A stretch of DNA of 64,000 nt from contig CAYPDP010000002.1 of assembly GCA_964409555.1 (NCBI GenBank), positions 6,975 to 70,974 on the forward strand, in the 5' to 3' direction. Source of the DNA: Candidatus Woesearchaeota archaeon. Its GTDB lineage: Archaea > Nanobdellota > Nanobdellia > Pacearchaeales > GW2011-AR1. The notes beneath the pieces are model-generated. The model was not told where the DNA came from and ran no database searches. It was given only the letters and a program-made list of their open reading frames with translations. Shown here piece by piece: positions 1 through 64,000 of this stretch (positions are counted from its first letter, which is position 1; each line of letters opens with the position of its first letter). The translations under genes and the position numbers were made by a program.

Positions 1-478
1 AGAGTATTACTTCAGTATTATCATTACATTTAGTATATCTGACCATTACTGCTTTACCTATTCTTTTATTTTCTGTAATATTCTTAGGACATTTATTAAA
101 ATTAATCCAAGACCCTATTACCTCTTTGACAGAATATGCACTATTATTAATTCCCACTTTTCCTTCTTTTGGAAGACCTCCATTATAAGGTGCAATTTTA
201 TCCATTAAACCAGAAAATTGCATTATAGAAATTGGTCTATTTGGTGAACCTAATTCATCCTGAGAGAGTCTTTGTCCAGCTACTGTTGAGATAGCTGCAA
301 GTCTATCAGTCATTTGTTTTGATAACCTATAAGTAAATTGTGCTCCATTAGAATATCCTCCAGCATAAATTCTTTTTTTATCAATATTAAAAGAAGATTC
401 AACATCATTTAATAAATATCTAATGAAACCAACATCATCAACATTATTATACAATCTGGATGTTTCATAATTACCATT
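1..478 (-). pseudogene. 5'-truncated remnant of a PHB-depolymerase/LpqC-type alpha/beta esterase (paralog of 27150..28154); the 3' end runs off the left edge
   Basis: Not in the ORF track. My minus-strand translation gives NNVDDVGFIRYLLNDVESSFNIDKKRIYAGGYSNGAQFTYRL...PISIMQFSGLMDKIAPYNGG. This is colinear with NNDIEFIKNILDDLELKLNIDKKRIYLTGLSNGGILSQ...PISVILFQGLEDVCAPYEGG of the 334-aa esterase, and the G-x-S-x-G elbow is kept. The frame is closed by TAA at 479..481. There is no ATG before the elbow. The N-terminal ~130 aa (membrane anchor, HGGG) are absent. Confidence 0.55.
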
Positions 479-482
479 TTAA

Positions 483-833
483 TTATAAATCAATAACTCC
501 TTCTTTTGTTAAAGCGGCGAATCTTATTCCAACTGGCAAATTTATTAAAGCAGAAATTAAAGACATGTGTTCTTTTCCATCCCCTGAAGCAATACTCAGA
601 GCAACTTCAGTTCCATTAATTTTTCCCTTGAGCTTTTCCTTAAATTCTTCTTTTAAATCTTTTATTCTTTTGTTTAAATCTATTTTAATAAATTCAGCTT
701 TTTTCTCAGATTTAAATTGCTTTGCAAAATCATCCCCTAAAAGAATAATATTATCCCATTCACCATATTTGATAAGACCTGAGACTTGAGCCCAAGTTCC
801 TTTTCCGCTAGATAATAATGCTATTAATTCCAT
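483..833 (-). CDS. hypothetical small protein (116 aa)
   Basis: ORF track. I recognise no diagnostic motif. It occupies the position where the esterase N-terminus would be. Confidence 0.5.
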   Translation of the reverse strand: MELIALLSSGKGTWAQVSGLIKYGEWDNIILLGDDFAKQFKSEKKAEFIKIDLNKRIKDLKEEFKEKLKGKINGTEVALSIASGDGKEHMSLISALINLPVGIRFAALTKEGVIDL

Positions 834-873
834 TAATTAGAAAAATAAAGTCTGTTTATAAAAATTGTTGTGA

Positions 874-2652
874 TTATTTTCTCTTTTTATACCTATCAAT
901 ATAATATGCGCTCATAATATAACCTAAATGAGAAAATGCTTGAGGATAATTTCCAAGATATTCTCCTGTTGTGGGTTCAATTTCTTCAGATATTAATCCT
1001 TTATTGTTCAATATTTTTTCAAAATCATTAAATATTTTTTCTGCTTTATCAACTTCCCCAATTATTGAAAGTGCTGAAATCATCCAAAAAGTGCAAAGAA
1101 TAAAAGCTCCTTCTTTTCCCTTAAATTCATCATCTCTTTTATAGCGATAAACAAAAATATCTTTATATAAAATTTCTTTAAGAGTTTTTTTAATTATTTT
1201 TTTTGTAAGTAAATCTTTTTTATCTAAAAATTGTAAAAGAACAAAAAGTAAATTAGTAGAATCTTGATATTTTGAACCAGGATATTGTAATAATTTCTCG
1301 TTCTTTTTATCATAACAATTTTCCCATATCCAATCTTTTATTTCTTTCTCAGCTTTAATCAAATCTTGTTTTTTATCTTTAGGAATTTTAAGAATATCGC
1401 AAATTCTTATTGCTCGGTTTATTCCAACCCAAGCCATTACCTTGCTGTAAGTATAATTTTCAATTTTATCTCTAAATTCCCATATTCCACTATCTTTTTG
1501 TTTCCATTTATCAATTATCTGATTCATTAAATAAAAAATTATTTCTTTTTTTGACTCTAATTTTTTTGGATTATCTGATAACATAAAGTAATAAGAATCA
1601 ATTAAAACACCATAAACATCTAGTTGAAATTGGTCTTTTGCATCATTCCCAATACGAACTGGTTTTGAATTTTTATAACCTGAAAGATAATTTAAAGTTT
1701 CTTCTTTCGGTGGAATTAAGCCATTAATAGTGTAAAATAATCTAAGAGTTATTCCGCATTCCTTGCATTCTTGAGAAACACTTTCTATGAAATTGAAAAA
1801 TTTGTTTGCTTCTTCCTTATATCCTAAAATTTTAAAAGCATATAATGTAAATGTTGCGTCTCTTGTCCAAGAATACCTATAATCCCAATTTCTGTTTCCT
1901 TTTATTGACTCTGGAAGTCCGAAAGTTGGTGCAGCTATTAAAGCACCAGTTGGATAAAATTGCATAAGTTTCAAAGTTATTGCAGAACGTTTTAATCTCT
2001 CGCTGCAAAAATTAAAAAATTTTCCTTTAGAAATCCATTTATTCCAAAATTTAAGTGTTTCTTTTTCATAATCTTTATTTTTTTCTTTATTTGAATTTTT
2101 ACAATGTTCAAAAATTATTTCTTTTGTCTCTTTTTCTTTTAGTTTAATTAATATATAATAAAAATTATTTTTCTTTTCAATTTTTGAATCCTGGGGTAAA
2201 TGAAGAATTAATTTTTTATTTTTTAAATTTATAATTAAGGAATTTTCTTTAAAAATTATTTTGGGAGAAATTTTTCCATAATTTAACATTGGTTTATAAT
2301 ATAATTTAACTAAATGATTACCTGATAAAGAAGATAATTTTCTTATTAAAAAATGAGATTTTGGATTTTTAACTGATTGAGGAACCATAAAATCTTTCAC
2401 TTTAAAAGAATCTTCTGAACTATTTTTACTAAATACATTTTCGACAATTGCTGTATTTTTTATATAATTCGCTTTACAAGAATAATTTTTTTTATCAATT
2501 GAAAATTCCCCTGCTTTTTTATCAAGTATTTTTGCGAAAATAGTTGAATCGTCAAAATGAGGCGAACAAAACCAATCTATTGATCCAAATTTAGAAACTA
2601 ATGCTGAAGTATGTAAATCACCTATTAAAAAATAATCTTTTATTTCTGACAT
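874..2652 (-). CDS. glycoside hydrolase family 15 (glucoamylase/trehalase-like)
   Basis: N-terminal IGDLHTSALVSKFGSIDWFCSPHFD and catalytic-domain NWDYRYSWTRDATFTLYAF, GIWEFR and YTYSKVMAWV are typical GH15 signatures. Length is 592 aa. Confidence 0.85.
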   Translation of the reverse strand: MSEIKDYFLIGDLHTSALVSKFGSIDWFCSPHFDDSTIFAKILDKKAGEFSIDKKNYSCKANYIKNTAIVENVFSKNSSEDSFKVKDFMVPQSVKNPKSHFLIRKLSSLSGNHLVKLYYKPMLNYGKISPKIIFKENSLIINLKNKKLILHLPQDSKIEKKNNFYYILIKLKEKETKEIIFEHCKNSNKEKNKDYEKETLKFWNKWISKGKFFNFCSERLKRSAITLKLMQFYPTGALIAAPTFGLPESIKGNRNWDYRYSWTRDATFTLYAFKILGYKEEANKFFNFIESVSQECKECGITLRLFYTINGLIPPKEETLNYLSGYKNSKPVRIGNDAKDQFQLDVYGVLIDSYYFMLSDNPKKLESKKEIIFYLMNQIIDKWKQKDSGIWEFRDKIENYTYSKVMAWVGINRAIRICDILKIPKDKKQDLIKAEKEIKDWIWENCYDKKNEKLLQYPGSKYQDSTNLLFVLLQFLDKKDLLTKKIIKKTLKEILYKDIFVYRYKRDDEFKGKEGAFILCTFWMISALSIIGEVDKAEKIFNDFEKILNNKGLISEEIEPTTGEYLGNYPQAFSHLGYIMSAYYIDRYKKRK

Positions 2653-2722
2653 ATTATCTACTAATTAGTTGATTTTATAAAATGATTGAAATTAACTTAA
2701 TAAAATGTTTTAAAAGATAAAC

Positions 2723-2730
2723 TTTATAAA
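2723..2730 (+). promoter_or_regulatory. TATA-like box of the L1-P0-P1 operon
   Basis: TTTATAAA. With archaeal spacing of about 26 nt the TSS falls near 2753, leaving a leader of about 73 nt. SD GGAGGT lies at 2810..2815, 10 nt before the ATG. Confidence 0.4.
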
Positions 2731-2753
2731 CTCTTTTTATGTAAAAAAATTAC

Positions 2754-2800
2754 CGTTTGAACCATATCGTTTCAAGTCTTTAAAATTCTGACTTCGAACG
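2754..2800 (+). promoter_or_regulatory. structured 5' leader of rpl1 with two mutually exclusive hairpins (candidate L1 autoregulatory site)
   Basis: The 3' arm GACTTCGAACG (2790..2800) can pair with CGTTTCAAGTC (2768..2778; 10/11 pairs including one G-U, plus one C-C mismatch). Alternatively it pairs with CGTTTGAA (2754..2761; 8/8 including one G-U). The region is locally GC-enriched in an AT-rich genome. Confidence 0.4.
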
Positions 2801-2825
2801 CATAAGATGGGAGGTAAAATCAAAA

Positions 2826-3455
2826 ATGGCTCTTAAAGAAGATTTAAAAAAAGCATTAGTAGAATTAAGAAAAGAAAAAAAACGAAAGTTTAATCAGACA
2901 GTTGACTTAATTATAAATCTCCAAAAATTTAGTGTAAAAAAGAATTCTATAAATTTATTTACTACTCTTCATTATAAAATTAAAGACAAGAAAGTTGCTG
3001 CATTCTTAGAAATTGAAAATAAAAATATTAAAACAATAACAAAAGCAGAATTCAAAAAATATTCTAATAAGAAAATGATCAAAAAGTTAGTAAAAGAATT
3101 TGATTTTTTTATAGCTCAAGCTAGTTTAATGCCTCAAGTAGCTACTAATTTTGGTCGTGTTTTAGGACCTGCGGGAAAAATGCCTTCACCACAACTTGGA
3201 ATAATCATGAATGCTGATGATAAAACAATAAATGATTTAAAAGAAAAGATAAATTTTAATATTAAATTAAAAGCGAAAGAATCTAGTATTAAGACAGTTG
3301 TTGGAAAAGAAGATATGAAAGATGAAGAAATAATTGATAATATTCTTACAATTTATCATGATTTGTTAAAAGAACTTCCGAGAGAAAAAGAAAACATAAA
3401 AAATATTGAAGTTAAATTCACAATGACTAAACCTCAAAAAATAAGTATAAGATGA
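2826..3455 (+). CDS. rpl1: 50S ribosomal protein L1 (uL1)
   Basis: 209 aa. FNQTVDLIINL and GRVLGPAGKMPSPQ motifs. First gene of the L1-P0-P1 order. Confidence 0.93.
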   Translation: MALKEDLKKALVELRKEKKRKFNQTVDLIINLQKFSVKKNSINLFTTLHYKIKDKKVAAFLEIENKNIKTITKAEFKKYSNKKMIKKLVKEFDFFIAQASLMPQVATNFGRVLGPAGKMPSPQLGIIMNADDKTINDLKEKINFNIKLKAKESSIKTVVGKEDMKDEEIIDNILTIYHDLLKELPREKENIKNIEVKFTMTKPQKISIR

Positions 3456-4378
3456 CTTTAGAAATAAAACCACTTAAAAATAATTTTAGAACTGAAAAAA
3501 TTCCTGAACAAAAAGTTAAAAGACTACAAGAATTAACTGAATTATTAGAAAATAAAAAAACAATACTAATTGCTTCAATAAAAAATCTTCCAGCTTCACA
3601 ATTTCAAGAAATTGGAAAAATGCTTAGAAAAGTAGCAATAGTTAAAGTTCCAAAAAAAAATTTAATATATAAAGCAATAGATAATTCTAAAAAAATTTCT
3701 AAAAAAGAAGATTTAAAAGAACAAATAAAAGATAGCACTGCAATATTATTTTCAGATTTAGATAGTTTTGATCTTGCTCTTGATTTGATAAAAAATAAAA
3801 GTCCTGCTAAAGCTAAAACTGGTCAAGAAGCCCCAATGGATATTGAAATTCAGGAAGGACCTACTGATTTAGTTCCAGGACCAGCAATATCTGAACTTGG
3901 AGCTTTAGGAATTCAGATTAAAATAGAAGGCGGAAAAATAAATATTAAAAAATCCAAAATTATTGTGAAATCTGGTGAGAAAATATCTCAAGCTGCTGCA
4001 GATATAATGTCAAAACTTGATATAAAACCATTTTCAATAGGATTTATTCCTTTATCATCATTTGATACTCAAGAAAATAAATTATATTTAGAAATTAAAA
4101 TTGATAAAGAAAAAACAATTGAAGAATTAAAAACATCTTTTTCCAAAGCAATTGGATTTATGATTGATATAGAATATATTTGTAAGGATACAATTAAATT
4201 TTTAATTGGAAAGGCTGCAATTCATGAAAAGGTTTTAAAAAACTTAACTGAAAAACCTTCTGAAAATAAAGGAGAAGAAAAAGTAGAATCTGATGTTCAA
4301 GAAACTAAATCAGAAGACAAAGAAGATGAAAAAAAGGAAGATACTCAAGAAACTAAATCAAATTCGGAGGAAAACTAA
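3452..4378 (+). CDS. rpl10: 50S ribosomal stalk protein P0 (uL10)
   Basis: 308 aa. The start overlaps the rpl1 stop by 4 nt. N-terminal KVKRLQELTELLENKKTILIASIKNLPASQFQEI is typical of archaeal P0. The acidic/K-rich tail lacks the GLxxLF end. Confidence 0.9.
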   Translation: MTLEIKPLKNNFRTEKIPEQKVKRLQELTELLENKKTILIASIKNLPASQFQEIGKMLRKVAIVKVPKKNLIYKAIDNSKKISKKEDLKEQIKDSTAILFSDLDSFDLALDLIKNKSPAKAKTGQEAPMDIEIQEGPTDLVPGPAISELGALGIQIKIEGGKINIKKSKIIVKSGEKISQAAADIMSKLDIKPFSIGFIPLSSFDTQENKLYLEIKIDKEKTIEELKTSFSKAIGFMIDIEYICKDTIKFLIGKAAIHEKVLKNLTEKPSENKGEEKVESDVQETKSEDKEDEKKEDTQETKSNSEEN

Positions 4379-4380
4379 AA

Positions 4381-4671
4381 ATGGAATACACATATGCCGC
4401 ACTTTTGTTGCACAAACTTGAAAAAGAAGTTAGTGAAGAAAATGTTAAAAGTGTTGTTGTAGCTGCTGGAGGCAAAATAGATGAATCTAAAATTAAGTCT
4501 CTTGTTGCCAGTTTAAAAGGTGTTGATATAAGCAAAGAGTTAGAAAATGCTAGCTTAATGACTGCTACTCCTGCTGGAGTTGAAGCACCCAAAGAAGAGA
4601 AGAAAGAAGAAAAGCCAAAGGAAGAAAAAAAAGAAGCTGCAGCAGAAGGTCTGTCTGCATTATTTGGATAA
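4381..4671 (+). CDS. rpl12: 50S ribosomal stalk protein P1 (aL12)
   Basis: 96 aa. MEYTYAALLLH N-terminus, an EEKKEE hinge and the conserved C-terminal EGLSALFG. Confidence 0.93.
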   Translation: MEYTYAALLLHKLEKEVSEENVKSVVVAAGGKIDESKIKSLVASLKGVDISKELENASLMTATPAGVEAPKEEKKEEKPKEEKKEAAAEGLSALFG

Positions 4672-4730
4672 TTAATATTTGTTATTTAAATAGCAGACAG
4701 CCTTACACTTTAATAGTCTTGACTTTAAAA

Positions 4731-5024
4731 ATGGAAAAAAATGAAAGATTAAAAGAAATAGATGCAATTTTTTATACTAGTGATAGAATAAATATATTTG
4801 GAAGAAATAAAAGAAAAAGATATATTTTAAATTGTTCATTAAAAAATGGAGAGATAACTTCTGAAGAATGTTTTAAAGAAAAATACTCTTTCGGCTTTAC
4901 AAAAAAAGGTCGTGAAAGAATATTTTTAACAGAAGTTTATAATCTTAATAGAAAAAAATATGAATTAGAAGAAAATAATAATAAAATTATTAATAATCCT
5001 ATAAAATCTCCTAAAGATTTATAA
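4731..5024 (+). CDS. hypothetical protein (97 aa from ATG 4731; the track uses TTG 4719)
   Basis: ORF only. Basic protein with no recognisable motif. Confidence 0.4.
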   Translation: MEKNERLKEIDAIFYTSDRINIFGRNKRKRYILNCSLKNGEITSEECFKEKYSFGFTKKGRERIFLTEVYNLNRKKYELEENNNKIINNPIKSPKDL

Positions 5025-5069
5025 CCCTTTTATTTTTTTAATTATAATTCTAAATAAATTAATCTTAAA

Positions 5070-7016
5070 ATGTGGAATTTATATAAAAAAGAGGGTGAAG
5101 AATTTCTAAAACCATTAATTTTTTCTAATGGAAAATCTCAAGAAGATATTGTTAAAGAAGTGTTAGACTCTATCAAAGATGGTTGTAAAATTATTTTTAT
5201 ACAAGGTATGTGTGGAACTGGGAAGTCTGCAATAGCTCTTAATATTGCAAAAAATCTTGGTAAAACATCCATAGTTGTTCCTGGAAAAAATCTGCAAAAC
5301 CAATATAAAAAAGATTATGAAGAAAATAAATATATTCTTAAAAAAAATGGTGAAAAATTAAAAATAAGTGTAATAACTGGAAGAAATAATCACAAATGCA
5401 AATTCTTAGAGGATAACATAAATGCTATACCTGTAATAAAAAAAGAAGTTAATTCAAGATTAAATGATATTTTTGAAAATAAAAGAGATGAAATTAGAAA
5501 TATAATAAATAATGATTTATCTGCAGATAATTTCAATATTCCCTGTAAAATAGAAATAAAAGAAAAAAATTGGAATAAAATTAAAGAATATTTAAAGCAA
5601 AATAAAAAAATTAATTATGAAAATTTTTTGGATTTAAAAGATGTAAAAAGAATTTCTGTAGCAGGTGTTTGTCCTTATTGGAGTCCAGTATTACCTGAAA
5701 AATATGATTTAAAAGTTTTTGAAGATTCAAAAAAAGAATACTATCAAGGACTTAATGGCACAAAATTTGTAATTTATAAAAGAAAATCCGGATGTAAATT
5801 TTATGAACAATTTAGTTATTTTGTAAACTCAGATGTGATTGTATTTAATTCTTTAAAATATAAACTTGAATCTGCAATTAATAGAAAACCCCTTACTGAA
5901 GTTGAAATAATTGATGAGTGTGATGATTTTTTAGATAGTTTTTCAAATCAAAAAGTGATTAATATAGATAGAATTCAAAATTCATTAAACAAGATAATTA
6001 ATAAAAATGAGTCAATGGAAAGAGTAACTAGAGAAATAAATAGTATTTTGAAAGATATAAAATCTGACATGAGAATCATGGAGGCAATTTATTCAAATGA
6101 AATAATTCCTTTAAAGGAAACTTCCATTTATGATTTACTTAAAATTTTCTTAAATTCGGAAGAATTTTTGGAAAACCTTGATGAGGAAAACTATATCTTT
6201 GATATTGAAGAGACAGCAAAAATGTTTGAGGATTTTTTTGATGACTCTTATGTTACTTTTAATAAAAAGGAGAATAATTTAACAGCAAGTATTGTAACAA
6301 CTAATCTTGAAAAAAAATTTAAAGAAATGCTTAATAAAAATAAAATTCTTGTTTTAATGTCAGGAACATTACATTCAAATGAAGTTCTTAGAGATATTTT
6401 TGGTTTAAAAGATTTTAAAATAATTGAAGCAGAGACAAGACAGCAAGGAAAAATTGAAGTTCAAAAAACAGGATTTGAAATTGATTGTAAATATCAAAAT
6501 TTTATAAATAGAGTATTTTCTAGAGAAGATTATTTGAAATCATTGAGTAAATGTGTTTCTATTGCAAAAAAACCAGCTTTAGTTCATATAAATGGATTTA
6601 ATGATTTACCTACAGAAAAAGAAAAAAGAGAATTTGGAATAGATAATTTAATTAGCAGAGAAAGACTTAGAGAAATACAAATAGAGGATAAAACAGGATT
6701 TTTAATTGAAAAATTTAAAAAAGGTCAGACAAATATTCTTTTTTCTACAAGATGTGCAAGGGGAATTGATTTTCCAGGAGAAGAATGCAATAGTATTGTA
6801 TTTACAAAATATCCTAATCCTGATGTTAAAGATGTTTTTTGGAGAATTTTAAAAAAAATAAAACCTCAATTTTATTGGAATTTTTATAAAGATAAAGCAA
6901 AAAGAGAACTTTTACAAAAAATATATCGTGGATTGAGATCCAAAGAAGATCATATTTATCTGTTGTCTCCTGATTCAAGAGTTTTGAATGTCTTTGAAAA
7001 AAATTATATTAATTGA
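5070..7016 (+). CDS. XPD/Rad3(DinG)-family SF2 helicase with a putative 4Fe-4S domain
   Basis: Walker A GMCGTGKSAIA, DExD-like IIDECDDF, SGTL motif, and C-terminal FSTRCARGIDFPGEECNSIVFTKYPNP. Four Cys lie between motifs I and II (HKC, IPC, GVCPYW, SGCKFY). Confidence 0.7.
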   Translation: MWNLYKKEGEEFLKPLIFSNGKSQEDIVKEVLDSIKDGCKIIFIQGMCGTGKSAIALNIAKNLGKTSIVVPGKNLQNQYKKDYEENKYILKKNGEKLKISVITGRNNHKCKFLEDNINAIPVIKKEVNSRLNDIFENKRDEIRNIINNDLSADNFNIPCKIEIKEKNWNKIKEYLKQNKKINYENFLDLKDVKRISVAGVCPYWSPVLPEKYDLKVFEDSKKEYYQGLNGTKFVIYKRKSGCKFYEQFSYFVNSDVIVFNSLKYKLESAINRKPLTEVEIIDECDDFLDSFSNQKVINIDRIQNSLNKIINKNESMERVTREINSILKDIKSDMRIMEAIYSNEIIPLKETSIYDLLKIFLNSEEFLENLDEENYIFDIEETAKMFEDFFDDSYVTFNKKENNLTASIVTTNLEKKFKEMLNKNKILVLMSGTLHSNEVLRDIFGLKDFKIIEAETRQQGKIEVQKTGFEIDCKYQNFINRVFSREDYLKSLSKCVSIAKKPALVHINGFNDLPTEKEKREFGIDNLISRERLREIQIEDKTGFLIEKFKKGQTNILFSTRCARGIDFPGEECNSIVFTKYPNPDVKDVFWRILKKIKPQFYWNFYKDKAKRELLQKIYRGLRSKEDHIYLLSPDSRVLNVFEKNYIN

Positions 7017-7018
7017 AA

Positions 7019-7099
7019 CGCCCCCGCCCCGAATCGAACGGGGACGCCCCGAAGGGCCCGGATCTCAAGTCCGGTGCAATACCATTATGCGACGGAGGC
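7019..7099 (-). tRNA. tRNA-Ser(UGA), class II, no intron, CCA not encoded
   Basis: Manual fold of the minus strand. Acceptor GCCTCCG/CGGGGGC plus discriminator G. D arm GCAT-AATGGTA-TTGC. Anticodon arm CCGGA-CTTGAGA-TCCGG. Variable arm of 14 nt, GCCC-TTCG-GGGC-GT. T arm CCCCG-TTCGATT-CGGGG. Total 81 nt. Confidence 0.9.
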
Positions 7100-7117
7100 T
7101 TAATTTAAATTGCATTT

Positions 7118-7207
7118 GTGCAATACCATTAACTTCAAAATATTCTTAAACTTTTGTATTTTGAATGTCCCAGAAATTTATAATTTCTGAGTGCGACGGA
7201 GGCTTAA
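7118..7207 (-). repeat. interrupted second copy of tRNA-Ser nt 1-26
   Basis: 7192..7207 equals 7088..7103 (16/16, tgcgacggaggcttaa). 7118..7131 equals 7074..7087 (14/14, gtgcaataccatta). The two halves are separated by the 60-nt insert at 7132..7191. Confidence 0.9.
7132..7191 (-). repeat. double-hairpin insert, copy S (candidate miniature mobile element)
   Basis: Minus strand: CTCAGAAATTATAAATTTCTGGGACATTCAAAATACAAAAGTTTAAGAATATTTTGAAGT. Hairpins are CAGAAATT/AATTTCTG and TTCAAAATA/TATTTTGAA. It sits exactly between tRNA positions 12 and 13 of the duplicated copy. Confidence 0.75.
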
Positions 7208-7228
7208 ATATTAAATTAAAAGAAGGGT

Positions 7229-7235
7229 TTTAAAG
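7229..7235 (-). promoter_or_regulatory. TATA-like box upstream of the interrupted tRNA-Ser copy
   Basis: Minus strand AAATCTTTAAAACCCTTC closely resembles the L3-operon promoter AAAGCTTTAAAAACCCTT. The box centre lies about 27 nt from 7205, the first nucleotides of the upstream copy. Confidence 0.5.
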
Positions 7236-7272
7236 ATTTCTATTATTAAAATAAATATTACTAAAAATTAAA

Positions 7273-7539
7273 TTAAAAGAATTTTTTCCAAAATTTCTTT
7301 TTTATTTTTATAGGATTATCGTCTTTATCATAAATTTCATATTTTATTACTGGCTTTTCTTTTAACACAGGTGCTTTTTCTGCAAGATCTTTATGAACTT
7401 GTTTAATTGCTAAATCAATAGATGCCCGAGGATAACCTTGATTTATCAAAGCCCATTTCAAAGAATCCAGAGTATATCCTTTAGATAAATTTTTCTTTAT
7501 ATATCTTGCAATATTTTCTTTATATCCTTCACTTGACAT
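7273..7539 (-). CDS. hypothetical small protein (88 aa)
   Basis: ORF only. Confidence 0.45.
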   Translation of the reverse strand: MSSEGYKENIARYIKKNLSKGYTLDSLKWALINQGYPRASIDLAIKQVHKDLAEKAPVLKEKPVIKYEIYDKDDNPIKIKKKFWKKFF

Positions 7540-7592
7540 AAATCAAAAAGAAAAAAGAACTTTAAAAAGTTAGTTATATATTTCCTTTTTTA

Positions 7593-8129
7593 TTATAATC
7601 CAAAACAATCTTTATATTTTAACAAAGAAGCATATCTTATTGTCAATCTAGTTTTTCCTAAATTAGTTGATTGTCCAAAATCTCCATTTGACTTAGCATT
7701 CTGAACTACATCACATAAACCTTGAGTTTTCAAGTCAGGAGCATATTTAGAATGAACCCAAATATCAATATCTGTTTGAAAATCACCTTCTTCAACAGAA
7801 TTTGTTTTTAAAATGAAAGATTTATCCCAAAATCTACAACCTTCTGTAAAATGAAAAAATCTCAATCTTAAACTTCCAGCTTTAGGAAATTCTGAAACAA
7901 GAGCTTCTTTTTCTAAACTTGACTTTATTCCTGAAAAATCTGGTTTTAAATAAGTATCTTTAACAATTGAACAATCTTTTGAAATAGGAGGATTAATTAA
8001 AGGAGTTTTAGTTTCAATAATTTCTTTCTTAACAGAAATAATCTTTTCTGGTTTTAATAATTGATATGCAAAAACAGCTCCAATTGTTAAAAATATTATA
8101 AATACAATCATTATTATTTTATGTTTCAT
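7593..8129 (-). CDS. hypothetical exported/membrane-anchored protein (178 aa)
   Basis: N-terminal hydrophobic segment IIMIVFIIFLTIGAVFAY and four Cys in the remainder. Confidence 0.5.
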   Translation of the reverse strand: MKHKIIMIVFIIFLTIGAVFAYQLLKPEKIISVKKEIIETKTPLINPPISKDCSIVKDTYLKPDFSGIKSSLEKEALVSEFPKAGSLRLRFFHFTEGCRFWDKSFILKTNSVEEGDFQTDIDIWVHSKYAPDLKTQGLCDVVQNAKSNGDFGQSTNLGKTRLTIRYASLLKYKDCFGL

Positions 8130-8135
8130 TTTTTA

Positions 8136-9674
8136 TTAATATAATTTTATTATCTTATTATTATTATAAAACTTAATAGCCTGTTTAAGTCTTGAATAGG
8201 ATTCGGAATAAATTGTTAAAATTTTCTCTCCTTTTTTAACTTTATCATTTACATGAAAATACAAATAAACTCCAGAATATTTATCTGCAGGGCAACCAGC
8301 CATTCTTGCTAAAGAATTTACACTTTTATTATCTATTTCTTTGATTTTTCCAGAATATTTGAATAATATATCTTTCTTAAATAAATATTTTTTAGAAATA
8401 AATCTTTTAATAAATCCTTTTGAATTTTCAAATCTTTCTTGTTTAAGTTTTTCTAAAGAACCATTTTGAGCAATAATAATTTGTTTAAATTTTTCAAATG
8501 CTTTTCCTGAAGAAAGTATTTTTTTTGCTAAATCAAAACCTTTTGTTTTTTTAGCTTTCCCAGTCATTTCTAATATTTCTCCCGCAATAAAAAGTCCTTT
8601 TGTTTCAAGATCTTTTGGACCTTCTTTATTTGGATCTAATATTTTTATAACATCAATTAATTCTAAAGCAGGACCAATTCCATTTCCAATCGGCTCATTT
8701 CCTTTAGTTAAAACACATTTTAAATGAACATCAAAATGTCTTCCAAGAGATACAAATTTTTTCTTTAATTTTAAACCTCTTGCATAAGAAACTTTTGCCC
8801 CTTTTCCATAAGGAATATCTATTAAAATATATTTACTTTCAACAGATAATTTCTTGGACATTATCGATGCTAAAAGCTGTGCTTCAGGATCTATTTTTAA
8901 TAATCTTTCTATCTGAATTATTTTTGAATCTGCAGGAACCATTCCCCATGAGCCACCCCAAACCATACAAGCATTTGTTTTTTCTAAAATATTTTTTAAT
9001 TCATCAATTGAAAAATCAACGTCTGCAATTGTCTCTAAAACATCTGCTGTTCCTGCTGCACTTGTTATTGCTCTTGAAGAATTTTTTGGAACAGTCAAAC
9101 CAGCAGCAGCACATATTGAAACAACAAGAGGAGTAGTTCTATTCCCTGCAATACCTCCAATAGAATGTTTATCAACAATTAATTTTTTATTTAAACTTAA
9201 TTTATTTCCAGATTTTAATATCGCATTTATAAGATAAACAATTTCTTTCATACTCATATTATTTTGATACATTGCCGAAATGAAGATAGCGACTTCTGCC
9301 TCAGATAAAGAATTATTTACGACATCTTTAATTATTTCTTCTATTTCTTCTTTTGATAAAGATTTTTTATCTAATTTTTTTTTAATAAATATTAAACTAT
9401 TAGATTTTAAAGCAAGACTAACTTCAACTTTCTGCCCCTCTTTTAAATTCATTCTTTTTTTAATTTCCGAAGAAATAGCAATTTCATCTTTTTTAATTAA
9501 AGTATCTATTGTATCAATAATTGTTGTTATCTCTCTTATTTTTGAATTTTTTGAAAGTATTTTTATAGAAACTCTATCTTTTGCATGAACGCCTATTTCC
9601 ATAGCAACTTCTTTATTAAGCATAGCTACAGGAAGACCTGCTGACCATTCAAGAAATTTAATTTTTAATTCCAT
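8136..9674 (-). CDS. deoA: AMP phosphorylase (archaeal thymidine-phosphorylase family)
   Basis: 512 aa. Core HSIGGIAGNRTTPLVVSICAAAGLTVPKNSSRAITSAAGTADVLE plus the archaeal-type N-terminal extension MELKIKFLEWSAGLPVAML. Confidence 0.8.
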   Translation of the reverse strand: MELKIKFLEWSAGLPVAMLNKEVAMEIGVHAKDRVSIKILSKNSKIREITTIIDTIDTLIKKDEIAISSEIKKRMNLKEGQKVEVSLALKSNSLIFIKKKLDKKSLSKEEIEEIIKDVVNNSLSEAEVAIFISAMYQNNMSMKEIVYLINAILKSGNKLSLNKKLIVDKHSIGGIAGNRTTPLVVSICAAAGLTVPKNSSRAITSAAGTADVLETIADVDFSIDELKNILEKTNACMVWGGSWGMVPADSKIIQIERLLKIDPEAQLLASIMSKKLSVESKYILIDIPYGKGAKVSYARGLKLKKKFVSLGRHFDVHLKCVLTKGNEPIGNGIGPALELIDVIKILDPNKEGPKDLETKGLFIAGEILEMTGKAKKTKGFDLAKKILSSGKAFEKFKQIIIAQNGSLEKLKQERFENSKGFIKRFISKKYLFKKDILFKYSGKIKEIDNKSVNSLARMAGCPADKYSGVYLYFHVNDKVKKGEKILTIYSESYSRLKQAIKFYNNNKIIKLY

Positions 9675-9722
9675 TCTCTTTTAATTTTTATTAATAGAAA
9701 CTCTTTTTATAATTATCTAATT

Positions 9723-10760
9723 TTATTCTTCTATATGAGAATTCAAAATACTTGGACCTTTTTTATTTCTATATACTTCTAAAATTATTAAAATATATGC
9801 AAGAATCAAGGGACCTAAAACAAATCCAATTATTCCAAATAAAAATAGTCCTCCTATCATCCCAATAAGAATTATTAAAGGATGAAGGTTAGTTCTTTTT
9901 GAGATAAAAAAAGGCCTTATTATATTATCAATTGTTGAGGAGAAAATTCCGAAAATTCCTATACCTATAGCTTGAAAAGTATTTCCTGCAAGAAGAGCAT
10001 ATATTAAAACTGGGAACCAAATAATTGCAGTTCCTAAAATAGGAAGAATTCCACCTAAAGAAGAAAGTGCAGTTAAAAATAAAGCATTAGGAACACCAAA
10101 TATAAAAAAACCTATTCCAGCAATAAGACCTTGCAAAATTCCAATAATAACTTGTCCATAAATAACTGAACTAGTTATTGCTTTTGATGAATCAAACAAT
10201 TTTTTTTCAACATCTTTGGAGAAAGGTAATAAACTTTTAATATAAATTATCAACTTTTCTTTATCACGAAGAATAAAGAAAAAAGTGAAAAAAGCTACAA
10301 CTGATTGTAAAGCTATTGTTGGGAAATTGAGTATAATTTTTGATAAAGAACTTGCTAGATAATTTGTAAAATCAACAGTTGAAGATTGAAGAATAGAACC
10401 TATCTCTGCTGAAAATTCTTCAGATGCAAATAAAGAAGGAAATACATTTTTAAGAGGAGTTATAAAATCTACCTGTTGTGATTTTAAATAAAATTTAATT
10501 GACTGATTTATTAAAATTGGAGATAAAAACCAAATAGGAAGAATAAGAATTATAATTAAAAAAATGCAAATTATTCCTGCAGATAAATTTTTAGATTTAA
10601 TTTTTTTATGAATATTTTTATAAACTGGATTAAAAATAAATGCAAAAAGAATTCCCACAACTATGGATAATAAAATTGGTTTTAATAAAAAGAAAGAGAT
10701 AATTGCAAGCACCAATAAAATTAAAGGAATTGTTATTTTTTTAGAGTAATCTGTTGCCAT
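9723..10760 (-). CDS. AI-2E family (PerM/UPF0118) transporter
   Basis: 345 aa, polytopic. GGILPILGTAIIWFPVLIYALLAGN is typical of the family. Confidence 0.7.
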   Translation of the reverse strand: MATDYSKKITIPLILLVLAIISFFLLKPILLSIVVGILFAFIFNPVYKNIHKKIKSKNLSAGIICIFLIIILILPIWFLSPILINQSIKFYLKSQQVDFITPLKNVFPSLFASEEFSAEIGSILQSSTVDFTNYLASSLSKIILNFPTIALQSVVAFFTFFFILRDKEKLIIYIKSLLPFSKDVEKKLFDSSKAITSSVIYGQVIIGILQGLIAGIGFFIFGVPNALFLTALSSLGGILPILGTAIIWFPVLIYALLAGNTFQAIGIGIFGIFSSTIDNIIRPFFISKRTNLHPLIILIGMIGGLFLFGIIGFVLGPLILAYILIILEVYRNKKGPSILNSHIEE

Positions 10761-10828
10761 TTTTAATCAGTTATTATTGGAAGTATAAATTTATAAAACT
10801 TTGTAAGAAGCAAAAAATGTACAAAAGA

Positions 10829-10835
10829 TTTATAA
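10829..10835 (+). promoter_or_regulatory. TATA-like box, leaderless spacing to ATG 10858
   Basis: TTTATAA centred 26 nt upstream of the ATG. Confidence 0.45.
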
Positions 10836-10857
10836 GGAAAAATTAACAAAAAAGTAT

Positions 10858-11577
10858 ATGAATTTTATAAAAAATATTTTGGATAATAAAATTGATGAAA
10901 TGATTCATTTGCAATTTCAAAAATTTAGTAAAGGTGAATTTAGAAACAGAGCATTAATATATGCAAAACATTCTGGAAAAAAATATACTATGAATACAAG
11001 TGCAGAATTTACAAATGGATTAGTAAAAATGGCTGCTGAAAAATTGAATGAAAATAAAACAATGATTACAGGAGCTATTGTTTCAACTTTAGATTTAACT
11101 GGAAAAATTGAATTTAAAGAAAAAAAGCAATTTCAAGGAGTTAAAAGATATCTAATTGAAAAAGAAATGTCTGGCAAGGAAATTCTTGAATTGCTTAAAA
11201 AATTTCCAAAAAGTTTTTTTGCTTTAAGTTTTAGTGTTAGTTATGGAGATTCAGAAATTAAATTAAAAATAAAACCTAAAGCTCCAAAATCGGGAAAACT
11301 AATTAAAAAAGACGGGAAAAAATCAAAACCAGATTTTTGTAAAATTGTTACAACAGATAAGGAATTGGGTGAGAGTTTTATTTTTGAAAATCCTAATTTT
11401 AAAGAAGCAAGAATAAACCATACTTTTTTTATTAATGAAATGATTATTCCTGAAAATCTTAAGAATGAGAAAGATTTTTCAAAAATAAGAGAAATAGCAA
11501 AAAGAAAAGGAAAAATAGTTAGATATTCTGAAATTGATGGTGAAGAAACTACTCAAGATATTGAATTTGAAATTTAA
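10858..11577 (+). CDS. hypothetical protein (239 aa)
   Basis: ORF with a well-placed TATA box. I recognise no motif. Confidence 0.55.
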   Translation: MNFIKNILDNKIDEMIHLQFQKFSKGEFRNRALIYAKHSGKKYTMNTSAEFTNGLVKMAAEKLNENKTMITGAIVSTLDLTGKIEFKEKKQFQGVKRYLIEKEMSGKEILELLKKFPKSFFALSFSVSYGDSEIKLKIKPKAPKSGKLIKKDGKKSKPDFCKIVTTDKELGESFIFENPNFKEARINHTFFINEMIIPENLKNEKDFSKIREIAKRKGKIVRYSEIDGEETTQDIEFEI

Positions 11578-11588
11578 TTTTTAAAAAA

Positions 11589-12013
11589 TTATTCAAATCT
11601 TTTTCCTGAAAAATTAAGTCTTCCAGGAAATTCTGATTCAAAAATTTTCTTTTTTCTTGAAGAGGTTTTTTCAAAATTTTTACAAGATAAACCTAAAGTT
11701 TTACATCTTCTAACTAAACTACTCTCAGAACCATATATTCCTTCAACTTTAGAATCTTTAAACATCTTTCCAATATTTCCATCATATTTCTCATGAATCT
11801 CTAAAAAAACTTCCTTACTTAAACCATTTCTTGCCCCGCCATGAGAATTAAAGGTTTATTTTCCCTTTTCCATCTACTAGTAATAGTTTTAATAGATATT
11901 TGTTCTCCAAACCTTTCTTCATATAGCTCTTGAGATTTTTTAGCACTTTTAGAAGAAATTTCATAAAGTTTTTGTATATATGCTTCTTGAGCTGAAGTAT
12001 AATAATTAATCAT
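11589..12013 (-). pseudogene. frame-disrupted small HTH-like gene (possible transposase N-terminal remnant)
   Basis: The 64-aa ORF 11819..12013 ends in ...TSRWKRENKPLILMAGQEMV*. A second frame, open 11589..11855, continues TFNSHGGARNGLSKEVFLEIHEKYDGNIGKMFKD...RRCKTLGLSCKNFE... A single 1-nt indel inside the 11819..11855 overlap would fuse the two. Confidence 0.4.
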
Positions 12014-12109
12014 AAAAATTAGGATAATTTTGAATATAAAAAGATTATTGTTTTTAATTATAAGATAGATAAGATTTATTTAAGAATTAAAATAGAGTAA
12101 TTAAAAAGC

Positions 12110-12117
12110 TTTAAAAA
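12110..12117 (+). promoter_or_regulatory. TATA-like box of the L3 ribosomal superoperon
   Basis: AAAGCTTTAAAAACCC. The predicted TSS is near 12140, giving a leader of about 46 nt before ATG 12186. Confidence 0.5.
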
Positions 12118-12185
12118 CCCTTATTTTCTAAGTAACATATTCCAGGGACAAATAAAATGATAATTTCCGCAAAAATTATTGATAA

Positions 12186-13151
12186 ATGCCTACAAGAAAA
12201 TCACCAAGAAAAGGAAGTTTGCAGTTTTGGCCAAGAAAAAGGGCCAATAAGTTCTTACCTAGTGTAAACTGGAATCCTATTGATTCTTCTAAAATTTTGA
12301 AAGGATTTATATGTTATAAGGCAGGAATGGTTTCTATTTTAGTAAAAGATAATACTCCTGATTCAATGAGCAAAGGAAAAAATATTGTTATTCCTGCAAC
12401 TATTCTTGAATGCCCTTCATTAAAAATATTCTCAGTTAGATTTTATAAAAATGGAATAGTTTCTAATGAAATTATTTTAGAAAAATTAGACAAAGAATTA
12501 AAAAGAAATATTAAAATTCCAAAAAAAACAAACAAAAAAATATCTGAATTAAACCTTGAAAAAATAAAAGAAGATTATGATGATATCAAAATTATTGCTT
12601 ATAGCCAGGTTAAAAAAACAGGCTTGAAAAAAACTCCTGACTTATCTGAAATAGGACTTGGAGGAAATTTAGAAGATAAATTTAATTTTGTTAAAGAAAA
12701 CTTAGAAAAAGAAATTTCTGTTTTAAATGTTTTTGATAAAGGTCAGTTAGTTGATTTAAGAGGGTTGACAAAAGGTAAAGGCCTTTGTGGTCCTGTAAAA
12801 AGATTTGGTATAACACTTAAACAATCTAAATCAGAGAAAGGTAGAAGAAGACCAGGAAGTTTAGGGCCTTGGCATCCTGCAAGAGTAACTTTTAGAGTAC
12901 CTCAAGCCGGACAATTAGGAATGTTTACTAGGTCAGTATATAATAACCAAATACTTGAAATTGGAAGTAAAGAAAATTCAAAAAGTAAAAAACTTGAAAA
13001 TATAAAAAATTTTGGAAATATTAAAACAGATTATATTATTGTTAAAGGTTCTGTACAAGGATCTGCAAAAAGGCAATTAATAATAACTCACCCTCTAAGA
13101 GAAACTAAAAAACAGAAAAAGAAAGAATTAGAATTAATTGAGATAAGATAA
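12186..13151 (+). CDS. rpl3: 50S ribosomal protein L3 (uL3)
   Basis: PRKGSLQFWPRKRA N-terminus and operon position. Confidence 0.95.
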   Translation: MPTRKSPRKGSLQFWPRKRANKFLPSVNWNPIDSSKILKGFICYKAGMVSILVKDNTPDSMSKGKNIVIPATILECPSLKIFSVRFYKNGIVSNEIILEKLDKELKRNIKIPKKTNKKISELNLEKIKEDYDDIKIIAYSQVKKTGLKKTPDLSEIGLGGNLEDKFNFVKENLEKEISVLNVFDKGQLVDLRGLTKGKGLCGPVKRFGITLKQSKSEKGRRRPGSLGPWHPARVTFRVPQAGQLGMFTRSVYNNQILEIGSKENSKSKKLENIKNFGNIKTDYIIVKGSVQGSAKRQLIITHPLRETKKQKKKELELIEIR

Positions 13152-13152
13152 A

Positions 13153-13950
13153 ATGAAAACAAATATATTAAATATTGATGGGAAAAAATTGAAACAAATA
13201 GAACTACCTAAATGTTTTTCTAGTAATATTAGAGAAGATATAGTTTTGAAAATTTTGGAAGTAAAGAAAAATCAACAACCTTATTCCCCTTCACCTGTTG
13301 CAGGAAAACAGCATTCAGCAAAAGGAAAAATAGTTCATAGAAGACATGTGTGGAGGAGTGGTTATGGTCGTGGAGCTTCAAGAGTTCCTAGAAAAATATT
13401 TTCTCAAAAAGGTTCACAATTTAATTGGGAAGCAGCAGAAGTTCCTTTTGCAAAAGGTGGAATGAGAGCACATCCTCCTAAAATTTTATCTAGAATAAAT
13501 ACTCAAAAAATAAACAAAAAAGAATTAAATATTGCTTTAAAATCTGCAATAAGTGCAACAGCAAATTCTGAAAAAATAATAGAAAAATATGAAACTTTAG
13601 AAACTCTAAAAGGAAAAGAATTTCCATTAGTTGTTGAATCTAGTTTAATAAATTTAAAAACAAAAAAAATTCTTGAAAGTTTAAAGAATATTCTTGGAGA
13701 AGATATGTTTAAATTATCAATAAAAAAGAAAAAAGTTAGATGTGGTAAAGGTAAACTTAGAGGAAGAAAATACAAAAAAAATGCAGGATTATTACTTGTT
13801 ATAGGAAAAGAAGAAAAAATAAAAACTAATGTTTTTGATACTCAAAATGTTGCCAAATTAGGTGTTATAGACTTAGCAAAAGGTGGATTAGGAAGAATTA
13901 CAATTTATACTGAAAAAGCAATTAAAGATCTTGAAAAAAAATTTAAATAA
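13153..13950 (+). CDS. rpl4: 50S ribosomal protein L4 (uL4)
   Basis: GKIVHRRHVWRSGYGRGASRVPR motif and gene order. Confidence 0.93.
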   Translation: MKTNILNIDGKKLKQIELPKCFSSNIREDIVLKILEVKKNQQPYSPSPVAGKQHSAKGKIVHRRHVWRSGYGRGASRVPRKIFSQKGSQFNWEAAEVPFAKGGMRAHPPKILSRINTQKINKKELNIALKSAISATANSEKIIEKYETLETLKGKEFPLVVESSLINLKTKKILESLKNILGEDMFKLSIKKKKVRCGKGKLRGRKYKKNAGLLLVIGKEEKIKTNVFDTQNVAKLGVIDLAKGGLGRITIYTEKAIKDLEKKFK

Positions 13951-13951
13951 A

Positions 13952-14194
13952 ATGAATTTAAAACCAATAACAACAGAAAAAGCAGTAATGATGATTGAAT
14001 CTCAAAATGTAATTACTTTTGAAGCTAGTAAAAATTCAAACAAGGAACAATTGAAAAAGGAAATTGAATATTTATTTAAAGTAAAAATTGAAAAAGTGAG
14101 AGTTTTAATTAGAAATAATAAAAAACATGTTTATGTTAAATTAAAAAAGGAGTTTCCAGCTATTGATTTAGCTACTAAGTTAGGAATGATGTAA
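13952..14194 (+). CDS. rpl23: 50S ribosomal protein L23 (uL23)
   Basis: ATG at 13952 lies 1 nt after the rpl4 stop (the track's TTG 13931 overlaps rpl4). ITTEKAVMMIE N-terminus. Confidence 0.9.
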   Translation: MNLKPITTEKAVMMIESQNVITFEASKNSNKEQLKKEIEYLFKVKIEKVRVLIRNNKKHVYVKLKKEFPAIDLATKLGMM

Positions 14195-14195
14195 A

Positions 14196-14903
14196 ATGGG
14201 AAAAAGAATAATTACACAAGCAAGAGGAAAAGGAAGCAGTACTTATAGAGTTAGAAAAAGAGCATTTAGATTCAGAATAAAATATCCTTCAAAGATTTCC
14301 GGAGAAGGAGTAGTTAGTAAATTATTAAATTCTTCAGCACATAGTTCTCCTTTAGCAAAAATTAGTTATGAAGATGGAAAAAAGAGCTTTTATATACCTG
14401 CTTTTAAAGGAATGATTGAAGGACAAAAAATAAATTTCGAGAAAAAAGACGAAATTAAAGAAGGAGATATTCTTTTCTTAAAAGACATACCTCTTAAAAA
14501 AAGAATATATAATATTGAATCAAAACCAGGAGATGGTGGGAAATTTATGAGAACAGGTGGAAGTTCTGCAGAAATTAATAGAATAATTGGAAAGAAAATC
14601 ATGATTTTAATGCCTTCAAAAAAAGAAAGGGAATTTAATCCAAATTGTAGAGCAACAATAGGAGTAATAGCTGGAGGAGGAAGACTCGACAAACCAATTA
14701 TCAAAGCAGGAAAGCAATATTATATTAAAAAATCAAAAAGTAAATTATGGCCAAGAACATCAGCAGTAAAAATGAATGCTATAGACCATCCTTTTGGTTC
14801 TGGAAGAGCAAAAAATCCAAAAAGCAAAGTTGCTAAAAGAAATGCTCCTCCTGGAAGAAGGGTTGGATTAATAAAGCCGAAGAGAACAGGTAAGAAAAAG
14901 TAA
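14196..14903 (+). CDS. rpl2: 50S ribosomal protein L2 (uL2)
   Basis: GKRIITQARGKGS and MNAIDHPFGSGRAK motifs. Confidence 0.95.
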   Translation: MGKRIITQARGKGSSTYRVRKRAFRFRIKYPSKISGEGVVSKLLNSSAHSSPLAKISYEDGKKSFYIPAFKGMIEGQKINFEKKDEIKEGDILFLKDIPLKKRIYNIESKPGDGGKFMRTGGSSAEINRIIGKKIMILMPSKKEREFNPNCRATIGVIAGGGRLDKPIIKAGKQYYIKKSKSKLWPRTSAVKMNAIDHPFGSGRAKNPKSKVAKRNAPPGRRVGLIKPKRTGKKK

Positions 14904-14904
14904 A

Positions 14905-15297
14905 ATGATAACAAAAAAAGAACTAACATATCGTGGAAAAACAATTGAAGAATTAGAAAAATTAGATGTAAGAGAATTCGCAAAATATCTTAAATCTAGA
15001 CCGAGAAGACATGTCCTTAGACAATTTCAAAATATTGAAGAATTTGTTAACAGATCCAAAATAAAAATTTCCAAAGGTAAACAAGTAAAAACACATCAAA
15101 GAGATTTAGTTGTTGTTCCGAATATGGTTGGGATGAAAATTCAAATCTATAAAGGAAATAAATTTGTTCCTGTAGAAATAACAATAGAAATGTTAGGTCA
15201 TAAATTAGGAGAATTTGCTCCAACAAGAACAAGAGTTCAGCATAGTGGGGGAAAATTAAATTCAACAAAAGGTGCAAAACCTAAAATAAAAAAATAA
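14905..15297 (+). CDS. rps19: 30S ribosomal protein S19 (uS19)
   Basis: HQRDLVVVPNMVGMKIQIYKGNKFVPVEI and LGEFAPTR motifs. Confidence 0.95.
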   Translation: MITKKELTYRGKTIEELEKLDVREFAKYLKSRPRRHVLRQFQNIEEFVNRSKIKISKGKQVKTHQRDLVVVPNMVGMKIQIYKGNKFVPVEITIEMLGHKLGEFAPTRTRVQHSGGKLNSTKGAKPKIKK

Positions 15298-15298
15298 A

Positions 15299-15967
15299 AT
15301 GACAGAAGAAAATAAAAAAATGGAAAAGATTGAAGATAAAAAAATTAAAGAAAAATCTTCTGAAAAGAAAGAAAAAGAATCTAAAGAAAATTCAAAAATT
15401 TTAGAAAAAAAAGAAAAACCTGTAGAAAATAATAAAAAAGCATCTGAAAAAATATCAGAAAAAAAAGAAGTAAAAGAAAAAAATATTGAGAATAAAATTG
15501 AAGATAAAAAAATTGAGAAAAAGAAAAAAGAAACTCCTAAAATTAAAAAAATAGAATCTGTTGTGAGAGGATTTAATTTACCAATATCAACAAAACAATC
15601 TGTTGCTATATGTAAATTCATTAAATGGAAAAAAATTGAAAATGCAATTTTAGATTTAGAACAAGTTAAAGTTGGTAAAAAAGCAGTTCCTATGAAAGGT
15701 GAAATTCCTCATAGAAAGGGAAAAATAATGTCAGGAAGATTTCCTAAAAATTCAGCAATACAATTTATCAACCTTTTAAAAACATTAAAGTCAAATTCAG
15801 ATGTTGATGGTGTAGAAAATCCAATAATTATAGAAGCAATTGCAAATATTGCTCCAAGACCTTTAGGAAAATTTGGAAGAGTACAAAGAAAAAGAACTCA
15901 TGTTAAAATTGTTGCTAAAGATAAATCAAAATTAAAAAAATTAAATAAAAAAACTAAGAAAAAATAA
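15299..15967 (+). CDS. rpl22: 50S ribosomal protein L22 (uL22) with an N-terminal K/E-rich extension of about 87 aa
   Basis: The core starts near VVRGFNLPISTKQSVAICKFI. Residues 1-87 are low-complexity K/E. Confidence 0.92.
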   Translation: MTEENKKMEKIEDKKIKEKSSEKKEKESKENSKILEKKEKPVENNKKASEKISEKKEVKEKNIENKIEDKKIEKKKKETPKIKKIESVVRGFNLPISTKQSVAICKFIKWKKIENAILDLEQVKVGKKAVPMKGEIPHRKGKIMSGRFPKNSAIQFINLLKTLKSNSDVDGVENPIIIEAIANIAPRPLGKFGRVQRKRTHVKIVAKDKSKLKKLNKKTKKK

Positions 15968-15968
15968 A

Positions 15969-16646
15969 ATGGAAGAAAGAAAAGTTGTCCAATTAAAGAA
16001 AGAAGAATTTACTATTAAAGAATATATTAAAAATATGCTTGGTAAAGGTAAATTAAGTAAAATAAGAATAGAATATTCTCCTGTTGGGGAAAAAATTATC
16101 ATCTCCACAAATAAACCAGGATTGATAATTGGAAGAGGTGGTGAAAAAATTAATGAACTTACAACAGTTCTTAAAGCAAAGTTCAAACTTGAAAATCCTC
16201 ATATTGATATTGATGAAATATTAGAACCAGAGTTTGATGCCCAAATAATGGCTGACGAGATTGCTTTATCTCTTGAAAGATTTGGTCCTCTAAAATTCAA
16301 AGTTGTTTCTTATAAGATTCTAAAAAGAATACTTAATGCAGGAGCTTTAGGTGTTGAAATAAGACTTAACGGGAAACTTCCAGGATCTAGGGCAAAATCT
16401 TGGAGATTTGCACAAGGATATTTAAAGAAAACAGGAGATAGTGCGAAAGTAGTTGATAGAGCTCAAGTGAGAGCCGAAACAAAACCAGGAACAGTTGGAA
16501 TAAAAGTTAGCATATTATCTCCTCATGCTATATTAAAAGATAGAATAATAATCACAGAAGAATTAATAAAAAAATTAAAAGAAAAGCCAGAAGAAATTCA
16601 AGAAAAAACAAAAATTAAAAGAAAGACAACTAAAAAAATAAAATGA
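15969..16646 (+). CDS. rps3: 30S ribosomal protein S3 (uS3)
   Basis: KH-domain segment PGLIIGRGGEKINELT and gene order. Confidence 0.95.
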   Translation: MEERKVVQLKKEEFTIKEYIKNMLGKGKLSKIRIEYSPVGEKIIISTNKPGLIIGRGGEKINELTTVLKAKFKLENPHIDIDEILEPEFDAQIMADEIALSLERFGPLKFKVVSYKILKRILNAGALGVEIRLNGKLPGSRAKSWRFAQGYLKKTGDSAKVVDRAQVRAETKPGTVGIKVSILSPHAILKDRIIITEELIKKLKEKPEEIQEKTKIKRKTTKKIK

Positions 16647-16828
16647 GTTCATTAAAATTTAAAGATTTAAAGAATATGAGTAAAGTAGAGAGAGAAAAGA
16701 AATTGAAAGAATTAAAAATAGAATTAATTAAGTCAAAAGTAAGTACTACCAAAACTGGAAGTTCAAAAATAAAAGAAATTAAAAAAATTATAGCAAGAAT
16801 ATTAATGCTAAACAAATCAAATAAATAA
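16643..16828 (+). CDS. rpl29: 50S ribosomal protein L29 (uL29)
   Basis: 61 aa. LKELKIELIKSK pattern and gene order. Confidence 0.9.
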   Translation: MSSLKFKDLKNMSKVEREKKLKELKIELIKSKVSTTKTGSSKIKEIKKIIARILMLNKSNK

Positions 16829-16829
16829 T

Positions 16830-17126
16830 ATGGAAATATGCCCAAAATGTGGATTACCTCAAGAAGCATGTGTTTGTGAACAAATTGTAAAAAGCTCACA
16901 AAAAATTCAAATAACAATGGAAAAGAAAAGATATGGAAAAATGATGACAATAGTTAAAGGATTTGAAAATGGAATTGATATAAAGAAAATAGCGAAAAGC
17001 TTGAAAAACGAATTAGCTTGCGGAGGAACTTTTAAAGATAATTCAATTGAATTGCAAGGAAATCATATTAAAAAAATAAAACCAATCCTTGTTGAATTAG
17101 GATTTGATGAAGAATCAATTAATTAA
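16830..17126 (+). CDS. sui1: translation initiation factor aSUI1 (eIF1 homolog)
   Basis: CPKCGLPQEACVC zinc knuckle plus KRYGKMMTIVKGF...LACGGTFKDNSIELQGNH. Confidence 0.9.
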   Translation: MEICPKCGLPQEACVCEQIVKSSQKIQITMEKKRYGKMMTIVKGFENGIDIKKIAKSLKNELACGGTFKDNSIELQGNHIKKIKPILVELGFDEESIN

Positions 17127-17129
17127 AAA

Positions 17130-17507
17130 ATGAAAGCAAAAACAAACAAACAAAATAAGAAAGTAGAAAAATCAGAAATAGATGAAAAAGTAGTTTCTGA
17201 AAAATATTCTTGCAAGGATAAAAAATGTCATATTCATGGAGAATTAAAAACTAGAGGAAGAATTTTTGAAGGAAGAGTAATAAAAAAATTGCATAAAAGA
17301 ATTACAATTGAATTTGAAAGAATGATTTATGTTAAAAAATATGAAAGATATTTAAAATCTAGAACAAGAATTCATGCAAGACTTCAAGTTTGTATGGAAG
17401 ATGAGATAAATGTAGGAGATTTAATAAAAATTCAAGAATGTAGGCCATTGAGTAAACAAATACATTTTGTAGTAATTAAAAAAATTAAGGATAAAAACGA
17501 AAAATGA
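17130..17507 (+). CDS. rps17: 30S ribosomal protein S17 (uS17)
   Basis: RGRIFEGRVIKKLHKRITIEFE...ECRPLSK. Confidence 0.92.
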   Translation: MKAKTNKQNKKVEKSEIDEKVVSEKYSCKDKKCHIHGELKTRGRIFEGRVIKKLHKRITIEFERMIYVKKYERYLKSRTRIHARLQVCMEDEINVGDLIKIQECRPLSKQIHFVVIKKIKDKNEK

Positions 17508-17905
17508 AAGCAATAAGTGCAAGAACAACAGCAGGATTAAATTTTGGAGCAAAATTAATTGCGTCAGACAATAGTGGAGCAAAAATAGTCAGACTAGTCT
17601 CAGTTAAAAAAGGTAAAGGAAAAAAAGGAAAACAAGGTTGTGCGAAAGTTGCAGATTGGGTAAAAGTTAGTATAAGAAAAGGTGTTCCAGATATGAAAGG
17701 AAAAGTATTTGATGCTATAATAATCAGACAGAAAAAATCTTATAGAAGAATTAGTGGAGAAAGAATTGCTTTTGAAGATAATGCTGTTGCAATACTTAAA
17801 GATGAAAAAGGTAATCCAAAAGGAACTCAAATCAAAGGTCCAATTGCCAGAGAAGTCATGGAAAGATGGCCATCAGTAGCTAAAATAGCATCAGGAGTAT
17901 ATTAA
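17504..17905 (+). CDS. rpl14: 50S ribosomal protein L14 (uL14)
   Basis: LIASDNSGAK and FEDNAVAILKDEKGNPKGT motifs. Confidence 0.95.
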   Translation: MKAISARTTAGLNFGAKLIASDNSGAKIVRLVSVKKGKGKKGKQGCAKVADWVKVSIRKGVPDMKGKVFDAIIIRQKKSYRRISGERIAFEDNAVAILKDEKGNPKGTQIKGPIAREVMERWPSVAKIASGVY

Positions 17906-18352
17906 ATGAAAAAAAAATTCAGTATCTCGTGGAAATCGAGTAAACAACCAAGAAAACAAAGAAAATACGTAGCTAATGCTCCTTTGCATCTTAAAAGAAA
18001 ATTCATAAGTGTTAATTTATCAAAAGAATTAAGAAAAAATCATGAAAAAAGAAACGTTCTTTTAAGAAAAGGAGATAAAGTTAAAATTATGAGGGGAAAA
18101 TTCAAAAATAAACAAGGTAAAGTAGTAGAAATAAAAATAAAAACATTGAAAATATTTGTAGAAAATATTCAAACTAAAAAACAAGATAATTCAAAAGTTA
18201 ATGTTCCCTTAAGAGCATCTAATTTACAAATTGTTGAATTAAATTTAGATGATAAGAGAAGATTTAAAACAACAATTAAATCAAAAAATATAGAAGAAAA
18301 GAAAAAAGAAACTCCAAAAATTAAAAAAATAGAAAAAGAATCAAAAAAATAA
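17906..18352 (+). CDS. rpl24: 50S ribosomal protein L24 (uL24) with a K/E-rich C-terminal tail
   Basis: KOW segment LRKGDKVKIMRGKFKNKQGKVVEI. The tail is EEKKKETPKIKKIEKESKK. Confidence 0.93.
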   Translation: MKKKFSISWKSSKQPRKQRKYVANAPLHLKRKFISVNLSKELRKNHEKRNVLLRKGDKVKIMRGKFKNKQGKVVEIKIKTLKIFVENIQTKKQDNSKVNVPLRASNLQIVELNLDDKRRFKTTIKSKNIEEKKKETPKIKKIEKESKK

Positions 18353-18353
18353 A

Positions 18354-19001
18354 ATGCATTTAAAAAGACAAAAAATACCGAAAAATTGGCCAATACCAAG
18401 AAAAGGAACAAAATATGTAGTTAAACCTAATTTTAATCAGGAAAAAGGAATACCTATGTTAATTGTATTAAGAGATATCTTGAAAGTAGCTCAGAATAGA
18501 AAAGAAGTAAAAAAAGCTATACACTCAAAAAATATTTTATTGAATGGAAAAATTTTAAAAAATGAAAAAAATTCTGCATTACTTTTTGATACAATTACAA
18601 TAGTTCCTTCAAAAAAATATTATAAAATTAAACTTGGAAAAAATAAAAAATTCGTTGTTGATGAAATAAAAGAAAAAGAATCTCATGAAAAAATTTCTAA
18701 AATAATTAATAAAAAAACTTTAAAAGGTAAAAAAACACAGTTAAATCTAAGTGATGGAAGAAATTTCGTAACAGATTTAAAATGTAATGTCGATGATTCT
18801 GTTTTAATAAACCTAAAAAATAGAAAAATAGAAAAATGTTTTCCTTTAAAAGAAAAAGTTAAAGCTAGTATTTTTGGAGGAAAACATGCTGGAGAAGAGG
18901 GTGTAATAAATAAAATATTAACAGAAAGGAAAATGGCAGAAGTAACTGTTAATAAAAACATTGTAAATGTGTTAATTAAACAACTTATAGTAATAGAATA
19001 A
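18354..19001 (+). CDS. rps4e: 30S ribosomal protein S4e (eS4)
   Basis: MHLKRQKIPKNWPIPRKGTKYVVKP N-terminus. Confidence 0.93.
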   Translation: MHLKRQKIPKNWPIPRKGTKYVVKPNFNQEKGIPMLIVLRDILKVAQNRKEVKKAIHSKNILLNGKILKNEKNSALLFDTITIVPSKKYYKIKLGKNKKFVVDEIKEKESHEKISKIINKKTLKGKKTQLNLSDGRNFVTDLKCNVDDSVLINLKNRKIEKCFPLKEKVKASIFGGKHAGEEGVINKILTERKMAEVTVNKNIVNVLIKQLIVIE

Positions 19002-19002
19002 A

Positions 19003-19536
19003 ATGAAAAAACAAATAATTGAAACAAAAAAAGAAATTAAGAAAAATCCTATGAAACAAATTAAAGTGGAAAAGATAGTTTTGAGTATTGGAGCTAAAGC
19101 AGAAGAACTTGAAAAAGGATTCAAACTTCTTAAAATAATTAGTGGGAGAAAACCAGCTAAGATGAAATCAAAAAAGAGAATTCCTTCTTGGGGAGTAAGA
19201 CCTGGTTTAGAAATAGGGACGATGGTAACTATAAGGAAAAATTCTGAGGAAATGTTAAGAAAATTACTTATTACAATAGATAATAAATTGAAAAAAAGTC
19301 AAATAAGTGAGAATAATTTCTCATTTGGAATAAAAGAATATATTGAAATTCCGGATGTAGAATATCAAAGAGATATAGGGATTATGGGATTTGATGTTAC
19401 AGTTGTTTTTAAAAGATCAGGAAGAAGAGTAAAGTTAAAAAAAATGAAACGTGGAAAAGTTCCAAAAAGACAAAGAATTCCAAAAGAAGAAATAATTAAA
19501 TTTATGTCTGAAAATTTTCAGATAGAGTTTATCTAA
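19003..19536 (+). CDS. rpl5: 50S ribosomal protein L5 (uL5)
   Basis: NPMKQIKVEKIVLSIG and GFDVTVVF motifs. Confidence 0.93.
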   Translation: MKKQIIETKKEIKKNPMKQIKVEKIVLSIGAKAEELEKGFKLLKIISGRKPAKMKSKKRIPSWGVRPGLEIGTMVTIRKNSEEMLRKLLITIDNKLKKSQISENNFSFGIKEYIEIPDVEYQRDIGIMGFDVTVVFKRSGRRVKLKKMKRGKVPKRQRIPKEEIIKFMSENFQIEFI

Positions 19537-19537
19537 A

Positions 19538-19768
19538 ATGACAACAAGTGATTGGAGAAAAATATTAAAACAATTAGAAAATAAACCAGAAGTTATGCAG
19601 AAATTTTTAAAACATTGTAAACCCAAAGAAAGAAAAACTGGAATTTCAGTAAACAGATGTGAGAGATGTGGAAGATTTGGAGCCCATATAAAATCTTATG
19701 GATTAAATTTATGCCGACACTGCTTCAGAGAAATTGCTGAAGAGATAGGTTTTAAAAAATATAATTAA
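19538..19768 (+). CDS. rps14: 30S ribosomal protein S14 (uS14, zinc type) with an N-terminal extension of about 20 aa
   Basis: CERCGRFGAHIKSYGLNLCRHCFREIAEEIGFKKYN. Confidence 0.92.
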   Translation: MTTSDWRKILKQLENKPEVMQKFLKHCKPKERKTGISVNRCERCGRFGAHIKSYGLNLCRHCFREIAEEIGFKKYN

Positions 19769-19769
19769 A

Positions 19770-20033
19770 ATGGAACAAAATTATACAAAAGGAAATGGAA
19801 TAAAAGATATGACTTTCTTAGTTGGAGATATAGTTAGAAAAATATTTTACTCTCTTCCTTGGATAAGAAGTGAAGAAAAATTTAGGGAAGTATTGAAAAA
19901 TTATCAAATAGAAAAATATAAAATAGAAAAATTAAATCCCCTATTAGATACAAGATTATATGATGAAGTTATTGTTTTACAAACAAAAAAAATAGAGGAA
20001 AAAATGAAATTAAATTTGGAGATAAAAATATAA
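19770..20033 (+). CDS. unknown 87-aa protein inserted between rps14 and rps8
   Basis: The start lies 1 nt after the rps14 stop and the stop lies 1 nt before the rps8 ATG. It is not lysine/arginine-dominated like its neighbours and has no motif I recognise. Confidence 0.6.
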   Translation: MEQNYTKGNGIKDMTFLVGDIVRKIFYSLPWIRSEEKFREVLKNYQIEKYKIEKLNPLLDTRLYDEVIVLQTKKIEEKMKLNLEIKI

Positions 20034-20034
20034 A

Positions 20035-20415
20035 ATGTCACAAGATATAGTAGCTGATGCGTTGAATATGATAAAAAATGCTAAAAAAGCAAAAAAAGAA
20101 GTTATAAAGATAAATAGAATTTCAAATCTTCTTATAGAAATCCTTAAAATAATGAAACAAAAAGGAGCTATAAAAAAATATAAAATTGATAGCAAAGAAA
20201 AAAATGTTGAAGTAACTATTGGAACTTTAATTGAATGTAGGGCAATAAAACCAAGATTTACGGTTAAAGAAGGCCAGATTGAAAAATATAGAAGAGGATA
20301 TCTTCCTGCAAGGAATTTGGGGACTGTAATTGTTTCTACAAATAAAGGATTAACTACACATGAAGAAGCTCAAGAAGAAAAAATAGGAGGATGTTTAATT
20401 GCATATTTTTATTAA
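20035..20415 (+). CDS. rps8: 30S ribosomal protein S8 (uS8)
   Basis: DIVADALNMIKNA N-terminus and GGCLIAYFY C-terminus. Confidence 0.95.
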   Translation: MSQDIVADALNMIKNAKKAKKEVIKINRISNLLIEILKIMKQKGAIKKYKIDSKEKNVEVTIGTLIECRAIKPRFTVKEGQIEKYRRGYLPARNLGTVIVSTNKGLTTHEEAQEEKIGGCLIAYFY

Positions 20416-20420
20416 TTAAA

Positions 20421-20963
20421 ATGAAAAGAGAAATATTTCATGAAATAGATATTCCTGAAGGAGTTGAAGTGAATATAGAGAAGAATACAATTTTTGTAAA
20501 AGGTTCTGAAGGGGAAAATAAAAGAAAATTTTATATTGGAAAATTAAAAATGGAAAAAAAAGATAATAAAATTAAAATTGGATATGAAAAATCTTCCAAG
20601 AATGAAAAAAGAAATATGAATACAATCATTTCACATATTAAAAATTTAATTAAAGGAGTTCAAGAAAAATTTGAATACAAATTAAAAATATGTTTCAGCC
20701 ATTTTCCAATAACTGTTGAAATTAAAAATAATGAAGCAATAATAAAAAACTTTTTAGGTGAAAAAATAGCAAGAAAATTTCAACTTCCAAAAGATGCAGA
20801 AGTTGAAATGAATAAAGATATCTTAACTGTAAAATCTATTGATAAAGAAATTGCAGGGCAAACTGCAGCAATTCTTGAAAGATCAACTAGAATTACTAAC
20901 AAAGATAGAAGAGTTTTTCAAGACGGAATTTTCATGATAAATAAAGCAGGAAAAGAAATTTAA
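20421..20963 (+). CDS. rpl6: 50S ribosomal protein L6 (uL6)
   Basis: ATG at 20421 (the track's upstream start overlaps rps8). IPEGVEVNIEKNTIFVKGSEG. Confidence 0.92.
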   Translation: MKREIFHEIDIPEGVEVNIEKNTIFVKGSEGENKRKFYIGKLKMEKKDNKIKIGYEKSSKNEKRNMNTIISHIKNLIKGVQEKFEYKLKICFSHFPITVEIKNNEAIIKNFLGEKIARKFQLPKDAEVEMNKDILTVKSIDKEIAGQTAAILERSTRITNKDRRVFQDGIFMINKAGKEI

Positions 20964-20964
20964 T

Positions 20965-21357
20965 ATGACAAAAACATTTTTAAGAAGAGATTGGAAAAGA
21001 TATTCAAAGTTAGGAAAAAATAGAAAGAAAAAACAAGTCTGGAGAAGACCAAAAGGAAGAGATAATAAAATGAGAGAAAGAAGAAAAGGATATCCAGCAG
21101 TAGTCAGTTTAGGATATAGAACACAAAAAGATTTAAGAGATAATATAAATGGAAAAGTATCAATTTTAATTAATAATATTAAAGACCTTAAAAAAGTTGG
21201 AAAAAATAATATAATTATTGTTGGAAGTGTTGGAAAAAAGAAAAAAATAGAAATTGCAAAAAAAATAAATGAAATGAAATTAGCTGTTTATAATATAAAT
21301 CCTAGAAAATTTTTAGAAAAATCAATAAAATTAAATAAAGAAAAAAGTAAAAAATGA
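20965..21357 (+). CDS. rpl32e: 50S ribosomal protein L32e (eL32)
   Basis: WKRYSKLGKNRKKKQVWRRPKGRDNKMR. Confidence 0.92.
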   Translation: MTKTFLRRDWKRYSKLGKNRKKKQVWRRPKGRDNKMRERRKGYPAVVSLGYRTQKDLRDNINGKVSILINNIKDLKKVGKNNIIIVGSVGKKKKIEIAKKINEMKLAVYNINPRKFLEKSIKLNKEKSKK

Positions 21358-21773
21358 ATTTAAGTAAGAAAAAAGAATTAGCTGCAAGAACTTTGAAAGT
21401 TGGAAAAGAGAGAATTATATTCATACCCTCTAGAAGTAAAGAAATTAAAGAAGCTATTACAAAACAAGATATTAGAGATTTAAAAATAGATGGTGCAATT
21501 CAAATAAAAGAAATAAATGGCAGGAAAAAAATATTAAGAAAAAAGAAAAAAAGAAGTCCTGGAAATATAAGAAAAAAAGTAAATAAGAGAAAACAAAATT
21601 ATGTTATTATGACAAGAAAATTAAGAGGTCATGTTAAGAGAGTAAAAGAACAAGAAAAAATATCAAAAGATGAAGTAAAAGATATAAGAAATAAAATAAG
21701 AAATAAAATTTTCAAAAGCAAAGCTCATTTAAAGGAATATATAAAATCAATTGGAGGTAAAAAGAAAAAATGA
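21354..21773 (+). CDS. rpl19e: 50S ribosomal protein L19e (eL19)
   Basis: KKELAARTLKVGKERIIF N-terminus and gene order. Confidence 0.92.
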   Translation: MNLSKKKELAARTLKVGKERIIFIPSRSKEIKEAITKQDIRDLKIDGAIQIKEINGRKKILRKKKKRSPGNIRKKVNKRKQNYVIMTRKLRGHVKRVKEQEKISKDEVKDIRNKIRNKIFKSKAHLKEYIKSIGGKKKK

Positions 21774-22264
21774 AAACACTTAAAAGAAGAAGAAAAGAAG
21801 CTAAGACAGATTATGCTAAAAGAATAAAACTTTTAAAAAGTAAAACTCCCAGGATTGTATTTAGAAAAACTAATAAATATGTTCTTGCACAATATGTAAC
21901 AAGCAAGGAAGCTCAAGATAAAGTTATTTTAAATGTAAATTCAAAAGAACTAATGAAATATAATTGGCCAGAAGAATTTAAGGGTAGTCTTAAATCAATT
22001 CCAGCATCATATTTAACAGGATTTTTAATAGGGAAAAAAATAATTAAAAATAAATTAGAAACACCCATAATTGATTTTGGAATGTTAAAAGTATTACATA
22101 AAACAAGAGTTTATGGATTTTTAAAAGGAATTATTGATGCTGAAATCAAGATAAAATATGATGAAAAAGTATTTCCTGAAGAGGAAAAAATAAAAGGAAA
22201 AAATATGAAAAAAGATTTTTCCAAAACATTTGAAACAATTAAATTAAAAATAAAATCTTTATAA
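21770..22264 (+). CDS. rpl18: 50S ribosomal protein L18 (uL18)
   Basis: RRRKEAKTDYAKRIKLLKSKTPRIVFRKTNKYVLAQ. Confidence 0.93.
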   Translation: MKTLKRRRKEAKTDYAKRIKLLKSKTPRIVFRKTNKYVLAQYVTSKEAQDKVILNVNSKELMKYNWPEEFKGSLKSIPASYLTGFLIGKKIIKNKLETPIIDFGMLKVLHKTRVYGFLKGIIDAEIKIKYDEKVFPEEEKIKGKNMKKDFSKTFETIKLKIKSL

Positions 22265-22265
22265 A

Positions 22266-23033
22266 ATGACAGAAGAAAATAAAAAAACAGAAAAAGTTGA
22301 AGAAAAAATAGAAGAAAATAAAAATATTAAAGAACAAAGAGAAAATAGAAGAGAATATTCCAGAGAAGAAAGAGAAAAAGTAGAAAGAAAAGAAGCAATT
22401 GCAAGATGGGATCCAAAGACTAAACTTGGAAGAGAAGTTAAAGATGGAAAAATTAAAGATATTGATGAAATTATTAAAAATAAAAGAAAAATTCTTGAAG
22501 AAGAAATTATTGATTCATTAATTGAAGTTAAAACTGATTTAATAAATATAGGACAATCAAAAGGAAAATTTGGTGGAGGAAAAAGAAGAATTTGGAGACA
22601 AACTCAAAGAAAAACAAAAGAGGGAAATGTTCCCACTTTTTCTACAATGGCTATAAGTGGAGATGAAAATGGCCATGTAGGTATTGGATCTGGAAGATCA
22701 AAAGAAACTCTACCTGCAAGAGATAAAGCAGTAAGAAAATCAAAACTTGATATAATTAGTATAAAAAGAGCTTGTGGAGGTTTTGATTGTGATTGTTCAG
22801 AACTTCATACAATCCCTTTCAAAATTACAGGGAAATGTGGAAGTGTAGAAGTAACCTTAATACCCGCACCCCAAGGAACTGGACTTGTTGTCGGAAGAGA
22901 ACTTAAAAAAATATTAAAACTTGTAGGAATAAAAGATGTTTATAGTAGAACAACTGGAAGAAAAAGAACAAATTTCAATTTGGCAAAAGCATGTATTAAA
23001 GCACTTGAAAAAACAAACATAAAAATAAAATGA
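22266..23033 (+). CDS. rps5: 30S ribosomal protein S5 (uS5) with a K/E-rich N-terminal extension
   Basis: The core contains MAISGDENGHVGIGSGRSKE. The N-terminus is MTEENKKTEKVEEKIEE. Confidence 0.94.
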   Translation: MTEENKKTEKVEEKIEENKNIKEQRENRREYSREEREKVERKEAIARWDPKTKLGREVKDGKIKDIDEIIKNKRKILEEEIIDSLIEVKTDLINIGQSKGKFGGGKRRIWRQTQRKTKEGNVPTFSTMAISGDENGHVGIGSGRSKETLPARDKAVRKSKLDIISIKRACGGFDCDCSELHTIPFKITGKCGSVEVTLIPAPQGTGLVVGRELKKILKLVGIKDVYSRTTGRKRTNFNLAKACIKALEKTNIKIK

Positions 23034-23500
23034 AATCTTTAAATAAAAAAAATGAATCTCAGGAAGAAAATAAAATTATAGCTGTAGTTAGAATTTCAGG
23101 ACAAGTTGGACTTAATAGAAATGTAATTGAAACTTTATATAGACTTAGAATCAGAAGGAAATATGCTTGTGTAGTTTTCGTTAAACCGAAAAAAGAAATA
23201 TTAGGAATGATGAAAAAATATAGAGACTTTATTGCATTTGGAAATATTTCTGAAAAAGTTTTTGAAGAATTAATTAAAGAAAGAGGTCAAAAAATAGATA
23301 AAACTAAAAAAATAGATGCAAAAAAAATAATTGAAGAATTAAAAAAAGGAAAAAAATATGAAGAGTTAAACTTAAAACCTTTTTTTAGACTTCATCCTCC
23401 TAGAAAAGGAATTGAAAGTAAAAAACATTTTGGAGTTGGAAAAGGAGTTTTAGGAGATAATAAACAAGAAATAAATAAATTAATTGAAAGAATGTTATAA
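23030..23500 (+). CDS. rpl30: 50S ribosomal protein L30 (uL30)
   Basis: IAVVRISGQVGLNRNVIETLYRLRIRRKYACV. Confidence 0.92.
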   Translation: MKSLNKKNESQEENKIIAVVRISGQVGLNRNVIETLYRLRIRRKYACVVFVKPKKEILGMMKKYRDFIAFGNISEKVFEELIKERGQKIDKTKKIDAKKIIEELKKGKKYEELNLKPFFRLHPPRKGIESKKHFGVGKGVLGDNKQEINKLIERML

Positions 23501-23501
23501 T

Positions 23502-24020
23502 ATGGCACTTAAAAAAACACATAAAACTAAGAAATCAAAAAAAATGAGAGGAAAAGGTATGGGAACTCATGGATGGGGAGCAAGAAAAAAACATAAAAAG
23601 TCAGGACATCGAGGAGGAAAAGGAATGTCAGGAAGTGGTAAAAGAGCAGACCAGAAAAAAACATTAATCAATAAATTATATGGTAATGATTATTTTGGTA
23701 AACAAGGTATAACTAGTAGAGGAACAAAAAGGGATATAAGAAAAAGAATTAATCTAAGAACAATTGAATTGAATATAGGGAGTTATCTTAAAAAAGGTAA
23801 TGCAAAAAAAACTACTAAAGGTACTGAAATTAATTTAAAAGCTTATAAAATATTAAGTAAAACTAAAAAATATATTTTAAAAGAAAAATTAATAATTATT
23901 GCAAAAGAAGCATCAAAATCAGCAATTGAAATTGTAAAAAAAGCAGGTGGAGAAATAATTCTTCCTATTAAAAAAGAGAAGAAAGTTGTTAAGAAAAAAG
24001 AAATAAAGAAAAAGAAATAA
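23502..24020 (+). CDS. rpl15: 50S ribosomal protein L15 (uL15)
   Basis: ATG at 23502 lies 1 nt after the rpl30 stop. MRGKGMGTHGWGARKKHKKSGHRGGKGMSGSGKR. Confidence 0.93.
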   Translation: MALKKTHKTKKSKKMRGKGMGTHGWGARKKHKKSGHRGGKGMSGSGKRADQKKTLINKLYGNDYFGKQGITSRGTKRDIRKRINLRTIELNIGSYLKKGNAKKTTKGTEINLKAYKILSKTKKYILKEKLIIIAKEASKSAIEIVKKAGGEIILPIKKEKKVVKKKEIKKKK

Positions 24021-24057
24021 AAATTATTTTGCTAATTTTAAATAACTTCCAAAAAGA

Positions 24058-24065
24058 TTTATAAT
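24058..24065 (+). promoter_or_regulatory. TATA-like box, leaderless spacing to ATG 24087
   Basis: TTTATAAT centred about 26 nt upstream of the ATG. Confidence 0.45.
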
Positions 24066-24086
24066 TCTATTTTAATTAATATTATC

Positions 24087-24755
24087 ATGAAATATATAAC
24101 TTCAAACCAAATGACTAAAGTAGATGATTTGGCTGTTAATAAATATGGAATAAAAATTGAACAGATGATGGAAAATGCTGGAAGAAATCTTGCAAATTTT
24201 GTTTCTAAACTTAATCCAAAAAGTGTTCTTATTATGTTTGGAAAAGGAAATAATGGTGGAGGAGGATTAGTTGCTGCAAGACATCTTTTAATTAAAGGAA
24301 TTAATGTTAAGATAATTTCTCCAAGTAAAAATTTAAATAAAATTGTTGAAAATCAATTAAAAATAATAAAAAAATTAAATGTAAAAGAAGTTAAAAAAAT
24401 TAATAATGAGGAAATAATAATTGATGCTTTATTAGGATACAATATTAAAGGAAATCCCAAAACAAAATTTGCTGAATTAATAAAAAAAGCAAATAAAGCA
24501 AAAGAAAAAGGGTCAAAAATTATCTCGTTAGATATTCCTTCAGGAATTAATCCAGACAATGGTGAAAAATATTCGCCTTATATTCAAGCAGATTATACTT
24601 TAACTCTTGCATTACCTAAAATAGGGTTAAAGAAAATTAAAAAAGTTTTTTTAGTAAATATTGGCATTCCAAATAAAATCTATTTAGATATTGGAATTAA
24701 AATTAAAAATTATTTTAAAAATAAGGATATAATTAAAATAAAAGAGGGTAATTAA
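24087..24755 (+). CDS. NAD(P)H-hydrate epimerase (YjeF N-terminal domain only)
   Basis: MTKVDDLAVNKYGI..MENAGRNLA, GKGNNGGGGLVAARHL and DALLGYNIKGNP motifs. Confidence 0.8.
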   Translation: MKYITSNQMTKVDDLAVNKYGIKIEQMMENAGRNLANFVSKLNPKSVLIMFGKGNNGGGGLVAARHLLIKGINVKIISPSKNLNKIVENQLKIIKKLNVKEVKKINNEEIIIDALLGYNIKGNPKTKFAELIKKANKAKEKGSKIISLDIPSGINPDNGEKYSPYIQADYTLTLALPKIGLKKIKKVFLVNIGIPNKIYLDIGIKIKNYFKNKDIIKIKEGN

Positions 24756-24766
24756 AACTAAAAACC

Positions 24767-24774
24767 TTTAAAAA
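24767..24774 (+). promoter_or_regulatory. TATA-like box, leaderless spacing to secY ATG 24796
   Basis: CCTTTAAAAATAA. The box centre is about 26 nt upstream of the ATG. Confidence 0.5.
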
Positions 24775-24795
24775 TAATCTTTCTAATAAAATAAT

Positions 24796-26241
24796 ATGAA
24801 TTTAAGAGATATATTCAAATTTATTCCAGAAGTAAGAAAACCCGAGGAGAAAAAAGTAGGATTTAATACTAAACTAAAGTGGACTTTGATTATTTTAGTT
24901 TCATTTTTTGTTTTAGCAAATATTTCACTTTTCGGACTTTCGAATAATTCTTTAGAAAGATTTGAATATTTAGCAATAATTCTTGGAACAGATTTTGGAA
25001 GTATTATTTCATTAGGTATTGGACCTATTGTAATGGCTTCAATTATATTGCAATTATTAAATGGTTCAGGTATATTAAATATTGATACAAGTGATGATGA
25101 GGGGAAAAAATTCTTTCAAGGAATTCAAAAACTTTTAGTTTTCTTTTTTATAATTTTTGAAGCATTAGTTTATGTTTTAATGCAAGGTCTTCAAGCACTT
25201 CCAGGATTTACAGGAATAGTCATTTTTCAACTGATACTTGGAGGGTTGGCAATATTTTATATGGATGAAGTTACAACCAAATGGGGATTTGGTTCAGGAA
25301 CTAGTTTATTTATTGGAGCAGGAGTTTCATGGAGATTATTTTCAAGTGCATTTCAATTCATCAATCAACAAGGTCAAAACTGCTTATTAGATTTTAAAGA
25401 AGTTCCTTGTTCAGGAAAAGTATTTGTTTTGGTACAGTCAATTATAAATAAATATCCTACTGAATTTTTTTCAGCTTTAGCAGCAATTATTGCTACAATC
25501 ATAATTTTCTTAATTGTTGTCTGGTCTCAAGCACTTAAAGTTGAAATTCCTTTAAGTTTTGGAAGAGTTAGAGGATATGGTGTTAAATGGCCTTTATCTT
25601 TCTTTTATGCTTCAGTTATTCCAGTTATATTAACTGCTGCCCTAATTGCAAACATACAACTTTTCGGAGGACTTATTGAAAATGCTGCTGCACCTTGTTT
25701 ACAAGAGAATTTAGCAGGAGCTTGTACTGGAATGGCAAAAATTGCTTCTAATCTAGGATTTTTAGGACATTTTTCAGGGGGCCAAGCTATTTCAGGATTA
25801 GTTTTTTGGATGGGTTCAACTAATTTATTAGAATTAATTATTAGAGGGGGCTTTTTACCAAAATATCTTCTTCAAGGTTTTACTCATCTTTTATTTTTCA
25901 TGTTTTTCTCAACAATATTCGCTATATTTTGGGTTAAAACTTCAGGAATGGATTCCAAAAGTCAAGCACAACAAATTACCTCGTCAGGATTACAAGTTGC
26001 AGGATTCAGACAAGATCAAAGAGTTATTGAAAGTATTTTAGACAGATATATAATGCCTTTAACAGTATTGGGTGGAATGGCGATAGGATTACTTGCAGCA
26101 CTCACAGATTTACTTGGGGCGTTAGTTTCTGGAACAGCAATTCTTCTTGTAATTATGATTATGTTTCAGTTTTACCAAAGCATTGCACAACAACATCAAA
26201 TGGATATGTCTCCTTCTATAAAGAAGTTCATGGGAGGATAA
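24796..26241 (+). CDS. secY: protein translocase subunit SecY
   Basis: 481 aa with 10 TM-like segments. LGIGPIVMASIILQLL plug/TM2 motif. Positioned after the rpl15 block. Confidence 0.93.
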   Translation: MNLRDIFKFIPEVRKPEEKKVGFNTKLKWTLIILVSFFVLANISLFGLSNNSLERFEYLAIILGTDFGSIISLGIGPIVMASIILQLLNGSGILNIDTSDDEGKKFFQGIQKLLVFFFIIFEALVYVLMQGLQALPGFTGIVIFQLILGGLAIFYMDEVTTKWGFGSGTSLFIGAGVSWRLFSSAFQFINQQGQNCLLDFKEVPCSGKVFVLVQSIINKYPTEFFSALAAIIATIIIFLIVVWSQALKVEIPLSFGRVRGYGVKWPLSFFYASVIPVILTAALIANIQLFGGLIENAAAPCLQENLAGACTGMAKIASNLGFLGHFSGGQAISGLVFWMGSTNLLELIIRGGFLPKYLLQGFTHLLFFMFFSTIFAIFWVKTSGMDSKSQAQQITSSGLQVAGFRQDQRVIESILDRYIMPLTVLGGMAIGLLAALTDLLGALVSGTAILLVIMIMFQFYQSIAQQHQMDMSPSIKKFMGG

Positions 26242-26249
26242 TTGTTAAG

Positions 26250-26257
26250 TTTAAAAA
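26250..26257 (+). promoter_or_regulatory. TATA-like box, leaderless spacing to ATG 26279
   Basis: GTTTAAAAACC. The box centre is about 26 nt upstream of the ATG. Confidence 0.5.
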
Positions 26258-26278
26258 CCAACTTATCTAAATAATAAA

Positions 26279-26677
26279 ATGATTATAAAAGAGCTGATTA
26301 CATACAATCCTAAAATAAGTATTATTGCTATATCTTTTTTGGTTACTTTAGTAATGACAATTGTTACAAAAAAGTTCACAAACCAAAATAGAATGAAGGA
26401 ACTTAAAGGTATACAAAAAGCATGTAGAATACAAATTAAAGATCATAAAGGAAATCCTGTAAAAATTCAAGAAGTTCAAAAAGAAATGATGAACTGCTCT
26501 ATGGAATTAATGAAACATTCTTTTAAACCAATGTTAATAACATTCATTCCATTATTATTATTCTTCTGGTGGATTAGAGGAATATACACTCCTATTTTAT
26601 CTGGTTGGCTTTGGTATTATATTGGAACAGGTGTAATCTCGAGCATAATTCTAAGAAAAGCCTTTAAAGTTGTATAA
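26279..26677 (+). CDS. DUF106 / EMC3-TMCO1-like membrane protein (archaeal YidC/Oxa1-like insertase candidate)
   Basis: A TM segment, then the basic coiled segment NQNRMKELKGIQK...QKEMMNCSMELMKHSFKPM, then two TM segments. It occupies the conserved position downstream of secY. Confidence 0.6.
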   Translation: MIIKELITYNPKISIIAISFLVTLVMTIVTKKFTNQNRMKELKGIQKACRIQIKDHKGNPVKIQEVQKEMMNCSMELMKHSFKPMLITFIPLLLFFWWIRGIYTPILSGWLWYYIGTGVISSIILRKAFKVV

Positions 26678-26705
26678 AAAATAAATAAATTCTTTATTAA
26701 AAAGG

Positions 26706-26713
26706 TTTAAAAA
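26706..26713 (+). promoter_or_regulatory. TATA-like box, leaderless spacing to ATG 26735
   Basis: GGTTTAAAAATT. The box centre is about 26 nt upstream of the ATG. Confidence 0.5.
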
Positions 26714-26734
26714 TTACTTAATTAATCTAATTTT

Positions 26735-27130
26735 ATGACTGATAAAAATCAACAAGAATTAGTTTTTAAATTAAGTATGTATGAACAGCAAATTCAACAA
26801 TTACAACAGCAATTACAAGCAGTAGAACAAGCTATAAATGAACTTAAAAGTTTAGACTTAGGACTTAATGATCTTGAAAAAAGTAATGGAAAAGAAATAC
26901 TTTCTGCAATAGGTAAAGGAATATTTGTAAAGGCAAAATTAATTTCTGAAGAATTGATTGTGGATATTGGTGGGAAAAATTTTGTAAAAAAAAGTATTCC
27001 TGAAACAAAAAAAATAATTAACAATCAAACGTCTAAACTTAAAGAAGTTAAAAAAGAATTGGAAAATAATCTAAACAAAATAAGTGCTGAGATAAATAAA
27101 ACTATAACTTCAGCACAAGAAAAAAAATAG
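26735..27130 (+). CDS. pfdA: prefoldin alpha subunit
   Basis: Coiled coil, then two beta-hairpins, then coiled coil. EILSAIGKGIFVKAKLISEELIVDIGGKNFVKKS. Confidence 0.8.
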   Translation: MTDKNQQELVFKLSMYEQQIQQLQQQLQAVEQAINELKSLDLGLNDLEKSNGKEILSAIGKGIFVKAKLISEELIVDIGGKNFVKKSIPETKKIINNQTSKLKEVKKELENNLNKISAEINKTITSAQEKK

Positions 27131-27149
27131 ATTTATTTTACTAAAAATA

Positions 27150-28154
27150 ATGAGAAGAAAAATAAAAATAATTGGAGTAATATTATTAATTATTATATTA
27201 TTAGGGGTAGTCAAATATATTAAAAATAATAATTCAATAAATGAAAATATTACACAATATTCTGCTGGAGATTATAATATTTACTTAAATCAAAATGGAT
27301 TAAAAAGAAATTATTATCTTCATATCCCTCCAAATTACAATAAAAATATTCCTACGCCTCTTATATTAAATCTTCATGGAGGTGGTGGTGGAGGTAAAGG
27401 TCATCAAACAACTTCTAAAATGAATAAAGAATCGGATAAAAGTGGTTTTATTGTTGTTTATCCTAATGGTATGAGAAGAGATGGTAATTCATATAAACTT
27501 TATCAACGATTTTGGAATATTGGTGAAGGGCCAAATGGTTTTTATTATGATAATAAAGATAAAATATCTAAAAATAATGATATTGAATTTATTAAAAATA
27601 TTCTTGATGATTTAGAATTAAAATTGAATATTGATAAAAAAAGAATTTATTTAACTGGCCTTTCAAATGGAGGAATATTATCTCAAGAAGTTGCATGTAA
27701 ATTTAGTGATAAAATTGCTGCTATTGCTCCAGTAAGTGCTCCTTTTTGGACCTTTCCAGAAAATTGTAATTTGAAAAGACCAATTTCAGTCATACTTTTT
27801 CAAGGATTAGAAGATGTTTGTGCCCCTTATGAAGGAGGAATTTCTCAATGTAGTTCAAAACAAGGTATTAGTCGAAAATTTATATCAGCTCAAGATACCT
27901 TAAATATTTGGAAAGAAAAAAATAAATGTTCAAAACAAGGAGAGATAACTTATAAAAATAAATCAGTTGAATGTAAAACATATTCTTGTTTAGAAAATAG
28001 TGAAGTTAGTTTATGTACTATCAAAGATGGGGGACATACTTGGCCAGGAGGAACTCCTTATTCTATTCCGGGAGTTAACATTGGAAAAACAACTCAAGAT
28101 ATAAATGCTAATCAAGTTATGTGGCAATTTTTTAAAAATCATCCAATCAAGTAA
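27150..28154 (+). CDS. secreted/anchored PHB-depolymerase (LpqC)-family alpha/beta esterase
   Basis: N-terminal TM IKIIGVILLIIILLGVV, LNLHGGGGGGKG, the nucleophile elbow LTGLSNGG, and a C-terminal GGHTWPGG. Confidence 0.75.
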   Translation: MRRKIKIIGVILLIIILLGVVKYIKNNNSINENITQYSAGDYNIYLNQNGLKRNYYLHIPPNYNKNIPTPLILNLHGGGGGGKGHQTTSKMNKESDKSGFIVVYPNGMRRDGNSYKLYQRFWNIGEGPNGFYYDNKDKISKNNDIEFIKNILDDLELKLNIDKKRIYLTGLSNGGILSQEVACKFSDKIAAIAPVSAPFWTFPENCNLKRPISVILFQGLEDVCAPYEGGISQCSSKQGISRKFISAQDTLNIWKEKNKCSKQGEITYKNKSVECKTYSCLENSEVSLCTIKDGGHTWPGGTPYSIPGVNIGKTTQDINANQVMWQFFKNHPIK

Positions 28155-28193
28155 TTTAAATTTTTATAAGATTATTTTAAATATAAAATAGAT

Positions 28194-28565
28194 TTATTCT
28201 ATATCTAAAATCCATTTATAAGTTTTCGAAAAAATATCTCTTTTCCAAAAAGGAGTAATATCTCTTATCAATTTATCATAACGTTTTTCACTATTTTCAT
28301 ATTCTTTAATTAAATCTAAAGTTGTTGACAAAAAATCTTCATCATATAAAGTGATTCTTTTTTCCATAGGAAAAACTAGTGATTTAACATTTCTTGGTTT
28401 TTTATCTTTCCCAGTTTTATATACTGCAAATGGAGATAAGGAAAATAAACTTATATAAATTAAATTTTAATCTGTTAAAACCTTTGAAGTAATTTTTCTA
28501 AATTCTAATCTTTGTTTTCTTAAAAGAATTTTTTCAATTGTGTTTGGACGATTAATCTTTACCAT
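28194..28565 (-). pseudogene. 124-codon reading frame interrupted by one in-frame TAA (28467..28469)
   Basis: Translated codon by codon: MVKINRPNTIEKILLRKQRLEFRKITSKVLTD*NLIYISLFSLSPFAVYKTGKDKKPRNVKSLVFPMEKRITLYDEDFLSTTLDLIKEYENSEKRYDKLIRDITPFWKRDIFSKTYKWILDIE*. It is not in the ORF track because both halves are short. Confidence 0.4.
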
Positions 28566-28595
28566 TTTTATTTTTATTAAATAAAAAACAAATAG

Positions 28596-28603
28596 TTTAA
28601 AAA
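28596..28603 (+). promoter_or_regulatory. TATA-like box, leaderless spacing to ATG 28625
   Basis: AGTTTAAAAATT centred about 26 nt upstream of ATG 28625. This argues against the track's TTG start at 28604. Confidence 0.5.
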
Positions 28604-28624
28604 TTGTTATATTTTATAAAATAC

Positions 28625-29485
28625 ATGATAGAGATGATTATAAACCCTAAGAATGCTGAAAAAGGTCCTTGGAAAATGTTTTTCATAGGAATAATTTATG
28701 CTTCACTTTCATTATTACTTACACATTTCTTTTTTTCAAAAGAAGGGGTTCTTTCGCAATATTCTGGAATGATTGTTGTGACTTTTACAGTAATGTTTTC
28801 ATTACCTTATATGTATTATATGATAAAACAAGAAGAGGCTGAAGATGAACTAGCCGAAGGAATTTTTAGTGTATTAAAAGTTCATAAAGATGCACTTTAT
28901 AGTTTCATGTGGCTTTTTTTTGGATTCATAATTGCCTTTTCTTTTTGGTTTATAATACTTCAAAATTCAATTCTTTTTAATGCTCAAATAGAAACTTATT
29001 GTAGAATAAATAATCCTGGGAATATAGGTGACTGTGTCTCAAGATATAATTTTCAACAAAAAATAATTCCCACTGGTGCGGCAACAAAAGAAATGAGATT
29101 TCTCTCTATTTTAGAAAATAATGTTTATGTTATGATTTTCACATTAATATTTTCATTAATATTCGGAGCAGGAGCCATATTTGTATTAGCATGGAATGCA
29201 AGTGTTATAAGTGCAGCTATTAGTGTGTTTACAAATTATCAAATAGAGGAAATACCTTTAGGAATTTTAAGATATATGATACATGGATTTCCTGAAATTG
29301 CAGCATATTTTGTAACTGCTTTAGCAGGAGGGATTTTTGGGGTTGGAATATTAAGAAATGGTTTTAAAAATGGAAAACTATTAAGAATAATTGAAAATAC
29401 AATAATCTTACTTTTCATATCAATAATTATTTTAATAATAGCAGCACTTTTAGAAGTTTATATTACACCTCTTTTATTTAAATAA
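28625..29485 (+). CDS. SpoIIM-like (DUF95) integral membrane protein
   Basis: IFGAGAIFVLAWNASVISAAISVF and MIHGFPEIAAYFVTALAGG are typical of the family. Confidence 0.65.
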   Translation: MIEMIINPKNAEKGPWKMFFIGIIYASLSLLLTHFFFSKEGVLSQYSGMIVVTFTVMFSLPYMYYMIKQEEAEDELAEGIFSVLKVHKDALYSFMWLFFGFIIAFSFWFIILQNSILFNAQIETYCRINNPGNIGDCVSRYNFQQKIIPTGAATKEMRFLSILENNVYVMIFTLIFSLIFGAGAIFVLAWNASVISAAISVFTNYQIEEIPLGILRYMIHGFPEIAAYFVTALAGGIFGVGILRNGFKNGKLLRIIENTIILLFISIIILIIAALLEVYITPLLFK

Positions 29486-29501
29486 AATTTATTTAACAAG
29501 G

Positions 29502-29509
29502 TTTAAATA
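29502..29509 (+). promoter_or_regulatory. TATA-like box, leaderless spacing to ATG 29531
   Basis: GGTTTAAATATG. The box centre is about 26 nt upstream of the ATG. Confidence 0.5.
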
Positions 29510-29530
29510 TGTATATTTTGTCCATAAATA

Positions 29531-29668
29531 ATGGTTAAATTTATATGTAAAAATTGTAATTATAACTTTGATTCAAATTCTTTAGAAGAGAAAAAAATTT
29601 GCCCTTATTGTGGAAAAAGAGAATCTGAAAAAGAAAAAAGTGCTGAAGAATTAATAAAAAATATGTGA
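29531..29668 (+). CDS. 45-aa zinc-ribbon microprotein, first gene of the aglB operon
   Basis: Not in the track. MVKFICKNCNYNFDSNSLEEKKICPYCGKRESEKEKSAEELIKNM* carries CxxC...CxxC. The TATA box is well placed. The stop overlaps or abuts the aglB start. Confidence 0.6.
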   Translation: MVKFICKNCNYNFDSNSLEEKKICPYCGKRESEKEKSAEELIKNM

Positions 29669-29673
29669 TTAAA

Positions 29674-32427
29674 ATGGAATCTGATGAAATTCTTAAAATT
29701 AGAAAAGAGAAAGCAATTAAGTTTTTAAAAGAGAAAAAAGAGTGGGTATATTATTTAATTTTAGGTTTTTTTATTTTTCTAAGTGTTTATATAAGAACAA
29801 GAAATCTTTCAAAATTAAAAGATGTTGCAACTGGAACTTGGACTCTTGGTCCTGATTTAGATCCTTTTCTTTTTTTAAGATGGGCAAAATATATTGTTGC
29901 TAACGGAAAACTTTTTATTTATGATAGTATGAGAAATGCTCCATTATTAAAAATCTGTTCTGGAATAACTTGCAATCCAATTAATACTGCAAGTGAAATG
30001 AAACTACTTCCCTACTTGATTGCTTGGTTTTATCATGTATTATCATTTTTCTCGAATAATATTAGTGTGACTTATGCTGCAATAATTTTTCCAGTATTTA
30101 TGGCAGGACTTACAGTAATTGCTTTTTTTCTTTTTGCAAGAAAAATATTTTATAAAGAATCTAAAGAAATAAGAAATATAATTGCATTGATAGCAACAGG
30201 TTTGTTTATAGTTATCCCATCGTTACTTCCAAGAACAATAGCAGGAATTCCTGAAAAAGAATCGGCAGCTTTTTTCTTTATGTTCTTAGCTTTTTATTTT
30301 TTCATTGAAGCATTCACATCTAAAAAATTAAAAAAAGGATTAATATTTAGTGTTCTTGCAGGAGTTTCAACAGGACTTATGGCTTTAGTTTGGGGAGGAT
30401 TTATCTTTATATTCTTCACAATTCCTATTGCAGTATTAATTGATTTTATTATGGGTAAAGTGAGAAAAAAAGAATTATTGATTTATGCTACTTGGATATT
30501 TTCTTCATTTATTATAATGACGCCTTTTTCTACAAGATATAGTATAAAAAATTTAATTGTATCTACTTCAACAGGTTTGGGAATTGAGATATTGGGAATT
30601 ATTGGAATAAGTATATTAATAATAAATTTTGAAAGAAAAAATAAAAAACTTTTAGAATTAAGAAGAAAAATAAAACTTCCTAAGGAAATTTTTTCAGTAA
30701 TATTATCTATTTTAATTATCTTAATAATTATATTAATTCTTCTAGGACCTAGTTTTATTATTGGACAAATGACAAATATAAAAAACTCTTTAATAAGTCC
30801 ACAGGTAACTAGATTTGGATTAACTGTTGCTGAAAATAAACAACCTTATTTCATAAATGATTGGAAAAATAGTTTTGGTCCTATTTTCAAAAAGATTCCT
30901 TTATATTTTTGGTTATTTTTCTCAGGAGCTATTGCATTATTTGCACATTTAATAAGAAAAATTAACAAAAAAGAAAAAATAATTTTATTAGGAGCATACA
31001 CTATTTTTCTATTTAGTATAATATTCAGTAGATATTCTTCTTCGAGTAAACTAAATGGAACTAGTGGTTTAAGTTTAACTGTTTATTTTGGAGGAGTTAT
31101 ATTTCTATTAATTTCTTTCTCTTATATTTACTATAAGAAATATCATGAAAAAACATTTTCTGATTTTAAAAAATTTAATTTTTCATATATTCTTTATTTC
31201 TTAATTTTAACTTTAGGGATAATTGGTGCAAGAGGGGGAATAAGACTAATAATGGTTTTAGGTGCAGTAAGTCCAGTTGTTGTTGCTTTTCTTATTGTGA
31301 AATCTTCAGAAAAATTCTTTAAAGAAAAAGATGATACATTAAAAATAATTATTGGTATTATAGCATTAATAATTATTCTTGCATCTATTTTTACTTTTTG
31401 GACATATTATAAAACAGATATAAATACTGCAACTAATTTTGCACCAGGACCATATCAATGGCAATGGCAGAAAGCAATGTCATGGGTTAGAGAGAATACA
31501 ACTCAGGATGCAATATTTGCTCACTGGTGGGATTATGGATACTGGGTCCAGAGTATTGGAAAAAGAGCTACCATTCTTGATGGAGGAAATGCAATAGTTT
31601 ACTGGAATCATTTACTTGGAAGATATGTTTTAACTGGAACTGATGAAAATAAATCTTTAGAATTTTTATACACTCATGATGCAACTAATTTACTAATTGA
31701 TTCTAAAGATATAGGAAAATATACTGCCTATGCAAGTATAGGAAGTGATGAAAATTATGACAGACTGTCTTGGATTTCCACTTTTTTAATGGATGAAAAA
31801 CAAACTGTTGAAAAAAATAACGAAACAATTTATATTTATAGGGGTGGAAGTTTAGTTGATGAAGATATAATTTGGAAAGAGAATGGAAAAGAAATTTTTC
31901 TTCCTCAAAAAGCAGCAGGAATAGGTGCAATTATTTTGAAAAAAAATTCCAAAGGAGAAATACAACAACCAAGTGCAGTATTTATCTATAATGGAAAACA
32001 ATACAATATTCCATTAAGATATGTTTATTTTAATAATTCTCTTAAAGATTTTAAATCAGGATTAGATGCAGGAATATTTCTTTTTCCAAAAATAAATAAC
32101 ATTCAAAATGGTAGAATAAAGATAAATAATGAAGGTGCATTATTTTATTTAAGTGGAAGAACAATTCACTCTCAATTATCTAAGTTATATTTATTTAATC
32201 AGAAATCAGATTATTTCAAACTTGCTCATGTAGAAAATAATTATTTTATTGATTCTTTAAAATCTCAAGGAGTAAATATTGGAGAATTTGTATATTATAA
32301 TGGATTTCAAGGACCTATAAAAATATGGAATATTACTTATCCCAAAGATATGAAAATAAATAAAGAATATTTAAAAATTAATTTTCCAGATAAAAAACTT
32401 GAAATAGCTAAGCCTGGAGAATATTAA
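29674..32427 (+). CDS. aglB: oligosaccharyltransferase AglB (STT3 family)
   Basis: Polytopic N-terminal domain plus the catalytic WWDYGYW motif (AHWWDYGYWVQSIGKRATILDGGN). ATG at 29674; an alternative GTG at 29665 overlaps the upstream stop. Confidence 0.92.
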   Translation: MESDEILKIRKEKAIKFLKEKKEWVYYLILGFFIFLSVYIRTRNLSKLKDVATGTWTLGPDLDPFLFLRWAKYIVANGKLFIYDSMRNAPLLKICSGITCNPINTASEMKLLPYLIAWFYHVLSFFSNNISVTYAAIIFPVFMAGLTVIAFFLFARKIFYKESKEIRNIIALIATGLFIVIPSLLPRTIAGIPEKESAAFFFMFLAFYFFIEAFTSKKLKKGLIFSVLAGVSTGLMALVWGGFIFIFFTIPIAVLIDFIMGKVRKKELLIYATWIFSSFIIMTPFSTRYSIKNLIVSTSTGLGIEILGIIGISILIINFERKNKKLLELRRKIKLPKEIFSVILSILIILIIILILLGPSFIIGQMTNIKNSLISPQVTRFGLTVAENKQPYFINDWKNSFGPIFKKIPLYFWLFFSGAIALFAHLIRKINKKEKIILLGAYTIFLFSIIFSRYSSSSKLNGTSGLSLTVYFGGVIFLLISFSYIYYKKYHEKTFSDFKKFNFSYILYFLILTLGIIGARGGIRLIMVLGAVSPVVVAFLIVKSSEKFFKEKDDTLKIIIGIIALIIILASIFTFWTYYKTDINTATNFAPGPYQWQWQKAMSWVRENTTQDAIFAHWWDYGYWVQSIGKRATILDGGNAIVYWNHLLGRYVLTGTDENKSLEFLYTHDATNLLIDSKDIGKYTAYASIGSDENYDRLSWISTFLMDEKQTVEKNNETIYIYRGGSLVDEDIIWKENGKEIFLPQKAAGIGAIILKKNSKGEIQQPSAVFIYNGKQYNIPLRYVYFNNSLKDFKSGLDAGIFLFPKINNIQNGRIKINNEGALFYLSGRTIHSQLSKLYLFNQKSDYFKLAHVENNYFIDSLKSQGVNIGEFVYYNGFQGPIKIWNITYPKDMKINKEYLKINFPDKKLEIAKPGEY

Positions 32428-32428
32428 T

Positions 32429-33427
32429 ATGATTAATCTTATTTTAATTATTCCTGTATTACTTGGATTTATTATAACACTTTTATTTATTCCTGTATGG
32501 ATTAAAAAAGCAAAAAGGGCAGGACTTGTTGGAAAAGATATGCATAAATTATCTGATAAAAAAATATCTGAAGCAGGAGGAATTCCAGTAATTTCAGGGA
32601 TTTCTTTAGGAATTCTTGGTTACATAGCAATAAAAACTTTTTACTTTCAATCCAACACAAATTTAATAGAAATATTATCTTTATTTAATGTAATAATAAT
32701 AATTTCATTTATAGGATTTATTGATGATATACTTGGATGGAAAATTGGACTTACAAAAAGAATGAGGATATTTTTCTTAATTTTTGCTGCAATACCTTTA
32801 ATTGTTATTAATGCAGGAGTTTCTGAAATGATGGGAATAGAATTTGGTTTATTATATCCTTTATTTTTTATACCTTTAGGAATTGTTGGAGCATCAACAA
32901 CTTTTAATTTTCTTGCAGGATATAATGGGCTTGAAACAAGTCAAGGAATAATAATCCTAACTACATTATCTGTTGTTACATGGTATACTGGAAATAGTTG
33001 GTTAAGCATAATTTCATTAATAGTTGTTTTCTCGTTAATTGCATTTTATCTTTTTAATAAATATCCTTCAAAAATATTTCCTGGTGATGTTCTCACATAT
33101 CCTCTTGGAGCATTAATCGCAGTCATTGCTATTTTAGGAAATATAGAAAAAATTGCTATCTTCTTTTTCATTCCTTATATTATAGAAACAATATTAAAAT
33201 TAAGAGGAAAATTAAAAAATGAAAGTTTTGCTAAATTAAATAAAGATGGAAGTTTAGACATGCCTTATAATAAATTTTATGGTTTAGAACATTTAGCAAT
33301 TTACATACTTAAAAAAGTAAAGAAAAATAAAAAAGTTTATGAAAAAGAGGTAGTATATTTGATAAATGGATTCCAAATTTTAATTATAATTTTAAGTTTG
33401 ATAATTTTTAAAAATTCTATATTTTAA
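32429..33427 (+). CDS. polyprenyl-phosphate HexNAc-1-phosphate transferase (AglH/GPT, MraY-WecA superfamily)
   Basis: AGLVGKDMHKLSDKKISEAGGIPV, FIGFIDDILG, NFLAGYNGLETSQG and IFPGDVLTYPLG motifs. Confidence 0.85.
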   Translation: MINLILIIPVLLGFIITLLFIPVWIKKAKRAGLVGKDMHKLSDKKISEAGGIPVISGISLGILGYIAIKTFYFQSNTNLIEILSLFNVIIIISFIGFIDDILGWKIGLTKRMRIFFLIFAAIPLIVINAGVSEMMGIEFGLLYPLFFIPLGIVGASTTFNFLAGYNGLETSQGIIILTTLSVVTWYTGNSWLSIISLIVVFSLIAFYLFNKYPSKIFPGDVLTYPLGALIAVIAILGNIEKIAIFFFIPYIIETILKLRGKLKNESFAKLNKDGSLDMPYNKFYGLEHLAIYILKKVKKNKKVYEKEVVYLINGFQILIIILSLIIFKNSIF

Positions 33428-33428
33428 T

Positions 33429-34658
33429 ATGATAAAAAAATTTATTTCTAGTGAGTTAGGTAAAGGAACAATAGTTTTATTTATAACAATAAATATTTAC
33501 AATTTTCTTAATTTCTTTTTTCATTTTGCTATGGGAAGAATGTTAGGACCAGTAGATTATGGAACTCTTGCTGTCTTAATGTCAATTGTTTATATTTTTG
33601 GAGCTCCTGCAGAAGCAATACAAAATATAATCTCAAAATACACTTCAAAATTCTCGGTTAAAAAAGAATATGGAAAAACAAAATTTTTATTTAAAAAATC
33701 TTTGACTAAAGCTTTAAAATGGTCTTTTATTCTTTTTATTATTTTAATAATTCCTTCATACTTTTTATCAATTTTTCTTAATATTGAATTTTCTTTAATT
33801 TTAATTACTAATCTTATGTTATTTGTATTTCTTACAGTTCCTATTGCAAGAGGAACGCTTCAAGGAGGGAAAAAACTTTCCCAATTGGGTATTGGTATGA
33901 TTATAGAAGCTATTATCAAACTTTTAGTTGCAATCATTTTAGTTATTCTAGGATTCAAAGTATTTGGAGCAATAATTGGGGTTTTAATAGGAGTTGGTTT
34001 TGGATTTATAGCATTAGTTTATTTTAATAAAAATATTATAAAAGTAAAAGAGAAAAAAGTTCAGTTTAAAAAAATGTATTCTTATAGTATTCCTTATTTT
34101 GTTTCAATGATAGTTATTCTTCTTGTTTTAAGTATAGATATAATTCTTGCAAAAAGATTTTTTTCTCCAAAATTATCTGGAGAATATGCAGTTTTATCTA
34201 TGTTGGGAAAAATAATATTTTTTGGGACAATTGCAATAAGTAAGGCTATGTTTCCATTAACTTCTGAAAAACATTATAATAAAGAACATTCTGGAGGATT
34301 ATTCAAAAAATCTGTAATTATAGTTATCTCCCTTTGTTCTATTTCAATATTTTCCTACTTTTTATTTCCCAAATTAATAATATCCTTATTATATGGAAGA
34401 CAATATCTTGAAGTTGCACCTTATTTAGTTTATTCTGCAATTGCTATGAGTTTTTTATCATTAAGCAATCTCATATTAATATATGGATTATCTATTAATA
34501 AAATAAAAAAATCTTATTATCTTTTTTTATTTTTAATAATTGAAATAATTTTATTATTCTTATTTCATAATACTCTTAAAGAATATATATTTGCTGTTAT
34601 GATCTCCAATATAATTTTATTTATAGGAAGTTTTTTAATCATTAAATCTAAAAAATAA
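33429..34658 (+). CDS. MOP/Wzx-type oligosaccharide flippase
   Basis: 409 aa with about 12 TM segments and a flippase-like N-terminus. Located in the glycan operon. Confidence 0.55.
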   Translation: MIKKFISSELGKGTIVLFITINIYNFLNFFFHFAMGRMLGPVDYGTLAVLMSIVYIFGAPAEAIQNIISKYTSKFSVKKEYGKTKFLFKKSLTKALKWSFILFIILIIPSYFLSIFLNIEFSLILITNLMLFVFLTVPIARGTLQGGKKLSQLGIGMIIEAIIKLLVAIILVILGFKVFGAIIGVLIGVGFGFIALVYFNKNIIKVKEKKVQFKKMYSYSIPYFVSMIVILLVLSIDIILAKRFFSPKLSGEYAVLSMLGKIIFFGTIAISKAMFPLTSEKHYNKEHSGGLFKKSVIIVISLCSISIFSYFLFPKLIISLLYGRQYLEVAPYLVYSAIAMSFLSLSNLILIYGLSINKIKKSYYLFLFLIIEIILLFLFHNTLKEYIFAVMISNIILFIGSFLIIKSKK

Positions 34659-34660
34659 TA

Positions 34661-35449
34661 ATGGAAACTAATAAAATAAGCATAATAATTCCTGCGCATA
34701 ATGAAGAAAAAAGAATAGGAAAAACTCTTGAAGAATATCTTTCTTATTTTAAAATTTTAAAAAAACAAAAAATTCTTGATTTTGAAATAATTGTTGTTCT
34801 AAATGCGTGTAAAGATGATACTTTGAAAGTTGTTCAAAAATATAAATGTAATGAGTTAAAAATAATAGAATTTGAACGAGGGGGAAAAGGATTTGCAATA
34901 ATTAAAGGATTTAAAGAAGCACTTAATAATAATCAAATAAAATTTATGGGATTTGTTGATGCAGATCTTGCAACACCTCCAGAATCTTTTCATGAATTAA
35001 TTAAAAATATAGGAAATCATGAAGGGATTATTGCAAGTAGGTGGATGAAAAAATCATATATAAAAACACCTCAAACCATTACAAGAAAAATTACAAGCAA
35101 GGGATTTAATTTTTTAGTTAGAAGCATTTTATTTTTACCATATAAAGATACTCAATGTGGGGCAAAACTTTTTACAAGAGAATCTATTGAAAAAATTATA
35201 GATAATATGATATTAACCTTATGGGCCTTTGATATTGATTTGCTTTATAATTTTAAAAAAAATAATTTTAAAGTAAAGGAAATTCCTACAATATGGGAAG
35301 ACAAAAGAGATTCAAAATTAAATCTTGTTAAAGTTCCATTTAAAATGTTCTCATCAATAATTAGATTAAGATTATATTATTCTCCTTTCAGATTTATAGT
35401 TTTGATTTATGATAAATTACCTGATAAAATAAAAATACATAAAATTTAA
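34661..35449 (+). CDS. GT2 polyprenyl-phosphate glycosyltransferase (DPM1/AglK-like)
   Basis: ISIIIPAHNEEKRIGKTLEE, VDADLATPPE and QCGAKLF motifs. Confidence 0.8.
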   Translation: METNKISIIIPAHNEEKRIGKTLEEYLSYFKILKKQKILDFEIIVVLNACKDDTLKVVQKYKCNELKIIEFERGGKGFAIIKGFKEALNNNQIKFMGFVDADLATPPESFHELIKNIGNHEGIIASRWMKKSYIKTPQTITRKITSKGFNFLVRSILFLPYKDTQCGAKLFTRESIEKIIDNMILTLWAFDIDLLYNFKKNNFKVKEIPTIWEDKRDSKLNLVKVPFKMFSSIIRLRLYYSPFRFIVLIYDKLPDKIKIHKI

Positions 35450-35524
35450 TGTAATTAAAAAAAACCTTCTTATTTAATTATTTTAAAACAAAAGATTAAT
35501 AAAAGATTTCTTTAATTATTTTAT

Positions 35525-36250
35525 ATGGAAACATTAGATTATTATGATTATTGGTATAACCAAAAACAAAAGAAAAAACTTCTTCCCAGAGAAGAAAAAT
35601 CATTAAAATTAATTAGTAAATTAAAATTATCTAAAAAAACAAAATTTCTTGATATTGGATGTGGAAATGGGAAATTTTTAACAGCAGTAAAAAAAATATT
35701 TAATATAAATTGTCAAGGTATTGAATATTCTAAACAAGCTATTAAAATTTGTAAAGAAAAAAAATTAAATGTTAAATTTAGAGATATTGAAAAAAAGTTT
35801 CCTTATAAAAATAATTCTTTTGATATAATTTATGCAGGAGAAATAATTGAACATTTATATAACCCAGATAATTTTTTAGAAAAATGTTATAAAATATTAA
35901 AAAAAGATGGAAAAATAATAATTACAACTCCAAATTTAACTAACTGGTATAATAGAATTCTTTTTTTATTTGGAATACAACCAATATTTATTGAAACTAG
36001 CACAAAAAGCAAATTTGTCGGAGCAGGAATTTTAAAAAAATTAAAACAAGATGACAAGCCTATTGGACATTTAAGAATATTTAATTATCAGGCATTAAAA
36101 GATATTTTAGAATTAAATAAATTTAGAATTATTGAAATAAATGGTGTTGAATTTGAATATTTTCCAAAAAAATTTCTTTTTTTAGATAGATTTTTTAACA
36201 AATTTACGAAATTATCTTCTGGATTTGTATTAATTGCTAAAAAGATATGA
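35525..36250 (+). CDS. class I SAM-dependent methyltransferase
   Basis: FLDIGCGNGKF motif I and DIIYAGEIIEHLYNPDNFL. Confidence 0.8.
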   Translation: METLDYYDYWYNQKQKKKLLPREEKSLKLISKLKLSKKTKFLDIGCGNGKFLTAVKKIFNINCQGIEYSKQAIKICKEKKLNVKFRDIEKKFPYKNNSFDIIYAGEIIEHLYNPDNFLEKCYKILKKDGKIIITTPNLTNWYNRILFLFGIQPIFIETSTKSKFVGAGILKKLKQDDKPIGHLRIFNYQALKDILELNKFRIIEINGVEFEYFPKKFLFLDRFFNKFTKLSSGFVLIAKKI

Positions 36251-37216
36251 TTATCTTTTAATTCTTAGATTCCAACCTTTTTTTGTATCTATTTTTTTAA
36301 ATTGTGCTACAAAAGATGCAATAAAAGTTAAAACTATCCAAAAAAATACTAAAAATAATATTTTATAACCTTTTTTTAAAGATTCTTTACACATATAAAA
36401 TATTAAATTAGACATTCCTTCTTTAAAAATATCGCTCGTTCCTTCTCTGGAAATTTTTACCTGTTTTCTTGCCATCGCAGTTCTTACTTTTTGTTTAAAT
36501 AAATCTTTTATAGAAATAGAATTATAGACTGCAATCATTCTTGGAAGATTTATATCTTCAAATAAAACAATTTTGTAACCTTTTTTCATTATATCAAAAG
36601 TTCTTTCAAAATCATCTCCTAGAGTATTATTTTCTTTGTAAAGTTTTTTTCTAAAAATATTTGTGAGAAACATTGCTGGTTCTTTAATATATTTTATTTT
36701 ATCTTTAGTATAAGTTAATTTTTCCTTTTGAAAATTTATCCAAAAATAAGAACTATAAGCAACCATTTTGTAACCAATATTTCCTCTTTTAATCTTTATT
36801 TTTTCCCATTCAACAGGATAAGCATCTGCAATTCCCCCTATTTCTTCTTTATCAAATATCTTAATAATTTTATTAATACCTTCAGGATATTTTGTAGAAA
36901 TTAGCCAATCAGCATCATTAATTATAATTATCTCACCTTTAGCTTTTTTTATAATTTTGTTTACAACTGCAGGTTTTCCTTTTCTTTCATTTAAAATAAA
37001 ATATTTAAATATTTTAGAATATTTTTCAGAGAATTCCTTAACAATACTTTCTGTTTTATCTGTACAACCATCAAGACCTAAAATTACTTCGTATTTAGAA
37101 TAATTTAAATTAACAAGATTATTCAAAGTTTTTCTAATTATCTTTTCTTCATTATGTACTGGAACTAAAAAACTTATCATTTTTTTAGAAGAATTTTTTA
37201 CCATATATTTCAACAA
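36251..37216 (-). CDS. GT2 glycosyltransferase with a C-terminal TM segment
   Basis: ISFLVPVHNEEKIIRKTLNNL, LGLDGCTDKT and IIINDADW motifs. Confidence 0.8.
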   Translation of the reverse strand: MLKYMVKNSSKKMISFLVPVHNEEKIIRKTLNNLVNLNYSKYEVILGLDGCTDKTESIVKEFSEKYSKIFKYFILNERKGKPAVVNKIIKKAKGEIIIINDADWLISTKYPEGINKIIKIFDKEEIGGIADAYPVEWEKIKIKRGNIGYKMVAYSSYFWINFQKEKLTYTKDKIKYIKEPAMFLTNIFRKKLYKENNTLGDDFERTFDIMKKGYKIVLFEDINLPRMIAVYNSISIKDLFKQKVRTAMARKQVKISREGTSDIFKEGMSNLIFYMCKESLKKGYKILFLVFFWIVLTFIASFVAQFKKIDTKKGWNLRIKR

Positions 37217-37242
37217 TTAATTAGAGTATATTAAGATTTATA

Positions 37243-38376
37243 TTATTTATGAATAATTTTATTAATTTCCTTTATAAATTTTTTTTGAATAAATTCATGT
37301 GAAAAAATTTTAGAAGAATTTAAAATTTTTTCTCTATTTTTTCTTTTAAAATCCTCATTAATGCATAAATCAATTTTTTTTGCAAAATCCTTTAAATCAT
37401 AAGGTTTTGCATAGTAACCATTAATTTTATCTTTTATCTGTTCAGTAGGTCCTGCCCCATCTTCCCAAACAACAACTGGTGTTCCACAAGCTAAAGATTC
37501 AGCCGGAACAAGTCCAAAATCTTCTCCAGGAGTTGGATAAGCTAAAATTTCTGCATTAGAATAATATTCAACTAACTTATTTGTATTAAGTCTTCCTAAA
37601 AAATTTATTTCAATTTTATTTTTAGATGCAAGTTTTTTTAATTCTCTAATATAATTTTCATTTCCACTTCCAGATATATATAAAGGTAATTTATTTTTTG
37701 AATAAACTAAAGAATTAATTAACCAATCAAATTTTTTATCAGGAATTATCCTTCCTGGAGAAAAGATATATTTTTCTTTAATTTTTTTCTTTGAAGGATT
37801 AAATATTTTATCTAAATCGGGATATAGGCATACTGAATTAACATTATAATTCTTATCTATTTTATTCTTAGTAAAATTACTATTTGAAAATATTAAAGAA
37901 TTTTCTTTTACTAATTTTTTATCCAATTTAGAAAGTATTGGTCCTAAAATCCAAGATAAGATAACTGCTAATTTCCTCTCAAAAGTATTTGCCCATTCTA
38001 ACTTATCTTTTCCCTTTAAATAAAGAAAATTTGGGAGATGATTCATATAAAAAATCTTTTTCTGTTTTTTATTTCTTATAAGAAAACTAGCAGGAAAACT
38101 ATAACTAATAAATAAATCTATTTTATATTTTTTTAATTTATTAAAACCTAAAAAACAAGATAATAAATTAATCCATAAATAACTTGATTTAAAAAAAGGT
38201 AATTCATAAACTTTTATTTTTTTTGATTTTAAAAAATCTTTCATTTCATCCCCAAGATGACAAGTTAAAATAGACACTTCATGACCTTCTTTCATTAAAA
38301 AATCTGCATGATTTGTAATAAGTCTTTCTATCCCTCCATTTTCTTGAAGAAATTCATAAATAAGAGTAATTTTCAT
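37243..38376 (-). CDS. GT4 (group 1) glycosyltransferase
   Basis: C-terminal EDFGLVPAESLACGTPVV (E-x7-E region). Confidence 0.8.
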   Translation of the reverse strand: MKITLIYEFLQENGGIERLITNHADFLMKEGHEVSILTCHLGDEMKDFLKSKKIKVYELPFFKSSYLWINLLSCFLGFNKLKKYKIDLFISYSFPASFLIRNKKQKKIFYMNHLPNFLYLKGKDKLEWANTFERKLAVILSWILGPILSKLDKKLVKENSLIFSNSNFTKNKIDKNYNVNSVCLYPDLDKIFNPSKKKIKEKYIFSPGRIIPDKKFDWLINSLVYSKNKLPLYISGSGNENYIRELKKLASKNKIEINFLGRLNTNKLVEYYSNAEILAYPTPGEDFGLVPAESLACGTPVVVWEDGAGPTEQIKDKINGYYAKPYDLKDFAKKIDLCINEDFKRKNREKILNSSKIFSHEFIQKKFIKEINKIIHK

Positions 38377-38407
38377 ATAAAATATTAAAAAAAAGTATTA
38401 ATAAAGA

Positions 38408-39928
38408 TTATTGTACAAATTTATAAATTACTACTGCTGGTTTTTGCCTTTCTGAATCAAAAAACCACGCATTTATTAATTTTAGAGAATTATTATTTTC
38501 TACAGGATAACTATAAATATATTTTGGCAATTGATTAAATCCATGAATAATTAAAAAAGTTGGATTTTTTTCCTTAATCATATTCTCAAATTCTGTTTTA
38601 TTTTGAGGAAGAGAATAAGTATTTCTTTCTGCATAATAAATACTATACAGCTCAGCATAAGAGGAAATAACTGTATCTTTTTCGTTACTATTTTCTTTTA
38701 ACCATAAAAATGCATTTTTCATTTGAGAATAAGAATCTTTTTTCTGAATTATTAAACTATTTGAAAATTTTATTTGGGAATATGCTCCCAAAAATAAAAC
38801 TAAGATAATAAAAATTATAATAAATTCTTTTTTATATTTTCCAAGATATTCTGATACAGAGATTATACCAATTGCTGAAAAAAAGACTAAAGGAATTATT
38901 GAAAATAACAACCACCTATCTTCTGCGCCTTTTATATAAAAAATGAAAAATGAAAAAATAACTAAAAATATTATTAATAATAAAGCATTTCCTTTTAATC
39001 TTTGTTTTTTCTTTATTAAATCAAATCCTAAAATTAATTCAATTAAAATAATTATTAACCCAATTAAGAAAAATATAAAAAATACAGTTTTTAAATAAAC
39101 TGAAATAAAATTTAAAATATTAAACGCAAACTTGGAAGAAACAGCTTCAACATAAGATGAATTAGGTAAAATTGATTTATATCTTATTATATTAGATAAA
39201 AAGAAAATTAGAAGAGGAGAAATTCCTAAAAAACCCCCAATCCAAAAAGATTTTTGTTTGAGAATACTAAAACCTTTAAAAATAAATATTGCAAATAAAT
39301 ATGCAAATAAAATTAATCCATTAGGATATCTTAAAAAAATTGCAATAGATATAGCAAATAAAGATATTGAAAAATATTTAACTTTAAAGTTAGTTTTCTC
39401 TGATAAAATAAAATAATACAAACTAATTAAGATGAAAAATAAAGAAGGAACTCCTGTAAGTAAACGCATAGAATAAAATAAATGTATCCATATTGTTGAA
39501 AAAATAAATGCAGAGACTAATCCCACTTTCTTATTATATAGTTCCTTCCCTATTAAGAAAATAAGAAAAACTGAAAAAAATGAAGGTAAAATTATTAATA
39601 TAAATTTAATCAATTCTTCAGAAAAATTTATTCTTAATAAAATAGACCATAAAAAAGGCAATAAAAACGGGCGAATAAATTTTTCCCCAGATAAGGCTAC
39701 ACTACTTCTAAATTTATGAATAACTAAATCTTTAGCAATACTACCATAAGCAGTTTCATCCCACCAAAGAGGTTGTCCAGAAGTGATAAAAAAATAATAT
39801 AATCGAATAAATAACGCAAAAGCTAAAATTCCTATTAAAATTAAATTAGTTTTATCTTGAAAATAATCTTTAATCTTTTTCTTAATATATTCTTTTCTTT
39901 TATCAATTTTATCTAAATCTTCAGACAT
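38408..39928 (-). CDS. GT-C membrane glycosyltransferase (ArnT/PMT_2-like)
   Basis: 506 aa and polytopic. The first loop reads GQPLWWDETAYGSIAKD, with an acidic D-E pair as in the GT39/GT83 families. Confidence 0.7.
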   Translation of the reverse strand: MSEDLDKIDKRKEYIKKKIKDYFQDKTNLILIGILAFALFIRLYYFFITSGQPLWWDETAYGSIAKDLVIHKFRSSVALSGEKFIRPFLLPFLWSILLRINFSEELIKFILIILPSFFSVFLIFLIGKELYNKKVGLVSAFIFSTIWIHLFYSMRLLTGVPSLFFILISLYYFILSEKTNFKVKYFSISLFAISIAIFLRYPNGLILFAYLFAIFIFKGFSILKQKSFWIGGFLGISPLLIFFLSNIIRYKSILPNSSYVEAVSSKFAFNILNFISVYLKTVFFIFFLIGLIIILIELILGFDLIKKKQRLKGNALLLIIFLVIFSFFIFYIKGAEDRWLLFSIIPLVFFSAIGIISVSEYLGKYKKEFIIIFIILVLFLGAYSQIKFSNSLIIQKKDSYSQMKNAFLWLKENSNEKDTVISSYAELYSIYYAERNTYSLPQNKTEFENMIKEKNPTFLIIHGFNQLPKYIYSYPVENNNSLKLINAWFFDSERQKPAVVIYKFVQ

Positions 39929-39952
39929 AATAAAATTAAAATAAATGAGTTT

Positions 39953-41362
39953 TTATTTGTTTTTGTTCTCTAAAAAAGAGTTGGCTTTGATAATTTCTTC
40001 ATCTAATCCTTGAATAAAATCTAAATCCATAAATTCTTCAAGAGAAACCCATTTAAAATCTTCAACTTCCAAATTTTTTATAATTTTATCAGAAAAAACC
40101 TCAACTAAATAAGAAATTCCTAAAGTTTTTTTTCCATCAGGTCTATCATAAGAATAATTGTAAATTTGAGTTATAATATTTTTTAAATCTAATCCTGTTT
40201 CTTCTCTTAATTCTCTCTTTAACGCCTCTTTATTTGTTTCTTCATTTTCAACAATGCCTCCTGGAAAAGCCCATTTTCCTTTGTGAATCTCCTCATTCTT
40301 TCTCTTAATCACTAAAAATTTATTTTTTAAAGGATGTTTTACAATTGAATTTACAACCTTAACTAAATTCTTATTATTAATCTCTTCTATAACATTTAAT
40401 ACTTCTAAAGATGAAATACTTTTTGTGAGTTCTTCTGAATACTTATCCATTTTTTCCGGAAAAAAATCTTTTAAATAAGGTGAAATTATTTTTTTAAGCA
40501 AACCATAACCTTCAATTTCATTAGGACTAGAAACAAAAAATAATCCAATAGTTTTTTTTCCTAATGCTAAAGATATATGCAATGCCAGACTATCTGAACA
40601 AACAACAAAATTACATAAATTAATAAGAGATGCAAATTCTAAAATTGAATTATCTGGATTGTTTCTATAAATTTTTATTCCTTTTTTAGATAATTCTTTA
40701 AATAAAATTTCATGCTCTTTTTTTTCATTAGGGCCTCCAAAAATAATTATTTCATAATTTTTATTTTTTGCTTTAATTATAAAATTCTTTAAATTTTCTT
40801 TATGCCATTTTTTTGAAGGCCATCTAGAAGAAGCACCAATATGAACTCCAATTAATTTTTCTTTTTTAAGATTATTAATTTCTAGAAATTCATCTGCATA
40901 TTGTTTATATTTATCTGAAAAAGGAATCTTAGGTAATTGTTTTTTATAAGGCAATTCTGCCACTTCAAACATCATTTCTTGATATGTTTTAGTATTTTTC
41001 TTCTTTAAATCATCATCAAATAAAGTATTAAGATAATATTCTGATTGAAAATTAAAAGCAGCAGGATATCCTCCTTCAGAGTAAAATCCATATTTCTTCT
41101 TTGAATTCATCTTTGAGGTAAAAGTTGTTGCCTCATCATCTATATCAAAATTATATAGTTTATCAAATTCATCTTTTATTTCAGAATTAATAATAAGAGT
41201 TTTGTCTACATAAGGACTTGAATTAACAATTTCAACCGCATTTTTATTAGTAACCCAACTTATTTCTGAATCAGGATATTTTTCTTTAAGTGCTTTTGCT
41301 AAAGGTAAAGTTCTTACTACATCTCCCAAAGCACCTAATTTAATAATCATAATTTTTATCAT
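39953..41362 (-). CDS. fusion protein: GT9 (heptosyltransferase-family) glycosyltransferase plus a C-terminal Nudix hydrolase
   Basis: N-terminal IIKLGALGDVVRTLPLAKALKEKYPDSEISWVT and CSDSLALHISLALGKKTIGLF indicate GT9. The C-terminal Nudix box is GGIVENEETNKEALKRELREETGL (G-x5-E-x7-REUxEExGU). Confidence 0.8.
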   Translation of the reverse strand: MIKIMIIKLGALGDVVRTLPLAKALKEKYPDSEISWVTNKNAVEIVNSSPYVDKTLIINSEIKDEFDKLYNFDIDDEATTFTSKMNSKKKYGFYSEGGYPAAFNFQSEYYLNTLFDDDLKKKNTKTYQEMMFEVAELPYKKQLPKIPFSDKYKQYADEFLEINNLKKEKLIGVHIGASSRWPSKKWHKENLKNFIIKAKNKNYEIIIFGGPNEKKEHEILFKELSKKGIKIYRNNPDNSILEFASLINLCNFVVCSDSLALHISLALGKKTIGLFFVSSPNEIEGYGLLKKIISPYLKDFFPEKMDKYSEELTKSISSLEVLNVIEEINNKNLVKVVNSIVKHPLKNKFLVIKRKNEEIHKGKWAFPGGIVENEETNKEALKRELREETGLDLKNIITQIYNYSYDRPDGKKTLGISYLVEVFSDKIIKNLEVEDFKWVSLEEFMDLDFIQGLDEEIIKANSFLENKNK

Positions 41363-41369
41363 AGTTAAA

Positions 41370-41376
41370 TTTAAAA
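41370..41376 (+). promoter_or_regulatory. TATA-like box, leaderless spacing to ATG 41399
   Basis: AAATTTAAAATC. The box centre is about 26 nt upstream of the ATG. It lies only 8-14 nt from the divergent ATG at 41362. Confidence 0.4.
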
Positions 41377-41398
41377 TCTATATGTATTTTTAAGGGTT

Positions 41399-41815
41399 AT
41401 GAAGGATAAATTAAAAATATATATAGCAGGAAAAATTAGATCTAAAACAGAAAGAGAAAGACTTGAAAATGTTGATAAATTATGTAAATCTCTAGGTTTT
41501 GAAACTTTTTTGCCTCACAGAGATGTTGGTTTAGCAAAAAACATTAAAGATGTTAAAAAAATTTTTGAAGGAGATATTAAGAAGGGATTTAGAAATTGTA
41601 ATCTAATCATAGCTGTTCTTGATGGCTTAAGTGTAGGTGCCGGAACTTCATGGGAATTAGGATATGCTTATTCAAAAAAAATACCTGCAATTGGTTTAAA
41701 AACAGATGAACCAATTGAAGAAGCTTTGGAATATTTAAGTGCTATATTAATTGGATCTATGGAATTTGTAAATTCGTTAAAAGAATTAGAAAAAAAATTA
41801 AAAGAATTAATCTAA
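41399..41815 (+). CDS. nucleoside 2-deoxyribosyltransferase-family protein
   Basis: KIYIAGKI..., FLPHRD and LDGLSVGAGTSWELGYAYSKKIPAIGL motifs. Confidence 0.65.
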   Translation: MKDKLKIYIAGKIRSKTERERLENVDKLCKSLGFETFLPHRDVGLAKNIKDVKKIFEGDIKKGFRNCNLIIAVLDGLSVGAGTSWELGYAYSKKIPAIGLKTDEPIEEALEYLSAILIGSMEFVNSLKELEKKLKELI

Positions 41816-42712
41816 AGGTTTAGTTGAATTTATTTCAGTAGTCCTCCAACCATCAACATAATTTTTCTTTCTTTTTAAATCTCTAAATGCTTTAAAATAA
41901 ATATAAAGCCTTGCAAAATAAAGTTCAACTGTCCAAAAAAATTCTTTTAAAGTTCTTGGTTGAAATATTACAAAAAGTGCTCCTTCTTTTATTTCTCCAA
42001 AAAAAGATTTTGTTCTTTGCATATTAGGAGCAAGATTATTCAAATTTTCATGCCCTTTAATATTTCTTATCTTTTGATTTGACCAATCTTTCCAATTAGA
42101 TGGATTTTTCACATAAACTTCTGCTTTTTCTGCATAATAAATTTTAAATCCTTTTCTCCAAAACAAATAAGGAATTATGCTATCTTCAGATGCTTTTAAA
42201 GGGAAATTTTGTATAACCCCATTTCTTATTGCAAATAAATATCCTGAACATTCAAAAAATTTCTTTTGATAAGATAATTTTCTTCTAACATTATCAATTC
42301 CTTTAAAAAGAATATTAGACCAGTAACCATATTTTGTTTTTCTTGAATCTAATGAAACTGGTTTTCCAGTAACACAACCTATTTTTTTATTTTTAAAACA
42401 CTTCGTTATTTCAGAAACTGTATTTTTAGAAACAAAAACATCTCCATCAGTTAAGATAAAAATATCATCAAGATTATCTGAAAAATTTTCTTGAAATAAA
42501 ATATTTAAAGCATAACTCTTTCCTTCTCCAGGATCTAAAAAAAATTCAACTTTCTTATTTTTGATCTTACTTTTAATTTCTTTAAGAGAACTTTCAAAAG
42601 GATCTACAACAATTATTTTGAACTTCTCATTAATATTTTGATTCAAAAAAGTTTTTACTGCTCTTATCGTGGCCTTAGGCTCTTTATAAGAAGTAATTAT
42701 TATAATTATCAT
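41807..42712 (-). CDS. GT2 glycosyltransferase
   Basis: IIIITSYKEPKATIRAVKTFLNQ and ILTDGDVFV (DxD) motifs. Confidence 0.75.
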   Translation of the reverse strand: MIIIIITSYKEPKATIRAVKTFLNQNINEKFKIIVVDPFESSLKEIKSKIKNKKVEFFLDPGEGKSYALNILFQENFSDNLDDIFILTDGDVFVSKNTVSEITKCFKNKKIGCVTGKPVSLDSRKTKYGYWSNILFKGIDNVRRKLSYQKKFFECSGYLFAIRNGVIQNFPLKASEDSIIPYLFWRKGFKIYYAEKAEVYVKNPSNWKDWSNQKIRNIKGHENLNNLAPNMQRTKSFFGEIKEGALFVIFQPRTLKEFFWTVELYFARLYIYFKAFRDLKRKKNYVDGWRTTEINSTKPLD

Positions 42713-42713
42713 T

Positions 42714-42908
42714 TTAAATTTTTTCTATAGGATAATCTTCAGGTCTTATTATAATTAATTTTTCACCTTTTTCTGTCTGTGCTTCAATACGACATTTTCT
42801 TTTTCCATGTTTGCCTATATTTGAAATTTCAAATTCAATTATCTCATAAATTTTCCCTGCAATTTTTATTTTATCTTCTTTCTTGAGTTCTTTAGCTTGT
42901 TTTTTCAT
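42714..42908 (-). CDS. aIF5A N-terminal-domain-like small protein (64 aa from ATG 42908)
   Basis: LKKEDKIKIAGKIYEIIEFEISNIGKHGKRKCRIEAQTEKGEKL parallels the aIF5A SH3-like domain, including the hypusine-loop GKHG-x-x-K-x-RIEA. There is no OB domain. The TATA box is centred 26 nt upstream of 42908, so the track's longer start at 42977 is unlikely. Confidence 0.6.
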   Translation of the reverse strand: MKKQAKELKKEDKIKIAGKIYEIIEFEISNIGKHGKRKCRIEAQTEKGEKLIIIRPEDYPIEKI

Positions 42909-42930
42909 ATCTAAAATATTGTGATTATAC

Positions 42931-42938
42931 TTATAAAG
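42931..42938. promoter_or_regulatory. single near-palindromic TATA box shared by divergent leaderless genes (42908 minus, 42959 plus)
   Basis: CTTATAAAG. Its centre at 42934.5 lies 26.5 nt from the ATG at 42908 and 24.5 nt from the ATG at 42959. Confidence 0.45.
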
Positions 42939-42958
42939 TTTGCTGAGTAAAACTTTAT

Positions 42959-43711
42959 ATGAATCAAAAAAATGCAATTGTTTTATGTTCAGGAGGAATA
43001 GATAGTATTACAACAACATATTATGTTAAAAAAAAATTAAATTATAAAAAGATAATTTTGCTTTTCTTTGATTATGGTCAAAGAGCTGTTAAAGAAGAAA
43101 GAAAAGCAGTAAAAAATTATTCTAAAAAAATAAAAACAGAGTTTATAGAAATAAAATTAAATTTTTTTAAAAATATCAATAGTTTATTATTGAATAAAAA
43201 TAAAAAAGTTAAAAAAATAACAAAAAAGAATCTAAAAAATACAAAAAAAGAATCTAAAAAATGGTATGTTCCTTGTAGAAATATTGTTTTTTTAACTATT
43301 GCATTATCAATTGCTGAGGGAAAATATATTAATAAAAAAGAAATAAATGATATATTTGTAGGATTCAAACAAGAAGGTAATGAGGGGTATTTAGATACAA
43401 CTCCTCAATTTGTTAAAATAATGAACTTATTAGGTAAAAATTCATGTTCAGGAAAATTTAAAATAAGAGCTCCTTTAATTAATAAAGATAAAGAAGATAT
43501 AATAAATTTAGGATTAAAATTAGGAATTGATTTCGAAAATACTATTAGTTGTTATTCGCCGATAAATAAAATCCATTGTGGAAATTGCCTTGCATGTACT
43601 CTAAGAAAAGAGGGGTTTCGTTGGTCTGGAAAAAAAGATTTGACTAAATATAATTCTAAAATTATTCAATCAGATAAAAATATAAACCATATTAAAGAAA
43701 TATATAAATGA
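42959..43711 (+). CDS. queC: 7-cyano-7-deazaguanine synthase QueC
   Basis: AIVLCSGGIDSITT PP-loop, VPCRNIVFLT, and the C-terminal Cys cluster CYSP...HCGNCLACTLR. Confidence 0.88.
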   Translation: MNQKNAIVLCSGGIDSITTTYYVKKKLNYKKIILLFFDYGQRAVKEERKAVKNYSKKIKTEFIEIKLNFFKNINSLLLNKNKKVKKITKKNLKNTKKESKKWYVPCRNIVFLTIALSIAEGKYINKKEINDIFVGFKQEGNEGYLDTTPQFVKIMNLLGKNSCSGKFKIRAPLINKDKEDIINLGLKLGIDFENTISCYSPINKIHCGNCLACTLRKEGFRWSGKKDLTKYNSKIIQSDKNINHIKEIYK

Positions 43712-44877
43712 AAATTATACAAATTAATAGTTTTTCATTTTCTAAGCTTTTAAAAAATTTTGAAAAGGAAATATATTCTAACTGGTACGCTCAAGTTGCT
43801 TTTCAATTAAAAAAATATTATCCTAAACTAAAAATAGAAGCATGGACTTTAGAAAAGAACTATAAAAAAGAAAAAAGAAAAAATGTTAAAAAAATAAAAT
43901 TTAGAATTTTTCCAACAAATATTTCAATAAGACATAGTATGGAAATTTCGCTGAAAATGCTCAAAGCTCTTAAAAAAGAAATTAAAAATTCTGAAAAAAA
44001 TAATGAAAAATTAATAATTCATTTTCACGAATATCATACATGGCAAACATATCTTATATTATCCTTAATAAAGAAACATAAAAACCTAAAAATTATTGGT
44101 CAACATCACGGAGCAAGGAGTCCTTTTAAAAATATTATAAAATATAAACGCCTTTTCTTATTTCTTCCTTTAATAATTTTAATGCAAGCCAGTGAATATT
44201 TCTTATTTAGACATATAGATTTTTTTTATTACCAAAGTAAAGAAGAAGAAAATTATCTTAAAAAAATAGTTTCAAAATCAAAAATTAGATTTCAAACTAT
44301 AGGAATAAATAATGAATATTTTAGATATGTTAATAAAAAATATGCTAAAAAAAAGTTAAATTTAGATTTGAATAAAAAATATATTTTATATCTTGGAAGA
44401 ATTAAAACAACTAAAGGAATAAAGGAACTTCTTGATGCATTTAAGGAAATTAAGAATAAAAATATAAAATTACTTTTGGTTGGAGAAGGTGTTGATTTTA
44501 AAAAATATAAAAAATATTCTGAAGAAGAAAATATAGAAAATATAAAATTTATTGGTCCAAAATATGGGAAAGAAAAGATTTTATATTTATCAGCCTGTGA
44601 TATTTTCGTTCTTCCAAGTTACACTGAAGGAGCATCTGTTGCAGTAATGGAAGCAATGGCAAAAAATCTCCAAATTATTACTACAAATGTGGGGGGACTT
44701 CCAAAAACATTAATGAATGGAAAAGCAGGTATATTAATAAATCCTTACTCTCAAGAAGAAATAACCCATGCTATAAACAAAATATTAAAAAAGGATAAAA
44801 AAGATATTAAAAAATACGCTGAAAGATTTAAATGGAATAAAATAATTAAACAAACTTATCATGATTATATAAAATGA
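43708..44877 (+). CDS. GT4 glycosyltransferase
   Basis: YLGRIKTTKGI and LPSYTEGASVAVMEAMAKNLQIITTNVGG motifs. Confidence 0.8.
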   Translation: MKIIQINSFSFSKLLKNFEKEIYSNWYAQVAFQLKKYYPKLKIEAWTLEKNYKKEKRKNVKKIKFRIFPTNISIRHSMEISLKMLKALKKEIKNSEKNNEKLIIHFHEYHTWQTYLILSLIKKHKNLKIIGQHHGARSPFKNIIKYKRLFLFLPLIILMQASEYFLFRHIDFFYYQSKEEENYLKKIVSKSKIRFQTIGINNEYFRYVNKKYAKKKLNLDLNKKYILYLGRIKTTKGIKELLDAFKEIKNKNIKLLLVGEGVDFKKYKKYSEEENIENIKFIGPKYGKEKILYLSACDIFVLPSYTEGASVAVMEAMAKNLQIITTNVGGLPKTLMNGKAGILINPYSQEEITHAINKILKKDKKDIKKYAERFKWNKIIKQTYHDYIK

Positions 44878-45863
44878 AAAAACTTACTGAAAAAGATATT
44901 TGTATAGTTATAGCTACTTATAATAGGGCAGAAGATATTGATAGAACTTTATCCACTTTAATCAAAAATAAAAATATTCCTGGTAAAATAATTGTAATTG
45001 ATCAAAGCAAAGATAATAAAACTAAAAAAATTGTTGAAAAATTTAAAAAAAATTTACCTATAGAATATGTATTTTCAAAAATTCCTTCATCTAGTATTGC
45101 AAAAAATAAAGGAATAAATTTGGCAAAGAAAAAATTTGAATTAATACTAATTTTAGATGATGATGTAGATTTATTTGAAAATTATTTTAAAGAGGCGTTA
45201 AAAGAATTTAATAAAAGACCTAATTTAAAGTGTTTAAGTGGAGTTGATATGAGAAAAAATAAAATACCTTCAAAACTATCAACAATATGGTTAAGATTAT
45301 TTTTTCTACCTTATCTAAAGAAAAATAAAGTAAAGGTTACAGGACCTTATGGAAATTCAATTATTGCTAATATAACCAAAATAATTGAGGATGTTGAATG
45401 GATTCAAGGTTTTAATATGTTTTTTAGAAAAAAAGCCTTTAATAATTATTCTTTACAAGAAATAAAAGGATATAATGTTATAGAGGATGTTGATTCTTCA
45501 TATAGATTATTCAAAAAATATGGTGCAGGAAGCCTGATTATAACTCCAAAGTGTAAAACATATCATAGATATAGTAATATTGCAAGGTATAATGAGCGAA
45601 AAAGAATTTATGTTAATCATGAAGATCATCGTTATATTTTATATAAATATTTTCCAGGACTCAAAAATAGAATTAAATTTTACTGGTCAATTCTTGGAAT
45701 AATATTAGGTCATCTTATTAGATCTTTAATTAAACCAACTATCCAAAATAGAACTTATCTAAAATATAATTTTAATGCAATAATTTATGCTTATAAAAAT
45801 AGAAATAATATCAAAAAAGGAATAATGAGAGAATTCTTAAAAAAGAATTTATCTATGAAATAA
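44874..45863 (+). CDS. GT2 glycosyltransferase
   Basis: ICIVIATYNRAEDIDRTLSTL and LILDDDVDL motifs. Confidence 0.78.
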   Translation: MKKLTEKDICIVIATYNRAEDIDRTLSTLIKNKNIPGKIIVIDQSKDNKTKKIVEKFKKNLPIEYVFSKIPSSSIAKNKGINLAKKKFELILILDDDVDLFENYFKEALKEFNKRPNLKCLSGVDMRKNKIPSKLSTIWLRLFFLPYLKKNKVKVTGPYGNSIIANITKIIEDVEWIQGFNMFFRKKAFNNYSLQEIKGYNVIEDVDSSYRLFKKYGAGSLIITPKCKTYHRYSNIARYNERKRIYVNHEDHRYILYKYFPGLKNRIKFYWSILGIILGHLIRSLIKPTIQNRTYLKYNFNAIIYAYKNRNNIKKGIMREFLKKNLSMK

Positions 45864-45944
45864 AACTCCTTAAATAGAAGGTATTGTTCAATCATAAAAA
45901 ACCTTAAAAAGTTGTTAGAGAACTCTTTTTTATAATCTCTTAAA

Positions 45945-47249
45945 ATGAAAAGAAAAAATATTGAAAAAATTGTGCTTGTGAATCCCCCTTCACCTTTTTT
46001 AATAGATGAAAAAGTTTTCCCTAATTTAGGTATTATAAATGTTGGAACAATTCTTAAAGAAAGGGGTATGAATGTTGAAATAATTGATCTTGCTGGAGAA
46101 AAAAAATATTTAGATAAAATAAAAGAAATTGCTCTTTCAACAAATATTATTGGTTTTTCTTCCACAACTCCTCAATTTTATAACACTTTTCAATTAAATA
46201 AAGTTGCTAAAGAAACAAATCCTAATCTATTCACAATTCTTGGAGGAGCTCATGCTTCTGCTATGGCTTACTTGCCTTTAACAGACCCGAATCAAGAAGG
46301 ATTAAAATCATTTGATATGATTTTTGCAGGAGAGGGGGAAGGATTTATTATAAAAGAGGGTGTCTATAAAGCCCCATTAGTTAAGAACATAGAAAATTTA
46401 CCAATACCAGATAGATCCCTTATGGATATAACTTCTTATGAATACTATCTTAATGGAAAACCTACAACAACCTTGATGACTCAAAGAGGATGTCCTTTTT
46501 CTTGTAATTTTTGCTCGGGTAGAGAAATTGAAATGTATAAAAAATTTAGAATGAATTCTCCAGAGAAAATTGTTAAAGAATTAGATTATTTAAATAAAGA
46601 GTTTGGATATACTTCATTTATGTGGTATGATGATGAAATAAATATTAATATTAAAAAATTATTTAAATTGTCAAAATTATTGGAAAAAAGGCCATACATC
46701 CATAGAGGATTTGTTCGTTCAGATTTAATTCATAAAAATCCAGATTCAGTGGAAGCATTAGCTAATGCAGGATTTGTTGAATTATGTAGTGGGGTAGAAA
46801 GTGGATCTGATAAAATATTAAAACAATCTGGTAAAAGAACAAGTGTTGAAGATAATAAATTTGCTGCAAGAAAAATTATGGATAGTGGAATTAGATACAA
46901 ATCATTTACAATGATTGGGCACCCTAATGAAACTTATGAAGATATAATGAAAACAAAAAAATGGATTCAAGAAGTACTCCCAGATGGATTTGATATTACT
47001 ATTCTACAACCCTATCCTGGAAGTATAATTTATAATAAATCTGTACCTTCTTCAACATTTTTAGGATATAAATATGAATATAATGGATTATATTTTAATA
47101 AAATAGATTTTTCAAAAAATTCAGCATTTTTTAAAGGTAGAGCTGGAGAATATGAAAGTCAAAGTAGAACTAAAACACTAACTTCTGAAGAGTTAATTGA
47201 ATTAAGAGATGAAGTTGAATTTGAATTAAAAGAAGAAAGAAAATTATAG
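45945..47249 (+). CDS. B12-binding-domain radical SAM enzyme (class B-like)
   Basis: N-terminal Rossmann-like IVLVNPPSPF...LGIINVGTILKERGMNVEIIDL, then the CxxxCxxC motif GCPFSCNFCSG. Confidence 0.8.
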   Translation: MKRKNIEKIVLVNPPSPFLIDEKVFPNLGIINVGTILKERGMNVEIIDLAGEKKYLDKIKEIALSTNIIGFSSTTPQFYNTFQLNKVAKETNPNLFTILGGAHASAMAYLPLTDPNQEGLKSFDMIFAGEGEGFIIKEGVYKAPLVKNIENLPIPDRSLMDITSYEYYLNGKPTTTLMTQRGCPFSCNFCSGREIEMYKKFRMNSPEKIVKELDYLNKEFGYTSFMWYDDEININIKKLFKLSKLLEKRPYIHRGFVRSDLIHKNPDSVEALANAGFVELCSGVESGSDKILKQSGKRTSVEDNKFAARKIMDSGIRYKSFTMIGHPNETYEDIMKTKKWIQEVLPDGFDITILQPYPGSIIYNKSVPSSTFLGYKYEYNGLYFNKIDFSKNSAFFKGRAGEYESQSRTKTLTSEELIELRDEVEFELKEERKL

Positions 47250-47255
47250 ATAAAA

Positions 47256-47846
47256 ATGAGTGAAAAATTTAAACATAAACAAGATATTGAAAGATATAAA
47301 AAAATAAGTTCATTTTCTAAAGGAAAAATATTAAATTTAGGGAGTGATCATAGTTATGGAAAAATTGGATTAAATTCTTTTTTAAAACAAAAACATAATA
47401 AAATAGTATCTTGTGATATTGAAAAAGGTGCAGATTATGTAATAAATTTAAATGATAAAAATTGGAAAATAAATGAAAAATTTGATACAATTGTTGCAGG
47501 AGAAATAATTGAACATTTAGAAAATCCAACTCAATTTTTAAAAAATTGTTATAAATTAATTAATAAAAATGGTAGAATTGTTTTATCAACTCCTAATGCT
47601 TCTAGTTTAATCTATTTAGTAAATCCTTCTTGGTGTGTAGGGTACAATAATACTGAAAAAGAATTAATACATATACATACCTTTACAAAAACAATGATTA
47701 AACAGCTAATGAAAAAAGAAGGATTTCAAATAATTCATGAAGAATATATAAATGCGTTCTGGCATAATCCTGTTGCATGGACAATATGTAAATTTATAAA
47801 AAGATTAAGAGGAGATATATTAATTGTAGGAATTAAAAAAGAATAA
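47256..47846 (+). CDS. class I SAM-dependent methyltransferase
   Basis: DTIVAGEIIEHLENPTQFLKNCYKLINKNGRIVLSTPNA. Confidence 0.7.
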   Translation: MSEKFKHKQDIERYKKISSFSKGKILNLGSDHSYGKIGLNSFLKQKHNKIVSCDIEKGADYVINLNDKNWKINEKFDTIVAGEIIEHLENPTQFLKNCYKLINKNGRIVLSTPNASSLIYLVNPSWCVGYNNTEKELIHIHTFTKTMIKQLMKKEGFQIIHEEYINAFWHNPVAWTICKFIKRLRGDILIVGIKKE

Positions 47847-47861
47847 AATTACTATTAAAAA

Positions 47862-49046
47862 TTATTTTAAAATTTTATCAAAAAGTTTTTTTAATTCTTT
47901 ATTTCTTTTTTGAATTGAAAATTTTGTTTTTACTATTTTTAAACTTTCTTTGGACATTTTTTCTTTTAAAGAAGGATTATTTATTAAAATCTCAATTTTC
48001 TCAGATAAATCATTTATTACTCTTTTATCTATTTTTTTAATTGTATTAATAAATTTTTTAGAACGAATATTTGTAGGATAAGAAGGATCATTGTAAGGTA
48101 TGTTTTTTGAGGGTTTGATTAAAAAGGCATTTTTATTATCCTCAAGATAATCTTTTACTGCATATGTATCTAAAGCAATAATTGGTAATCCAAAAGACAT
48201 TGCTTCTAAAAAAGCCATTAAAAAATAAGTATGTCCTGGCATTAAAAGAACATCTGAATCTAAATATAAATTCTGTAAATCTTCAAAAGAGATTCTTTCT
48301 TCAATAAAAATGATATTCTTTAAAGAATATTGTTTCTTAACATTTTTTGGAACAGCACATCTTACAATTAACTTAACATTTTTATATTTTTTTCTTAAAG
48401 TTTTGAAACATTCTAAAGCTTCTAATCCTCCTTTTATAAAAAAATCATTAGGGTTATTTGTTGATCCCATAAAAAGCATCTGAAATTCATTTTTTTTATT
48501 AATTCTCTTTAAATTATCAATATAGTTAAATTTAACTCCTGGCCTTATTAAAACTGTTTTCTTTAATATCTTTTTAGGGAAATTTTTTTTAAAAAAATTA
48601 TAAGAAGTCTCATGGGAACAAATTATTGCTTTGCAATTATTTTTTAAAAGTTTTTTTTCTATTTTTTTTCTATTTTTAATAAAGATATTATAATTATAAC
48701 CTGTTAAACAAAAAGGGTTATCAATTATATCTAACACCCATGAAGAATCTCTATAGTATATACTTCCTGTAGAAAATATAAAATCATAATTTTCTTTTCC
48801 AATATTTGATTCTTTATGTAAGATATTTTGTAATATATCTATTTTAAATATATTTCTAAAAAGTTTATATATTATTTTCAAAATATATATTTTTTTTACA
48901 AAAAATATAAATCTATATCTCTTGTTAATAGGATTTTTATTAAAAAAGTATCCTTTTGGAGGATTAGACAAAAAAGTTTTATAAGCAGAATGCAAAGGAT
49001 ATATAGATGGATAAAATAAGCTTCTTTTTTTATTTTCCTTTATCAT
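47862..49046 (-). CDS. GT4-like glycosyltransferase
   Basis: C-terminal half reads LMPGHTYFLMAFLEAMSFGLPIIALDTYAVKDYL. Confidence 0.65.
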   Translation of the reverse strand: MIKENKKRSLFYPSIYPLHSAYKTFLSNPPKGYFFNKNPINKRYRFIFFVKKIYILKIIYKLFRNIFKIDILQNILHKESNIGKENYDFIFSTGSIYYRDSSWVLDIIDNPFCLTGYNYNIFIKNRKKIEKKLLKNNCKAIICSHETSYNFFKKNFPKKILKKTVLIRPGVKFNYIDNLKRINKKNEFQMLFMGSTNNPNDFFIKGGLEALECFKTLRKKYKNVKLIVRCAVPKNVKKQYSLKNIIFIEERISFEDLQNLYLDSDVLLMPGHTYFLMAFLEAMSFGLPIIALDTYAVKDYLEDNKNAFLIKPSKNIPYNDPSYPTNIRSKKFINTIKKIDKRVINDLSEKIEILINNPSLKEKMSKESLKIVKTKFSIQKRNKELKKLFDKILK

Positions 49047-49116
49047 ATTTGTTACAAAAGATAAATGTTTTTAAATATGATTAAATTTAAGTTTTAATAA
49101 AAAATTATTTTAAAAA

Positions 49117-50193
49117 ATGGAAATTAAAGAAATTCAAAAAATAGATGTTTGTGAAAAAAATAAAAGAGCATTAATTACAGGAATTACTGGACAGGATGGA
49201 AGTTATCTTGCAGAATTACTTCTTAAAAAAGGATATGAAGTTTATGGAATTGTTCGGAGAAGTAGTTCTTTTACAACTGAAAGAATTAATCATATTTTTA
49301 TTGATCCTCATAAAATATCTTCACTTCATTTAATTTATGGAGATATTACTGATGGAAGTAGTATTTCTAACATAATTAGAAAAGTTATGCCTAATGAAAT
49401 TTACAATTTAGCTGCACAAAGCCATGTAAGGATTAGTTTTGATATTCCAGAGTATACTTCTGAAGTTGATGCTCTTGGAACTTTAAAAATCTTAGAAGTA
49501 ATAAGAAATTTTTGCCCTGATACTAAATTTTATCAAGCCTCTTCCAGCGAAATGTTTGGAAAAGTTCAAGAAGTTCCTCAAAATGAAAAAACCCCCTTTT
49601 ACCCTCGTAGCCCATATGGTTGTGCAAAAGTATTCTCTTATTGGATAACTAAAAATTATAGGGAAAGTTATAATTTATTTGCTTGTAATGGTATTTTATT
49701 TAATCATGAATCTGAAAGAAGGGGGAAAAATTTTGTTACAAAAAAGATAACAAGAGGATTATCTAGAATTAAATTAGGCATAGAAGATAAACTATATCTA
49801 GGAAATTTGGATGCGAAAAGAGATTGGGGACATGCAAAAGATTATGTAAAAGCTATGTGGTTAATGTTACAACAAGATAAACCTGAGGATTATATTATTG
49901 CAACAGGAGAAAATCATTCGGTTAGAGAATTTGTTGAATTATCTGCTAAAAAACTAGGATTTAATCTAGTATGGGAAGGTAAAGGACTTGATGAAAAAGG
50001 AGTTGATAAAAATACAGGTAAAATTATTATTGAAATTGATTCAAGATATTTTAGACCTGCAGAAGTTGAAAACCTTTTAGGAAATCCAACAAAAGCAAAA
50101 AATAATTTATCTTGGGTTCCAGAAATAAAATTTAATGAACTTGTAGATAAAATGATTGAATATGATTTAAAAAAAGAAATGGAAAAATTATAA
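49117..50193 (+). CDS. gmd: GDP-mannose 4,6-dehydratase
   Basis: [52 protein letters not shown] and [10 protein letters not shown] motifs. Confidence 0.92.
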
Positions 50194-50220
50194 TAAAGTA
50201 TTTTTTAAAAAATATAAAAT

Positions 50221-51198
50221 TTAATTAACCTGATTTTTTCTATACCATTCAATTGTTTTCTCAATTCCTTCTTTTAAAGAAGTTTTTGCATTCCACCCCA
50301 AAACTTTTTCTGCTTTAGTAGTATCACAATTTCGTCTTGGTTGACCCTCTGGTTTTGTTAAATCATATTTAATATTTGGAGTTTTACCTAAAATATCAAA
50401 AATAATCTTAACAATCTCACTAATTTTTATTTCTTCATTTGTTCCAATATTTACTGGATCTGCATTAGGATATTTTTTACAAACTTCCAAAATACCTTCT
50501 GCAAAATCTTTGGCATATAAAAAAGCTCTAGATTGATTCCCACTTCCCCAAACAACATAAGGATCTTCCCCATCAATTGCTCTTTTTATTAATGCGGGAA
50601 TTACGTGAGAAGTTTCCGGATTAAAGTCATCCTTAGGACCATAAGCATTATAAGGTCTTGCAATAGCAATTTTCATCCCATATTCTTGTGCATAATACAT
50701 TGACATTTTTTCTTGCATTCTTTTTGAAAAACCATATCCTTCATTAGTTATTTCAGGCATTTCTTTAAATCCTTCTTCTTCAGGAGTTGGAATTGTACAA
50801 AATCTAGGATAAACGCATGCAGAACTAACAGTTAAAAATCTTTCAACACCTTCAAGCCTCGATGCTTCAAGTATATTCATAAAAGGGAGAGTATTTTCTC
50901 TAATCAGATATGCTGGATGATTCATATTAAATTCAACCCCTCCAACTTTTGCAGCCATTTGAACAACAATGTCCATATCCTCGACTATTCTTTTACAAGC
51001 TTCAAAATCTTTTAAATCTCCATAAACAATATTTATTTTTCTTTTAACCTCTTCTGTAAAAAAATTATTGCTTTTTTCATTTCTCAAATTAGCATAAACA
51101 ATTGCACCATAATCTAATAAAAGATCAACTACATAACTCCCAATAAATCCTCCTGCACCAGTAACTAATACTTTTTTATTACTCCAAAATTCATTCAT
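50221..51198 (-). CDS. GDP-L-fucose synthase-family epimerase/reductase (Fcl/ColC-like)
   Basis: VLVTGAGGFIGS, SSACVYP, ITNEGYGFSKR and YGPKDDFNPETSHVIPALI motifs. The start overlaps the upstream stop (ATGAATGA). Confidence 0.75.
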   Translation of the reverse strand: MNEFWSNKKVLVTGAGGFIGSYVVDLLLDYGAIVYANLRNEKSNNFFTEEVKRKINIVYGDLKDFEACKRIVEDMDIVVQMAAKVGGVEFNMNHPAYLIRENTLPFMNILEASRLEGVERFLTVSSACVYPRFCTIPTPEEEGFKEMPEITNEGYGFSKRMQEKMSMYYAQEYGMKIAIARPYNAYGPKDDFNPETSHVIPALIKRAIDGEDPYVVWGSGNQSRAFLYAKDFAEGILEVCKKYPNADPVNIGTNEEIKISEIVKIIFDILGKTPNIKYDLTKPEGQPRRNCDTTKAEKVLGWNAKTSLKEGIEKTIEWYRKNQVN

Positions 51199-52372
51199 TT
51201 CTTAATTTTTCAAAAATTTTAATTAATTTCTCAAATCTATCTTTTTTTATAAATTGATTATTGCCTAAATATAGTCCATTTTCATGAATTATACTTGCAA
51301 TAGGTGTTTTCTCTAAAAAATCCTTATATTCTGATAAAAAAGGTTGTTTTAATAAATTCCCACTTATTATCGGTCTATACTCTATTCTTTCTTCTTCAAG
51401 AATTTTTTTAAATTTCTCAAGAAATTTTCTATCTTTAAATATAAATGGAAATGAAAATGAAGACACTCCTTTTTTTTGTATAAGATATAATTTATCAGAA
51501 TTTTTTTCACATATATTATAATATTTCTTAAAATTCTCATTTCTTTTATCTAAAATTAAATTTAATTTCTTTAATTGTTCTAATCCAATAACTGCTGCAA
51601 TTTCAGTATTTCTCACATTATAACCTTTGGTTAAAAATAAAAACTTAGAATCTATGTTTTTATAAATATTTTTAAATTTATTAAAATCTTCTTTAGGAAG
51701 TTCTCTTGCTAATCCATGAGATCTTTTTAATAAAAGTAATTTATATAAATCTTCATCATTTGTAGAAATCATTCCTCCTTCAATAGTTGTCATATGGTGT
51801 CCGAAAAAAAAGGAAAAAGTTCCTGCCTCTCCAAAATTTCCTACTTTAACCCCCTCAATCATTGTCCCAGTAGCCTCACAACAATCTTCAAAAATCTTAA
51901 TATTTTTATCTTCACACAACATTCTTATTTCTTCTACTTCAGAAGGAATTCCTAAAAGATGTGTAATAAATATTCCAACTACATCTTGATTCTTCTTTAA
52001 TTCTTCTTTTAGATTATCTAATTTAAAAGAAAGTGTATTGAAATTAACATCAACAAAAACTGGCTCAAATCCCAATTGGATAATTGGAGAAATATTTGTT
52101 ACCCAAGTTATTGCAGGAACAATTATCTTAGATCCTTTTTTCCAACCATATTTTTCTTTTAAAGCATCTATTAATATTAGATTTGCTGAACTTCCAGAAT
52201 TTACAAAAACAGAATATTTACTTCCTTGCCATTCAGACCATTTCCTTTCAAATTCTTCAACTCTCTTCCCTTTAGTAAATTTATCACTAAATTTTAAAAG
52301 ATTTATAACTGCGTTTATTTCTTCTTCTTTAATTGCATTCTCCATCAAAGGCCAATAAAAGTAATTATTCAT
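51191..52372 (-). CDS. DegT/ColD-family PLP/PMP enzyme with the dehydratase-type active site (ColD/E1-like 3-dehydratase)
   Basis: VNSGSSANL and FSFFFGHHMTTIEGGMIST. The position 6 residues before EGG, where aminotransferases carry the Schiff-base Lys, is His. Confidence 0.65.
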   Translation of the reverse strand: MNNYFYWPLMENAIKEEEINAVINLLKFSDKFTKGKRVEEFERKWSEWQGSKYSVFVNSGSSANLILIDALKEKYGWKKGSKIIVPAITWVTNISPIIQLGFEPVFVDVNFNTLSFKLDNLKEELKKNQDVVGIFITHLLGIPSEVEEIRMLCEDKNIKIFEDCCEATGTMIEGVKVGNFGEAGTFSFFFGHHMTTIEGGMISTNDEDLYKLLLLKRSHGLARELPKEDFNKFKNIYKNIDSKFLFLTKGYNVRNTEIAAVIGLEQLKKLNLILDKRNENFKKYYNICEKNSDKLYLIQKKGVSSFSFPFIFKDRKFLEKFKKILEEERIEYRPIISGNLLKQPFLSEYKDFLEKTPIASIIHENGLYLGNNQFIKKDRFEKLIKIFEKLRNE

Positions 52373-52424
52373 ATTTAAAATAGATATTTACTCCTATAAA
52401 AATTATTCTATTCTCAAGTATACC

Positions 52425-53927
52425 TTATTTTTTATTAATAATTTTGGATAATTCTTTAATTTCCCTAATAGATATTCCTTTAATTAAAAATAATGTTAAA
52501 ATATAAATTATTGCTCCAAAGATAACTTTTAATATCATTACTTTAAAATTTATTTCTGAATAAAAATTATTTGAATAAATCAAAACTCCAGCCATAATAA
52601 TGCTTGCAATTAGAGGTTTAATGAAATTTATAATATTTAATTTTACATTCAAAATATTTCTAGAAATAAGAAAGGATCCAAAAAGATAAAAATACCAACT
52701 AATAAGAGTCGCTATTGCAGCACCAGTAGTTGCCCATAAATCTGAAATATTTAAAAAATAATATATAAAAATATAATTTAAAAAAATATTTAAAAAAGTT
52801 ATAATTACTGTAAATATTGCAAAAGATTTTAATTTTTCTCTTGCTGTAAAAAAAGTCATAAATATCCCTACAAGAACTGTTGGAATTATTAAAAAAGAAA
52901 GAAAAAATAATAAAATTGTTGCAGGAATATATTCTTTACCATAAATAAGAATTATAAAATATTTAGATAATACTGCCAAACCAAAAGAAGAAGGAACAAT
53001 TAATATTAAAGAATATTTAAGAATATTATTAAAAACATTTTCTAATTTATTTTTAGGAATTTGAGTTAAAACTGGAAGAAAAACATTTGTAAAAGTGAGC
53101 ATTCCGGCAATTCCAAAAACTAAAGCAAAAGAAGACCTATAATAACCAATATATTTAGATGGAAGGAAAATTCCAAGCATAATTATATCTATATAAGAAA
53201 AAAAAGCTGCAGAAACACTTCCGATAGTTAAAAAACCTAAAAATTTTAAAACTCTTTTTTTATTAATTTGTTTTTTTGTTTTTTTAATTAAAAATAAAAA
53301 ATTCTTCTTAAAATAAAATAAAATAAAAATTAAAGTTATAAAAGAAGTGAATATTAATCCAAATACAACTCCTAAAATATAATATTGTGAGATTAAAATA
53401 TAAAAAATTATAACTACTGCAAGAATTCTTACTAATTGAAATATTGTCTCTTTAATTAAAACATATTTTACTTTTTTACTTATATAAAATAATAGAATAA
53501 AAAAGTCAGTTATTGTGAATAAAAAAACATATATTCCTAAGAAAAATAATGGAAGAAAAAGAACTGGTTTATTAAATACAAATAAAGCTAAAGGATATGC
53601 TATTAAAATAAGAAAAAGAGAAAGACTCAAAGAGAGTATAATTTTTATTCTTAAAAGATAATTAAAATATGCTGCTGCTTTTTTCTTATTTTCTTTTATT
53701 TCAGATGAAACATATCTTAACATTGTCTGATTTACTCCTAAATCTGCAAAAGTCATAAAAATTAATGCTATAGAAATAGCTAAACTATAGATACCAAATC
53801 CTTCAGGAAGTAAAAATCTTGCAAGAATTATTGTAAAAATAAGTGCCCCTACTTTTCCTAAAAAATTAGAGGAAATATTCCAAAAACTATCTTTTAACAC
53901 TCTTTGTCTTAATCTTTCTTTTTTCAT
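52425..53927 (-). CDS. Wzx/RfbX-type polysaccharide flippase (MOP superfamily)
   Basis: 500 aa, polytopic. N-terminal DSFWNISSNFLGKVGALIFTIILARFLLPEGFGIYSLA. Confidence 0.75.
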   Translation of the reverse strand: MKKERLRQRVLKDSFWNISSNFLGKVGALIFTIILARFLLPEGFGIYSLAISIALIFMTFADLGVNQTMLRYVSSEIKENKKKAAAYFNYLLRIKIILSLSLSLFLILIAYPLALFVFNKPVLFLPLFFLGIYVFLFTITDFFILLFYISKKVKYVLIKETIFQLVRILAVVIIFYILISQYYILGVVFGLIFTSFITLIFILFYFKKNFLFLIKKTKKQINKKRVLKFLGFLTIGSVSAAFFSYIDIIMLGIFLPSKYIGYYRSSFALVFGIAGMLTFTNVFLPVLTQIPKNKLENVFNNILKYSLILIVPSSFGLAVLSKYFIILIYGKEYIPATILLFFLSFLIIPTVLVGIFMTFFTAREKLKSFAIFTVIITFLNIFLNYIFIYYFLNISDLWATTGAAIATLISWYFYLFGSFLISRNILNVKLNIINFIKPLIASIIMAGVLIYSNNFYSEINFKVMILKVIFGAIIYILTLFLIKGISIREIKELSKIINKK

Positions 53928-53972
53928 AAAATACTAAAACAAAAACTATTTTTAAATTATAGGTAGGAAAAA

Positions 53973-54701
53973 TTAATTAATTTTTTTTGGAAGAGAATTA
54001 TATTTCTTTCTGTCTTTAATTTTTATTTCATAAATTAAATATAAAATAGTTTTTACAATCCCAAACATATTTTTAAACTTAAATATTGTTGTTGAATCTG
54101 AAGGTTTTATTTTTATTCCAATTTCAATATAACTATTTCCTAATTTTAATAATTTTATTAATGCTTCAGCACTATATGCAAAATCATTTGCATTAATCTT
54201 TATTTTTCTTAAAGAATCTGTTTTATAAATACAAGTCCCATTAAAATATTTTAAATTAAAACCAAATATCAAATTAAGAAAAACTACAAATAATTTTGAA
54301 ATAAATCTTCTATGAATAGCTCTAATTTCTTGATTGGTTGTGTAAGGAATTATTATATCTGCTTTCCCAACTATTTTTAAAGTTTTTTCAAAATCTTCTC
54401 CAACATTTTCATTATCTCCTGGAAACATTGTAAAATAATTCATTGTAGAAATTTTAAGGGCACCTTTATAACCATATCCAATTCCTACCCTCTTTAATCT
54501 AAGGACTTTAATTTTATTATTCTTTAAAGCTAATTTATCTGCTATTTCTAATGTTTTATCTGTACTTCCACTGTCAGAAATAATAATTTCATAATCATCG
54601 AACTTTCCTTTTACAGCCTTTAAAACTTCTTTAACCGCGTCTTCAATATCTTTTTCAGTATTACATGAAAGAACTGCAATAGTTATAGTTTTTTTATTCA
54701 T
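53973..54701 (-). CDS. GT2 polyprenyl-phosphate glycosyltransferase (ArnC/DPM1-like)
   Basis: ITIAVLSCNTEKDIEDAV, IISDSGSTDKT and FPGDNEN motifs, with a C-terminal hydrophobic segment. Confidence 0.75.
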   Translation of the reverse strand: MNKKTITIAVLSCNTEKDIEDAVKEVLKAVKGKFDDYEIIISDSGSTDKTLEIADKLALKNNKIKVLRLKRVGIGYGYKGALKISTMNYFTMFPGDNENVGEDFEKTLKIVGKADIIIPYTTNQEIRAIHRRFISKLFVVFLNLIFGFNLKYFNGTCIYKTDSLRKIKINANDFAYSAEALIKLLKLGNSYIEIGIKIKPSDSTTIFKFKNMFGIVKTILYLIYEIKIKDRKKYNSLPKKIN

Positions 54702-54768
54702 TTTATCACAAAAATCTATTAATTAATAAATCTTATGGAATAATTATTTAGAATTTATAGAAATAGTT

Positions 54769-56679
54769 TTAATCATTATTCAAATAAAGTTCATAAATAA
54801 TTTGAAATAAAATAAAAAAACTAATTATTATTTCTAAGTAGAATATTAACCAAGCAAATTTATTTATTATTATTTCAAAAATACTATCTGGAGTGTAAAT
54901 AAAATTTTTAAAAATTGTCTGTTCCTTATTTTCATAATTTAAAGGGTACATAAAATAATTATATTGTTGTTTAAAACTATTTGCTATATCTAAGTCTATA
55001 GACATTTGAGTTTTATATACTAAAAAAGTATAATTTTTTTCTTTATCTTCACTAATTAAAGGATTGAAATATCCTTTTTTAGAAAACTGTTTTTTTGCTT
55101 TAAACACTAAAGGGATTGAATTACTTTTTACGCTTGAAAAAAAAGAATTTGAAAAATTATTTAATTGAGAATTTGAAGCCCACCCACATTCTCCAATTCC
55201 ACATTCTACAATAAACACAGGAACAATTTTCTTATTATTTGATTTTTTATTATATTCCATAAACTTACCATAATTTACTGTTGAGATAAAATATCTATCA
55301 TTAAATAACCATCCTGCAAGAGAGTTATAAATTCTTTCATCATAAATAATTAAAGAATTTTCAGGAATATTATCTAGCTTATAATTAATTAATTTATTTT
55401 CTGGATTTTGTGAAAAGAATAAATCACTTTTCTGAAAAGGAATTGATAAGACTATAAAAAATTGAAATAATATTAATAAAATTAGTAACAATATTAAATT
55501 CTTTTTTAAAAAGGGTTTAAGAGTAAATTTATTTATTAAATATTTAAAAATTTCATAAATTAAATAAGCAATTATTGGAACAGCCATTGCTAAAAAGTTA
55601 AGATAATGTTTTGATAAAGTATTTGAATTAATAATTAAAATGTAAGGTATTAAAAAATATAATGAGAAAAATACTAAATAATCTTTTGCAAATTTATGCT
55701 TATTTCTTTTAATAAACATCCAGATTAATCCCAAAATAGACATACCCCATAAAATAGGAGCACTTATACCTAAAGAATATTTAAATCCCTTTAAAGCTTC
55801 AATAAAAATTTTCTTTAAAGAAACTGAATCTTTACTAAGTTCACCTCCTGAAACCCACCCATATAAATTATTTATTTTTTCTACATTTCCTCCTCCAAAA
55901 AATTTCACAAAAAAGAAAGTTGGAACTCCATTATGTTTAGTGTTGGAATAATTATATACTACTGTTGGAGAAGCTAATAAGAAAATTATTATTAAAATAT
56001 AAATAATTGTTTTATATTCTTTTTTTAAATCAAATCTCTTTGTATAAGCATAATACAAAATAAAACCTAAATAAGGAATTATTAAAATAGGAACATATGC
56101 TTTCCACATAGAAGCTACTCCAAATAATACCCCTGAAAAAATAAGATATTTTTTAGATTTATTATTCAATCCTTTAATTAAATAATAAAAAGTTGTTATT
56201 ATAAAAAATAAAGTTGAAATATCCTGTTCATCAGTTGTATGAAAAATAAATGCTGGTGCAAAAGCGTAAATTAATGCGGAAATTAAAGCAATTTTTTTAT
56301 TTCCTGAAAACTCCTTTACAAATAAATACATCACTATAATTGTTGCGGTTCCAAATAAAAGAGAACTAAATCTTGATGTAAACTGAGTCACTCCAAAAAT
56401 TCTAAAAAATATATCTGTAAAAGCATACCATAAAAAAGAAGACTGCCCCCAAAGAGAAAGTAATCCTGAATTCAAAAAATTTAATGAATTAATCATAAAA
56501 TGAGGAGAATCTCCAGATACTAAACGATTTTTTACATTAATTAATCTAAATAAAAATCCAAAAAAAACTATTAAAAGAAGCCATTTTCTATAATCATTTG
56601 AAAAAATAAAATCTATAATTCTATCAAATATACTGACAACTTGTTTCTTTTTTTCAACACCAATTTTATTCATCATCAA
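54769..56679 (-). CDS. GT-C membrane glycosyltransferase (ArnT/PMT_2-like), second copy
   Basis: 636 aa with a polytopic N-terminal two-thirds and a soluble C-terminal region. It lies adjacent to the ArnC-like GT2. Confidence 0.65.
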   Translation of the reverse strand: MMMNKIGVEKKKQVVSIFDRIIDFIFSNDYRKWLLLIVFFGFLFRLINVKNRLVSGDSPHFMINSLNFLNSGLLSLWGQSSFLWYAFTDIFFRIFGVTQFTSRFSSLLFGTATIIVMYLFVKEFSGNKKIALISALIYAFAPAFIFHTTDEQDISTLFFIITTFYYLIKGLNNKSKKYLIFSGVLFGVASMWKAYVPILIIPYLGFILYYAYTKRFDLKKEYKTIIYILIIIFLLASPTVVYNYSNTKHNGVPTFFFVKFFGGGNVEKINNLYGWVSGGELSKDSVSLKKIFIEALKGFKYSLGISAPILWGMSILGLIWMFIKRNKHKFAKDYLVFFSLYFLIPYILIINSNTLSKHYLNFLAMAVPIIAYLIYEIFKYLINKFTLKPFLKKNLILLLILLILFQFFIVLSIPFQKSDLFFSQNPENKLINYKLDNIPENSLIIYDERIYNSLAGWLFNDRYFISTVNYGKFMEYNKKSNNKKIVPVFIVECGIGECGWASNSQLNNFSNSFFSSVKSNSIPLVFKAKKQFSKKGYFNPLISEDKEKNYTFLVYKTQMSIDLDIANSFKQQYNYFMYPLNYENKEQTIFKNFIYTPDSIFEIIINKFAWLIFYLEIIISFFILFQIIYELYLNND

Positions 56680-57127
56680 TATGTCTCAGTTTTTTAAACT
56701 TTAAAAAATCACGTATTAAAGATAATTTATCAATTCTATTATGACAATTTACCTGCTCAATATAATCTAAAAATAAATGAAAAAGAAATCCTATAAAAAC
56801 ATATAAAAAATATATTGAAAAAAATGATAGAAAAATAAGTAAAAGTAAAATCTCAACACCATGCAAAAAACAAAGTCCAGAATAAAAATTATTTCTTTCT
56901 TTTTTAGATAAAGATAATGATTTTTTATCTAATTTAACAAACCATTTATAAGATTTTTTAAGACTAATATTTTTTTTTCTAAAAACATAATAAAGATAAT
57001 GATCAACATCAATAAAAATACTTGATAGAAAAATAATAAAAAATTCTATAAAACCTATCTGAGGAAAAAATAAAAATAATAAAAAGGAAAATATTGCTCC
57101 AAAAAAGAAATGGCGAAAAGGATACAT
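56666..57127 (-). CDS. small polytopic membrane protein, possibly a DUF457/YdjM-like metal-dependent hydrolase
   Basis: His/Asp positions IDVDHYLY, FLHG and HLFLDY. It overlaps the downstream GT-C start by 14 nt. Confidence 0.4.
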   Translation of the reverse strand: MYPFRHFFFGAIFSFLLFLFFPQIGFIEFFIIFLSSIFIDVDHYLYYVFRKKNISLKKSYKWFVKLDKKSLSLSKKERNNFYSGLCFLHGVEILLLLIFLSFFSIYFLYVFIGFLFHLFLDYIEQVNCHNRIDKLSLIRDFLKFKKLRHIDDE

Positions 57128-57133
57128 TCTATA

Positions 57134-58069
57134 TTAAATTATTTCTTGAAAATATTTAATAGTATCTTCTAATCCTTTTTTAAGAGGAATTTTTGGTTCC
57201 CAATTTAATAATTTTTTTGCTTTAGAAATATCTGGTTTTCTTCTTGTAGGATCATCTATTGGAAGAGTTTTATAAATTATTTCTGATTTTGAATCCAAAA
57301 GTTCTATAATATTTTTTGCTAATTCTAAAATTGTAAACTCAACAGGATTTCCAATATTTGTTGGTGTTCCACAATCTGAATTCATTAAATTATATAATCC
57401 TTTTATTAAATCATCAACATAACAAAAACTTCTTGTTTGATTACCTGAACCATAAACAGTTATTGGTTTATTTTTGATTGCTTGAATAATAAAATTAGAA
57501 ACAACTCTTCCATCGTCCTTATCCATATTCGGGCCATAAGTATTGAAGATACGTGCAATTCTTATTGGAATTCTGAATTTATTCCCATACTCTCTAAAAA
57601 GAGTTTCTGCTACCCTTTTACCTTCATCATAACAAGATCTAGGCCCAAAAGTATTTACATTCCCCCAATAAGATTCTTTTTGAGGATGTTCTAAAGGATT
57701 TCCATAAATTTCAGAAGTAGAAGATTGAAGTATTCTTGCACCATTTAATTTCGCAAATTCTAATACATTAATAACACCTTGAGTATTTGCTTTTATTGTT
57801 TCTATTGGGTCAAACTGATAATGTATTGGTGATGCAGGACAGGCCAAATTGTATATCTGATCCACACTCCCTATTTCCTCAACATTTAAAGGATTAACAA
57901 TATCATGGGGAACCACTTTAAATGCTGGATTTTTTGAAAGTTCAATTATATTTTCTCTTTGCCCTGTAAAAAAATTATCTAAACAAATAACTTCATTATT
58001 TTTCTCTAATAAAAATTTACATAAATGACTTCCTAAGAATCCTGCCCCCCCAGTAATTAATATTTTCAT
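57134..58069 (-). CDS. UDP-glucuronate decarboxylase (UDP-xylose synthase, UXS/ArnA-C-like SDR)
   Basis: [45 protein letters not shown] and [10 protein letters not shown] motifs. Confidence 0.88.
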
Positions 58070-58117
58070 AATTATTATTAAAATAAAGAGTATTTAAAAA
58101 TTATGTATAAAAAATAT

Positions 58118-59650
58118 TTAATTTTTTTCAATCATTTTTATAATCTCAGCAAATGCTGGCCTGGTTACTAAAACACCAATTGTAATTCCAATTAAAGTTG
58201 TTATAGCAAAACCTTTCAATAATCCTGCTCCTGCCCACATAAGAGGAAATAAAGCAACTAAGGAAGTAAAATAAGCCCCAAGAATAATCTTAAATGCTCT
58301 TTTCATCTTTTGCTTCATTGTTAAAAATTCCTTAGATTTTGACTCATCTAAAACAACTACTAAATCATCTATTCCGGTACCAATTGTAGCAAGTATTCCG
58401 GCAATACTAGGTAAATCTAAATTCCATTCTATGAAAGCTGCAATTCCTAAAATAATTAATATTTCAGAAACAATAATAATTAAAATAGCAATAGAAAATT
58501 TAATACTTCTATATCTTATAAAAATAATTAAAAAAACTGCAAAAATTGCTGATACTGCTGCTAATAAAATAAACTTTGTAAATTCACTTCCAAGAGCAGG
58601 AGAAATAGTATCTAATTTAACAATTTCAAGTTTATATGGGAGACTTCCAGTAATTAAAATAGTTTGTAATTTTTTCATTGATTCTTTCGCATCAGTTAAA
58701 GCATCTTGCTGAGTTTGTCCTGACCCTGAACCAGATATTGAAATTTGAGTTGTAACACTTCCTTTAAGTTCTTTTCCAATAAATAAACTATCAACAAGAT
58801 TATCATCTAAGTATAAATCTAATTTTTCTGAAAGATATTCTGGATTTGTAGAATTCAAACCAAGTTTAGAAGTTATATCTGCATGCCTGTTTGCAGCTTC
58901 TGGGCTTAAAAAAATTGAAAATCTAAATCTACAATTCCACCCTTGACTTCCTTGATTACAAGCTTGAATTACTGAATCCCTTGCATTTCTACTTACAGAT
59001 GCAATATCTCTTTTACCCCCTATAAAAACAGTTTTATTTCCAATTTTTGCTTCAAATTTTCCTTGTTTGGATAAAATATCTTTTAATTTTTTAGGAGTTG
59101 CTCCTGCTAATTCTACAAGCATAAAATGTTCCCCAGATAAATCTGAAACAGGAAGAACTTTTACATCTGAAAGTCCAAACTCATTAAGCCGATTACTAGT
59201 AATATCAACTAAATCCTTTATTTCCGAAGAAGATAAGGTTTTATTTTGTGCTTTAACCAAAGCTCTTGAACCTCCAGATATATCCAAACCAGTTTTAATA
59301 TTTGATTTAGGAATATTAGAAACAGTTATCCTTGGAGATTGATTAGAAAAAATAATTACCTCTAACTTTTTAGTCTTAATTATTGTTTTTACACTTTTAT
59401 TAGAATTATATTTATCTTTCAATGAATTTGAAAAATCTTGTAAATTAGAAATATCTTTCCCATCAATCTTTGTTATTATTTGTCCTTGTTTTAATCCTTG
59501 ATCAAATGCTACTGAATTTCTTTCAACACTTGTTATCAAAACACCTTTTTGAGTAAATGAAATTCCATTTGGAGTTATAACTATTGAAATTATTGAAAAT
59601 AATAAAAATATTATTAAAATCCAAATTTTCCAAGTAAATTTTAATTTCAT
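58118..59650 (-). CDS. secD: protein-export membrane protein SecD
   Basis: GLDISGGSRALVKAQ and a C-terminal 6-TM block. The start overlaps the secF stop by 4 nt. Confidence 0.85.
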   Translation of the reverse strand: MKLKFTWKIWILIIFLLFSIISIVITPNGISFTQKGVLITSVERNSVAFDQGLKQGQIITKIDGKDISNLQDFSNSLKDKYNSNKSVKTIIKTKKLEVIIFSNQSPRITVSNIPKSNIKTGLDISGGSRALVKAQNKTLSSSEIKDLVDITSNRLNEFGLSDVKVLPVSDLSGEHFMLVELAGATPKKLKDILSKQGKFEAKIGNKTVFIGGKRDIASVSRNARDSVIQACNQGSQGWNCRFRFSIFLSPEAANRHADITSKLGLNSTNPEYLSEKLDLYLDDNLVDSLFIGKELKGSVTTQISISGSGSGQTQQDALTDAKESMKKLQTILITGSLPYKLEIVKLDTISPALGSEFTKFILLAAVSAIFAVFLIIFIRYRSIKFSIAILIIIVSEILIILGIAAFIEWNLDLPSIAGILATIGTGIDDLVVVLDESKSKEFLTMKQKMKRAFKIILGAYFTSLVALFPLMWAGAGLLKGFAITTLIGITIGVLVTRPAFAEIIKMIEKN

Positions 59651-60528
59651 TTTTGTTTTCTCTCAACATACCATTTAAGTATTGAAACATTAGTTATCCA
59701 TGTGTTTAATATATCAAATCCTAATCCAATAACTAAAATTGTAAAAATTTGAGATAATACTACTGAAAAAGATTTAACTATTATTAGAGCAAAACCAATA
59801 GCTAATAAAGATGTTAAAGTCATAGTAATTCCAGTTTTAAAAGCTCCAAAAATTCTATTATTTAAAGAACCATTATGTCTTTTTAATATTCTTGTTGTAA
59901 GTAAAATATCAGTATCTACAGAATAACCAATTAACATTAAAAAAGCAACTATTCCTGCAGAAGACATTCTTATTCCTAGAATATCAACTAAAGCCAAAGT
60001 CATAATTATATCTGTAAATGCAGAAATTATAACTGCAAAGCTTGGAACAAAAGTTCTGAATAAAATAAAAACCACAATAGCCATAAAAACGAACGCAACT
60101 AAAATTGCTATTAAAAGTTGTTTGTAAAATCCTTCGCTTAAACTAGAACCAGTAAATTCAAAACTTGCATTTTCTCCATCAATAATTTTATACCCTAAAA
60201 ATTCTTCTAAAACTTTTCTTGTTTGTTCTGAGCTAGTTCGAGTTTCAATGATAATTGCTTTTTGCTCACCAGTTGTTAAATCATAAATTTCTCTTACATT
60301 AAGATCTTCGAGTTTTGGAGAAAGTTTTAATTTTAAATTATCAATATTAACTTTATTAAAAATAGTTATACTTGTTCCCCCAGTTAGAGAAATATCTTTG
60401 TAGGTAAAATCTCCATTTTGCGAATAAAATATTGCTATATAAGCAAAAGAAAATAATAAAATAACTAATGGAATTAAAAGTAATAACTTATAATATTTAT
60501 CGTGAAAATCATTTATTTTTTTTCTCAT
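59647..60528 (-). CDS. secF: protein-export membrane protein SecF
   Basis: 293 aa. LIAILVAFVFMAIVVFILFR and the GYSVDTDILLTTRI motif. Confidence 0.85.
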   Translation of the reverse strand: MRKKINDFHDKYYKLLLLIPLVILLFSFAYIAIFYSQNGDFTYKDISLTGGTSITIFNKVNIDNLKLKLSPKLEDLNVREIYDLTTGEQKAIIIETRTSSEQTRKVLEEFLGYKIIDGENASFEFTGSSLSEGFYKQLLIAILVAFVFMAIVVFILFRTFVPSFAVIISAFTDIIMTLALVDILGIRMSSAGIVAFLMLIGYSVDTDILLTTRILKRHNGSLNNRIFGAFKTGITMTLTSLLAIGFALIIVKSFSVVLSQIFTILVIGLGFDILNTWITNVSILKWYVERKQK

Positions 60529-60557
60529 TTTATTAACTCAATTTAAGTATATTTAAA

Positions 60558-60644
60558 TGCGCGGGCCGGGGTTCGAACCCGGGTCATCTGGTTTCTTCAA
60601 TAAACTTTGGAAGCCAGAGATTCTAACCACTGAACTACCCACGC
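60558..60644 (-). tRNA. tRNA-Gly(UCC) with a 15-nt intron at 37/38
   Basis: Acceptor GCGTGGG/CCCGCGC plus A. D arm GTTC-AGTGGTTA-GAAT. Anticodon stem TCTGG/CCAGA with loop CTTCCA[intron AAGTTTATTGAAGAA, 60593..60607]A. T arm CCGGG-TTCGAAC-CCCGG. Confidence 0.9.
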
Positions 60645-60697
60645 ATCAAATAATTATCTTAATCTTATTTAATAAAGTTTACTATGACCTATTTAAA

Positions 60698-60792
60698 CGC
60701 CCTTGGTAGGATTTGAACCTACGACCCCTTCCTTACCCTCAATTCTTATATTCATAGGAGGGAAGTGCTCTATCCAGCTGAGCTACAAGGGC
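60698..60792 (-). tRNA. tRNA-Arg(CCU) with a 21-nt intron at 37/38
   Basis: Acceptor GCCCTTG/CAAGGGC plus G. D arm GCTC-AGCTGGATA-GAGC. Anticodon stem CTTCC/GGAAG with loop CTCCTA[intron TGAATATAAGAATTGAGGGTA, 60734..60754]A. Intron GAGGG pairs with exon CCCTC. T arm GTAGG-TTCAAAT-CCTAC. Confidence 0.9.
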
Positions 60793-60800
60793 ATTTTTAA

Positions 60801-60902
60801 TAATGCGGGAGAAAGTCCTAAAAATTCTTTTAGAATTTTTGGAACTTCAAAACAAGTATATTTTGAAGTAATTCAAACCCTCTGCTCGTGTTCTAATCCT
60901 AA
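60801..60902 (-). repeat. interrupted, partly diverged second copy of the 3' third of tRNA-Leu
   Basis: 60801..60815 equals 60900..60914 (15/15, taatgcgggagaaag: acceptor 3' strand plus trailer). 60871..60885, attcaaaccctctgc, is a diverged copy of the T-arm attcgaaccctcgc. The two parts are separated by the 55-nt insert. Confidence 0.8.
60816..60870 (+). repeat. double-hairpin insert, copy D
   Basis: Plus strand: TCCTAAAAATTCTTTTAGAATTTTTGGAACTTCAAAACAAGTATATTTTGAAGTA. Hairpins are TAAAAATTCT/AGAATTTTTA and ACTTCAAAA/TTTTGAAGT. The terminal 12 nt ATATTTTGAAGT are identical to copy S. Confidence 0.7.
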
Positions 60903-60986
60903 TGCGGGAGAAAGGATTCGAACCCTCGCAGGCACTAAGCCAACGCGTTTTGAGCGCGTCCCGTTTGACCGCTCCGGCACTCCCGC
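60903..60986 (-). tRNA. tRNA-Leu(CAA), class II, no intron
   Basis: Acceptor GCGGGAG/CTCCCGC plus A. D arm CCG(G)-AGCGGTCAA-(A)CGG. Anticodon arm ACGCG-CTCAAAA-CGCGT. Long variable arm TGGCTTAGTGCCTGC. T arm GAGGG-TTCGAAT-CCTTT, with two G-U pairs. Confidence 0.85.
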
Positions 60987-61045
60987 ATAAGAACACCTAA
61001 CGGTTTTCTTATCAACTTTCCCTTGAATTTAATTTAAGGCTGATA

Positions 61046-61134
61046 AACACCTAACGGTTTTCCTTAGAAATTAAAAATTTCTGGGAATTAGAAAATTCTA
61101 TTTTAAGATTTTTCAAATTTATCAACTTTCCCTT
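61046..61134 (-). repeat. interrupted second copy of the 33-nt 5' flank of tRNA-Leu
   Basis: 61046..61062 equals 60992..61008 (17/17, aacacctaacggttttc). 61119..61134 equals 61009..61024 (16/16, ttatcaactttccctt). The two halves are contiguous in the proximal copy and split by 56 nt in the distal copy. Confidence 0.85.
61063..61118 (+). repeat. double-hairpin insert, copy U
   Basis: Plus strand: CTTAGAAATTAAAAATTTCTGGGAATTAGAAAATTCTATTTTAAGATTTTTCAAAT. The first 24 nt match copy S (minus strand) at 22/24. Confidence 0.75.
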
Positions 61135-61268
61135 AGGCTATCAAAGTTTTATATCATCTTCCCTTTAAAGAAAGAATATTTTATTATAAACTTTTCTTTA
61201 AATTTCAATTAAAGATTATATAAAATAAATTAATAAGTATTTTTAAAATTGTCTATTTTAAAAAAATA

Positions 61269-61988
61269 TTATTTGCTAATTTTTTTAGAAAAATCTTTTA
61301 AATCTTTTTTCAATTCTTCAATAGAATTTAAAAAAATATTTTCAACACTTAATTGTCCAAAACTTTCAAGAGTTATCATTAAATCTCCAGTATTTTTAAC
61401 TTCTATTTCTTTATTATTTCTTTCAGAAACTGCTTCACAAATATCAACAACTTCTTTCTTTTTATTATCTAAAATTATTACTTTATCCCCTTTATCTTTT
61501 GATTCCACATTTTTAAAAACTTTTTTTACTTCTTCAAAAATATTTTTATTCAAAATTATCTCTGAAACATCCCTATAAAACATCAAGCCAGGAGAAAATT
61601 TAGAATGTTCAAACCCTTTACCTAATCTTGCGGTTGCTTTAATATTAAGTTCTTGATTTTTATTTAAAAAAGTAATGGGAATATTTTCATAAACTGGAGC
61701 TGTTTTTCCTGTTAATTCTCCAGATTTAACAAACCCTTCTTTTTTTACTTTAAGATTTAATTCAACTTCTGACTTTTCATTAAAAGATTTATCCATCTTT
61801 AAAGGAATTAATCCAAATCTATGAGCAACAGTCTCATCATATAATGGGGAATCATTTTTTGAAATTTCTATATCATCAATAGCGAGAATTGAAACATGAT
61901 TAAGATATCTTCTTATTGAATTTGCTAAACTTTCAGTTAATTCTGCAGTAAATATTATTTGATTATCTTTTTTTTCTATTAATTTCAT
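61269..61988 (-). CDS. rpoD: DNA-directed RNA polymerase subunit D (Rpo3)
   Basis: LANSIRRYLNHVSILAIDDIEISKNDSPLYDETVAHRFGLIPLK. It follows rps11, as is usual in archaea. Confidence 0.9.
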   Translation of the reverse strand: MKLIEKKDNQIIFTAELTESLANSIRRYLNHVSILAIDDIEISKNDSPLYDETVAHRFGLIPLKMDKSFNEKSEVELNLKVKKEGFVKSGELTGKTAPVYENIPITFLNKNQELNIKATARLGKGFEHSKFSPGLMFYRDVSEIILNKNIFEEVKKVFKNVESKDKGDKVIILDNKKKEVVDICEAVSERNNKEIEVKNTGDLMITLESFGQLSVENIFLNSIEELKKDLKDFSKKISK

Positions 61989-62028
61989 TTTTTATTTGCA
62001 TATTTATTTATTTTTAAATTTATTGTTC

Positions 62029-62466
62029 TTAATTTCTTCTACCCCTACGACCACCTTTTTTCTTTGGTCCTCCACGAGGAGATCTAGTGATATCTAAAAT
62101 ATTTAATATTCTAAATCCTTCTCTTGAAAGACTTTTTATTATTGAATGTGCTCCAGGTCCTGGTGCAGGATTTCCTGTTTTTGACCTTATTCTAACATAT
62201 AAAGATCTTATATTTAAATCTTTTATCTCTTCAATTATTTTTTTTGTTATAAACATTGCGATTGTAGGGTTTGCTTTAAGTCTATCATGTTTTGTAACCA
62301 TTCCCCCAGTAATTCTTGAAATTGTTCTTCCAGACATATCTGTAACATGAACTATAGTATTATTAAAAGATGTATAAATATTAACAACAGCTTCAAATTC
62401 TTTTTTCTTTTTTACTTCTTTTACCTTTTCTTTTTCAATTTTTTTAACTACTTCTATTTGTTCCAT
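62029..62466 (-). CDS. rps11: 30S ribosomal protein S11 (uS11)
   Basis: SFNNTIVHVTDMSGRTISRITGGM and PGPGAHSIIKSL motifs. Confidence 0.95.
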   Translation of the reverse strand: MEQIEVVKKIEKEKVKEVKKKKEFEAVVNIYTSFNNTIVHVTDMSGRTISRITGGMVTKHDRLKANPTIAMFITKKIIEEIKDLNIRSLYVRIRSKTGNPAPGPGAHSIIKSLSREGFRILNILDITRSPRGGPKKKGGRRGRRN

Positions 62467-62468
62467 TT

Positions 62469-63005
62469 TTAAGCTTGAATTTCATTATTTTCCATTTTTA
62501 ATTCTTGAACTGGAGATTCAGGTTTAGAATCTTCTTTTAAAATATCTTTTTTAATCTTCTTCTTAGGTTTTAAAGTTATCTTATCCTCTAAATTAACAGA
62601 AACAACATAGGATGGAGTATTAACAACTTCCCCATTAATTAATACTTTCTTGTGAGTTATTAATTGTCTTGCTTCTTTCACAGTATTAGATAATTTTTTT
62701 GCTAACAAAATTGTTTGTAATCTTCTTTTCAAATAATCTTTCTTATCTAAAGATAAAACATCAGCTATTGAATTCACATTAAGTCCTATTTTTTTTAATC
62801 TATTAAATAATGCCTCTTGCTCTTCTGTATTTGCAGAAATAAGTGTTTTTGCTTTATTTCTTATAGACTTAATTTTTTCATCTGCTTTCCAAATTTCTTT
62901 TTTATTTTTAAGCCCAAATTCTTCTTTTATTTTTTCTTCTTCAATAATTCTTTCCTTATCAAAAGGTCTTTTTGGTCTTGAATATGTTTTGTGCTTTCTC
63001 TTCAT
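62469..63005 (-). CDS. rps4: 30S ribosomal protein S4 (uS4)
   Basis: KRKHKTYSRPKRPFDKERI N-terminus and S4 domain QLITHKKVLINGEVVNTPSY. Confidence 0.94.
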   Translation of the reverse strand: MKRKHKTYSRPKRPFDKERIIEEEKIKEEFGLKNKKEIWKADEKIKSIRNKAKTLISANTEEQEALFNRLKKIGLNVNSIADVLSLDKKDYLKRRLQTILLAKKLSNTVKEARQLITHKKVLINGEVVNTPSYVVSVNLEDKITLKPKKKIKKDILKEDSKPESPVQELKMENNEIQA

Positions 63006-63008
63006 TTT

Positions 63009-63491
63009 TTATTTTTTTTGTTTCTTTTTAATTCCTGCACCTTTTCTTCTATTTTTCCTAAAATTAGATTTTGTCTTTTGACCTCTCAGAGGCAATCCAG
63101 ACATATGTCTATATCCTTTGTAGGATTTTATTTTTTTTAATCTTTTAATATCAAATTCCTTACGTAATTCTAAATCACTTCCAATAAGATGTTTACTCTC
63201 CCCTGTTTCAAAATCATTTCTTCTATTTAATAAAAAATTAGGAAGTTTAGAAGTTTTCATAAGTTCAGATATTTTATCTACTTCTTCAACAGTTAAAGAT
63301 CCTATCATTCTTTTTTTATCAAAACCTAATAATTTGCAAATAGCATTAGATAAAGTCCATGAAACTCCTTTAATTTTTGTAAAACCAGGGTAAAGTTTCA
63401 TTTTACCTTCGATATCTTTTGAGAGAATTCTTACTACTCTTTCTTCATATTTTTTATCTTCATTCATATTAGATTGTATTTTTTGTTCCAT
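63009..63491 (-). CDS. rps13: 30S ribosomal protein S13 (uS13)
   Basis: VRILSKDIEGKMKLYPGFTKIKGV and YKGYRHMSGLPLRGQKTKSN. ATG at 63491 lies 1 nt after the upstream stop; the track's start at 63521 overlaps the upstream gene. Confidence 0.92.
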   Translation of the reverse strand: MEQKIQSNMNEDKKYEERVVRILSKDIEGKMKLYPGFTKIKGVSWTLSNAICKLLGFDKKRMIGSLTVEEVDKISELMKTSKLPNFLLNRRNDFETGESKHLIGSDLELRKEFDIKRLKKIKSYKGYRHMSGLPLRGQKTKSNFRKNRRKGAGIKKKQKK

Positions 63492-63492
63492 T

Positions 63493-64000
63493 TTAATAAG
63501 TAAACAATTTGTATCTTTCAAAATTTGTTAATTCTTGAAATATTCTTTTCTCAACAGCTTTTTCAGGATGAGGTAAATTATGTATTCTTTCCCTCATATC
63601 TTCAAAACTTTCAAAAGGTTTTTCTTCCCTTTGATTTATTATTTCATTCATATGTTTTTTTCCAAGACCTGGAAGAAGTTCTATTTGATGTATTCTTTTA
63701 TTTATTGCTTCTGCCTTATTGAAAAAATCTACAAATTCTTTCTCCCTTTCCTTTACAACTTGATTTATAAATTCTTCTAATTGTTGTTTTGCAGATTCAG
63801 TGATTTTTTCTTTTTGAATCCTTCCTGAAATATAATATATTTTTTCTCTTTTACCTTCCCCAATATAAACTCTCTCTCCAATTTCCAAAGATATTCCTCT
63901 TCGAGGAATTAATTCTAAAAGGATTAAATTCTTCTCCCCTATAGCTTGAGCTATTGGAATTATTTTTCCCTCTAAAGGATACCCATTCGGTAAAAATTCT
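63493..64000 (-). CDS. DUF655/COG1491 OB-fold plus helix-hairpin-helix nucleic-acid-binding protein; the 5' end runs off the right edge
   Basis: LLPGLGKKHMNEIINQREEKPFESFEDMRERIHNLPHPEKAVEKRI. The frame stays open upstream of the track's ATG (EFLPNGYPLEGKIIPIAQAIGEKNLILLELIPRRGISLEIGERVYIG) to the window edge. Confidence 0.8.
   Translation of the reverse strand, partial: EFLPNGYPLEGKIIPIAQAIGEKNLILLELIPRRGISLEIGERVYIGEGKREKIYYISGRIQKEKITESAKQQLEEFINQVVKEREKEFVDFFNKAEAINKRIHQIELLPGLGKKHMNEIINQREEKPFESFEDMRERIHNLPHPEKAVEKRIFQELTNFERYKLFTY

Follow-up and report, generated by a model that had tools for sequence, protein, structure and literature searches.

The tRNA-Ser(UGA) gene of the window, by which we mean the whole 64-kb stretch of archaeal DNA analysed here, probably owes its present form to an insertion rescued by a tandem duplication, the functional tRNA being cut from a precursor that carries a 104-nt leader. 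In the proposed course of events the start of the gene would have undergone a short tandem duplication, with a small mobile element, here called E, lodged in the upstream unit. An essential tRNA gene would tolerate lasting insertion of E, in the gene or its promoter, only if one duplicated unit preserves an intact copy beside the gene body, and this would explain the position of E at both tRNA genes at which it was found in the window. The initial annotation had offered three origins, namely an insertion rescued by partial tandem duplication, an att-like recombination scar and an unusual pre-tRNA architecture; the first fits best, given that E is repeated at 61063..61118 within an analogous duplication at a tRNA-Leu gene.

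On the minus strand, ARAGORN agrees with the earlier call of an intact, intronless tRNA-Ser(UGA) of 81 nt with a long variable arm at 7019..7099, and the Rfam tRNA model matches it over its full length (51.3 bits, model positions 1-71 of 71). An interrupted second copy of its first 26 nt had been described on its 5' side, and this description holds in all its coordinates and sequences. The first piece, A1 (7192..7207, minus strand), consists of 4 flank nucleotides (TTAA) followed by tRNA nt 1-12 (GCCTCCGTCGCA, 7203..7192), the sequence TTAAGCCTCCGTCGCA being present at both 7088-7103 and 7192-7207 with a 16/16 match. The second piece, B1 (7118..7131, minus strand), repeats tRNA nt 13-26 (TAATGGTATTGCAC) and matches 7074-7087 at 14/14 positions, the break falling exactly between nt 12 and 13. 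In 64 kb each of the 16-nt and 14-nt patterns is found exactly twice, the chance expectation being 0.00 and 0.01 occurrences, respectively. The junction between the duplication units, as read from the sequence, is 18 nt long (7100..7117, minus strand; AAATGC plus AATTTAAATTAA); its 3' part is similar to the native 5' flank, a likeness already pointed out for the spacer, and the junction forms, together with the end of B1, a hairpin (hairpin 3, 7124..7109). The duplicated unit amounts to about 40-44 nt, with tRNA nt 1-26 preceded by some 12-18 nt of 5' flank. The promoter is retained by the upstream unit, and the downstream unit, joined to the remainder of the gene, gives the intact tRNA-Ser. 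The pieces are collinear, one transcript is predicted and an intact gene lies downstream, an arrangement that differs from that of split or permuted tRNA genes. A run of seven T on the minus strand (6997..7003), located by reading the sequence 16 nt past the tRNA 3' end, is a likely archaeal terminator. The gene is flanked by a Rad3-like helicase and a conserved 88-aa ORF; the helicase gene (5070..7016, plus strand) is convergent, and the T-run falls within its 3' end.

Element E itself (7132..7191, minus strand) is a 60-nt double hairpin between tRNA nt 12 and 13 of the upstream copy, delimited by reading the sequence and by its second copy in the window. Hairpin 1 (7169..7191, minus strand; CTCAGAAATT-ATA-AATTTCTGGG) is found in the minimum-energy and centroid folds, and hairpin 2 (7134..7165, minus strand), likewise taken from the folds, pairs TTCAAAATA with TATTTTGAA around a 14-nt loop; one of the E hairpins has 10 bp, including one G-U pair, and the other 9 bp. 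The second copy (61063..61118, plus strand), recovered by global alignment and nhmmer, is 56 nt long and inverted relative to the tRNA-Leu gene downstream of it. Global alignment of the two copies scores 28, against -1.9 +/- 3.7 for shuffles (z = 8.2), and nhmmer gives E = 0.0017. This copy interrupts a tandem duplication of promoter and 5' flank at tRNA-Leu(CAA) (60987..61134, minus strand), found by repeat pattern search, whose parts are, in order, U1a (61134..61119), E (61118..61063), U2a (61062..61042), a spacer (61041..61025), U1b (61024..61009), U2b (61008..60987) and the tRNA-Leu (60986..60903). Outside low-complexity sequence, the pattern T1-insert-T2-spacer-T1T2 occurs in the 64-kb window only at tRNA-Ser and tRNA-Leu, and at both of them E is within the upstream unit.

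The E copies show no target-site duplication (flanks GCA..TAA and TTC..TTA), and their terminal inverted repeats are weak, about 8/12 positions matching in inverted orientation by eye. With two copies in 64 kb in opposite orientations and related copies in five other loci, E has the multi-copy character of a miniature mobile element and is, judged from its sequence, a repeated small mobile element whose insertions make no target-site duplication and can face either way. A search of about 0.76 Mb gave 11 occurrences of the palindrome AGARAWT..AWTYTCT: at tRNA genes in the window (twice) and in the loci L020, L105, L140, L146/L148 and L044 of relatives, and elsewhere in a helicase coding sequence (L075) and in L071 and L154, where the matches look like chance. 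Related hairpin inserts occupy the same 12/13 position of tRNA-Ser in three other Pacearchaeota species (L105, L140 and L146/L148), with a different junction in each; the duplicated unit of L146 takes in the whole promoter, and the canonical intron of tRNA-Ser in L020 contains a hairpin module related to E. By the neighbouring ORF, the E-bearing species are 59-64% identical to one another, against 67-82% to neighbours without the insert. A single origin of the E-bearing architecture was rejected since its four species are not a clade by this ORF, which implies repeated gains or repeated losses. An Rfam search with the insert, leader and trailer modules returned tRNAs only and no known RNA family. 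Short non-coding hairpin repeats are known as MITEs, as REP/REPIN-type doublets and as palindrome-associated elements of the IS200/IS605 kind, the relatives of the latter making no target-site duplication. E resembles the MITE/REPIN type in being tens of bases long, non-coding, built of hairpins and present in more than one copy per genome in both orientations, and the IS200/IS605 relatives in its insertion without target-site duplication. It differs from the MITE/REPIN type in having two copies in 64 kb, with no partner transposase identified there, in its weak terminal inverted repeats and in the location of its copies, most of which were found at tRNA genes.

The placement of the promoter bears directly on how the intact gene would be expressed. 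A weight matrix was derived from 46 promoters of related tRNA-Ser genes and used in a 24-nt version and a 15-nt core version, and the BRE/TATA core AGAAATCTTTAAAAC (7227..7241, minus strand) is its top-scoring site on both strands of the 64-kb window, with 24.9 bits for the 24-nt matrix and 18.6 bits for the core. The start predicted from it is 7203, the first G of the upstream copy, 104 nt ahead of the intact tRNA; the equivalent position before the intact copy scores -22, that is, background. These scores (24.9 bits against -22) uphold the earlier claim that the sole strong and correctly spaced promoter stands on the broken copy, and the reported likeness to the L3-operon promoter is reflected in the latter being the second-best matrix site of the window. 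A1, at the canonical distance from the promoter, is predicted to be the original start of the tRNA-Ser gene. Relatives without the duplication have the same box at the same spacing to tRNA nt 1, and among 84 relatives that have a strong promoter but lack the duplication, 65 have the start predicted at -2..+1 of the tRNA. The leaderless spacing of Nanoarchaeum-type genes is found at the upstream fragment and at these 65/84 related genes, and is not found at the intact tRNA-Ser of the window (score -22). Most related tRNA-Ser genes thus look, from their predicted starts, as if built for leaderless transcription.

In the duplicated gene of the window, transcription would most likely proceed from 7203 through E into tRNA-Ser, giving a primary transcript of about 185 nt; one run of four T only lies between 7203 and the tRNA. 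Three hairpins form in the fold of the leader (z-scores of -2.6 to -4.4 across four species), and an endonuclease, either RNase P or an activity that does the same work at 5' ends, would cut the leader off at 7100/7099. Some transcripts may also begin at a weaker start within E, ~19 nt ahead of the tRNA. Comparable leaders are predicted elsewhere in the group. A promoter stands before the upstream copy at eight loci with an exact 5' repeat, strong in the window, L015, L020, L026, L039, L082 and L105 and a weak box only in L140, a count that leaves out L076 and L081, which are not scorable, as well as L146/L148, with promoter copies before both units. Leaders of 57-88 nt that start with diverged 5' relics are found in L101/L110, L072 and L159, and plain leaders of 20-24 nt with no 5' copy in L008, L021 and L056. 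Altogether the window and at least eight relatives have predicted starts 57-108 nt ahead of the intact tRNA. Such starts would make 5' processing a requirement, and long leaders are, by these predictions, tolerated in the group.

The interrupted copy would be a functionless recent scar, which direct-repeat recombination can remove again. The copy of nt 13-26 has decayed in L105, L140 and L146; in L105 and L146 this second piece reads AATGTTATTGC, with G18 and the conserved GG lost. The upstream 5' relics of L101/L110 and L072/L159 differ from the present tRNA 5' end, which rules out selection for identity between the upstream 12 nt and the tRNA, and given this divergence in relatives the exact identity in the window means a recent event. 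The suggestion that the interrupted copy is a conserved functional decoy finds no support, given this decay and the diverged relics of L101 and L072.

The locus belongs to a gene that is often rearranged. Exact upstream copies of nt 1-12..16 are present in 12/106 related tRNA-Ser genes (~11%) and downstream copies of the last 9-18 nt in 14/106 (13%); because of these partial duplicates tRNA-Ser is considered, at the sequence level, a rearrangement hot spot. The 5' repeats of relatives end in the D-loop, and the 3' repeats begin in the T-loop or T-stem. Tandem cassette arrays occur in L076 and L048, and in L020 a two-gene HEPN/nucleotidyltransferase cassette of toxin-antitoxin-like type separates the tRNA from a distant 3' repeat.

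Three other accounts of the locus itself have to be weighed. Assemblers can be confused by short direct repeats, and a chimeric or collapsed repeat was a concern from the outset; its probability is practically negligible, since two JGI metagenome assemblies and one Logan assembly carry the 291-nt region with 100% identity, and the same architecture recurs in two further species (L105, L140) and in L146 and L148, which are identical to each other in sequence and come from two different samples. No close strain without the insertion appeared in a metagenome scan with the neighbouring 88-aa protein, in which all relatives were at most 67% identical. A minor though real possibility is a site-specific integration scar, in which an element carrying the 5' part of the tRNA recombined in the D-arm, leaving the resident promoter and 5' fragment upstream (attL-like), the reconstituted gene downstream and the 104 nt as element remnant. 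The partial copies on both sides of the related genes (12/106 and 14/106), the cassette arrays of L076 and L048 and the cassette of L020 speak for it, as do the relics of L101 and L072, which differ from the present 5' end as expected if an incoming copy replaced the resident one, and the published model for the Caldiarchaeum tRNA-Thr gene has the same layout (PMC3293823). The window repeat, however, includes 5' flank and a second segment (nt 13-26), E is inside the unit and not between the repeats, and E sits also, inverted, in the duplicated non-coding promoter region of tRNA-Leu; the 104 nt are non-coding and no integrase is nearby, and a viral or plasmid origin of the trailer modules of relatives was rejected when viral contigs yielded no match to two conserved sequences of these modules. 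Finally, the window copy might be effectively silenced, with a second tRNA-Ser(UGA) gene elsewhere doing the work. About 64 kb of genome are visible and the intact copy has no promoter at the usual spacing, but this copy is a perfect, high-scoring tRNA, the arrangement is kept in several species and genomes of the phylum have few tRNA genes (26-54, median 35; bioRxiv 10.64898/2026.05.13.725050), which makes silencing highly improbable.

Other alternatives concern the transcript. A weak BRE/TATA-like box in the loop of hairpin 2 (CAAAAGTTTAAGAAT, 7142..7156, minus strand; 4.1 bits with the core matrix, top 0.2% of background) predicts a start ~19 nt upstream of tRNA-Ser. It is unlikely that this box mainly drives the tRNA, with a leader of ~18-19 nt, while transcripts from the strong promoter mostly end in E or are unproductive. 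The equivalent box of L105 (5.9 bits, top 0.09%) predicts a start at -18, the same place in two diverged species; nevertheless the score of 4.1 bits is far below the 18.6 bits of the upstream promoter, L140 has no equivalent box, E contains no run of at least five T to halt the upstream transcript and a leader would still have to be removed. The unusual spliced pre-tRNA of the initial annotation finds no counterpart in the sequence. A bulge-helix-bulge scanner, which at its strict setting finds the canonical intron of the window tRNA-Gly and misses that of the window tRNA-Arg (central helix with 3 of 4 pairs), detected no motif in 12 single-intron parses joining the upstream copy to the tRNA body in the window, nor in 10-16 sequence-equivalent parses per locus at 10 loci. 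At the E junctions of the window, L105, L146 and L140 no more than 3 of the 4 pairs of a central helix can form and flanking helices are absent, and a two-intron parse also fails. Excision of an intron should yield a complete tRNA with conserved exons; here the interrupted copy stops after nt 26, and G18 is lost in L105 and L146. By these structural comparisons the E insert is not a splicing-endonuclease intron. It would be very improbable that the upstream 12 nt are a true 5' exon of a leaderless, RNase P-free lineage and that some kind of splicing takes out 104 nt (E, the copy of nt 13-26, the spacer and the second copy of nt 1-12). This idea draws on the predicted start exactly on nt 1 of the upstream copy, on the 65/84 related genes that look leaderless, on the absence of Rpp29 from its canonical slot in four Pacearchaeota, on a minimum-energy fold in which the upstream GCCUCCG pairs with the 3' acceptor strand and on the precedent within the same phylum for life without RNase P (PMC10100707, PMC3491384). 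It conflicts not only with the lack of a bulge-helix-bulge motif in any parse of the 10 loci or at the E junctions, but also with the loss of the conserved GG from the nt 13-26 copy of L105 and L146, the divergence of the L101 and L072 relics from the tRNA, the plain leaders without 5' copy of several relatives and the presence of RNase P in another nanoarchaeon (PMC3655853).

Removal of a leader, as insertion with rescuing duplication would demand, raises the question of RNase P. Rfam found no RNase P RNA in the 64-kb window, Rpp29 is not in its usual place in the L29-SUI1-Rpp29-S17 order in the window and three other Pacearchaeota, and a Pfam search of ten further small window ORFs gave no RNase P match. 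In the literature, no statement on RNase P in Pacearchaeota was found. Leaderless tRNA transcription was reportedly described by Randau in 2008 for the RNase P-free Nanoarchaeum equitans. This archaeon is RNase P-free and transcribes its tRNAs without leaders (PMC10100707, PMC3491384), and RNase P is present in another nanoarchaeon (PMC3655853). The Pacearchaeota examined here are of the same phylum as Nanoarchaeum equitans and resemble it in the fixed promoter distance, with a start around tRNA nt 1, of most related tRNA-Ser genes and in lacking Rpp29 in its usual place; they differ from it in the predicted starts, 57-108 nt ahead of the intact tRNA, of the window and at least eight relatives. 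There is a slight chance that Pacearchaeota are normally leaderless and without conventional RNase P, and that leaders of 57-108 nt (104 nt here) are removed without RNase P or bulge-helix-bulge, or, on the same premise, that the 12 upstream nucleotides serve as an authentic 5' exon which some other mechanism joins to the tRNA body.

The closest known case is the tRNA-Thr(GGU) of Caldiarchaeum subterraneum, where a reconstituted tRNA gene is preceded by a 5' tRNA fragment (Sugahara et al. 2012, PMC3293823). Both loci have a promoter-proximal 5' fragment as an upstream direct repeat (nt 1-27 there, nt 1-26 in the window), and both are read as the outcome of mobile DNA plus recombination, with gene disruption on a short evolutionary time scale. 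In Caldiarchaeum, however, the repeats are 1.8 kb apart around a recombinase-encoding element and a spliceable intron was gained, whereas those of the window are 104 nt apart, the intervening DNA is non-coding, the fragment is broken by a 60-nt hairpin element and there is no bulge-helix-bulge. The tRNA-targeting integrases of SSV-type and pNOB8-type elements make att-site duplications (PMC3293823), which are similarly direct repeats of a terminal tRNA segment, and the gene cassette of one relative is bounded by such a repeat. The window differs from these systems in having neither integrase nor element body, in a repeat that takes in flank and in the position of E inside the repeat unit, E being found also in a target that is not a tRNA (the tRNA-Leu promoter). 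Non-canonical archaeal tRNA introns and their transposition have been described (PMC4090602), together with endonucleases of broad specificity (PMC3239211). E shares with these introns the short structured insert at a non-canonical position (12/13), and a related module occurs in the canonical intron of L020; unlike them, E has no bulge-helix-bulge, and the interrupted copy is a 26-nt fragment whose second half has decayed in relatives.

The arrangement is a variant of the mobile-element disruption already known for archaeal tRNA genes. Its interest lies in that the tRNA-Ser locus would be a recent, sequence-perfect snapshot of an archaeal tRNA gene being broken and rescued, with the promoter and first nucleotides left behind and a new intact 5' end supplied downstream. 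Models of how tRNA fragments, extra introns and split tRNA genes arose call on intermediates of this kind; in the present case two tRNA genes of a single genome involve a defined 56-60-nt element, and recurrence is measurable in related genomes (12/106 genes on the 5' side, 14/106 on the 3' side). The combination of tRNA-Ser genes that look leaderless and an Rpp29 missing from its usual place with rearranged genes that would yet need a long leader removed poses a concrete question on 5' pre-tRNA processing in Pacearchaeota. The host is a tiny-celled archaeon.

Two minor signals were seen in the sequences around the related genes. In L015 and L081 the leader seemed, by eye, to contain a convincing antisense stretch to the 5' end of the tRNA; overall this signal is not significant and was discarded, as the longest inverted matches sum to 61, where shuffles average 56 and reach up to 65. 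An inverted copy of the T-loop (GAATCGAAC) is present in 7/13 of the 3' trailers and is significant.

The tRNA-Ser(UGA) locus of the window is best explained by a short tandem duplication of the gene start whose upstream unit houses a 60-nt mobile hairpin element, E, leaving the promoter stranded on the broken copy. Structurally, this explanation is well supported. The intact 81-nt tRNA (7099..7019, minus strand), detected by ARAGORN and Rfam, is convergent with a Rad3-like helicase gene (5070..7016, plus strand) and has a conserved 88-aa ORF (7273..7539, minus strand) as its other neighbour. On the minus strand, upstream of the tRNA, 7192-7207 repeats 7088-7103 (16/16) and 7118-7131 repeats 7074-7087 (14/14), both patterns occurring exactly twice in the 64 kb, against a chance expectation of essentially none. 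Element E (7191..7132, minus strand), with two hairpins, lies between both pieces, and a third hairpin is predicted where the end of the second piece pairs with the spacer after it. The anatomy described in the initial annotation was hence recovered by ARAGORN, Rfam, the repeat finder and folding. Its concern about an assembly artefact is answered by the 291-nt region recurring unchanged in two JGI assemblies and one Logan assembly. The window, with a G+C content of about 25%, encodes the archaeal ribosomal proteins L1, L10, P1 and an L3-to-L15 cluster, and the nearest homologues of the helicase, at no more than 73% identity, are from Candidatus Pacearchaeota (DPANN, phylum Nanoarchaeota/Nanobdellota). 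One helicase relative, P0049 (854 aa), bears an intein and homing-endonuclease domains (PF14528, PF14890).

The 160 related loci collected via the helicase and the 88-aa ORF contain 106 tRNA-Ser(UGA) genes, most of them sharing the box (A)GAAATCTTTAAAAC, whose C is located 32-34 nt 5' of tRNA nt 1. A weight matrix built from 46 related tRNA-Ser promoters was used to scan both strands of the window. The highest score, 24.9 bits, corresponds to 7241..7227 and its surroundings, which puts the predicted +1 at 7203, where the upstream copy has its first G; the equivalent position 5' of the intact tRNA scores at background (-22). The earlier argument that the well-spaced promoter serves the interrupted copy therefore holds, and the likeness to the L3-operon promoter reappears, since that promoter is the second-best site. 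Of the 84 relatives that have a strong promoter but lack a duplication, 65 have their predicted start at -2..+1 of the tRNA. The upstream copy therefore occupies the usual gene-start position and, on sequence grounds, represents the gene's original 5' end. The 40 nt comprising the promoter and flank (7205..7244) are 80% identical to 7262..7301, 57 nt further upstream and overlapping the final codons of the 88-aa ORF, which may be due either to a chance AT-rich match or to an earlier tandem duplication.

A second copy of E (56 nt, 61063..61118) is found upstream of tRNA-Leu(CAA), in opposite orientation to the tRNA-Ser copy. The two copies match at 23 of the first 25 nt, with a global alignment score 8.2 standard deviations above shuffles; by this comparison E is a repeat element. 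About 38-44 nt 5' of tRNA-Leu are present twice in tandem, the upstream unit being split by the inverted E, in an interrupted duplication of promoter and 5' flank (60987..61134, minus strand) with the order U1a-E-U2a-spacer-U1b-U2b-tRNA. Scanning the window for the pattern T1-insert-T2-spacer-T1T2 returned the tRNA-Ser and tRNA-Leu cases only, low-complexity matches set aside. With E in the upstream unit at both genes, insertion plus partial tandem duplication, among the origins initially proposed, is the best fit; target-site duplication is absent at E. The tRNA-adjacent unit is always the intact one, whichever way E points, as would be expected if only harmless insertions survive.

E was also considered as an intron of the splicing endonuclease. 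A bulge-helix-bulge scanner that recovers the canonical intron of the tRNA-Gly of the window found no such motif at the E junctions, in the window or in relatives, or in any of the 12 sequence-equivalent parses in which the upstream copy would be joined with the tRNA body, and likewise in the parses of relatives, which rules out the intron and gives no support to the suggested unusual pre-tRNA architecture. Rfam identified two intron-containing genes not called by ARAGORN, tRNA-Arg (60698..60792, minus strand; anticodon CCU by eye) and tRNA-Gly (60558..60644, minus strand; UCC by eye), each with a TATA-like box about 32-33 nt 5'; the tRNA-Gly intron has a strict motif and that of tRNA-Arg only 3/4 central pairs. 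tRNA-Leu has its last 11 nt (TTTCTCCCGCA) repeated some 88 nt further downstream (60804..60814 versus 60903..60913, minus strand), two AT-rich hairpins lying between its 3' end and the repeat; the second of them overlaps the likely promoter of the next tRNA.

The comparison with relatives called for initially disclosed the same layout in three other Pacearchaeota loci, L105, L140 and L146 (identical to L148, from another sample): promoter, nt 1-12, insert, nt 13-25 copy, junction and intact tRNA. Their inserts contain a CAGARATT..AATYTCTG hairpin and a second hairpin, and their nt 13-25 copy is decayed (AATGTTATTGC), being still perfect in the window. The junction varies by species among loci with an interrupted copy, and in L146 the duplicated unit takes in the entire promoter, providing the intact gene with its own. 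The four carrier species are not mutual nearest relatives; therefore the arrangement has been gained or lost repeatedly, loss being easy via recombination between direct repeats. In another locus (L020:5949-6290) a similar double hairpin is located inside a canonical 150-nt anticodon-loop intron of tRNA-Ser; over 59 nt this intron shares 88% identity with the gene's own 5' leader and is thus a paralogue of it. To judge by this likeness, there has been movement of sequence between the leader and the intron within a single gene.

Taken across the relatives, the sequences mark tRNA-Ser(UGA) as a hot spot of rearrangement within this group. Exact upstream copies of nt 1-12..16 occur in 12/106 genes and downstream copies of the last 9-18 nt in 14/106, some partial copies forming tandem arrays, and the modules in between are of several unrelated types. 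An inverted T-loop copy, significant against shuffles, starts 7 of 13 trailers; in six (L046, L059, L048, L015, L140, L164) it spans 9-11 nt (GAATCGAAC(C)) and at the far end of the trailer the tRNA 3' end is repeated in direct orientation, the trailer unit of L048 being tandemly repeated. In at least ten loci a conserved module, some 145 nt long and without Rfam match, lies 3' of the tRNA (directly downstream in L007:5416-5560, L113, L089, L106, L011, L023, L041 and L015). It is 80-90% identical between distant species, opens with a hairpin whose arms vary by species with pairing kept, and at its close repeats the acceptor 3' strand. In L020:4650-6180 tRNA-Ser(UGA) is separated from a remote repeat of its last 11 nt by a nucleotidyltransferase/HEPN gene pair (DUF86-like, motifs judged by eye), which resembles a cassette that was inserted at the 3' end of the tRNA. 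These partial copies and modules resemble borders of integrated elements, and the rearrangements recall the Caldiarchaeum tRNA-Thr case (PMC3293823). However, the window locus is better matched by insertion plus tandem duplication than by a pure att scar: besides flank sequence the repeat takes in a second segment, E sits inside a repeat unit, and a like event also hit the tRNA-Leu promoter. Rather than a novel pre-tRNA type, the locus is a variant of the known process in which mobile elements disrupt archaeal tRNA genes and the genes are rescued.

The intact tRNA is probably produced from the stranded promoter. Transcription would start at 7203, from the only strong promoter, and yield a primary transcript of about 185 nt with a 104-nt leader, predicted to fold into three hairpins and presumably cut off at 7100/7099. 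Read-through is plausible, with just one run of four T in the leader; a run of seven T lies downstream of the tRNA. From a weak box within E a further start is predicted about 19 nt 5' of the tRNA (-18 in L105). The promoter precedes the upstream copy in eight loci with an exact 5' repeat, three loci (L008, L021, L056) have plain leaders of 20-24 nt, and those of L101/L110, L072 and L159 (57-88 nt) start with relics that depart from the present tRNA 5' end. From these arrangements the group evidently tolerates long leaders, and the diverged relics show that the upstream 12 nt of the window are identical because the event is recent rather than because they have a function.

Removal of the leader by something other than RNase P has a low probability. 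It would agree with the lack of an RNase P RNA in the window, with promoter spacings by which most related tRNA-Ser genes look leaderless, and with N. equitans, of the same phylum, lacking RNase P (PMC10100707, PMC3491384); another nanoarchaeon, however, has a reduced RNase P (PMC3655853), and the literature searched yielded no statement on Pacearchaeota. Consistent with such removal as well, the RNase P subunit Rpp29 is absent from its usual slot between SUI1 and S17 in the window (16643..17507, plus strand; order L29-SUI1-S17) and in three other Pacearchaeota (L165, L166, L167). In L166 an unassigned 116-aa ORF follows S17.

What the first reader, a model, noticed from the sequence alone, without database searches (positions are those of the whole stretch)
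60816..61118. The three inserts are one family of 55-60 nt double-hairpin elements, present in both orientations and always at tRNA loci (third copy at 7132..7191)
The sequences, as read, are as follows. Copy S is the minus strand of 7132..7191: CTCAGAAATTATAAATTTCTGGGACATTCAAAATACAAAAGTTTAAGAATATTTTGAAGT. Copy U is the plus strand of 61063..61118: CTTAGAAATTAAAAATTTCTGGGAATTAGAAAATTCTATTTTAAGATTTTTCAAAT. Copy D is the plus strand of 60816..60870: TCCTAAAAATTCTTTTAGAATTTTTGGAACTTCAAAACAAGTATATTTTGAAGTA. S and U share 22 of their first 24 nt and a TTTAAGA block. S and D share the architecture hairpin1-GGA-hairpin2 and an identical 12-nt end, ATATTTTGAAGT. Relative to the tRNA strand, S is in one orientation and U and D are in the other. 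This argues against spliceosome-free tRNA introns, which are strand-specific. It favours a tiny non-autonomous mobile or recombinogenic element. In each case an intact copy of the interrupted target lies next to it. That could mean insertion is coupled to, or only survives through, a local target duplication of 30-45 nt. I know of no described element with this combination of properties, but I cannot search.
Basis: partly seen in the sequence, partly recalled or inferred. Interest (0 to 1): 0.78.

Follow-up and report, generated by a model that had tools for sequence, protein, structure and literature searches.

The report
Double-hairpin insertion elements of DPANN archaea
The three inserts belong to a widespread, apparently undescribed family of ~50-nt two-hairpin insertion elements in Pacearchaeota/Woesearchaeota genomes, which repeatedly land in tRNA genes (and in RNase P RNA and protein genes) and, at tRNA genes, always sit in a partial duplicate beside an intact copy.

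Summary
S (7132-7191, minus), U (61063-61118, plus) and D (60816-69, plus; 54 nt, not 55) each interrupt one copy of a 30-55-nt local duplication. The intact copy lies on the tRNA side.

A 20-nt pattern from S/U found full elements in 13 DPANN genome assemblies and about 38 metagenome contigs. The consensus is CTCAGAAATTAAAAATTTCTGGG + ACTTCAAAA-loop-TTTTGAAGT, two hairpins that abut. A covariance model built only from outside copies finds exactly S, U and D in the window.

Hairpin 1 is sequence-conserved. Hairpin 2 covaries in 8 of 9 pairs. D belongs to a variant subfamily that recurs in L033.

Two syntenic relatives (L071, L077) lack the elements and the duplications, so these are derived insertions. 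They are not introns, because the BHB (bulge-helix-bulge splice motif) test fails.

The family is not confined to tRNAs. Copies occur inside RNase P RNA, in a tRNA intron, in frame in an ORF and at ORF starts. Ten different tRNAs carry a copy 12-13 nt from the 3' end, always antisense and always with an intact gene alongside, sometimes in arrays.

The best reading is a selfish, non-autonomous, structure-defined insertion element. How it moves and how the duplication arises remain unresolved. No partner gene was found.

The parts
7132..7191 (-). Element S (main subfamily, 60 nt). Hairpin 1 is CTCAGAAATT-ATA-AATTTCTGGG. Hairpin 2 is ATTCAAAATA...TATTTTGAAG(T) with an enlarged 14-nt loop.
   Evidence: Sequence. 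Covariance-model hit 51.9 bits, E = 8e-10. DNA fold z = -4.3.
7192..7217 (-). Left half of the interrupted target copy. It copies the tRNA-Ser leader plus tRNA nt 1-12. TTAAGCCTCCGTCGCA is exact; similarity continues upstream with 2 indels.
   Evidence: compare 7088-7113.
7118..7131 (-). Right half of the interrupted target copy: tRNA-Ser nt 13-26, TAATGGTATTGCAC, exact.
7100..7117 (-). Junction between the interrupted copy and the intact gene. It holds 6 nt of filler. With the adjacent copy it forms an inverted hexamer (ATTGCA at 7109-7114, TGCAAT at 7119-7124). The leader of the intact tRNA-Ser also lies here.
   Evidence: Read directly.
7019..7099 (-). Intact tRNA-Ser(TGA), the target gene of S.
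   Evidence: ARAGORN; Rfam. The orthologous locus L077 has no element and no 5' duplication.
61063..61118 (+). Element U (main subfamily, 56 nt). Hairpin 1 is intact (CTTAGAAATT-AAA-AATTTCTGGG). Hairpin 2 is degenerate.
   Evidence: Covariance-model hit 36.8 bits, E = 4e-6. Fold z = -1.4.
61047..61062 (.). Left flank of U, ACACCTAACGGTTTTC: half of the interrupted copy of the region upstream of tRNA-Leu.
   Evidence: Exact repeat of 60993-61008.
61119..61134 (.). Right flank of U, TTATCAACTTTCCCTT: the other half of the interrupted copy.
   Evidence: Exact repeat of 61009-61024.
60993..61024 (.). Intact copy of U's target, 6-37 nt upstream of the tRNA-Leu 5' end. The duplication unit extends to about 61046, including AGCCT.
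60816..60869 (+). Element D (variant subfamily, 54 nt). Hairpin 1 is TCC-T-AAAAATTCT-TTT-AGAATTTTTGGA. Hairpin 2 is ACTTCAAAA-CAAGTATA-TTTTGAAGT, identical to hairpin 2 of L015, L027 and L066.
   Evidence: Covariance-model hit 26 bits, E = 1.8e-3. Fold z = -5.5. The same hairpin-1 type occurs in L033.
60801..60815 (.). Left flank of D, TAATGCGGGAGAAAG. This is the antisense copy of the last 13 nt of tRNA-Leu plus 2 nt of trailer, and it is exact.
60870..60885 (.). Right flank of D, AATTCAAACCCTCTGC. This is a diverged antisense copy of the tRNA-Leu T-loop and T-stem, 11/16 identical.
60886..60899 (.). Filler between the fragment and the intact tRNA-Leu. GTTCTAATCC is a sense-oriented, and therefore inverted, copy of the T-loop GTTCGAATCC.
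   Evidence: Read; inverted-match score.
60902..60987 (-). Intact tRNA-Leu(CAA). Its 3' part is the target of D and its upstream region is the target of U.
   Evidence: In L071 this tRNA abuts tRNA-Arg directly, with no D block and no U block.

Best explanation
S, U and D are copies of a family of small (48-60 nt) non-coding insertion elements confined, as far as sampled, to Pacearchaeota/Woesearchaeota-type DPANN archaea. S and U belong to the main subfamily and D to a variant subfamily.

Each element is two perfect hairpins whose bases abut. C1 pairs with G23, and A24 pairs with the last T. When one strand, or the RNA, folds, the insert is extruded as a compact four-way junction and the flanking host sequence stays juxtaposed. 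This probably explains why copies persist inside RNase P RNA, in a tRNA intron and in frame in ORFs.

My reading is that these are selfish, non-autonomous DNA-level insertions, made in either orientation by a trans-acting enzyme not yet identified. That enzyme would recognise the sequence-conserved hairpin 1 and the shape of hairpin 2.

tRNA genes are a preferred target, at a site 12-13 nt from the 3' end next to the T-loop, and more rarely in the D-arm or the leader. These genes are single-copy and essential. An insertion is therefore seen only where the event, or a repair or replication template switch provoked by it, also left an intact copy. The result is the interrupted fragment, a short inverted piece, a filler, and then the intact gene.

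Shown:
- the family, its structure and covariation;
- the diversity of contexts;
- empty orthologous sites;
- a recurrent site and orientation at tRNAs;
- arrays whose copy number differs between strains;
- two subfamilies at the same site in one array.

Inferred:
- mobility itself;
- the enzyme;
- whether insertion and duplication are one event.
For: Family and structure:
- An exact 20-nt pattern gives full elements in 13 DPANN assemblies and about 38 metagenome contigs and none in viral contigs.
- On the model-fitted alignment of 37 distinct copies, 92.6% of cells are paired, against 85.7% when shuffled. Eight of the 9 hairpin-2 pairs show compensatory changes. The abutting pairs are kept in 36/37 and 37/37 copies.
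- Three sequence-unrelated subfamilies keep the same abutting two-hairpin shape, with z from -3.4 to -6.4.

Insertion rather than ancestry:
- L071 and L077 have the same gene order without the elements or the duplications.
- Contexts are heterogeneous. Copies lie inside RNase P RNA directly 5' of CR-I (the conserved GAGGAAGGTC region) in three lineages. One is a 54-nt in-frame insert in a Dus-like ORF. One lies inside a 116-nt tRNA-Asn intron. Others sit in duplicated ORF starts or 20 nt past the 23S rRNA 3' end.

tRNA targeting:
- Ten different tRNAs carry a copy at the same place, always antisense, with an exact 13-25-nt left flank and an intact gene 26-80 nt away.
- The same locus holds 2 units in L005 and 4 in L046. 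The L033 array has one D-type unit followed by three main-type units at the identical site.

Not introns: the BHB geometry fails for every element context tested, while the control intron in tRNA-Gly passes.
Against: - No transposase, integrase or nuclease turned up among 40 window ORFs. No gene recurs near copies in 37 loci.
- No presence/absence polymorphism was seen among 99.9%-identical contigs of the same strain.
- Hairpin 1 is identical over 20+ nt across organisms whose SecF is only about 75% identical. That looks more like host-level constraint than neutral junk, although the copies were ascertained with that very pattern.
- The left flank copies stay exact while S and U themselves are decayed. 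This is hard to reconcile with a simple sequence of insertion, then duplication, then neutral decay.
- Unrelated inserts that do not form double hairpins sit in the same kind of interrupted tRNA duplicate in L074 and L077. The duplication therefore cannot be explained by this element's hairpins alone.
Confidence: 0.6

Rival explanations
1. Portable promoter cassette. The core of hairpin 1 is a palindromic BRE-TATA-BRE, that is, the archaeal TFB-recognition element on both sides of a TATA box. It would be read by the universal factors TBP and TFB and fire in both directions. Under this reading the element is kept because it drives the adjacent tRNA or ORF, and its sequence conservation reflects TBP/TFB recognition rather than a transposase.
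For: - Upstream regions in the window share AAAG(A/G)TTTA(T/A)AA(A/T)T about 22-35 nt before the ATG, for example aaaggTTTAAAAATt and aaagaTTTATAAtt. Hairpin 1 reads AGAAATTAAAAATTT. S in reverse reads AGAAATTTATAATTT.
- The reverse-strand AAAAGAATTTTTAGGA of D lies 24-39 nt upstream of the 5' end of tRNA-Arg, which in L071 has no spacer of its own.
- S, U and D each lie upstream, in the direction of transcription, of a tRNA.
- Several copies sit just upstream of intact ORF starts: L020, L047/L056, L032/L062.
Against: - In a 25% GC genome, any AT-rich palindrome resembles a TATA box.
- Real promoters in the window are degenerate, whereas hairpin 1 is nearly invariant and extends into the GC-containing CTCAG/CTGGG stem.
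- The D-type and L066-type subfamilies keep the shape but not the sequence.
- Copies inside RNase P RNA and inside an ORF have no use for a promoter.
- The intact tRNA-Leu copy has its own TATA-like TTAAATTAAATT.
- No transcription data are available.
Confidence: 0.15
2. Functional RNA module. The double hairpin would be a protein-binding or structural RNA domain native to RNase P RNA and other stable RNAs, or a small RNA in its own right. Where it is flanked by antisense tRNA sequence, it could act as a guide, with a layout like an external guide sequence for RNase P (two hairpins between two antisense arms).
For: - A copy sits at the same position in RNase P RNA, sense strand, directly 5' of the CR-I sequence GAGGAAGGTC, in three divergent lineages.
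- A T.G wobble at stem position 2/22 is kept in 29 of 37 copies, which makes the fold strand-specific.
- Hairpin 2 covaries.
- At T-arm sites the flanks on the element's strand are antisense to the tRNA 3' end, and the left arm is always exact.
Against: - The flanks are sense, not antisense, for S, for the ORF-start copies, and for U relative to its target.
- The right arm is short and mutated (5-13 of 16 identical).
- Copies occur in frame in ORFs (L012) and in either orientation relative to adjacent genes.
- Relatives with identical gene order do without them.
- U is structurally decayed.
- Rfam has no match, even at E = 10.
Confidence: 0.1
3. Footprints of integrase-mediated integration. 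The tRNA-end direct repeats would be attL/attR cores left by integrative plasmids or viruses that target tRNA T-loops. The hairpin element and the fillers would be what remains of the integrated DNA.
For: - Exact 13-25-nt direct repeats cover the tRNA 3' end plus a few trailer nucleotides.
- Tandem arrays occur.
- The crossover lies at the T-loop/T-stem border, the classical sublocation for tRNA-targeting tyrosine integrases (own knowledge: Williams 2002).
- Other, unrelated inserts sit at the same place in L074 and L077.
Against: - The insert lies inside one repeat copy, not between the repeats.
- No integrase is present in the window or in the loci.
- The same element occurs at many non-tRNA sites.
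- The 'element' between the repeats would be only 85-140 nt, and it would be locus-specific, because it contains a copy of the local T-loop.
- The duplications for S and U involve the 5' part and the upstream region.
Confidence: 0.08
4. Relics of intron-bearing or split tRNA genes. The inserts would be archaeal tRNA introns at non-canonical positions (12/13, 61/62). The interrupted fragments would be the old intron-containing gene ends, left behind after intron loss.
For: - DPANN tRNAs are intron-rich. Two of the window's four tRNAs have introns that L071 lacks.
- The same position and the same orientation are seen in ten tRNAs.
- One copy lies inside a real intron (L006).
Against: - No bulge-helix-bulge motif forms at the insert boundaries (outer helix h = 0 in every case). 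The control introns score H=4, h=5, h'=2 and H=3, h=5.
- S and the T-arm copies have opposite orientations relative to the tRNA.
- U lies outside the tRNA.
- The fragments have mutated T-loops.
- The element also occurs in ORFs.
Confidence: 0.04

Closest known systems
Mitochondrial double-hairpin elements (DHE) of Allomyces and the 'repetitive hairpin-forming elements' of sponge mitochondrial DNA
   Same: Both are short non-coding repeats that fold into one or two adjacent hairpins. Stems are conserved and loops are variable. They are scattered in intergenic regions, rRNA genes and even protein genes, are not removed from transcripts, are presumed mobile, and have no known enzyme (PMC2800124; Paquin et al. 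2000 as cited there).
   Different: The host is an archaeal chromosome, not an organelle. There is no sequence relation. Here the two hairpins abut exactly. Hairpin 1 is sequence-invariant across families of organisms. There is a preferred site in tRNA genes with a fixed orientation. Insertions in tRNA genes come with a partial duplication of the gene.
Rickettsia palindromic elements (RPE)
   Same: Both are small palindromic repeats found in frame inside protein-coding genes and in RNA genes, and tolerated because they fold or loop out (own knowledge).
   Different: RPEs are 100-150 bp, bacterial, and not associated with target duplication or tRNA T-loops. There is no sequence relation.
REP/BIME elements with RAYT, and IS200/IS605-derived palindrome-associated elements (PATE)
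   Same: Both are hairpin-defined, with no terminal inverted repeats and no flanking target-site duplication. Strand-specific hairpins with mismatches are presumed to be recognised as single-stranded DNA by a trans-acting HUH-family Y1 (single-tyrosine) enzyme (own knowledge).
   Different: No conserved target tetranucleotide is seen next to the element. No TnpA or RAYT gene was found. The hairpins start at the very first and end at the very last nucleotide. Copies are not restricted to intergenic 3' ends.
Archaeal BHB tRNA introns and intron transposition in Thermoproteales
   Same: Both are similar short sequences found at the same non-canonical positions in many different tRNAs of one lineage (own knowledge: Fujishima et al. 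2010; review PMC4090602, listed).
   Different: These inserts lie in non-functional fragment copies, occur in both orientations, fail the BHB test, and also occur in ORFs and upstream regions.
tRNA gene fragments left by integrative elements
   Same: Both show direct repeats of the tRNA 3' end next to an intact tRNA gene (PMC9897764, listed; own knowledge).
   Different: The intervening DNA is only about 100 nt and there is no integrase. The conserved hairpin element sits inside the repeat. 5' fragments and upstream regions are affected too.

Membership tests
Archaeal BHB (bulge-helix-bulge) tRNA intron | Exon/intron boundaries lie in two 3-nt bulges separated by a 4-bp helix, flanked by helices (hBHBh' or the relaxed HBh') | tested here: not met
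   For S at 12/13, for the reverse complement of D and of the main-type element at 61/62, and for the RNase P copy, the outer helix h = 0 at the true boundaries, and no full motif appears within +-3 nt. Control intron in tRNA-Gly: H=4, h=5, h'=2. Control intron in tRNA-Arg: H=3, h=5 (relaxed form).
Archaeal BHB (bulge-helix-bulge) tRNA intron | Lies in the functional gene on the sense strand, in one orientation | tested here: not met
   The inserts lie in fragment copies beside intact genes. S is sense, while D and all T-arm copies are antisense.
Classical MITE | Terminal inverted repeats | tested here: not met
   The ends CTCAG... and ...GAAGT are not inverted repeats of each other.
Classical MITE | A short target-site duplication of fixed length directly flanking the element | tested here: not met
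   There are no flanking direct repeats. The duplicated target is 30-55 nt, and the element sits inside one copy.
IS200/IS605-type PATE or REP-RAYT | Subterminal imperfect hairpins, with no terminal inverted repeats and no target-site duplication | tested here: met
   Two hairpins with a conserved T.G mismatch. However, they are terminal, not subterminal.
IS200/IS605-type PATE or REP-RAYT | A conserved 4-5-nt target or cleavage motif abutting one end | tested here: inconclusive
   The left flanks end in many different sequences. The right flanks are TTT-rich (about half of the non-tRNA copies), or GATTC/GAATC at tRNAs. No single motif emerges.
IS200/IS605-type PATE or REP-RAYT | A cognate Y1 transposase or RAYT in the genome | not testable with these tools
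   None was found in 40 window ORFs or near copies in 37 loci. Whole genomes were not available.
Mitochondrial double-hairpin elements / RHE | A repeated element that folds into two adjacent hairpins and is inserted in intergenic DNA, structural RNA genes and ORFs | tested here: met
   This is a resemblance in kind only; no homology is implied and the genetic compartment is different.
Integrase att-site duplication at tRNA genes | Identical core repeats flanking an integrated element that encodes, or once encoded, an integrase | tested here: not met
   Exact repeats exist, but only 85-140 nt lie between them, there is no integrase, and the conserved element interrupts one repeat.
Any Rfam RNA family | Covariance-model match | tested here: not met
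   No hit at the elements, either at gathering scores or at E <= 10.

The most novel reading that the evidence does not exclude
The elements would be the first example of a structure-defined 'dumbbell' transposon. A roughly 50-nt single strand folds into two abutting hairpins. A conserved host junction- or nick-processing enzyme (a Holliday-junction resolvase, a Xer-type recombinase or a replication-fork enzyme) inserts it into DNA at the T-loop of tRNA genes and at other exposed sites. The reaction would by construction re-synthesise the target, so that each hit leaves an interrupted fragment plus a fresh intact gene. This would be a new mode of transposition that continually produces tRNA gene fragments. 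It could also seed introns, split tRNA genes and new promoters in DPANN archaea.
Probability: 0.17. Interest if true: 0.85.

Novelty: new variant of a known kind. Interest (0 to 1): 0.66.

Why it matters
DPANN archaea have tiny genomes, known for split, permuted and intron-rich tRNA genes whose origin is debated. Here is a conserved, lineage-wide family of minimal insertion elements that repeatedly strikes the same nucleotide of tRNA genes and leaves partial gene copies and arrays behind. It also sits inside RNase P RNA and inside coding sequence.

If the elements are mobile, they are among the smallest known and are defined by shape: two abutting hairpins that form a self-contained four-way junction. 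They would offer a concrete, testable source of tRNA gene fragmentation, insertions in stable RNAs and possibly new promoters.

There are also practical consequences:
- tRNA fragments will be mis-annotated.
- Assemblies break at the hairpins.
- The Rfam RNase P model mis-assigns P1 (the terminal helix) in these lineages.

The covariance model built here can be used directly for a genome-wide census.

Tried and rejected
- **The repeat finder on the whole window.** Swamped by AT-rich noise, so useless for this question.
- **Same-strain contigs.** They are 99.9% identical and all carry the inserts, so they give no polymorphism information. Two Logan contigs end inside hairpin 2 of D.
- **Viral contigs.** No copy.
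- **Partner gene.** Pfam on 40 window ORFs gave only housekeeping and glycosylation genes. Clustering 176 ORFs from 37 element-bearing loci gave only housekeeping families.
- **Autonomous version (hairpin 1 ... ORF ... hairpin 2).** The candidates with hairpin 1 only were either chance coding matches or partial copies. The 20-mer encodes EIKNFWD/E in L067 and in several bacterial ORFs. L011 is a partial copy.
- **First BHB script.** It had the wrong geometry and failed its own positive controls. It was replaced.
- **Supposed homology of U's target.** I first thought it matched the conserved module hosting the element in L022/L034/L040/L050/L069. On inspection the sites differ.
- **RNA-mediated origin (retro-copy of an element-bearing pre-tRNA fragment).** This was attractive because the left flank is exact and the T-loop side is error-prone. 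I set it aside because the duplications for U and S include promoter-proximal sequence that is unlikely to be transcribed.
- **Simple target-site-duplication or circle-integration models.** They do not reproduce the observed order: flank, element, copy of the other flank, inverted piece, filler, intact target.
- **Literature searches.** No description of this element was found.
Full report
**What is in the window**

The window is a roughly 25% GC archaeal segment. It carries the ribosomal protein operon, SecY, SecD/F, RpoD and a large glycosylation cluster. The closest SecF and helicase relatives are labelled Candidatus Pacearchaeota, at about 70-77% amino-acid identity.

It holds four tRNA genes, all on the minus strand:
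- tRNA-Ser(TGA), 7019-7099;
- tRNA-Leu(CAA), 60902-60987;
- two intron-containing tRNAs at 60698-60792 and 60558-60644.

- S (7132-7191, minus) splits a copy of the tRNA-Ser leader plus nt 1-26, between nt 12 and 13.
- D (60816-60869, plus; 54 nt) splits a copy of the last roughly 30 nt of tRNA-Leu, 13 nt from the 3' end.
- U (61063-61118, plus) splits a copy of the region 6-37 nt upstream of tRNA-Leu.

In each case the interrupted copy and the intact copy are units of an abutting tandem duplication of about 30-55 nt. The interrupted unit is always the one distal to the gene body.

**Is the similarity more than chance?**

- S against U is far beyond dinucleotide shuffles (0/2000). S-D is marginal (5/2000). 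U-D alone is not significant (152/2000).
- The decisive evidence comes from outside the window. The hairpin-1 pattern AGAAATTANAAATTTCTGGGA was scanned in one genome per prokaryotic species and gave 16 loci. Thirteen are Pacearchaeota, Woesearchaeota or Nanoarchaeota assemblies carrying a complete two-hairpin element. Three are bacterial chance hits without hairpin 2.
- The same scan of metagenome contigs gave 50 loci. About 38 hold true elements. The rest are mostly a bacterial ORF in which the 20-mer encodes KEIKNFWE.
- No viral contig has the pattern.
- The consensus is CTCAGAAATTAAAAATTTCTGGG immediately followed by ACTTCAAAA-loop-TTTTGAAGT, 48-50 nt in most copies.
- A covariance model built from 13 copies in other organisms finds exactly three sites in the 64-kb window: S (51.9 bits), U (36.8) and D (26.0; E about 2e-3). 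It finds nothing in four syntenic loci from relatives.
- D's second hairpin, including its 8-nt loop, is identical to that of L015, L027/58/63 and L066. D's unusual first hairpin (TCC-T-AAAAATTCT/AGAATTTTTGGA) recurs in L033, with 88% identity over 33 nt. A similar bulged first hairpin occurs in a second insertion within the RNase P RNA of L042 (read). D is therefore a member of a variant subfamily.

**Anatomy**

- On the model-fitted alignment of 37 distinct copies, 92.6% of cells are standard pairs, against 85.7% after shuffling and no more than 58% when the partners are slid.
- Hairpin 1 hardly varies. Part of this is ascertainment, but the stem outside the search pattern is also kept, including a T.G wobble in 29 of 37 copies.
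- Eight of the nine hairpin-2 pairs show compensatory double changes.
- The closing pairs C1:G23 (36/37) and A24:T-last (37/37) mean the two hairpins abut with no linker. A folded strand therefore extrudes the whole insert and leaves the flanks adjacent.
- The same abutting two-hairpin shape is kept by sequence-different subfamilies: D, the L033 D-type, and the extra 54-nt module in L066. DNA folds give z from -3.4 to -6.4. U is degenerate, at z = -1.4.
- No Rfam family matches.

**Where the family sits**

1. **tRNA T-arm sites.** Ten different tRNAs (Leu-TAG twice, Leu-CAA, Ser-TGA, Ser-GGA, Gln, Asn, Asp, Glu, Lys) have the element in a downstream copy of their own 3' end.
   - It lies 12-13 nt from the 3' end, next to the T-loop, and is always antisense to the tRNA.
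   - The left flank is an exact copy of 13-25 nt. The right flank is shorter and less exact (5-13 of 16).
   - The intact gene lies 26-80 nt away.
   - D is of this type.
2. **Arrays.** The same tRNA-Leu locus holds 2 units in L005 and 4 in L046. L033 has four units; the most distal carries a D-type element and the three proximal carry the main type, all at the identical site. That pattern indicates repeated hits over time.
3. **RNase P RNA.** The element lies inside the RNA, sense strand, directly 5' of CTGAGGAAGGTC (CR-I, the conserved region at P4) in three divergent lineages.
   - The true P1 helix (GAGTGGGATAG ... CTATTTCCCACTC) lies about 70 nt upstream.
   - The Rfam alignment mis-assigns the element's GGGAC as P1.
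4. **Other sites.**
   - Inside a 116-nt intron of tRNA-Asn (L006).
   - As a 54-nt in-frame insert in codons 8-25 of a Dus-like ORF (L012).
   - In duplicated ORF starts, with the intact start downstream (L020, L047/L056).
   - 20 nt beyond a 23S rRNA 3' end (L010).
   - In a conserved intergenic module between 5S rRNA and tRNA-Leu. In L069 this module is duplicated, with one copy intact.

**Derived, not ancestral**

- L071 (SecF 76% identical) has RpoD - tRNA-Leu(CAA) - tRNA-Arg(CCT) - tRNA-Gly(TCC) - SecF within 326 nt, against 741 nt in the window. tRNA-Leu abuts tRNA-Arg there. There is no element and no duplication.
- L077 (helicase 71% identical) has helicase - tRNA-Ser(TGA) - small ORF - AMP phosphorylase. 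The 5' flank of its tRNA-Ser is plain.

The S, U and D blocks are therefore insertions or duplications in the window's lineage, not conserved leaders or trailers.

**Not introns**

I tested the standard bulge-helix-bulge geometry.
- The window's tRNA-Gly intron passes (H=4, h=5, h'=2).
- The tRNA-Arg intron passes in relaxed form (H=3, h=5).
- Every element context fails, with no outer helix at the true boundaries.

Orientation also differs between S and the T-arm copies.

**The duplications**

The layout is more than a tandem repeat. The order is:
- interrupted copy;
- short loop;
- an inverted, element-free piece of the same target (6 nt for S, about 10 nt for D, 9-25 nt elsewhere, for example L057, L066, L021);
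- filler;
- intact gene.

This duplication-inversion-duplication pattern, with small fillers, resembles products of template switching or snap-back synthesis during replication or repair. That part is inference.

Three observations restrain any simple model.
- The left flank copies are exact even where the element is decayed (S, U).
- In four of the six T-arm fragments whose T-loop contains CpG, the same C56 is changed to T.
- Unrelated inserts without a double-hairpin fold occupy the same kind of interrupted duplicate. A roughly 56-nt repeat in L074 splits a 5' fragment of tRNA-Leu after nt 11 and also a 3' fragment of tRNA-Gly. A 59-nt insert in L077 splits a 3' fragment of tRNA-Ser.

The pattern 'fragment plus intact gene' is thus a general feature of small insertions into tRNA genes in these genomes. 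There are two possible reasons. One is survivorship: only hits that leave an intact copy of an essential single-copy gene persist. The other is a shared insertion mechanism that re-creates the target.

**Partner and function**

- No transposase, integrase or nuclease domain was found in 40 window ORFs.
- No gene recurs next to copies in 37 loci.
- The core of hairpin 1, AGAAA-TTAAAAAT, resembles the local promoter consensus (aaag[ag]TTTA[ta]AA[at]t, 22-35 nt before start codons).
- D's hairpin 1 lies at a promoter-like distance from tRNA-Arg.

A palindromic BRE-TATA-BRE that fires both ways is therefore a live alternative, or an added consequence of insertion. It does not account for the copies inside RNase P RNA or inside an ORF, or for subfamilies that keep the shape but not the sequence.

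**Comparison with known elements**

The nearest analogues in kind are:
- the mitochondrial double-hairpin and repetitive hairpin-forming elements (PMC2800124);
- Rickettsia palindromic elements, REP/BIME, and IS200/IS605-derived palindromic elements (own knowledge).

The family fails the defining tests for BHB introns, classical MITEs and integrase att remnants. It meets only the generic features of the hairpin-element classes. Four literature searches found no description of it.

**Verdict**

- Two corrections apply. There are at least two subfamilies, and the family is not restricted to tRNA loci.
- The transposition enzyme, and whether insertion and duplication are coupled, remain unknown.

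Noticed in passing
window 60698-60792 and 60558-60644: The tRNA-Arg(CCT) and tRNA-Gly(TCC) genes carry introns of about 21 and 15 nt at or near the canonical position. Their orthologues in the syntenic relative L071 lack these introns. ARAGORN in intron mode mis-calls the first gene as Thr(GGT).
   Followed up: partly
L074 2090-2181 and 2813-2868: A second, unrelated repeat of about 56 nt (shared core CTCACATCAAGGGCGA) interrupts a duplicated 5' fragment of tRNA-Leu(AAG) after nt 11. It also interrupts a duplicated 3' fragment of tRNA-Gly. It does not fold as a double hairpin. The architecture is the same as for the element studied here.
   Followed up: partly
L077 3433-3530: A 59-nt GC-richer insert with no significant fold lies in a duplicated 3' fragment of tRNA-Ser(TGA), upstream of the intact gene's 3' end. 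This is the orthologue of the window's tRNA-Ser.
   Followed up: partly
L058 1175-1320; window 60993-61045: In L058 the last roughly 45 nt of tRNA-Thr plus its trailer are tandemly duplicated without any hairpin element. The 56-nt filler is about 80% similar to the region just upstream of the window's tRNA-Leu (AGGGAAAGTTGATAAGAAAACCGTTAGGTGT). This may be a conserved tRNA promoter/leader cassette.
   Followed up: no
L025 1478-1860, L037 220-610, L042 5920-6375: The RNase P RNAs of these DPANN lineages have about 120 nt of extra hairpins between P2 and P4. The Rfam archaeal RNase P model starts its alignment inside the element (at GGGAC) and misses the real P1 helix about 70 nt upstream. L042 carries a second element-like double hairpin at 6120-6172.
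   Followed up: partly
window 60875 (and L014, L015, L021 fragment copies): In four of six T-arm fragment copies whose T-loop contains TTCGA, the same base is changed: C56 to T on the tRNA-sense strand. The reciprocal change on the other strand is never seen. No explanation so far (CpG deamination on one strand, or something else?).
   Followed up: no
window 60861 (L003, L004 contig ends): Two independent Logan assemblies of the same strain both terminate in the loop of hairpin 2 of element D. The hairpins may therefore break short-read assemblies.
   Followed up: no
L016, L026, L030, L048, L049, L061, L070, L067: The 20-nt hairpin-1 core also occurs by chance in protein-coding sequence, where it encodes (K/T)EIKNFW(E/D). 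This accounts for the bacterial hits in the collection scans.
   Followed up: yes
L040 about 330-540: A roughly 150-nt segment containing the element and a conserved module (GGAGGCATTTAGAAA ... TCACCATTCAGTGCTTTGAGGAAG) is flanked by 19-nt direct repeats, GCCAACTTGGATGAYAAAA. In L069 the same module is present twice, once with and once without the element.
   Followed up: no
window 7148-7162 (loop of hairpin 2 of S): The 14-nt loop expansion unique to S reads AAAAGTTTAAGAAT on the tRNA strand. This is a good match to the local BRE/TATA promoter consensus, and it ends about 42 nt upstream of the tRNA-Ser 5' end.
   Followed up: no
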